A stretch of DNA of 36,087 nucleotides from Octopus bimaculoides (lineage: Eukaryota). Location: positions 53,022,574 to 53,058,660 of the forward strand of contig NC_068991.1 in the NCBI RefSeq assembly GCF_001194135.2, written 5' to 3'. The notes under the pieces are model-generated. The model made no database searches. It was not told the origin of the DNA and saw only the letters and a program-made list of their open reading frames with translations. Positions 1 through 36,087 of this stretch are shown here, piece after piece. The position numbers were made by a program, and so were the translations under genes. Each line of letters starts with the position of its first letter. Position 1 is the stretch's first letter.

Positions 1-194
1 ATATATGTGTGTGTCTGTGTATGTATGTATGCATGTACGCTCTTACACATTGATTGGTATGTGTTGTCCAACCCACTATCCGGCAGCGTCCAATTCTCTA
101 ACGGTTTTTTTCAAATGAATCAAGTCATAACCTTATCCATCTATTGTTTTCATAATCGGTCATAATGTCTTACGTTTAAGATGATTCCCATGCT

Positions 195-278
195 TTCCCT
201 GATGAGAAGGTTACAATTTTAATATCAAAGATCCCTATGGATCACACAGGTTGTAATCCTTTGAAACATATGTAGGAA
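195..278 (+). ncRNA. Type I hammerhead ribozyme motif, near intact, with long stem II
   Basis: TTCC (195-198), CTGATGA (199-205), stem II GAAGGTTACAA (206-216) pairing with TTGTAATCCTTT (251-262), GAAA (263-266), palindrome CATATG (267-272), TA, then GGAA (275-278) closing stem I. Predicted GUA cleavage after 274. Confidence 0.8.
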
Positions 279-324
279 TAAAGTATGCAATTATAACATG
301 CGTTTTCTCCAATCCTTAAATTCT

Positions 325-347
325 TATATATATATATATATATATAT
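325..347. repeat. (TA)n microsatellite
   Basis: Direct reading. Confidence 0.95.
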
Positions 348-566
348 CAAAATAAGCAACAAGGATATCCAGGGGTAAAGCAGTACAATCGTTTCATGCA
401 ACTCCATATAATTGAACAATTTAATCATTACATCAATTTAAAATGCAGAGCAATCCTCAGTTGCACAAAAATATAGAATTTAATTAAATTAGAACAGATG
501 GATACAGTATAATTATACCTAAAATCTCCATGAAGTTAAGGAGATAGACAAAGAACATGTTGCTTC

Positions 567-1280
567 TACTACAACATAGAAGTTAATAAATAAATTGTTA
601 AGAAGACTCTACCTGTCACTGATTTTATTTGTTGGTTTAAGGGGCTTAGAATATAATTTTATTAATGTATAATAAGAATGTTCTTTTACCTCAATACTCC
701 TTTATTAATACCAGTATATACCTATTAATATTCATAGACACCATATGATGAGTTAGTATTTAAGTGTACAATATGTATAAATATTAAACTATTTCTGAAT
801 AATTTCTTTTCCTCCCTCTATTGTGGTAAAAGTTTGGTATATACTCAAAAGTATCCATAAATTTCTATCCTTTTGTTAATATATTCTTCTTAATAACCCT
901 CAGAATAGCCATAAACTTTATCTGTATACAATATAGCAACATTGTTTTAAAGCATTTAACTATAGTACTACATGATAAGACTTCCTCTGTTTCATTATCA
1001 ATGGTCTGTTTGTGGGAGACCCCGCTTAGTTGTCAACCAACATCTTGTTTTAAGTTTTCCTTTACCAAACCTCATGATTTTTATGACTATACCAAATATG
1101 ATTTCTGTCTGCTCTCTCAGTCCTACCCCTAATAGAAAATGCCCTTTATTCTCTCAGCCTTAGATATACAAGGTCTGATAAACTAGTCTATAAATTAAAA
1201 CTGACCCCATGAAAACAAATAAAATCAATGACAGACAGAGTCTTCTTGACAATTTATTTATTAACTTCTATGTTGTAGTA
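567..1280. repeat. 66-bp inverted repeat pair (567-632 and 1215-1280) in a probable Penelope-like element relic
   Basis: Reverse complement of 567-632 matches 1215-1280 at 62 of 66 positions. The interior has no clean ORF. The Penelope assignment is a weak inference from neighbouring HHR motifs. Confidence 0.6.
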
Positions 1281-1508
1281 TGTGTGTGTGTGTGTGTGTG
1301 TACGTATATATAATATATACATAGGCACATACACACACACACACACACACATATAAACTGCTCTACATCTTAGAGTGTGCTTCTCTGGATTTGTTTTTTT
1401 ACAAACGATATAAATATATACATATATATATGTATACCGGAGTAAGCACATGAAATGTGCAACAAGGTGGAAAAAAGAGTACTCAAATACCAGAGGTAGA
1501 GTAATATG

Positions 1509-1650
1509 CTTTATTTAAAAGCAGCAGAAATATAACAAAAAAACCGTTACTCTGAGTTTCACGTTCCCGTTCATCAATGAACGGGAACGTGAAACTCAGA
1601 GTAATGGTTTTTTTGTTTTTTTGTTATATTTCTGCTGCTTTTAAATAAAG
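1509..1650. repeat. Fold-back palindrome with a truncated hammerhead motif on both arms
   Basis: Arms 1509-1574 and 1577-1650 with a 2-nt centre, one mismatch and one 8-nt duplication. Each arm reads ATGA-ACG(GGAA)CGT-GAAA-CTCAGAG-TA. Confidence 0.85.
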
Positions 1651-1679
1651 TATATATATGTATATATATATATATATAT

Positions 1680-1698
1680 NNNNNNNNNNNNNNNNNNN
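1680..1698. other. Assembly gap
   Basis: Run of N. Confidence 1.
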
Positions 1699-1741
1699 TG
1701 TGTGTGTATATGTGTGTATGTACACACACACACACATATGT

Positions 1742-1795
<54 letters not shown>

Positions 1796-1835
1796 GTTTA
1801 ACATCTGTTTTCCATGCTGACATAGGTTGAATGGT
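1742..1835 (-). mobile_element. RTE-type 3' tail fragment with expanded (ATC)n
   Basis: (ATC)n followed by GTTTAACATCTGTTTTCCATGCTG, the same tail as on the RT-bearing RTE relic at 12830. Confidence 0.7.
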
Positions 1836-1921
1836 TTTTCTTTACTTGTTTTAGTCATTTGAGTGAATGGTAAGTGAACAACAAGTAGATGCATTAGTTT
1901 GAAACTCAAGAAGAATGGAAA

Positions 1922-1957
1922 GTCTTCGACATTTCAAGCTTATGCTCTTTGACAGAA
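1922..1957 (-). ncRNA. Degenerate hammerhead-like relic
   Basis: Minus strand reads CTGTCAA-A-GAGC(ATAA)GCTT-GAAA-TGTC-GAAGA. The core deviates from CTGANGA and is probably inactive. Confidence 0.35.
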
Positions 1958-2119
1958 AGGGTTGAGAGGGAAAAATTGGAAAGAGAAAAAAAATGTGTAG
2001 AGATTAACGGCTTAACACGCATACATGTATATGTATATTATATATATGTGTGTGTAGGTGAATATATACACATACATTCACATACAAATACACTCACTCA
2101 CACACACACACATATTATA

Positions 2120-2420
2120 GCTGTGTGGTAAGAAGCTCGTCTCCCAACCACATGGTTTTAAGGTCAGTCCCACTGTGTGACATCTTGGGCAAGTGTCTTC
2201 TAATATAGCGTCGGGCCAACCAAAGCCTTGTGAGTGGATTTGGTAGACAGAAACTTAAAGAAGCCCATCGTATATGTGTGTGTGTGTGTGACCACTGCTT
2301 GACAATTGGTTTTAATGTGTTTATATCTCTGTAACTTAGCAGTTTGGCAAAAGAGACTGATAAAATAAGTACCAGGCTTTAAGAAAAAAGAAGTACTGGG
2401 GTCAATTCATTTAACTAAAA
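2120..2420 (+). mobile_element. tRNA-derived SINE, family A (diverged)
   Basis: Similar to the full-length copies at 3047 and 29622, with an internal (TG)n tract. Confidence 0.85.
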
Positions 2421-2434
2421 AAAAAGTAGGCATA

Positions 2435-2819
2435 CAGTAATGAAAAACAAAACTTGTGCACAAAATGTATTTTATTGATTATACAAACATATCAATAATA
2501 AACTGTTTAATCCCTGAAACGTTCAGTTTGCTTCTGGTATAACACACACACACCATTAATCAAGTGTGGACACCCATGCACACTCAAGCACAAAGGTCTT
2601 TATCAGCATCAATTTCCTGGCAAGCCTTCCGTATGAACTAAATAATGAACTAAGTAGTGGCATCAACAGAATGTAGCTTGGATGTGAAAACTCAGTGTTT
2701 TACACATCCCCAGAAAAAGAAATATTAAAAATAGTAATACTGATTTTTATATATCAAATGAATTCTAGTATTAAATTAATCTTAGCACCACTATTATAAT
2801 ACTAGTATAATCTTTACTG
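2435..2819 (-). mobile_element. Internally deleted Tc1/mariner-like relic
   Basis: TA-CAGTAA...TTACTG-TA ends. Minus strand gives FFWGCVKH*VFTSKLHSVD...IRKACQEIDADKDLC, resembling a Tc1/mariner transposase C-terminus. TIR match is only 6 bp. Confidence 0.5.
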
Positions 2820-2832
2820 TATACCTACTTTT

Positions 2833-2835
<3 letters not shown>

Positions 2836-2878
<43 letters not shown>
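2836..2878. repeat. (GA)n microsatellite
   Basis: Direct reading. Confidence 0.95.
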
Positions 2879-2882
<4 letters not shown>

Positions 2883-3046
2883 CATTTAAACTTTTACCCT
2901 CCTACGTAACCAGTAACTTGATATTGTTTCCTTAACCAGTTTCAATGTGATTTGTCTTGTTCATCAAACATAAAATATCTTTGTTCTGAATAGCTGTTGC
3001 TGCTATACAGGGTTTTAATTCCTTTATACCATCGTAAACATCCATA

Positions 3047-3217
3047 GGCGCAGGAGTGGCTGTGTGGTAAGTAGCTTACTTACCAACCACATGGTTCCAG
3101 GTTCAGTCCCACTGCGTGGCACCTTGGGCAAGTGTCTTCTACTATAGCTTCGGGCCGACCAAAGCCTTGTGAGTGGATTTGGTAGATGGAAACTGAAAGA
3201 AGCCTGTCGTATATATG

Positions 3218-3248
<31 letters not shown>

Positions 3249-3439
3249 TTGTGTGTCTGTGTTTGTCCCCCCCACCATCACTTGACAACCGATGGTGGTG
3301 TGTTTACGTCCCCATAACTTAGCAGTTTGGCAAAAAGTGACCGATAGAATAAGTCCTGGGGTCGATTTTCTTGACTAAAGGCGATGCTCCAGCATGGCCG
3401 CAGTCAAATGACTGAAACAGGTAAAAGAGTAAAAGAGTA
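3047..3439 (+). mobile_element. tRNA-derived SINE, family A, full length
   Basis: GGCGCAGGAGTGGCTGTGTGGTAAG head, B-box-like GGTTCAGTCCC, internal (TA)/(TG) tract, (GTAAAAGA)n tail. About ten copies in the window. Confidence 0.9.
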
Positions 3440-3509
3440 TATGGGATAATACATTTCTTCAGAGACTGTTACGAATAGAAGTATTTGCTTTTCTCAGAAA
3501 AAAATTTAA

Positions 3510-3732
3510 TGCTTTAGCATTCAGATTGCTCAGTCAAATATAATACTTATTTATTCACTTTGTTTTGAATTAATCAAGTATTATCTAGTAGCTTTTTTGA
3601 GATTTTGATGATGTGGCTGTTTATTTTAAAAATGACAATGTAAGGTTGGTGTAAGAGGCTGAGTCTGGCCGGTTTGAAAATAAAACAGGTAGAATATTTG
3701 GGCCAGATACGACTGGCTTAAATGCTAAAGGA
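3510..3732 (+). mobile_element. piggyBac-like MITE
   Basis: TTAA on both sides, TIR TGCTTTAGCATT / AATGCTAAAGGA. Inverted copy at 30259-30478. Confidence 0.7.
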
Positions 3733-3756
3733 TTAAACTTCAAGTCAACAGAACCA

Positions 3757-3945
3757 TCATCATCATCATTTAACATCTGTTTTCCATGCTGGTATGGGTT
3801 AGACGGTTTGACTGGAACTGGTAAGCTGGAGAGCAGTACCAGGCTCCGGTTTGATTTGGCTTGTTTTCTTCAGCTGGATGCTCCTCCTAATGCCAACCAC
3901 TCCAAAAAGTGTAGTGAATGCCTTTTACATGTCACTGGCACAGTG
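3757..3945 (-). mobile_element. RTE-type 3' tail fragment
   Basis: (CAT)n-TTTAACATCTGTTTTCCATGCTGG...CAGCTGGATGCTCCTCCTAATGCCAACCAC. Confidence 0.8.
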
Positions 3946-3988
3946 TGTCACCAGCATGGCATGTCAAAATGTTTTGTTTCTTTTTAAG

Positions 3989-4102
3989 TGACTGATGAAA
4001 GTCCTGGTAAACTTATCAAGAAGATTAAATATAAATGTAAATATCAAAGTGGTCTTGATCGAAGTGCAACAGTTGCTGTGCCTTTGCACTTGAAGTGTAA
4101 AG
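3989..4102 (+). CDS. Candidate internal exon of an unidentified gene (114 nt, phase 1-1)
   Basis: Acceptor ttttgtttctttttaag, donor AG/gtatgc, open frame xTDESPGKLIKKIKYKCKYQSGLDRSATVAVPLHLKCK. No family recognised. Confidence 0.4.
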
Positions 4103-4354
4103 GTATGCACCCCAGTGCAGTTTTTGGAACTAGTCAGGTTTGGAGTTTTTTCTGTACTTAACTGTTGTTATGTGTGTCTCGTCTGAATGATAGCATTTTT
4201 AGGATGTTGTTGTTGTAGTGTTAAAGGGAGTTGTATATTGTTTGGGTTTTTGCAGATGATTTTAGGGCAGTTGCATGGAGTGTGAATGTTGCAGTTTGTA
4301 ACAAGTGGTGTGTTGTATAGTTCTGTGTACTTTATAGTTTAAGGTGAATATAGT

Positions 4355-4655
4355 GACGGCACATGGCTTAGTGGTTCGGGGTACTTGGCTCACAATCATA
4401 AGGTCTTGAGTTTGATGCTAAGTGGTGTGTTATGTCCTTGAGTAAGACATTTTATTTCATGTTGCCGCAGTTCACTCAGCTGGCAAAAATGAGCTGTACC
4501 TGTAATTCAAATGGCCAGCCTTGTCACATTCTGTGTCACAGTAAATCTCTCTGAGAACAGCATTAAGGGTACATGTGTTTGTGGAGTGTTCAGCCACTTT
4601 CATGTTAATTTCACAAGCAGGCTGTTCCATCCATCGGAACAACTAGAACATTTAT
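4355..4655 (+). mobile_element. tRNA-derived SINE, family C
   Basis: GGCACATGGCTTAGTGGTT head, shared body with 5249 and with the reverse complement of 23235. Confidence 0.8.
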
Positions 4656-5248
4656 CATATCAGTTATAGTTTAATGAGGCTAACTGGGATGAGAGAGAGA
4701 GAGGGGGGTGGTCTAGATGCAGAATTTGTATGGAGTTACCTCCTCTTAGATGAACGGTTAAAGTGCCGAAAGACTTCATCTGCCCTGAGTCTGTTAGGGT
4801 GTTTGTGAGTGACCTTTTTCCTTATGCGGTTCCATGACATCTTATAAACCCAAGCTAGAGCCCTGACAAGTGGTACAACTCTGAGTTAAAGTAGATCTAG
4901 GAACAATAGTGGCTAAGAGGCGGTTCCACAGTCTTCAAAACCCTGGAACTCCTGAAACAGGGCCCCATTAGTGGATGCAGTTTAAAACCTTATTCAATTT
5001 AAAGCCACACAAACTCTCAACAAGTGAAGTTTGTGATAAAACTGTGAAAGCAGAACTTCTCATTCTATGAAAGCAACCATACTGTGCAATTACCAGAAAT
5101 ACTTGAACTTGTCCAGTTGATTATGATCTTACATGATGAAAGACCTATCAGTAATTCACCAGTCCAAGAAATAATTACCAATCAAGAAATGGTAGAACCT
5201 AGTTGCAAGGGTCATTTGAGTATAGTACTTTAAATGTACAAAGAAGAC

Positions 5249-5535
5249 ACATGGCTTAGTGGTTAGAGTATTCAGCTCACAATTGTAAGGTTGTGAGTTT
5301 AATTCCTGGCAGTGCATTGTGTCCTTGAGCAAGATGCTTTATTTCATTTTGTTCCAGTCCACTCAACTGGCTAAAATGAGTTTTACCTGTAATTCAAAGT
5401 TTTACCTGTAATTCTGTGTTGTGCTGAGGGAGACTCAGCATGACATGTGAAGTGTATGCATGTCTGCAGAATGCTCAGCCACTTGCATGTTAGCTTCACA
5501 AGTGTAGGCTGTTCCTGGAATCCTTGTTGTCAGAA
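5249..5535 (+). mobile_element. tRNA-derived SINE, family C (diverged)
   Basis: Homologous to 4355-4655. Confidence 0.8.
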
Positions 5536-5802
5536 CCAACAAAGCACCAGTTTTAGTTTAAATGCACAAAAATAAAATAAAAATTAACCATAAATTGTAA
5601 AAATTTATGATGGAATAAAGATAACCAAGATAGGAGAGAGATCCATATCGGGACTAGTCTAAGAGGAAATTACAATGCTTGCAATACAATTTTGATTTGA
5701 CTGAGAAAAAAAAATGCAATTAAAAAAAAATCTAAACAGTAGATTGGCAGACTCATTAGAATTTTTTTAAAAAATGTCTTGTGGTGTTTAATTAGTCTCT
5801 TC

Positions 5803-5880
5803 TATGTTTTGAGTTCAAATCTTACCAAAAATCAACTTTGAATTTCATCCCTTGCAGTTGGGGAACATTAAAATAAAGTT
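5803..5880 (+). mobile_element. SINE family B fragment
   Basis: TTTTGAGTTCAAAT...ACTTTGAATTTCATCCC motif. Confidence 0.55.
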
Positions 5881-5939
5881 GCGGTTCAATTTATATACCT
5901 ACATATCAATTTATATACCTATAATACTTCCTAGATATA

Positions 5940-6205
5940 TTATAAAGGAATGCAATTATACATCATTTACATTATTTATATTTGACGGATGTTTGTCCTC
6001 ATCTTGTTTGTTGTTAACACAACATTCTGGCTGATATACTCTCCAGCCTTCATCAGGTGTCTTGAAGAAATTTCGAACCTGGGTTCTCATTCCCAAGGTA
6101 TTTTTCGATGTTATTATTATCATTATTATTCAGGTCACTACCTGGGATTGAACTCGGAATCTTGGGGTTAGTAGACTGCGGTCTTAAACACTACGCCATA
6201 TGCCC
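5940..6205 (-). mobile_element. tRNA-headed SINE, family D, carrying a hammerhead motif in its 3' half
   Basis: A box TGGCGTAGTGT (6198-6188), B box GTTCAATCC (6153-6145), (AAT)n spacer, HHR motif at 6060-6017. The 3' end recurs at 28619-28702. Confidence 0.75.
6017..6060 (-). ncRNA. Type I hammerhead motif with mutated GAAA, inside a SINE
   Basis: ACAC-CTGATGA-A-GGCTG(GAGAGTATAT)CAGCC-AGAA-TG-TT-GTGT. Stem I ACAC/GTGT and stem II are perfect; three substitutions relative to GAAACGTT. Confidence 0.65.
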
Positions 6206-6397
6206 ATGGGCAATTATATTAGAACTAGAAATTTGTGATGTGTTAGGCAAAGTAAATCAAGGCAATCATGTTCGTCAGCCAGTATCTATTTTTATTCATC
6301 TATTTTTTGTTAATTAATTTATCATTAACTCGGCCCAGGAATTACGTTTTTCTTTTCAGATGTTCAACTTTAAGGTTAAAAAAAACTTTTTCATATA

Positions 6398-6439
<42 letters not shown>

Positions 6440-6442
<3 letters not shown>

Positions 6443-6617
6443 TTAAAATGCAGTGTTCATTTAATACACATCAGAGATGTTTATAATAGGACATCTGACC
6501 CGCTAGAAAGAGCAGCCAAAGCTCTACACCACCAGCTTTGGCTGCTCTTTCTAGCGGGTCAGATGTCCTATTATAGGCATCTCTGATGTGTATTAAATGT
6601 ACACTGTATTTTAAATG
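6440..6617. repeat. 178-bp near-perfect palindrome (fold-back or MITE-like)
   Basis: 84-bp arms 6440-6523 and 6534-6617, 10-nt loop, 4 mismatches, next to (TA)n. No clear TSD. Confidence 0.9.
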
Positions 6618-6701
6618 AATAATACATAGTCTGTTGACTAATTTTTTTCTCCTTAGACCACCGGTAGTAAATTGAATTTCTAAAATTTTTTTTGCTACCC
6701 T

Positions 6702-7325
6702 NNNNNNNNNNNNNNNNNNNNNNNNNNNNNNNNNNNNNNNNNNNNNNNNNNNNNNNNNNNNNNNNNNNNNNNNNNNNNNNNNNNNNNNNNNNNNNNNNNN
6801 NNNNNNNNNNNNNNNNNNNNNNNNNNNNNNNNNNNNNNNNNNNNNNNNNNNNNNNNNNNNNNNNNNNNNNNNNNNNNNNNNNNNNNNNNNNNNNNNNNNN
6901 NNNNNNNNNNNNNNNNNNNNNNNNNNNNNNNNNNNNNNNNNNNNNNNNNNNNNNNNNNNNNNNNNNNNNNNNNNNNNNNNNNNNNNNNNNNNNNNNNNNN
7001 NNNNNNNNNNNNNNNNNNNNNNNNNNNNNNNNNNNNNNNNNNNNNNNNNNNNNNNNNNNNNNNNNNNNNNNNNNNNNNNNNNNNNNNNNNNNNNNNNNNN
7101 NNNNNNNNNNNNNNNNNNNNNNNNNNNNNNNNNNNNNNNNNNNNNNNNNNNNNNNNNNNNNNNNNNNNNNNNNNNNNNNNNNNNNNNNNNNNNNNNNNNN
7201 NNNNNNNNNNNNNNNNNNNNNNNNNNNNNNNNNNNNNNNNNNNNNNNNNNNNNNNNNNNNNNNNNNNNNNNNNNNNNNNNNNNNNNNNNNNNNNNNNNNN
7301 NNNNNNNNNNNNNNNNNNNNNNNNN
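6702..7325. other. Assembly gap
   Basis: Run of N. Confidence 1.
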
Positions 7326-7489
7326 GATTTCAATAGTTTGAGATAGAAATTTCAGAGTTCTCTCCCTTACTCTATGTCGGTTGCGATCTCAATTCTTTTT
7401 TTTTTTCACAAGCAATTTTCTATTTAAGAAATGTTAGGTTTTACAACGCAACTGTTTGCAGCACCAGAAAATCATCATCATTATTATTA

Positions 7490-7716
7490 ATGCGGTGAGC
7501 TAGCAAAATCATTAGCACACCGAGCGAAACACTTAGCGGTATTTCGTCTGCCTCTACGTTCTGAGTTCAAATTCCGCCGAAGTCGATTTTGGCTTTGATC
7601 CTTTCGGGGTCGATAAATTAAGTACCAGTGAAACACTTGAGTCGATGTAATCGACTACTCCCCTCCCCCAAATTTCAGGCCTTGTGCCTTCAGCAGAAAT
7701 GATTGTTATTATTATT
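7490..7716 (+). mobile_element. tRNA-derived SINE, family B
   Basis: GCGGTGAGCTAGCAAAATC head, TTCTGAGTTCAAATTCC B box, TAAGTACCAG core, (ATT)n tail. Confidence 0.88.
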
Positions 7717-9112
7717 GATTAGACTTTGGTCAGTTCAGAAAGGACAATGATTCATTCTTAAGCGATGGCATCACAAAGAATATATTTAAGAATATAATTT
7801 AAGGCTTTAGAATATTAAAGCATTTATGCAAATACTTAAACGAGTTGAAAAACATGCTATTCAAAATTTTGTTGTACATAAGTATGATGAATAAAACGAT
7901 GTTCTATACTTTTATTGTAAATTTTTAAAGTTTATAAATTAAAAAACAAAATTCTCTATGTCCAGTGCACCTCTAACGAATGTAAAAGTTAAAAAATAAG
8001 AAGCACCGAAATAGAGGCTAAGTTTTGAGCTTTTGAATATCGCAGTGGTCAGGATGAAAGTCCAATCAGACGAACTTCTCTACCGAAAAGTCGAAGGTTT
8101 GGGCTTGGATGGAAGAGTAAAACTAAGTTGAAGATAACTTGTAGAGTAATAAAGAGAAACACAAAACTAGATGGGTTAATTAGTGGCGTAACAAGACCAT
8201 ATTGCTGTCCAGGACAGCCCTTCATTTTGGCATCTCCAATCTCCAGACTCTCAAGCCTATACAGGTTTATTCAGTAGATTCAGAAGGGCCTTTCTCCCAT
8301 AAAAACGACATCTGGGTGGAATCTCCTCCTCACCTACAACTAGCTACGTTATTGGAATTAATTTGAGATGAGAGAAATTACAAAGTGAAACTGTGACGTT
8401 TGACATTGAATCGGAATGCTGCTACTGTTGGTGTTGTTGCTGCTACTGCTGCTGCAGGTAGTGATGGTGGTTGACGTGATAATGTCTTAGTAGAATACTT
8501 TAAAGGTATTTTTGTCCTGTTGATAATCTTTCTTGTGTGGTGGTATCAACATCAACTGCTGTCCATGGGCAATGTTTTCAAGGTCTTGAAAATGTTTTGT
8601 TTCGCTTGCATATCACAGTGTCAAATTTCTTAGTAAACCATTTTACAAAATGTAGGTGCGATAGCATTAACATATTCAATGAATAAAACATTAAAACGTA
8701 AGTTAGAAAGTAGTGCGTGGTGAGTGAAAAAACCCTCAATAACTTTATTAGTCAATGACTTTTAAAAAAATTTTCGCAACAAGTAGAGGAGAAATGCTGA
8801 AGTAGAGATGAAAGAATCACTAAAATTGTTATTTGTTTTACAAAAGTATTTGAAAATTGTTCGTGTGTTGTTTCTGAGATAAGTCAGTGTTGGAGAACAA
8901 CACAATGGATTGTTTGAATAGAATTGGACGATTAAAAGGGCCAGGAAATTACAGGTGTTGGACATTTTGACAGCCGTTTTACTGCCATCTGCTTGACGTT
9001 GCTGATTCAAAGATGATTAAACTAACATCAGACGTTTTTTAATGTTTCTCTCGTTATCTCCCTCCTTCCCTGTCTCCGTCTGTCTGTCTGTCTGTTGGTA
9101 TCTGTTTCTCTC

Positions 9113-9244
<132 letters not shown>

Positions 9245-10141
9245 TCAGTATGCTTATATTTCATCACACACGTACGAGTATCTGTGTGCGGGTTTGCCCC
9301 TAATGCTAAAATGTACTGTCACCAAAACAGGCTCGTTGTCCTGTCAGCCCTTCCAAATAGTCTGCATCCAATCAGTTCCTTTTGATAAATTACAAACATT
9401 TCGTCAAACTCATGTGTAGCGGGAGGGACTGATGATGCCATCTGAATAGAAGTTGAAATGAATTGGTAAAATTTGAGCTTGAACTTTTAGAAAAAATGCA
9501 GTTGATACTGTTTAGTCTTGTGTTAGATTATAGCCTCGAATCATCTAAGAATAAGAGGTAAGACAGACATCCATTCATTGATCGGCAAGACTGGAAATAT
9601 GGTATTTATCCCACTCAACCTTTGAAAGTATTAAAGAAATTAACATTAGAGAGGTAATGAAGAAGCTGAAGAAGATAAAAAATAATCATTTTCTTAATGT
9701 TAGATTTAAAAGAAATATAAATGTCATTTGGAAATCAGATAAATTATGAGCTAAGCAGTTTTGACAGTTAATTTTATAATTAAAAGAGATTATTTAGGAG
9801 TTTGTTTGGGTTAATTAATATTCATTATTTGATTATTTGATGATAGTTATTAAAACATTAATTGTGTGTGTGTGTGTGCGTGCGTGTGTGCGCATGCAAT
9901 GTTCTTGGTGACTTCAATTTCCAAAACCAAATATTTACCATCCTTAATCTCATTGTCACACCCCATAACAACTGCCTAACCAAAGGTCATGTAAACACAT
10001 TTGCATGTTGCATACCCACTTTCACCTTGAATTGTCTTATATCCCCATTAATTTCATATTAATTAACCTTGGCAGCAAATGTGCTTCTCCCCTAATGTAG
10101 GTCACTGAAGCCATCTTATTAATTATGTTCCTTCCCAGGAA

Positions 10142-10352
10142 GATGAGCTGGCAGAATTGTTAGTACACCAGACAAAATGCTTAGCAATATTTCTTCCATC
10201 TTTACATTCTGGGTTCAAATGCTGCTGGGGTCAACTTTACCTTTCATCCTTTTTGGGTTGACAAAATAAGTACCAGTTGAGCACCAAGGTTGATGTATTC
10301 AACTTTACCCCTCCCCCGAAATTGCTGGCCTTGTGCCAAAATTTGAAACCAG
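10142..10352 (+). mobile_element. SINE family B
   Basis: Homologous to 7490-7716. Confidence 0.85.
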
Positions 10353-10544
10353 TTATATCCCTTCCCATATTTCCCACACCAAATCCCACAACTAATTTCA
10401 TCAAGAGATTCACATGTAGCTACACAGCAGCACTACACACAGTATAAACTAAGGAATCTCTACAAAGTGACTTTTACCTACCATTACAACTTTGTAAAAC
10501 TACAAACACCTAAACACATATGGAACACCCAAGAACATTATTGT

Positions 10545-10843
10545 CTTTTATATTTTAGTTACTTCAGTCATTAGACAGCAGCCATGCTGGAGCACTGCCG
10601 TGAAGAATTTTTCGTTGGATGATTTGATCACAGCACCTACCTTTTTTTTAAGCCTGGTACTTATTCTATTGAACTCCTTTGTTGAACTGCTAAGTTATGG
10701 TGATATAAACACACCGACACCAGTTGTCAAACAGTGGTGGGGTACAAACACAGACACAAATGCACACACACACACACACACACATACAATGAGCGTCTTT
10801 CAGTTTCTATCTACCAAATCCACTCTCAAGACTTTGGTCAGCC
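10545..10843 (-). mobile_element. SINE family A, 3' two-thirds
   Basis: Similar to the reverse complement of 3047-3439. Confidence 0.8.
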
Positions 10844-11185
10844 TGTGACTTAACGATATTCATAATAATGATTTTTAACACTGACACAAAACTACAGATT
10901 TTGAGAAAAAAATGTTGTCACTGACATTGGTTGCACTTCTTGTTTGCTATTTTATTTTAATCAACTCCAGGAGGGTAAAAAGTAAAGCCAACTTAGGTGG
11001 AATTTGAACTCAGAACAAAAATGCTTGTAACTAAGTATAATACCGTATTTTATCTGATGCCTTGATTTTTGCTTTGGAAGCAAGACAACTAATTTTGGGA
11101 GATATATTAATTTTAATTGATCTCAATACTTTACTGTAAAACAATTTTATCAACCCTAAACATCTTCATGATATTGAATGCTGAT

Positions 11186-11397
11186 TTTAAATTTTGGTAC
11201 AAGGCCGACAAGTCTGGGGGAGGTGGTAAGTTGATTAAATTGACCTCAGTGCTCAACTGGTACTTATTTTATCAACACTGAAAAGATGAAGGTCAAATTT
11301 GATCTCAGCAAAATTTCAAATCAGAATGTAAAGATGGATGAATTGCCACTAAGCATTTTGCCCGACATGCTAAGACTTTTGTCAGCTTGCCACTTTA
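11186..11397 (-). mobile_element. SINE family B (further fragments at 10955-11015)
   Basis: Similar to the reverse complement of 7490-7716. Confidence 0.8.
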
Positions 11398-12020
11398 TGA
11401 TTTTGAATATTGGCAAACTTTCTACTTACTGTATTTCTTTTAAGTAAATAAGACTAATATCTTACTTTCTGTCTAGCTTCTGGGTGTCCCTGCTACCTGC
11501 TTTCATTGACTCCTCCAAACTTGGTTGTTATCTCTTAGAGTCTTATCTACAACACTCTTCAAATAACATGTTGCTTGCTGTTTGGTTGGTCATAGAAGAG
11601 GTCAATATTAAGTTATTTTCTGTAAGATATTAACTTCAGATTTGTCCTGGAATTCCGTTTTTTATGTGTGAATTTAGGGTCATATGGAACCCAAAATATT
11701 AACAAATTTCATTTTTTTAAATTTTTTTATCTCAAGATATGAGTTGAAGTATTTTGCTTATGAAATGATATGTCCTTAGTCTATAAAGTTAACCTAATTT
11801 CAAGCTGTGTGTTACAATATCACATCTCTCATGTTAAATAATGTCAAGATAAAGAGATCATGTCCTCTCATCTAGATTTAGAAACATCAGTCTGATAGCA
11901 AATAACAATACTTCAATTCATCTTTCAATTAACAGTCCAAGTTGACATGTTTAATGTGTTTGTCCTCTTTATGAAAGCTCATCAATAAAATATAGCTTTT
12001 TTGTAAGCCATCAAAGTATG
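11396..12020 (+). repeat. ~620-bp unclassified repeat, inverted partner at 17755-18367
   Basis: Collinear reverse-complement similarity over the whole length, with a near-identical core of about 135 bp. Confidence 0.85.
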
Positions 12021-12258
12021 AATATTCACCTTTCCATGCTGACATGGGTTAAAGAAATTCCTTGTGTTAGGTTTTTTTCTGCCAACCCTTACCTATTTTC
12101 AAGTAAGGTGATATTTCCCCTCGTCCCTTAAACAGGACCAGCACAATAACTGGTTATGTTTTCATAGAAACCTGCAAACGAATGACTGCTTGTATGATGG
12201 TACACTTTGTTTACAAACAGAAAAACATAGAAATACAAACACACATACACACATACAA

Positions 12259-12391
12259 TGTCTACCAAATTCACTCACAAGACTTTGGTCACCCAGAGCT
12301 ATAGAAAAAAAACATGGGCCAAAGTGCTACTATGTGGGAGTGAATCTGAACCCATATAGTTGTGAAATGAACTTCTTAATCACACAACCAT
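12259..12391 (-). mobile_element. SINE family A, 5' half (diverged)
   Basis: CTACCAAATTCACTCACAAGACTTTGGTC motif. Confidence 0.7.
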
Positions 12392-12829
12392 AGATACACA
12401 CATGTATCTGGAATGTTGTACTTTTATTAGGACCACTCATGGAGGCCAAGGTCAAAGAAGAGAAGTGAGACTAAATGTGACCTGTCTCCACTTCAAGATT
12501 CCCATGGCCTAGCAAGTGGACGTTGATGAAAACAATGGCTGAACTGGCAGAGGATGGCAATGACAGAGTCTGGCTGATACCACTTTAGACTGCGACCAAT
12601 TCAGAGGAAATCTGTCGCAATTTCATCATTTGATATTGCCTGTTTCAGTTTACATCTTCTGCAGACGATGGTTCTAAAACTATTGTGCATATGTGGGTCA
12701 CATCCTAGCAAGTTGAGACCCACTCTAAATAAATCCACAGCATTTGGTATTTCTATCTGCTGATATTTCCTTCAGCTAAGAAAAATTGAAATTCTAACAT
12801 AAGAAACAGCCACTGTCACCAATATATCG

Positions 12830-13690
12830 TCATCATTATTATCATCCTTTAACATCCATTTTCCATGTTGGAATGAGTTGGACAGTTTGGCCAGAGCTGA
12901 GAGCTGCACCAGGTCATAGTCTGATTTGGCTTGGTTTCTACAGCTGGATGCCCTTCCTAATGCCAACCACACCAAGAATGCTTTTGCTTGCCACTGACAC
13001 AAGCACTTTTATGTAGCACCAGCACTTTTATGTAGCACCAGCACCAGATTTTTGCAGGTCAATCCTCGTCACCAACGGATGTGGCTTTAACACTTCTGCT
13101 GTGGAGGACAAGTCTCCTTGAGTACAGCAAGACACCAGATATCTTGGTCCTTTGTCATCTTAGCCAAAAGTTTCAGTGTCTTAAAGGTCATCCTTCAGCA
13201 TTTCATTCCATGTCTTCCTGGGTCTCCCTCTTCCATGAGTTCCATTTACTTTGAGTGAACGACACTTCTTTATGGCGCTATCAGCATCCATCTGCATCAC
13301 TTGACCAACCCAACGTAGTCTCCTCTCTCTGGCACAGTGCATCTAATTCCTCTTATGCTTAACCTCTCTCTCAATATACTAACACTCTGTTGCACATGTA
13401 CACTTACATTACACACTCAGCGGAGCATACTAACCGCATTTCCCTCTAGTCTTTGTATGTCCTCTGCATTCAGGGCCCACATCTCACTATCATGTAGAAT
13501 TACAGTTTGTATGCATGCATCATAAAATCTTCTTTTCACTTGGAGAGAGAAAACTTTGGTTATCAACAGAGGTAAAAGCTCTCTGAATTTTCTCCACCCT
13601 ACTCTAGCTATTACACTCTCTGTACATCCTCCTCCACTACTAATTTGTTCCCCTAGGTAGCAGAAATTATCCACTACCTCTAAAGAGCCT
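12830..13690 (-). mobile_element. RTE-clade LINE relic: RT C-terminus, 3' UTR and tail
   Basis: Minus strand SLEVVDNFCYLGEQISSGGGCTES...GWRKFRELLPLL...LHDSEMWAL, then GRPRKTW-like sequence, ending in a (GAT)n-type tail. Confidence 0.9.
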
Positions 13691-13694
13691 CTGG

Positions 13695-13862
13695 GGTATT
13701 TGAGTACTCTGTGTGAAGTGGTTGACATTAGAAAGGTCACCCAGTTGCAAAAGAAACCATGCCAAAGCAGACTTTGAAGCATGATGCATTCCTTGAAACT
13801 AATGGATCCTATTAAACTATCCAACCTATGCCAACATGGAAGGCAAACATTGAAAGATGATT
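13695..13862 (+). mobile_element. RTE-type 3' tail fragment, head-to-head with the previous element
   Basis: GTGGTTGACATTAGAAAGGTCACCCAG...CCAACCTATGCCAACATGGAAGGC...GATGATTGAT. Confidence 0.7.
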
Positions 13863-14304
13863 GATAGTTAATGGTACATACACATACACACTCACAGATG
13901 CACACATATATACATATATGTATACACATACAGTCACATACAGTTGATCTCTTTGTTTTCTTGTCTTAACTAAAGTACTGAAAACATACTTTCCTCAGAC
14001 AGTGACATCATAATATATCATTAACTTTGGTACATTTTAAATGCAATCTCACAGTGGCTGCTTTGTATCCTAATTAATGTATTACAGAAGCATTTGATTA
14101 TTAGCCCCAGGCCAGCAGTCTTTGAACAGCTCTATGATAAAAGGCAATCCATCCATAACCATCCAATCTATTATTCAAACTGTCTATCTAAGACTATATT
14201 TTCTAATGTGTCCTTCATGTTTACAAAGTTAGTAAGGTTTAATTTGAGGGGTATTTTAGTTGCTATTTCTAGCAGGTCAAACATCCATGTAGAGACGCAC
14301 TCAC

Positions 14305-14363
14305 TGGTTTGACAGTAGCTGGTCTGTTTAATGCAGTGTCACTGTTGCTGCTGTTAAGAACTT
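14305..14363 (-). CDS. Candidate short exon (59 nt, phase 1-0)
   Basis: Acceptor gtttcttatcag, strong donor CCA/gtgagt, open frame xVLNSSNSDTALNRPATVKP. Opposite strand to the other candidates. Confidence 0.3.
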
Positions 14364-14849
14364 CTGATAAGAAACTAGCTGTGATTATGAATTACTTTTC
14401 TCTCCATATTATCTATTTATTTATTACAAAATCTCTAGTTTAAGAAGAATTTTTTTAATAATTTTACCCAGTCACATTGGTATTATTTGATTAAGAGTAA
14501 ATAGTCACTTTTTCCTAAACCGAAATCTAGTTTGTAATTTTACAATTAAAAAAGTGTTTATTTTAGTATTGGAATTATTGGAATGATGCTTTGTAATCAG
14601 ATGCTCTGACACAAGTCAACAGAAGGTAGTTAGATTACAGTGTCATTCAGGACTGGTTGCTGGGCAGTTCACTAGAGTCTGCCCTGTGAGAATTCAAACA
14701 TTGATGCTATGCACCATAAAAAATACTGTGTTCTATTCTGTCTTTATGAAAAATGTTTAATGTTTATTAAGTTCTTGACTTGAAGTTTAGGATTGTATCA
14801 TTCCTTGCACTAAATTATAAGAAGGAACGGGGGAGGAGGAGGAGATTAA

Positions 14850-15014
14850 GGATATGTATGTGTGTGTATGTGTGCGTGTATATATATATCCTTTAATGTC
14901 CATTTTCCATGCTGGCATGGGTTGCACACACACACACACACACACACACAGTATACTATGTGTATGTGTATGTGTATGTGTGTGTGTGTATGTACATACA
15001 TATACATATATTTG

Positions 15015-15054
<40 letters not shown>

Positions 15055-15122
15055 CATACATACATATATATACATACATACATACATATATATATAAATG
15101 CGTGCATGTGTGTGTGTGTGTG
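14850..15122. repeat. Compound (TA)/(CA)/(TG)/(TACA) microsatellite
   Basis: Direct reading; contains a short RTE tail remnant at about 14892-14925. Confidence 0.95.
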
Positions 15123-15619
15123 TTAACTGGTCTTAGCCTTTGGGTAGCAATTTCAAACCATTCCTAAGCTATTTCAGATATGTAGTTGACTTGTGATAAG
15201 CAGACTGTCCCAAAATAGTTCCCACTCTCCCATTCACTCTCTCTCCTGCTATCTTTGACATACTCCAGCTGTATACAACTAGCAACATTCATTCAAATCC
15301 CTCTAAATATTTACAGTAGTGGACTAAAAGTCATAAATATGTTGGCTTGTTTTTGAATTAAACTGTTTATTTTTGGACATTCTTTTTATAGATGCCTTCT
15401 TTAGAAGAGAAAGATGAAAAAACACAGTGTTCTATACAACACGAAGCTAACTTCACAAATATTTATGATTGAATCCCTCATTCAGTTAATTTTATTAGAA
15501 GGGTTTTTTCCAGTTTTTATTTCACTAATTAGCAAAAGAAAAAAAAAAACTTGAGTCTGAAGAAATTTGTGAAGATCTGCATCAACAATAAAAAGAAGAA
15601 AGTTAAAGTTCTTACCACA

Positions 15620-15768
15620 GGCATGGGCATGGCTGTATGGTAAGAAGCTTGCTTCACAACCACATGGTTCCAGGTTCAGTTTCACCTTGTGGCACCCCAC
15701 GCAAGTATATTCTACTACAACCTAAGCCCTGTAAGTGGATTTAGTACATGAAAATTGAAAGAAGCTTG

Positions 15769-15770
<2 letters not shown>
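15620..15770 (+). mobile_element. SINE family A, 5' half
   Basis: Head homologous to 3047. Confidence 0.75.
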
Positions 15771-15801
<31 letters not shown>

Positions 15802-15925
15802 GGACTCTCCTGATGTGAGACGCTGTATGAGGGTTTGACAATTTCTTACTGAACAACCACACAGATGATTTGTTTATAGTGATCGAATATTTGTGTAGAC
15901 ACAAGCTAACTTCCTTCATCAAATC

Positions 15926-16067
15926 GACATTTTGCTTGTACAAGTGCAACTGGATGCCACATGTCAGATGTCGAAATGATCGTAGAGCAACATGAGATGA
16001 AGTGCTTAGCTCAAGACACATGATCTCACAATTGTGAGTACAATGCCCTAACCACTAAGCCATGTGC
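15926..16067 (-). mobile_element. SINE family C-like fragment
   Basis: Ends in CCCTAACCACTAAGCCATGTGCC, the reverse complement of the family C head. Confidence 0.65.
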
Positions 16068-16121
16068 CATCAAAGATCTTGTAAATGAAATAGAAAAACA
16101 AAGTATGTATACATACATACA

Positions 16122-16154
<33 letters not shown>

Positions 16155-16811
16155 GTAAGCTTTGAATACTGCAGGGTGGCCATCTACCACTAAATCAGCT
16201 CATAATCAATAAGGAGAAGAATGCCTACAAGGCTTTTAGTCCATGATAAATGATTATCAGAGTTGAATAGATCCAGAGATGACCAATGTATGTCTAGATT
16301 GTAATGGAATACCAATCCTATCTCTTCCATAACATAATTAATTCTACTAATCTAAATATGATAGACTAATGGAACAATCAAAAGAAAGTGAAAAAATAGC
16401 TTCAGCTAAAGGAGCAAGATTAAATTTCTACTGAGGCAACCACAACAACAATTTTGCTTCTGACAATCATATCATTCAATTGACAGACTAAATCATTTAT
16501 GGGTATAGACTTAGCAATTAGTGTACAAAGACAATTATGTCATGTGAAAAATTGTTATGTAATTTTATAAATTTTATTTTATAAAATATTTCTAATGTTT
16601 CTCTCAAGTAATTTTGGTATAATAATTCCCTGAGGGAATATATGAATTTAACAATCTGACAATTTTGATATAGAGTTAATTCATGTGCTCTGTTGTAGTA
16701 TGTTGCATAATGTAGTTCTCAAAGAGTAATTAGCAAAATTTGCACTTCTAAATTGTATATTCTAAATATTGTCTTGCACATTGGTATTGGCATCAGGAAT
16801 GACAGTGGCAT

Positions 16812-16990
16812 AATCGTTTTAAGGTCAACTTTTCCATGCATGCATGGCTCAGATGGAATTTGTTAAGGTTGGATTTTCTATGGCTGGATGCTCTTTCTGT
16901 TTCCAACTTTCAGTTGTTTCCAAGCAAGATTTCAACATGGCCAGACTTGCTTTCCATGGAAGATTGATAAATGAGCAGCACTGCTTGTGA
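16812..16990 (-). mobile_element. RTE-type tail variant (similar copy at 12020-12200)
   Basis: TTTTCCATGCATGCATGG...GGCTGGATGCTCTTTCTG motif. Confidence 0.55.
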
Positions 16991-17110
16991 GATGGTGAGG
17001 CTCATTTGCAACTATCACACAATATCAAAATCAGGAGGTGCGCACGCATGCACACGCACACACACTCTGTCTGTCTGTCTCTCTTTCTCTCACACACACA
17101 CATGCATGTA

Positions 17111-17268
17111 CATCACAAGCTTCTTTCAGTTTTTCTGTCAAATCTACTTAGAAGACTTTGGTCTGTCCAAGGCTATAGCAGAAGACACTTATCAAGTTGC
17201 CACAAAATGGGACTAAACCCAAAACTATATGATTAACTAGCAAACTTCTTAAACATGCAGTCACACCT
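17111..17268 (-). mobile_element. SINE family A, 5' half
   Basis: Similar to the reverse complement of the 3047 head. Confidence 0.7.
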
Positions 17269-17274
17269 GTATAT

Positions 17275-17402
17275 NNNNNNNNNNNNNNNNNNNNNNNNNN
17301 NNNNNNNNNNNNNNNNNNNNNNNNNNNNNNNNNNNNNNNNNNNNNNNNNNNNNNNNNNNNNNNNNNNNNNNNNNNNNNNNNNNNNNNNNNNNNNNNNNNN
17401 NN
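17275..17402. other. Assembly gap
   Basis: Run of N. Confidence 1.
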
Positions 17403-17548
17403 TGTGTCTTGGAAGAATCATTACACCAATATTAATAAACATGTGCTCTGTGCATGTGTTTATTATTATAACATCCCCAAAACACAAGATTGGTTTCAAC
17501 ACACGAACTCACATCAAGGATCTTGCAAATGAAATAGAAAAACAAAGT

Positions 17549-17591
<43 letters not shown>

Positions 17592-17754
17592 TTCTGTACT
17601 AGCATTAGATAAAACATACATTTTTAATCTCGGTACATATCTACACACACATACACACACACATATATATATATAGACACATGTGTGCACATACACACAC
17701 ACACACACACATGCACATATGTGAATTAAAAATTCAGTATTTTTCCATTGCTCA

Positions 17755-18367
17755 TTAATACTTCAACATATTGCAAAGAAGCTATATCATATTGATGAAC
17801 TTTCAAAAAGAGGATAAACATATTGGACATGTCAACATGGACTGCTAATTCAAATTTGAGTTGATGCATTGTTATTTGCCATCAGATTGATATTTCTAAG
17901 TCTAGATGAGAGAACATGATCTCTTTATCTAGACATTATCTTATATGTGAGATGTGATGTTTTAACACATAGCTCAAAATTAGGTTAACTTTATGAACTA
18001 AGAACATATCATTTCATAAACAAAATACTTCAAACGATATCTTGAGATTGTACCCCCACCCCAAAAAAAAAACTTACAAATTAAAAAAATATTTTGGGTT
18101 CTATATGACCCTAAATTCATATAGAAAAGAGGATTCCAAGACAAATCTGAATAAAATAACTTAATATTGACCACTTCTAAGGCCAACCAAACAGTTGTTT
18201 GAATAGTGTTGTAGATAAGACTCTAAGAGATAACAACCAACTTTGGAGAAGTCAATGAAAGCAGGTAGCAGGGATACCCAGAAGCTAGACAGAAAGTAAG
18301 ATATTAGTCTTATTTACTTAAAAAGAAATATAGTAAGTAGAAGGTTTGCCAGTAGTCAATATCATGA
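17755..18367 (-). repeat. Inverted partner of 11396-12020
   Basis: See 11396-12020. Confidence 0.85.
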
Positions 18368-18444
18368 AGACACTAGGGTTGATAAAATTGTTTTACCAGC
18401 TAAGTTCGGAGAACAATTAAAGCTAATATATCTTCCAAAATATA

Positions 18445-18568
18445 GCATATGGTTTCAGGTTCATTCCCACTGTGCAGCACATTGGGCAAATGTTTTCTAC
18501 TATTGTCTCAGGTCAACCAATGCCTTGTAAGTGAGTGTGGTAGACAGAAACTGTGTGGAAGCTCATCA
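18445..18568 (+). mobile_element. SINE family A fragment running into (TACA)n
   Basis: GGTTTCAGGTTCATTCCCACTG...GGTAGACAGAAACTG. Confidence 0.7.
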
Positions 18569-18580
18569 TACATACATACA

Positions 18581-18613
<33 letters not shown>

Positions 18614-18802
18614 GCATACATACATGCACACATGCACACATACATACATACACACACACACACACATACATACATACATACATACATGCATACATGCACA
18701 CATACATGCATACACACATACACACACATACATACATACATAAATACATACACACATACACACATACACACATACACACATACATACATACATACATACA
18801 TA
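18569..18802. repeat. (TACA)/(CA) compound microsatellite
   Basis: Direct reading. Confidence 0.95.
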
Positions 18803-19306
18803 TAGGGTGTGTAAGATATCTGAGGACAGATTTATGTTTATAAAAAATCATATATATAAGAGATAAAAACTTTATTTATCAAAAAAATGCTATGAGGATA
18901 AAAATAAACCTTCTTTACTATAATGTTATTCAATAAAGCCACCTTCAGCTTCAACAGCTGCTTCTATATGAGATCTAAATCCTCCACATGCTCGAATCAA
19001 GTGGTTCTGGTTCATTATGGACATGACTCTGACTATGACAGCTTTCAAAGAATCTTTGGTGTTATGGGCGTGTTCATTACCTCTCTCTCAACAACGTTCC
19101 ACATGTAATAGTCCAATGGATTGAGATCTGGGGAATTAAGAGGCCAAATGTTAGGGATTATGTGATCATGAAAATTTTCAGCCATCCATTCCTGGGTTAC
19201 TAGAACCATGTGTGATAGTGCAGAGTCTTACTGAAACACATATGGCCTTCCATTGCATACACTGTCTATCCAGGGCTTAACAAATATTTCCAGGACCTCA
19301 ATGTAG
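18803..19306 (-). mobile_element. Tc1/mariner DD37D (maT-type) transposase relic with 3' TIR
   Basis: Minus strand YIEVLEIFVKPWID...YVFQ*DSALSH...IWPLNSPDLNPLDYYMWNVVE...IEAAVEAEGGFIE* (stop 18926-18928). 37 residues lie between the second and third Asp. The end reads TA-TAGGGTGTGTAAG, like a CAGGGTG TIR. Confidence 0.9.
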
Positions 19307-19431
19307 GACTATGTTGAGAAGAAGGGATGTGATCCACAGAGAACCAGCTTCATTTTGATGTATGATACATGTTCCTGTGTTGGTAATTATACCTGTCCTA
19401 AATAAAATGGCATTACTTTTTGACTCACCCT

Positions 19432-19588
19432 CATCATCATCATCATCATCATCGTTTAGCGTCCACTTTCCATGCTAGTATGGGTTGGACGATTTGACTG
19501 AGAACTGGCAAGCCAGAAGGCTGCACCAGGCTTCAATCTGATCTGGCAGAGTTTCTACAGCTGGATGCCCTTCCTAACGCCAACCACT
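19432..19588 (-). mobile_element. RTE-type 3' tail, well conserved
   Basis: (CAT)n-CGTTTAGCGTCCACTTTCCATGCTAG...CCTAACGCCAACCACT; matches 28260-28420. Confidence 0.85.
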
Positions 19589-19619
19589 AAAAATATATAC
19601 TGCATTTATTCATGTTTTA

Positions 19620-19735
19620 GTCACATTTGCTTATAAGTCACACCCTTAATTTAGCATTTAATCTTGATACACAATTTTTTACCCTTCATAATTTTGGCTT
19701 TGCCCCTTATAAGTTACACCCCAGTTTTTTCAGCT
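19620..19735. mobile_element. Possible pogo/Tigger-like terminal fragment
   Basis: Two copies of TATAAGT(C/T)ACACCC; no partner end found. Confidence 0.25.
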
Positions 19736-19839
19736 GAAATCAAGTATAATATCGTCTCCAGCTGGCTATATGATACGATCTGTGTCCTTATATTTTTGAA
19801 CAAGGGAATCTAGCAACCCCCACTCAGTTCAAAGCAATA

Positions 19840-19884
19840 TCTGTGTATTGCGATTTCTGACTTATTTCCTTTCATCAGCACAGA
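19840..19884 (-). ncRNA. Type I hammerhead motif, unit 1
   Basis: TCTGTG-CTGATGA-AAGGAAATAAGTCA-GAAA-TCGCAA-TA-CACAGA; 6-bp stem I, intact core boxes, weak stem II. Confidence 0.7.
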
Positions 19885-20204
19885 ATAATTGTTCTGGCTA
19901 GAGTTGGTACTGCCAAATTCCCATTCAAAATATATAGTTTTCAAAGTGACAACTAGACACTGATCTATAAATTAGAAAATTACTACTTTTAAATCTCACA
20001 ATGTGAGATATTCAACAACAATACTTTGAAGTAAAGATTGTTTGCCAACATAACATGGCAGTCCTGGTTTAGGACGAATGTTGCTGTAATTTAGCTCCAG
20101 GAGACATCGTCTGCTGTTGGCTTTATGACACGATCTGTGTCCTTATATTTTCAAACAAGGGAATCTAGCACCACCACCCCCCCTCACCTCAGTTCAAAAC
20201 AATA

Positions 20205-20249
20205 TCTGTGTATCGTGATTTCTGGCTTATTTCCCTTCATCAGCACAGA
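20205..20249 (-). ncRNA. Type I hammerhead motif, unit 2
   Basis: TCTGTG-CTGATGA-AGGGAAATAAGCCA-GAAA-TCACGA-TA-CACAGA; stem II GG/CC only. Confidence 0.72.
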
Positions 20250-20653
20250 ATAATTGTTTGGCTAGAGATGGCGCTGCCAAATTCCCATTCGAAATATATA
20301 GTTTTCAAAGTGACAACTAGTCCCTGATCTATAAATTAGAAAATTACTATTTTTAAATCTCACGAGAGATATTCAGCAACAGTACTTTGGAGTAAAGATT
20401 GTTTGCCAACATAGCATGGTCAATTAAATTTAAGTACAAACTTTTCCAGTTTGAATTACTTCCTAATACAAATCTGTTTTTGAAACTTTGTGCTATTTTT
20501 CATGAACTGATCTGGTAGTCCTGATGTAAACCTGTTTATGACAAATAAAATATGAATAAAAAAATAGGTGCTAACGACAACTGAAATCTTCCTTCATTGG
20601 TAATAATAGCATTGCAATACACAAGTGCTTAACTCATCTCTCCCATTTTTTAG

Positions 20654-20722
20654 TTCAAGACTTAAATCTACCATGTGGTTTGAGGTTCCATTTTTGAACA
20701 ATCTTTCAAACATAACAAGCTG
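20654..20722 (+). CDS. Candidate short exon (69 nt, phase 2-2)
   Basis: Acceptor ctctcccattttttag, donor CTG/gtaaca, open frame xSRLKSTMWFEVPFLNNLSNITSx. Confidence 0.28.
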
Positions 20723-20769
20723 GTAACAGCCTGCAGTTGCCTGTCAACTAAATTTAGTATGCATTTTTC

Positions 20770-22042
20770 TACTCAACTGGTGTGTGTTGTACCTAAGTAT
20801 CATTTGGTTTTTCATGGCTCCTATATAGGATTTTATACGGCTATTTGTGTGTATGTCACATTGGTAAACTACATTTTTAGTCTTACATCTATTAGAGAAT
20901 TGGCACTTCTATCCCTGCAGCCACATAAATTATTAGGTATATTTGTGTTCGTGTTGTGTTGTGGGGGGCTATTACTACTCTGGTCTTTGTCTATGTTACT
21001 AGGAGGCGCTTCATTAGTGGTGGGATTTGTTCTATTAGTCTGTTGATTGTTACATTTATTGTTCCTAATTTTCCTAGCTTTGTAGAATGTGTCTAGTTTT
21101 TATTATTGATCGAGGCTATGATGGTAGCTAAGTTATTAGTCAGGCTGTGGCCTACTCTAATTTTATTCCTAAATATTGCTGCATATTTATCATTTACGTT
21201 TAAGCGTTTATCTATTAGTTTCATTAATGAGCGAACTATGTTGGATTTGACGTGCATAGCGAAAAGGATTACAAGCCAGATCTTATCCCTATTACGTCTA
21301 TTGTTAGTATTGCTATGTCTGGTATAGAAACTACCCTCATTGTTTGTAAGGCATGTGAAATTATAGTTATGGTTATCAAGTTTATTTCTTATAGTTGGGT
21401 TTATCTTTTCTATTGGTCTTGTCTGTTTTATTGGGATTATTTCTGTATGGTTTATGTGGACTCAATGACCTGGTGTTATGGTTTTTAACAGGGTTTATCT
21501 TTGTTCTTTGGGGCTCTTTATTTTTATTCTTATCAATATGTAGGTTTATATTATTCTTATTACAGCTATTATTATTTTTCAATTTGTTTTTATAATTCGT
21601 GCTATTAATCTTGTTAATGTTGTTAATTTTATTGATTATCCCATCGTTGGTATTCATGTTGTCATTGTTTATAATATTATTGGTGATTTGTGTAGGGGAC
21701 TTAACATTGTTTCTATTGCTATTATTTTTGTTGTTCTTATTGCTGGTGTAGTTTGTAGTGACGTTTGGTGTTTGGTTAGTGTTAATGGTATTATTGTGTG
21801 GATTTTTGTTATTTAGGTTATTTGTATAGTGATTGGCGTCTAGGTATTTAATTTTTTGTTTAAATCTTGCTTTATCTAGTGCAATATTATAGATTTCCTT
21901 ATCCTTATTAAAAATATGTTAGTTGGAAGAGAGGCATGATATTCTATTGCTAATGTTATGTACTAAACCTCTCTTAATAAAGTTCGGATGGTTACTGGAT
22001 GCCTTTATGTATTTGAGGTTAGTGTTGGGTTTCATATAGGGT
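20770..22042 (-). mobile_element. Penelope-like element relic: RT thumb, Asn-rich linker, GIY-YIG endonuclease start
   Basis: PYMKPNTNLKYIKASSNHPNFIK...IYNIAL (thumb); RRNRDKIWLVILFAMHVKSNIVRSLMKLIDK...IFRNKIRVGHSLTNNLATII; LCGCRDR; RCKTKNVVYQC...KSYIGAMK...LRYNTH. Few stops and frameshifts. Confidence 0.88.
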
Positions 22043-22297
22043 TCGTGGGTTCCTGTGGTCTTTGGTCAGTCTGAGGCTATAGTTGTAAACACTTGCTCAA
22101 GGTGCCATAGTAGTAAATAATGTATGCATAGACTTAAAAATGGCTTTCTTGACAAAACCAAGTCTAAATTCATATTTAATGGGTACCACTTCTGTAACAC
22201 TCAAGAACTAGTAAGTCAGTCACTTGTCATGACATATTGCAAAAATAAATAAATATATATTTTTTTAAAGATCTAAATAAATAATAATTATAATAAT

Positions 22298-22488
22298 TTC
22301 AAATTTTGGTACAAGGCTAGTAGATTTGTGAGAGGACTAAGTTGATTGTATTGATCCAATGTTCAAACCTGAAAGGATGAAAGCAGAGTCGACCTTGGCA
22401 GAATTTGAATTCAGAGTGTAAAGATGGACAAAGTGGCACGAAGCATTTTGCACAGTACGCTAACAATTCTGCTAGTTCACCGCCTTTA
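22298..22488 (-). mobile_element. SINE family B
   Basis: Similar to the reverse complement of 7490-7716. Confidence 0.8.
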
Positions 22489-22526
22489 ATAATGATGATG
22501 AGGATGAAGATGATGATGATGATGAA

Positions 22527-23020
22527 TGCCCTGATGCAGTACCAGGCAGCATCTCTTGTGGCTTTTGATCTTAACTGATTGGAAGTGTTATCATGTACAT
22601 TGTTTTGTCTTGGTATAAAAGATGGGCTACAACAAATATTCTGCTTAATACCACAGATTTGCTTGTCAGTTGTTTGACCTTAACCAGTTGGTGTTTGAAT
22701 AATTCACCTCTGGAAACATGGGCGTTTTGTTCATCCTCCTCAAAACAATCCTTATTCAGGGACCTTTTGAGCAGGGTAGTCTACTGAACCTGAAGAAAAT
22801 TATAACTGCCCCCCCCCCTGCAAGATTATGCACTGTTTCTCTTGATATGAAATCACCATATTGCACACATATGGTTGTGATGCATGTGCCTGGTGTACCC
22901 TTATCAGACGGGTAGTCATGATGGGTATATTGGGCTTCGTATATTTGTACCCAAGTGTCACTTTGATGACATGCGCTACTCTCTCACATAATAATAATAA
23001 TAATCATAATAATAATAATA
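22527..23020 (+). mobile_element. Unclassified SINE-like repeat ending in (AAT)n
   Basis: Non-coding, simple-repeat tail, recognised as an octopus-type interspersed repeat. Single copy in the window. Confidence 0.45.
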
Positions 23021-23021
23021 A

Positions 23022-23225
23022 TTTCTAATTTAGGCACAAAGATAGCAATTTTGAAGGAAGGGGTTTAGTTGATACCACTGCTTCCAGGACTCAAATTGTA
23101 CTTATTTTATCAATCTTGAAAGGGTGAAAAATGTAGGCAACCTTGGCAGAATTTGAACTCAGAATGTGAAAAGTCAAAATAAGTACTGCAAAGTACTTTT
23201 GCCCAACACTCTGATGATTCTCCAT
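23022..23225 (-). mobile_element. SINE family B
   Basis: CTTGGCAGAATTTGAACTCAGAATG motif. Confidence 0.8.
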
Positions 23226-23234
23226 CTAAATAAT

Positions 23235-23626
23235 AATGTTGTTGTTGTTGGCACTCCATCGCTTACGACATCGAGGATTCCAGTTGATCCGATCAACGGA
23301 ACAGCCTGCTTGTGAAATTAACGTGCAAGTGGCTGAGCACTCCACAGACACGTGTACCCTTAACGTAGTTCTTGGAGGATATTCAGCGTAACACAGTGTG
23401 ACAAGGCTGACCCTTAGAATTACAGGTACAACAGAAACAGGAAGTAAGAATGAGAGAAAGTTGTGATGGAAGAGTACAGCAAGGTTCGCCACCATCCCCT
23501 GCCGGAGCCTCGTGGAGCTTTAGGTGTTTTCGCTCAATATACACTCACAACGCCCGGTCTGGGAATCGAAACCGTGATCCTATGACCGCGAGTCCGCTGC
23601 CCTAACCACTGGGCCATTGCGCCTCC
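23235..23626 (-). mobile_element. tRNA-derived SINE related to family C, full length and young
   Basis: Minus strand GGAGGCGCAATGGCCCAGTGGTTAGGGCAGCGG...GGTTTCGATTCCCAG head; 3' body shared with 4355; (CAA)n tail; CpGs retained. Confidence 0.88.
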
Positions 23627-24377
23627 ACTTAAATAATAATAACAATAATAATAATAATAGATCCAGAACAAAAAAAAAACACAAAAACAAATTCAGCTGC
23701 AGAGGAAGACTGCCTAAAGTAAACTGAACGTTGATGCGAATGTGATTGAATATATGTCATGTATACATGTGTGTATATGTGTGCGTGTGTATGTATACAT
23801 GTATGTATGTGTATGTGTATATATGTAAATGTAAGTATTATGCATACACACACATACACATAGATCAAAGTTTCACTGTTCACACAGCTTCTCTTGTCAC
23901 CTCTCTATGTATTTCTTCATTTCTCTCTGACACATGATTCTTCTCTAATGGTTTCTGTCTGCATTTATAACTCCATGATATAATGTTAAATAAAATTTGT
24001 TATTTATTTATCAACTTTGTTTTGTTTTTTTTAGACATTTATGCATTCTTGAACTTTATTTTATAATTTCACATAGAACAAAAAGAAAAAATTAAAGGAC
24101 TTTAGTATCAAATAATGAAGCAGTCCAGTAAGGGTTATTAGTTCAATTGCAATTATTTATATCCATGGTGATTGACTTAATTTGTATGCTATTAATAACA
24201 TGATATTCATCTTAACAACTGGAAACAACAATCATTTGATGACATTTATGATAACCAATACATAGTATTGCATAATAAATGACTAAAGAAGACCACCACT
24301 TAAAGGTATTGATTGGTTGAGGGGATTGACAAAAGAATTTCTTTACTGTATTGTTTATTGTATATGTTAATTCAGAC

Positions 24378-24756
24378 CGGTGGTTCATAACTGGGGTCCA
24401 AATAACCTCTGGGGTTCCATATAAGATTTTTGGGTGTCCAAGGAAGGAAAATAGTAAATTGGGCATCTATGGTAGTATTTTAGGGGTCCATGAAATAATT
24501 TTGTATTAGATGTGTATATTGCAAGAAACAATTAGGTTTCTTTCTCTCACATTTTACATAGTTCAACATGCTTCCAGCCTCCTCTTAGAGAGTTCTACTG
24601 CAAACCTACACTAGTGAATGAGTGTAAAACAAAATGGAAATTTCAAGAAAGGTGTCTATAAAACTAGTTGTTAAATATTGAATGTCTATGGGAGTCCACC
24701 AGAGTAAAACAGTAAGCAAAGGGGTCCATAGGCTAAAAAATGGTTGAGAGCCCCTG
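24378..24756. mobile_element. hAT (Charlie-like) MITE
   Basis: TIR CGGTGGTTCATAAC / GGTTGAGAGCCCCTG, subterminal GGGGTCC repeats, decayed 8-bp TSD ATTCAGAC / ATATGGAC. Confidence 0.7.
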
Positions 24757-25231
24757 ATATGGACTTTTTGAAATTGGTAATAAGAACATGGCTTAGTTAC
24801 ATTTTGAGACAGATGGTTCCATAACTCTGCAGCACTTTATGTTAATCGTTTGTTTAGTTTGGTTTTTATTTTTCCAATTTCACTCATGAGTTAAACAATT
24901 TATTTATCCTTCTCATTGAGTTGTTAGTTGTTTGCAATTGTGTATTCTGTGGCAATATGGAGGAACTTGGTAGTATTCCAAGGCAGATGTATTTAACTTA
25001 TTTGTTACATATTTCATTTACTTATTTGTTACATACAAATTGGTCCATATGCTATGATTTGAGTAGCTTTTTTCCAGTTACTTCTGATGATTTCATTTAA
25101 ATGAATGTCATTTCAATTAAACCATATTGTATTTCTTTGTAACAAATAGGGATAAATTAATGCAAAGTATATTTTCATTAACCACCACAAACTGAATCCT
25201 TCCATTGAATCCTTACAATGAATCCTTACAA

Positions 25232-25710
25232 TGTGGTGGTTTGTGTGTCTCAATGATCCTGAGAGTTATGCCTGAGGAGTACAAACTCCTGGCAAGGCCT
25301 CCCATACTGGGCAGGTCAAAGGATAGATGCTAGACTCTAATATGGACCACTTCTTCCAGCGGGTAGAATAGGTTTTCATAGGACCAACAATCTTACCTAG
25401 AAAAAAAAGCAAAGTTATTGAAGCATCGATGATTATTCAAAACCAACAAGACATGGAAGAGGAAGGTCTTCCTCCTGTGGTTTTAGTTTTGGATTTTGCT
25501 GCAGCACAAATGGAAACAACTGGCCATGATCTGGAATCCACAAGGGAGGCAGAGGAGAGGGAACTCTAGAAGTTTCTAGAGGAAGAATACTAGGGTGGAG
25601 ATGAGAGAGTAAGGATCCAACTGGAGAGTGATGAAAGAGATGGTCCAAGTTGAGAGCAGTGGGGAAGGATCACTGACCACCTATGCTCCATAAGGTGTAA
25701 AGGGCTTAAA
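25232..25710 (+). mobile_element. Bipartite non-autonomous RTE derivative (5' UTR-like part joined to RT C-terminus)
   Basis: 3' part gives QLAMIWNPQGRQRRGNSRSF, like the RTE WNPQGKRKRGRP motif. The 5' part resembles RTE 5' UTRs (recognition only). Confidence 0.55.
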
Positions 25711-25936
25711 GAAGAAAATAAGAAAGAGATTTCAGTATGGCTGTGAAGAAGACATATTTTAACCTTGTATAATATACCAACCTATTTTTATTTTTTAGAT
25801 ATTATATTTACATGTTGTTTCTACTGAAGAGTTGAGATGATCAGCTTGTCCAGTTTCATTACCATGTAGAATAACTTCTGAAATAAATTATCATGAACAC
25901 AGTTTTTGATAATTTATTTCAGAATTTATAAAGATA

Positions 25937-26545
25937 AGCATCAGTTGTGGTGTGCAAGAGAGACGATTGTGCTGGTATGGTCATGTGGCGAGAATGGATG
26001 AGGATAGCTGTGTGAAAAAGTGCCACACCCTAGCGGTTTAGGGAACCTGTGGAAGAGGTAGACCCAGGAAGACCTAGGATGAGGTGGTGAAGCACGACCT
26101 TCGAACATTAGGCCTCACCGAGGCAATGACTAGTGACCGAGACCTTTGGAAATATGCTGTGCGTGAGAAGCCTCGGCAAGCCAAGTGATACAATAATCCG
26201 TGGCCTCTGCCAGGGGTGTAGCCAGCTCATTTATTCATACCTTTACTTCATTGGACACTAAACTCTGCTTGAAAAGACCTGTTAAGACAAATGAAATCGA
26301 AATCGAACCAAATTCGACAACTGGCACTCATGCCAACCTTTCCTTCATTGGACACTAAACTCTGTTTGTGAAGACCTGTTGGGGCAAGTGAAATCGAAAT
26401 CGTAACTGAACCAAATTTGATGACTGGCACCCGTGCCAGTGGAGCGCTAGCATCACCGTCTAAGCATGATCATTGCCAGAGCAGCTGTCTGGCTTCCATG
26501 CTGGTCGCTTGTAAATAACATCATTTGAGTGTGATCGTTACCACC
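25937..26545 (+). mobile_element. RTE-clade LINE 3' fragment with 97-bp tandem unit in the UTR
   Basis: CGVQERRLCWYGHVARMDEDSCVKKC...GRGRPRKT*DEVVKHDL...DRDLWKYAV, stop at 26186-26188; units start at 26247 and 26344. Confidence 0.9.
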
Positions 26546-26574
26546 TGCTGTTACATTGTTCTTTTATAGAGTAA

Positions 26575-26578
<4 letters not shown>

Positions 26579-26613
<35 letters not shown>

Positions 26614-26810
26614 TGTGTCTGTGTTTGTCCCTGCCACACTTAACTGATTTTAGTTTGTTTACATCCTTGTAACTTAGCAGCTTAGCAAAAAGGGGATGAT
26701 AGAATAAGTACCAGACTTTAAAATAAGTACTGGGATGAATCTGTTCATCAGAAACCCTTCGAGGCAATGTTCCAGTCTGGCCACAGTCTAATGAGTGGAA
26801 AAAGAAAAAG
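26579..26810 (+). mobile_element. SINE family A, 3' half
   Basis: (TG)n-TCTGTGTTTGTCCC...GTAACTTAGCAG...AGAATAAGTACCAG. Confidence 0.75.
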
Positions 26811-26842
26811 ATGGAAGATAAAGGCGCCATAGGACATAAAAT

Positions 26843-27052
26843 TTCAAATTTTGGTACAGAGCCAGCAGTTTTTTAGGGAAGGGGTTACTTGATTACATCA
26901 ACCCCAGAACTTGACTGGTACTTATTTTATCAACTCCAAAAGGAAGGAAGACAACATCAATCTTGTTGGAATTTGAACTCAGAATGTATAGACATGAAAT
27001 GCTGCAAAGTATTTTATCTGGCATGCCAATGGATCTGCCAGTTCACCACCTT
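26843..27052 (-). mobile_element. SINE family B
   Basis: Similar to the reverse complement of 7490-7716. Confidence 0.8.
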
Positions 27053-27134
27053 AATACCATAGAATGTAATGAAATCCAAATATTTCTTGTCCTAAAAATC
27101 AATTTTATGTATCATTGCTCCTAGAGTAACAGAG

Positions 27135-27152
27135 AGAGAGAGAAAGAAAGAA

Positions 27153-27210
<58 letters not shown>
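27135..27210. repeat. (GA)n microsatellite
   Basis: Direct reading. Confidence 0.95.
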
Positions 27211-27213
<3 letters not shown>

Positions 27214-27325
27214 GTAGGTCTAACATGTGTTACCAGGCTTGCCTTATAAAACTAATTGTTCATCTCTTGCACCAGATGTTTTATTTGGGACATTGACTGA
27301 ATATTGCTCATGTATCTGTAAACAT

Positions 27326-27985
27326 TCATTGACACAGGATAGGTCTACAGTTCAATATATGGATCATAGTCTTGATGCCCAGAGTACAATTTCCCAAGAT
27401 GTTATATAATTTTGAGAATGCAGATTTGGCCAGCACTATTCTTCTTTTGATCTCCTTTACACATCTTGTGTTGAAGGATGATACCCGGCTTTATGCTTTG
27501 ATTGTTCACTTTCAACATGCACTTTAGGAGGCTATCCTTTTTTTGTCACCACTATACACAATTCTTGCAAGTTATGGAAGTGAAACATGATTTATAACAT
27601 CAAAAATGAGGTGTTTGGAGAGCTGTGAAAGGAGGTTCTTAAGAATATTAAGGATAGCATGGACAGAAAAAGTGTTCAATGAAGAAGTGATAACACTGGT
27701 TGTGGTAAATAGGAAAATGTTTTGTGAGATAAGGACCAAGCAACTGAGATTTCTTGGTTATGTGATGAGGAAAGAAGGCCTGGAGAATTTAGAAATGACC
27801 AGAAAGATTGAAGGGAAAAGAAGCAGAGAAAGGAGAAGGATGATATGGATGTCAAGCATGATGAACTGGTTGGAAGAAAGAGGCATCAAACATCAACAGC
27901 AGGAAGTTGAACTGTTAAAGAAAACAAAGAACAGAGAATTGTGACAGGATATTATCTCCTATGTCCTACATTCTGGACATGGTAC
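27326..27985 (+). mobile_element. RTE-like LINE 3' fragment with 5' inversion
   Basis: Plus strand 27555-27944: YGSET*FITSKMRCLESCERRFLRILRIAWTEKVFNEEV...QLRFLGYVMRKEGLENL...KIEGKRSR. Minus strand 27520-27326: RCVKEIKRRIVLAKSAFSKLYNIL. Confidence 0.82.
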
Positions 27986-28059
27986 CTGCTTCTTTTAGTT
28001 TTCATATTTTCCAATGGTGTTCTCTGTCTATTATTTTAACTTCATTCCACAGGGGTGGT

Positions 28060-28420
28060 AAAATACACCATTTTGAGCGTGGCCGTTACCAGTACCGCCT
28101 GACTGGCCTTTGTAGGATTTTCAAGCAAGATCGTTGCCAGTGCCCCTGGACTGGCTCTTGTGTGGGTGGCACATAAAATACACCATTTTGAGCATGGCCG
28201 TTGCCAGTACCGCCTGACTGGCCTTCGTGCGGGTGACACGTAAAAGCACCCACTACACTCTTTGAGTGGTTAGCGTTAGGAAGGGCATCCAGCTGTAGAA
28301 ACTCTGCCAAATCAGATTGGAGCCTGGTGTTGCCATCTGGTTTCACCAGTCCTCAGTCAAATCATCCAACCCATGCTAGCATGGAAAGCGGACGTTAAAC
28401 GATGATGATGATGATGATGA
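28060..28420 (+). mobile_element. RTE-type 3' UTR and tail with 116-bp tandem unit
   Basis: AATACACCATTTTGAGC at 28061 and 28177; ends GGACGTTAAAC(GAT)n. Confidence 0.85.
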
Positions 28421-28618
28421 TCACCTATACCCGATTTATCAATATCTCCTCAAGTCACAGCTTTGTGATGTTCCTCTACTCTTGTTTTGAGGGGGCGACA
28501 TGTTTCGCCTTTGCATAACCTACCACAGCTGCATGGGATGGAGTACACGCAGATTTTGGTCATATTCTCTTCTATTGGTGGTTTTACTCCAAAGAGATAT
28601 TTGCGAAGTGCTGTATTG

Positions 28619-28702
28619 ACAAACAAGATGAGGATAAATATCTGTCAAATGTAAATAATGTAAATAATGTACATAATTCCTCATCTCTTAAATATAGAAC
28701 TG
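28619..28702 (+). mobile_element. 3' fragment of the HHR-bearing SINE family D
   Basis: ACAAACAAGATGAGGATAAATATCTGTCAAATGTAAATAATG matches the reverse complement of about 5955-6012. Confidence 0.7.
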
Positions 28703-28705
28703 CCT

Positions 28706-29154
28706 TTCTACTGTAGGCACAAGGCTTGAAACTTGAATAAAGGATTAAGTCGATTACATCAACCCCAGTGCATAACTGGTACTTATTTAATCGATCCTAA
28801 AAGGATGAAAGGCAAAGTCAACCTTGGCAGAATTTGAACTCAGAACATAAAAACAGACGAAATACCACCAAGCATTTTGCCTGGTGTGCTAACGGTTCTG
28901 CCAGCTCAATGCCTCCATAATAATAATAATAATAATAATCGTTTTCAAATTTTGCCACAAGGGCAGCACTTTTGGGGGAGGGGTTAAGTCAATTACATTC
29001 ACCCCAGTTTTCAACTGGTACTTATCGCCCCCGAAAGGATGAAAGACAAAGTCGACCTCAGCAGAATTTGAATTCAGAATGTAGTGGCACATGAAATACC
29101 GCTAAGCATTTCATTTCACCCTGCGTGCTAAGGATTCTGCCAGCTCACCGCCTT
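28706..29154 (-). mobile_element. Two head-to-tail SINE family B copies (28706-28915, 28942-29154)
   Basis: Both are similar to the reverse complement of 7490-7716 and are separated by (AAT)n. Confidence 0.88.
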
Positions 29155-29216
29155 TTTCATAATAATGATAATAGCAAACAAAACTGCAATCACAAGAATA
29201 ACAATCATTGTCATAA

Positions 29217-29445
29217 GTGGCTGTGTGGTAAGTAGCTTGCTTACCAACCACATGGTTCCGGGTTCAGTCCCACTGTGTGGCATCTTGGGCAAGTGTCTTC
29301 TACTATAGCCTTGGGCCGACCANNNNNNNNNNCTAGGCTTCCAAAGAATAAGTCCTGGGGTCGATTTGCTCGACTAAAGGCGGTGCTCCAGCATGGCCAC
29401 AGTCAAAAGACTGAAACAAGTAAAAGAGTAAAGAGTAAGAGTAAT
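29217..29445 (+). mobile_element. SINE family A, young; middle replaced by an N gap (29323-29332)
   Basis: Head and tail nearly identical to the 29622 and 3047 copies. Confidence 0.88.
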
Positions 29446-29621
29446 ATATCACAAGGAGAAAGTAAGAGGTTTTACGATTGTTGACAATTTTATGGCCTAC
29501 TCATCTCTCATAATGTAAAAAACAAATATCCCTTGGATTTTCTTCAAAGTTCTTGATAGTTCCTTCCCTCTTATCAACCTAGATATAGCATTTTCAAGTA
29601 TGCTGTGTAAAAGTGTATTAT

Positions 29622-30016
29622 TACTCTTTTACTCTTTTACTTGTTTCAGTCATTTGACTGCGGCCATGCTGGGGCACCACCTTTAGTCGAGTAAATCGAC
29701 CCCAGGACTTATTCTTTATAAGCCTAGTATTTATTCTATCGGTCTCGTTTGCCGAACTGCTAAGTTACGGGGACGTAAACACACCAGCATCGGTTGTCAA
29801 GCGATGTTGGGGGGACAAACACATACACACACATACATATATATACATATATATGACAGGCTTCTTTCAGTTTCCGTCTACCAAATCCACTCACAAGGCT
29901 TTGGTCGGCCCAAGGCTATAGTAGAAGACACTTGCCCAAGATGCCATGCAGTGGGAATGAATCCGGAACCATGTGGTTGGTAAGCAAGCTACTTACCACA
30001 CAACCACTCCTGCGCC
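29622..30016 (-). mobile_element. SINE family A, full length, with TSD
   Basis: Complete head to tail; TATTAT at 29616-29621 and 30017-30022. Confidence 0.92.
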
Positions 30017-30258
30017 TATTATGTATATTTATTTTATGTTGTTTCTAAGTGTGTTTAACCTAACACATTTCTATACAAGGTACTTATTAAAAAACAACAA
30101 AAAACAACTATCACAATTTAGTTACAATCCTCTTCAAAGAATATTGTTTGCAATATTTTGTTTTACTTTTTCTGGCTAGTCATGCTCCTACCCTATAATA
30201 CCTACATAAAAGCTGGGTATATTGGCAATGAAACATTTTTTCAGCACACTATTTTTCA

Positions 30259-30478
30259 CCTTTAACATTCAGACCAGTCATATCAGGCCTAAATATTCCA
30301 CCCGTTTTATGTTCAAACAGGCCAGATTCTGCCACTCACACCTAGCCTACAATGTCATTATAAAAACAAACAATCAAATCATCAAAATCACAAAGCTACA
30401 AGGTAATGCATAATTAAATTCAAAACAGCATGAATCAATAAGCATTACATATAGTAGAGTAATCTGAATGCTATAGGG
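30259..30478 (-). mobile_element. piggyBac-like MITE (inverted copy of 3510-3732)
   Basis: CCTTTAACATT / AATGCTATAGGG ends; collinear interior. Confidence 0.65.
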
Positions 30479-30499
30479 AGAACAATTTTGTTTATCTAG

Positions 30500-30502
<3 letters not shown>

Positions 30503-30532
<30 letters not shown>

Positions 30533-30556
30533 AAGAAGAAGAAGAAGAAGAAGAAG
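30503..30556. repeat. (AAG)n microsatellite
   Basis: Direct reading. Confidence 0.95.
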
Positions 30557-31283
30557 CAGAAGAATTCATACTTTGTTCTAATCATTGTCCTGCATTTATT
30601 TAACCCACATTTGGCTTGGTATACCTGGCTGTAAATAGGTACTACTCTAAGCTGCAGTACTGTTGTTTAGACGAATGATATTGTTAGGTTGCAATGTGAA
30701 ATTAAATTCTTCCTTCGAGAAAACTCCATGACATAGCTACAGGATGTGCTGCATCGATCAGACGTAAAGTTTTTCCCACTCTACCCCATATACTGGCTTA
30801 TGCAGCAGACCCAAAAGAACACCTCACGCCATAAAACATCGCCTGGGGCAGAGTATCCCATCCCTGCCCCCCTAGCTAATACCACTGGGAAAGTTCCCTT
30901 CATAAGACTACGAATTTATAGAGGAATGTAGTTAGGGTACTGGACACTATCCCAAACCAGAGAGCATCACCAGGCCATGTAGATTATTGGAATCTGGAAT
31001 CTTTTAACTTATTTTACTCAAGATTAGCTTTAGTGTTGCGATTTTAAGAGAAAATATAGTGACACAACAACCGAAGAAGGTTGTCATTTCAACCTACTTC
31101 GGTCTAATACAGTTACAGAACAGTGAACCGCCCCCCTCTCTCTCTCTCTCTTCATCAGTTAGACTATTTATATATCAATCAATACTCAGAATATCACGGT
31201 ACGGCAGTAGTGTCAATTTGACAATTAACATGCAAAAAAAAAAAAAATCTAGGTAACACACACAAGAGCGTCCGAATGAATGC

Positions 31284-31285
<2 letters not shown>

Positions 31286-31369
<84 letters not shown>
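31286..31369. repeat. (CA)n microsatellite
   Basis: Direct reading. Confidence 0.97.
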
Positions 31370-31370
<1 letters not shown>

Positions 31371-32692
31371 TTCTAATGTTGCTGTAAAAGTATTTGGGGC
31401 TTATTACTTTAAAACCATTAGAAATAATGAATATATTTAACAAGCGAACAATAGTGATTTCGACCTTGTTGCACTGAAGCTGAATAAATAAGTGATTGAA
31501 AATGCGGTCCATCAGTTATGAAACACGCATCTTGTTATGTTATACCAAAGTGGATTTAGATCAAGGCTAGAAATATTTTCTTTTGCAGAATTAATTCACA
31601 TTACTATTCCATGATGGCTTGCATAAAGAAATAAATTCTTCAGTCTATATTAAAATTTTTTTTTTTTTTCAGTTTATAATAAATGGATGGGACGGGAGAA
31701 GAAATCGTGCGTGTATATGTGTTGTGTGTGTGAATGTGCGTGCGTGTGTGTATGTCTGTGAGCGTGTATCTGAGTATGTAAATATGTGTTTACGTGTGTG
31801 AATGTGCGTGTGTGTGTATGTGCGTGTCTGTTTGTGAGCACGTATGTTTGTCATGCGTTCGTGCGTATGTGAGTGTATTTGAATATGAATGAATGTGTGT
31901 GTGTGCGTATACCTGTGTACGCTCCTAAAAATATAAACCCACTGGATCGTAAACAAATTGTTTCTTTCTAACAAATATAGTTTTATTTTATAGTTACCAA
32001 TATACTTTATTTTTATAATATTTTAATCGATATTATGATAAAAAAAATACCGAAGATTGTCTTGGAAAACTCGGCAAAAGATGTCAATACCATGTCTGTT
32101 AAAATGACAGGGTGAGGTTAGAGCAGAAAAGAAAAAAATACACATTCAAAGCAAAAATATTCAATTTCAAAGCCAAAGTGAATGAAAATAGAGCATAACA
32201 AGACGTGCAATTTTTTAGAGAGGTGCAGTAAAGTAAAAAATATTTGTAGGCCATGTAAAAACTGCAATGCGACAGTTGAAAGTGCAATGTCAGAGAATGG
32301 CGGGAGAGAGGGAGAGCAAGAGGGTAAGAGTGTAAAAGAAAGAGGGGAGAGGCAATGAAAGAGAGAGAAGGGTGAGGGTAAGAGTGAGAGAGAGAGAGAG
32401 AGAGAATAAATTAAAGAGAGAAAAAGTAAGAAAGAAAGAGGGGGCACGGAAAGAGAGGAATATACAGATATACCGATAAACAGAAAGCACGAGCGGCCTC
32501 TTGAGCTTAAAACAGTCAACACTCCCTCCCTGTCTTGTTCTTTATACAAGCCCTCGCCTGCACACAAACACGCTCTCTCTCTTTCTCTTTTGTTCGCCCC
32601 CTCTCTCTCTCACACACACGTGTATATTGTGCGAAAGTGTTTGCATGTGTGTGTGTGTGTGAGTGCGCGCGTGTGTAATTACTATTATTATT

Positions 32693-33510
32693 GGCCGCCG
32701 GTTTCGGTCCCGTTTTCCGTGGCTGGATCACCACAATGTACAGTGACATCTGATATTTTGGGTGAATAGTTTCCCATCGGAACCATTCATTATCATCACT
32801 CAGTTTGTCAAGGTTATCCCCTCTTCTCTCGGCTTTAGAGCCACTATTGCGGAAACTGGAGGCGTTGAGAGGCATCCTGCACGAATTAGAAAGTGGGAGA
32901 ACCGTGTCGGCATATGCAGATGACTTCACTGTCATAATGTTGAACATTTGACACAAGAAACGTCAGTGGGCCTGCATTTCGACACCTGNNNNNNNNNNAG
33001 TCCATGCCATACAATACTGTTGTCGGATGCTAGACGGAGGGACTGGTTAAATTGCTTTGGGTGTGGTTTGCTCCAAATTTCCAGGTGTAAAAGAACTGGG
33101 TCCAGATGACAAGCAGGGTGGACAATTTCACCTGGAGGTGAGCTGGGAGAAAGCTTCCCTGAACGGTCAGGCAGTTGTGACAAATGCTTACATCGCCTCC
33201 ATTATATATTACCACCTGACTGTTGTGCCTTGCCTCAGTTTACATCTGACCAAATTGAAGAGCCATACTCTTCCACTTTCTGTGGTAGGGACATGTTCCA
33301 TTGTCAGGTACTCCATTTACTGAATGGAGGGCTGGACATGCAGTGGCTGCTGATGGGCAGACATGCACTGAAGCTACGACATCTACAGTGCTTCCTTGAT
33401 GGTGAGGAGATGCATCCTTCAAAACTTCCATGCTTCCTGAGATTTGCCAACACTACACCTGATTTTCTCCTCTCCATACACATGCAAGCATGTATCTGAC
33501 ACATACACTG
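32693..33510 (+). mobile_element. L1/Tx1-clade LINE RT relic
   Basis: GFGPVFRGWITTMYSDI; SVCQGYP; LSPLLSALEPLLRKL...SAYADDFTV; later AVVTNAYIASIIYYHLTVVP and NGGLDMQWL...RHALKLRHL. Frameshifted, with an N gap at 32989-32998. Confidence 0.85.
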
Positions 33511-33569
33511 TTCACTTTCCAGACATTTGTACATTAGTGCATATACTTTATACAAACTTTTGACAAGTT

Positions 33570-34990
33570 ATAGTGCACCTGAGCACTGTATACAATAAAT
33601 TCACTATTATTATTAGTGGATTAATGGTTTGGCACCCAGGTTTGTCTGTTAGTCTACCTGTAATTCTGCTATATCTCTTATGGAGTTTATACCTACACCT
33701 TTTTTGCATATCAAGTAAGGTCATTTCCCTGAATATGCCAAAGTCCTGTCTTCTTTCCTATAAATTAAAACTTTTGTGTTTACTTATTTTACCTTGTGGT
33801 TTCCTAATTTTAGGTTTAGCTCCTCTGCCTGGAACTTCCTCTCTAATTCTCCTATAGAATCATCTACAAGAACTTGATCATCAGTGATAGGAGTTTCCAT
33901 GGACAGCCAGTCTCATACTCCTCTTGCAGTACTATGACGAATAGAAGGGGACTGAGGACAGAGCCTTGGTGGATTCCAACCCTTATGTTCTTCACTGAAG
34001 TCATTTTTGATTCTTGTTTTACTTATTGTATCTTTGTACATGTCTTGTACAACTCTCTCAAGCCATTTATCAACACCTAATTTCCTGAGTACCCACCAGA
34101 TTATTGTACATACCCTTCCATATGCCCATATGCCTTCTTTGGGTCAATGAAGATCAGGAGTAATGGTTTACTTTTAGCCAAGTATTTTTTCTGCAGCTGT
34201 CTCTCTAGGAAGATTGCATTCATAGTACCTCTTTGAGGCACTAAACCAAACTTGGCTTCATCCTGGTCTATCTAGTCACAAATCAATTGGTCTATGTGAC
34301 CTTCACAACTTGATCCAGTAATTTTATTTCTGTATAACTGCTTCTCTCTAAGGCATCACCTTTGCTTTTGCAGCAGTTTATGATCATACTGCTACACCAC
34401 TCATTGGGTATGATATCTTGAATAACTTGATTAATTATCTAAGCAGTAATCCTGAACCCTACCTCATTGGATATTTTGAGCAGCTCCACAATTATGCCTG
34501 GTGGACTGGCAGCCTACCCTCCTTTCATGTCCTTGATCACTTTAACATCTATACTACTGTCAATTTGAATTGCTAGCCCTTCTGTAGGTTCAGCGTTAGT
34601 TAGCTCCTCTTTATCCCATGCATTCTCCACATTCAACAGCCACTTATAATAGCACTTCCATGCCACCTTCTTGTCTTCCATACTAATGACAAGTATGCCC
34701 TCATTCCAAATACATTTCTCACCAATTACACCTTGGTTCTCTCTTACACTCAGACTCACAATCCTAATCTCTTCATGTCTCTGATCCTCACGTTGCAAGA
34801 CATGTGAAATCTCTTCCTTTCTGCCTCATCCTTAGCCAAATATATCTGTTTCCACACTCACTTCTAGCCATTTGGTAATTTTCCCTACTATCACCTTCCT
34901 TCCAGGTTTTCCATGCCTGTCTCTTAGTCTTTACTACTTTGTCAACTGTATCATTCCACCACCATGTGACTTTCAACTCGGTCAGGACTT
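33570..34990 (-). mobile_element. RTE-clade LINE relic (EN-RT linker and RT core)
   Basis: KVTWWWNDTVDKVVKTKRQAWK; AWKCYYKWLLNVENAWD; GIHQGSVLSPLLFVIVLQ...GCPWKLL, then a disrupted YADD. Many stops and deletions. Confidence 0.88.
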
Positions 34991-34994
34991 AGTT

Positions 34995-35180
34995 CCATCC
35001 ATGTTCATGAGAACTTCTATATGCCAAAGATCTGGTTCTCATAGAGGGGAATTAGAAAAGGAATACTAAGTATAGAAGTAAACTTAGGATCAAAAGACCT
35101 CAGGGTAAAATCAGTAAAGACTAAGGTTTTAGTAAGTAGAAAAGAAGACAGGGTCTTAGTATGTTCAGGGAAATGGAGAG
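34995..35180 (+). mobile_element. Second RTE RT fragment, head-to-head with the previous element
   Basis: ELLYAKDLVLI...KTKVLVSRKEDRVLVCSGKW; homologous to 33730-33900 but diverged. Confidence 0.7.
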
Positions 35181-35269
35181 GTTGGAAGCAGAAAATTAAG
35201 TAGCACAATCACTTTGAATCACAAAAATAACCATTCTTAAAGACTTGCATTGAAGTAAACATAGAAGAA

Positions 35270-35456
35270 CATACCTATACAAATGTGCCCCCATTGATTT
35301 TGTTTCCTCATAACTTCCAGAAAAATGGATATTTTTTCATGAAATTTTTTTGCGAAAATGCTTCAGATGATGTAGATTCTGGTTACATTGGAATTTCTGG
35401 ACATTATGGGGGAAACAAATTCAAGGGTGGGGGCGCATTTGTAGAGGAAATACGTA
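35270..35456. mobile_element. pogo/Tigger-like MITE
   Basis: Inverted ends TACAAATGTGCCCCC / GGGGGCGCATTTGTA. Confidence 0.55.
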
Positions 35457-35817
35457 CAAGAATAAGTATAAACTTTTTGGTTTTATTTGAATGACCATCC
35501 TGTTTATCTTTGACACAATATGGCTAGTTTTCTTGTTGACGCACATGCTCAAGAGCTGTTGATCTATGTTAATCATTACATCAAATCTATGGTAATAAAT
35601 AAATAAATAATGCCCAAGCTTTTAATGCCAGGAGCTGATTGAGGACTTGACCTAATTTTATGTTTATTTGTACACATTGTTCCTATTGTAGATTTTACAA
35701 GTTTTAAAAATATTTTTAATATGACTGATTTTAAAACCTCTTCAACACATTAAGTTTAACACAAAATGTAAATGACATAGGATATTTTCACTTATTCAAT
35801 AGAAACGAATAAAAGAA

Positions 35818-35831
35818 TACACACATACACG

Positions 35832-35900
<69 letters not shown>

Positions 35901-35910
35901 GTATATATGT
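35818..35910. repeat. (CA)n-(TA)n compound microsatellite
   Basis: Direct reading. Confidence 0.95.
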
Positions 35911-36087
35911 GCGTATATACAACCTTCAACAAAGTAACTGTCATGTATACAACTTGAACTGACGCACATATCAGTACATAAACATACGTTCACATGTACA
36001 TACATATGCACACACACACACACACACAAACACGTCTACACACTTACCCTATTACTCACTTACATCCATAAGTACTTACGTACATAC

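Follow-up and report, generated by a model that had tools for sequence, protein, structure and literature searches.

A decayed two-unit tandem array in Octopus bimaculoides as a probable relic of a hammerhead retrozyme

The minus strand of positions 19751-20419 carries a 669-base array of 1.86 head-to-tail direct units, each of approximately 361-365 nt and each containing one hammerhead-like motif. Positions are those of the window, that is, the whole stretch of 36,087 nucleotides from Octopus bimaculoides that was analysed. Judging from its sequence, the array most likely arose when two units of a metazoan non-LTR retrozyme were inserted and then decayed. This copy is probably catalytically dead at present, and the locus should be called the decayed relic of a retrozyme and not a working one. 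The divergence of about 10% between the units, the broken palindromes of helix III, the random-level helix II, and the truncated 3' unit mean that the copy probably no longer cleaves itself. The preliminary description of this DNA had proposed a cephalopod retrozyme. The unit size, the non-coding character, the GC content, the tandem arrangement, the type I layout, and the exclusion of chance speak for this assignment, whereas helix II, the Rfam search, the present-day fold, and the lack of constraint speak against it.

The array is composed of direct repeats and is non-coding, with a GC content of 37%, that is, below 50%. Unit 2, which is the 5' unit in the RNA sense, occupies 20059-20419 on the minus strand and is complete (361 nt in the MAFFT alignment). 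Unit 1, the 3' unit in the RNA sense, occupies 19751-20058 on the same strand and is truncated to 308 nt in that alignment. It is without the last 47 nt of the unit; the homology stops after ...GACGAT. This 47-nt segment is present in a single copy at 20059-20105 on the minus strand, between the repeated blocks. A repeat search gave four co-linear direct-repeat blocks of 54-105 nt, with identities of 87-93% and a spacing of 355-365 nt. The identity between 19751-20058 and 20106-20419 was 87.7% counting gaps (BLASTN), and that between the two units was 90.5% over 305 aligned positions (MAFFT). A count of the differences between the units gave 20 transitions, 9 transversions, and 3 indels; six of the changes are CpG-associated. 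The longest ORF in the array region is 49 amino acids, and the approximately 1.9 tandem units without an ORF that had been claimed are borne out. The array is the only tandem repeat of 150-450 bp in the 36-kb window and accounts for 1.9% of its length. It should be mentioned that Tandem Repeats Finder did not call the array, even at a score of 30. This means that retrozyme pipelines based on this program (10.64898/2026.07.22.740005) would miss such an array.

Each unit carries, on the minus strand, the string TCTGTG-CTGATGA-14 nt-GAAA-TCRCRA-TA-CACAGA. It was found exactly as previously described, at 20205-20249 in unit 2 and 19840-19884 in unit 1. These 45-nt cores lie within hammerhead-like motifs of 63 nt at 20197-20259 (unit 2) and 19832-19894 (unit 1), both on the minus strand. 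The unit 2 motif consists, in order, of the distal helix I, a 3x1 internal loop, the 6-bp helix I, CUGAUGA, a 14-nt helix II region, GAAA, UCACGA, and UA; in the unit 1 motif, helix III reads UCGCAA. Self-cleavage has been shown experimentally for four genomic retrozymes, namely Amil224 from coral, Mg353 from mussel, and Ax353 and Ax330 from axolotl (PMC7229834). Their ribozymes have the core CUGANGA / GAAAY / RUH, a helix I of six pairs, and a helix II region of 13-14 nt (PMC7229834). This core is intact in both units of the array as CUGAUGA / GAAAU / AUA, and all six pairs of helix I are Watson-Crick pairs in both. In the minimum free energy (MFE) fold of unit 2, helix I extends via the internal loop (UAU/U) into a 7-bp distal helix, AAACAAU/AUUGUUU. 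Six of the seven pairs are retained in unit 1, with one mismatch. The distal helix and the internal loop are an addition to the preliminary description. Helix III has the same geometry in both units: an A-U pair and a U-A pair, followed by a tetraloop. Cleavage is predicted after AUA, at 20211|20210 and 19846|19845. These sites are exactly 365 nt apart, in agreement with the spacing claimed earlier. The predicted head-to-tail junction at the cleavage site would read ...GAAAUCRCRAUA joined to CACAGAUAUUG....

Under one operational definition, a retrozyme needs a complete hammerhead of type I in two or more successive units (10.64898/2026.07.22.740005). Both units of the array carry the motif in phase, and its helix II fails a perfect-helix descriptor. 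Canonical metazoan type I hammerheads have a helix I of 6 bp, a helix II of 4 bp, and a helix III of 1-2 bp with a palindromic loop of 2-4 nt (PMC4209133). The pairs of each helix were counted by explicit parsing of each motif. In unit 2, helix II reads A·A, G-C, G-C, and G·G plus AAAUAA, and contains only 2 bp. In unit 1, it reads A·A, A·C, G·U, and G·G; both G-C pairs have been lost and a single G·U pair is left. The weakness conceded in the preliminary description, a stem II of only GG/CC that is decayed in unit 1, is the same as that seen here. The helix II region is 14 nt long in both units, and 33% of random 14-mers of the same composition form two consecutive nested pairs, which equals helix II of unit 2. 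A helix II of about 4 bp with the G10.1-C11.1 pair, as in canonical type I hammerheads, is formed by neither unit. The A·A and G·G mismatches are common to both units. This means that the defect of helix II is older than the divergence of the units.

The next point is helix III. In the four validated ribozymes, its insert is 4-8 nt long (6 nt in the mussel and Ax353 ribozymes), and A15.1, the insert, and U16.1 together form a perfect palindrome in 4/4 (PMC7229834). The corresponding palindrome is broken in both units of the array, with two of the eight positions mismatched in each. The variants UCACGA (unit 2) and UCGCAA (unit 1) differ at CpG-associated positions, and one CpG-type reversal per unit restores the palindrome AUCGCGAU. 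Descent of both variants from this palindrome, as had been suggested, is consistent with the CpG context and with the fold of the restored pair. For the latter, the predicted MFE dimer is a double hammerhead of -33.7 kcal/mol, comprising helix I, the GG/CC helix II, and an 8-bp helix III. The trans helix III amounts to -12.1 kcal/mol in the CpG-restored sequence, as compared with -1.9 to -3.4 kcal/mol in the present copies. The cofold of the present copies was not a double hammerhead. In the individual 63-nt motifs, the hammerhead fold was predicted at -7.0 kcal/mol (unit 2) and 0.0 kcal/mol (unit 1), as compared with MFE values of -13.1 and -10.2 kcal/mol, respectively; the hammerhead is not the MFE structure in either. 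Neither the monomeric nor the dimeric hammerhead fold is favoured for the present copies. The dimeric folding that tandem copies of metazoan retrozymes had been said to allow is reached in silico by the CpG-restored sequence, but not by the present-day copies.

The predicted monomer between the AUA|C cleavage sites (19846-20210, minus strand, 365 nt) shows long-range self-pairing. Its fold is largely rod-like and closed by helix I, with an MFE of -103.9 kcal/mol; the value for the permuted unit 2 was -109.8 kcal/mol. Compared with dinucleotide shuffles, the monomer fold had a z score of -4.4; with mononucleotide shuffles, the score was -4.8 to -5.4. Paired bases made up 62-64% of the fold. Eight of 150 random 365-nt segments of the window fold as stably as the monomer. 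The ribozyme strand is favoured by 19.4 kcal/mol. This is nothing unusual, as 56 of 200 random segments showed a strand difference of this size. The predicted self-pairing fits the highly self-paired RNAs of retrozymes, and is not decisive.

The present state of the locus can be read from the substitutions. The 45-nt motif shows four substitutions between the units (8.9%), as compared with 9.5% for the whole unit, and all four are in helices II and III. The 25 positions of the core and helix I show no substitutions, where 2.4 would be expected; this shortfall is not significant. The substitution rate of the motif is close to the background; in other words, purifying selection has left no visible trace since the split of the units. 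No significant target-site duplication was found, the best alignment of the flanks being equalled in 1028 of 2000 shuffles; in metazoan retrozymes, a duplication of more than 4 bp is an optional feature. BLASTN gave no further copy of the unit elsewhere in the 36-kb window. The motif and the conserved block had no exact-pattern match in metagenome, prokaryotic-genome, or viral collections, and the six-frame translation of the array had no match in a collection of 5.8 billion proteins. The window itself is repeat-rich and AT-rich, and contains N gaps. The neighbours of the array are a SINE-like element, which occurs four more times in the window, and a weak relic resembling Tc1/mariner.

These observations also bear on the possibility that the array is a working retrozyme dimer. 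In this case, the helix II variant, with A·A at 10.1/11.1 and two G-C pairs, would be native, the RNA would cleave only as a dimer or with help in vivo, and the 365-nt RNA would be circularised. Every core nucleotide and a perfect helix I have been kept in both units, which would be in line with such activity, with the reservation on significance given above. The helix II defect is common to both units, so that the inserted template already carried it. Activity as dimers has been reported for hammerheads whose helix II is 2 bp long. Furthermore, in one validated axolotl ribozyme the same position of helix II is taken by a U·U mismatch, and this ribozyme is active mainly as a dimer. Against this, the present copies form only the weak trans helix III described above and do not cofold as a double hammerhead, and helix II of unit 1 is without both G-C pairs. 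The 3' unit is truncated, the units have diverged by 10%, the motif has changed at the background rate, and there is no match to Rfam. Activity of the present dimer is therefore considered to be unlikely.

A related proposal concerns the family and not this copy. The host might harbour a live retrozyme family in which the A·A mismatch and two G-C pairs are the native helix II, an 8-bp palindromic helix III is formed, only the double hammerhead is used, and circular RNAs of approximately 365 nt are abundant. We would give such a family a low probability. It is more speculative still that, under this proposal and in hosts with heavy A-to-I editing, the rod-like RNA might be a substrate of ADAR. 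Editing of the A opposite C in helix II of unit 1 might then recreate the pair found in unit 2.

As a next alternative, the array might be a low-copy satellite or a plain local tandem duplication in which a hammerhead-like string arose by chance. A hammerhead descriptor applied to both strands of the whole window gave exactly two matches, both on the minus strand and one in each unit. With a relaxed descriptor (CUGANGA, 6-40 nt, GAAA, 2-14 nt, UH, a Watson-Crick helix I of at least 6 bp, and any helix II), the expectation was 0.0047 per window from 3000 dinucleotide-preserving shuffles, and 0.0035 per window from an analytic estimate. When the canonical spacing of the validated ribozymes and a Y15.2-R16.2 pair were imposed, the expectation fell to 1.3e-5 per window, which corresponds to roughly one in 2.7 Gb. 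That a scan of a whole genome would turn up about one such motif by chance in this amount of sequence is a point in favour of this alternative. The motif of one unit is a copy of that of the other; this means that the second motif is not independent evidence. A chance motif would, however, have to fall inside the sole mid-size tandem repeat of the window, and the joint expectation is then about 2e-7 per window. A chance origin is effectively excluded on these numbers, even for a genome-wide scan, and is not a serious explanation of the motif.

Comparison with covariance models gave less. None of the hammerhead families of Rfam 15 matched at the gathering score in the whole window, nor at E<=10 in segments of 1.4 kb and 91 nt, these searches being run with no positive control. 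The only Rfam matches at E<=10 were chance-level hits to snoRNA, miRNA, and tmRNA families, driven by UGAUGA and (GAT)n. A C/D-box snoRNA can be ruled out: no D box or terminal stem is rightly placed, and the motif is only 45 nt long. A custom covariance model was built solely from the four validated retrozyme ribozymes, and the window was searched with the filters off. The unit 2 motif ranked first in the window (13.7 bits, E 0.083) and the unit 1 motif third (11.5 bits, E 0.35). The match at 31102-31164 (12.7 bits) is spurious; it is a (GA)n run with GUAA in place of GAAA. A model of four sequences is over-fitted to their own helix sequences, and its scores give weak support only. The random-level helix II, the negative Rfam search, and the marginal E values with a spurious site scoring similarly speak for a chance string. 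The near-palindromic helix III of the same length as in mussel and axolotl, the 14-nt helix II region, the distal helix I, and the self-paired monomer are not readily accounted for by it. A plain duplication with a fortuitous motif seems improbable.

It might also be considered that the array is the remnant of a pseudo-LTR tandem of a Penelope-like or other hammerhead-bearing autonomous element, and not of a dedicated retrozyme. In Penelope-like elements, the direct repeats at the flanks contain hammerheads of type I, and the elements are inserted as partial tandems (PMC4209133, PMC8557442); a 2026 preprint derives animal retrozymes from the pseudo-LTRs of such elements (10.64898/2026.07.22.740005). 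In the array, the repeated blocks are just 47 nt apart, and neither the array nor the adjacent sequence contains an ORF of more than 49 amino acids. No similarity to reverse transcriptase or GIY-YIG was seen beside the array when the six-frame translation of 18850-23800 was inspected by eye only. In addition, the layout of the motif, with a helix I of 6 bp and a helix III of 2 bp plus a tetraloop, is canonical and not of the minimal Penelope type. There is little probability that the array is such a remnant. A MITE, to which the imperfect inverted repeat inside the monomer might point, is ruled out, as the inverted segments lie on either side of the hammerhead within a head-to-tail array and bound no single insertion.

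The preferred reading remains the decayed insertion of a retrozyme, and the following course of events might be envisaged from what is known of the family. The element would be a non-autonomous, non-coding retroelement with a unit of approximately 361-365 nt and one type I hammerhead on the minus strand. Oligomeric minus-strand transcripts would fold into the hammerhead, most likely the double hammerhead, in which the self-complementary A-UCGCGA-U of two units would form an extended helix III. Cleavage would take place after AUA and would be followed by circularisation by an RtcB-type ligase, as in the life cycle described for metazoan retrozymes (PMC7229834). The circles would then be copied into tandem cDNA by the reverse transcriptase of an autonomous element, and integrated. 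A Penelope-like element is the leading candidate for this enzyme, and a link between Penelope and retrozymes is supported by the 2026 preprint (10.64898/2026.07.22.740005).

No open-access paper pairing a retrozyme with a cephalopod was found in the literature, save a brief remark in PMC8557442. In its present form, the locus amounts to a single decayed copy of an element type that is already known, and its practical use is that of a seed for a family consensus and for checks for a circular RNA of approximately 365 nt. If the family were confirmed genome-wide, the host lineage would join the patchy list of animals with hammerhead retrozymes. Confirmation in a cephalopod would extend a known type of element to a new host lineage. 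The family would also provide a natural variant of helix II, with which the need of dimeric hammerheads for this helix could be tested.

Several known systems can be compared with the array. Plant LTR retrozymes (PMC4918200) are non-autonomous and non-coding, are processed by hammerheads, and have circular RNA intermediates, all of which is proposed for the family of the array as well. They carry type III hammerheads in LTRs of about 350 bp, together with a body of 600-1000 nt, a PBS, a PPT, and target-site duplications of 4 bp (PMC4918200). The array, in contrast, has type I motifs with an open helix I, no internal body, and no detectable target-site duplication. The minimal hammerheads of Penelope-like pseudo-LTRs (PMC4209133) are closer in that they are of type I and lie in direct repeats of a retroelement; their activity as monomers is low. 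They have a helix II of 7-8 bp, a helix I of 4-5 bp, and almost no helix III, and they flank an ORF for reverse transcriptase and GIY-YIG; none of these features is found in the array. The satellite hammerheads of amphibians and schistosomes are of type I and depend on dimers. Their short helix III with a palindromic tetraloop permits the double hammerhead, as is also the case in silico for the CpG-restored sequence of the array. Their helix II is a stable 4-bp helix and the contacts between loop 1 and loop 2 are conserved, whereas helix II of the array is defective.

The closest systems are the metazoan non-LTR retrozymes, which are tandem non-coding repeats of 150-450 bp with a GC content below 50% and highly self-paired circular RNAs (PMC7229834). 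The units of the mollusc Mytilus are 350-390 bp long (PMC7229834). Retrozymes of this kind form multi-copy families in the host genome, often in longer arrays. The differences from these systems are as follows. There is no detectable sequence similarity to the mussel and axolotl families beyond the core. The 15.2-16.2 pair is U-A and not the C-G pair of the validated retrozymes; hence, the cleavage triplet is AUA. Helix II has 2 bp with mismatches on both sides, each palindrome is off at two of eight positions where all four validated ribozymes are perfect, and there are just 1.86 diverged units. As for the axolotl, helix II of Ax353 begins with a U·U mismatch, position 17 is an A, and the triplet is GUA; this ribozyme cleaves weakly alone and efficiently as a dimer (PMC7229834). 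The array resembles axolotl HHR_Amex2 in two respects, the mismatched base of helix II and the A at position 17. The helix III insert of 6 nt is the same as in the mussel and Ax353 ribozymes, and the helix II region of 14 nt falls within the 13-14 nt of the validated ones. The predicted self-pairing of the monomer fits these systems, within the limits given above. In unit size, non-coding character, GC content below 50%, and tandem arrangement, the array is like the metazoan retrozymes, especially the 350-390-bp family of Mytilus galloprovincialis and the Rtz_353 family of axolotl, and it has, like them, a 6-bp helix I and one motif of type I hammerhead layout per unit.

The SINE-like interspersed repeat nearest the array of retrozyme-like units (19751-20419, minus strand) is about 160 nt long and lies at 19433-19593; read in the minus sense, some 160 nt separate it from the array's 3' end. 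This copy is terminated by a (GAT)n/(ATC)n microsatellite. Further SINE-like copies are located at 28261-28421, 3755-3908, 12826-12970, and 1767-1837, and the identity among the copies in the window is 77-91%. No tRNA was found by ARAGORN in the whole window.

The interval between the array and this SINE-like copy is unique sequence. Two near-identical direct repeats of about 17 nt, GGTGTAACTTATAAGG and GGTGTGACTTATAAGC, are both within it on the minus strand (19705-19722 and 19629-19645, respectively), at a spacing of about 76 nt.

The custom hammerhead model, a covariance model built from four validated retrozyme ribozymes, also gave 12.7 bits at 31102-31164 on the minus strand. Downstream of CUGAUGA, the sequence there has a (GA)n run and GUAAC. 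Because the GAAA box is absent, this site was rejected as a hammerhead and the match is judged to be spurious.

The window comes from a draft eukaryotic assembly. It contains assembly gaps at about 6700-7330 and 17270-17400 (791 N in total), and the density of di- to tetranucleotide repeats is very high, as exemplified by (CA)n at 9114-9242 and (CATA)n at 18567-18802. Arrays like that at 19751-20419 could be collapsed or under-represented in other parts of the assembly.

Three ORFs of 94-170 aa, at 13417-13929 (minus strand), 27606-27944 (plus strand), and 34514-34798 (minus strand), resemble C-terminal tails of LINE-type reverse transcriptases. None of them gave a Pfam match at E≤0.01, and neither a homologue nor a record of the ORF at 13417-13929 was found in the protein collection searched. 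On the minus strand at about 19081-19272, there is a stop-interrupted reading frame containing NSPDLNPLDYYMWNVVERE. Its match to Pfam DDE_3 is weak and under the cut-off (E 0.032; 14.5 bits). The NSPDLNPLDYYMWNVVERE stretch resembles the C-terminal part of a DDE transposase of the Tc1/mariner type.
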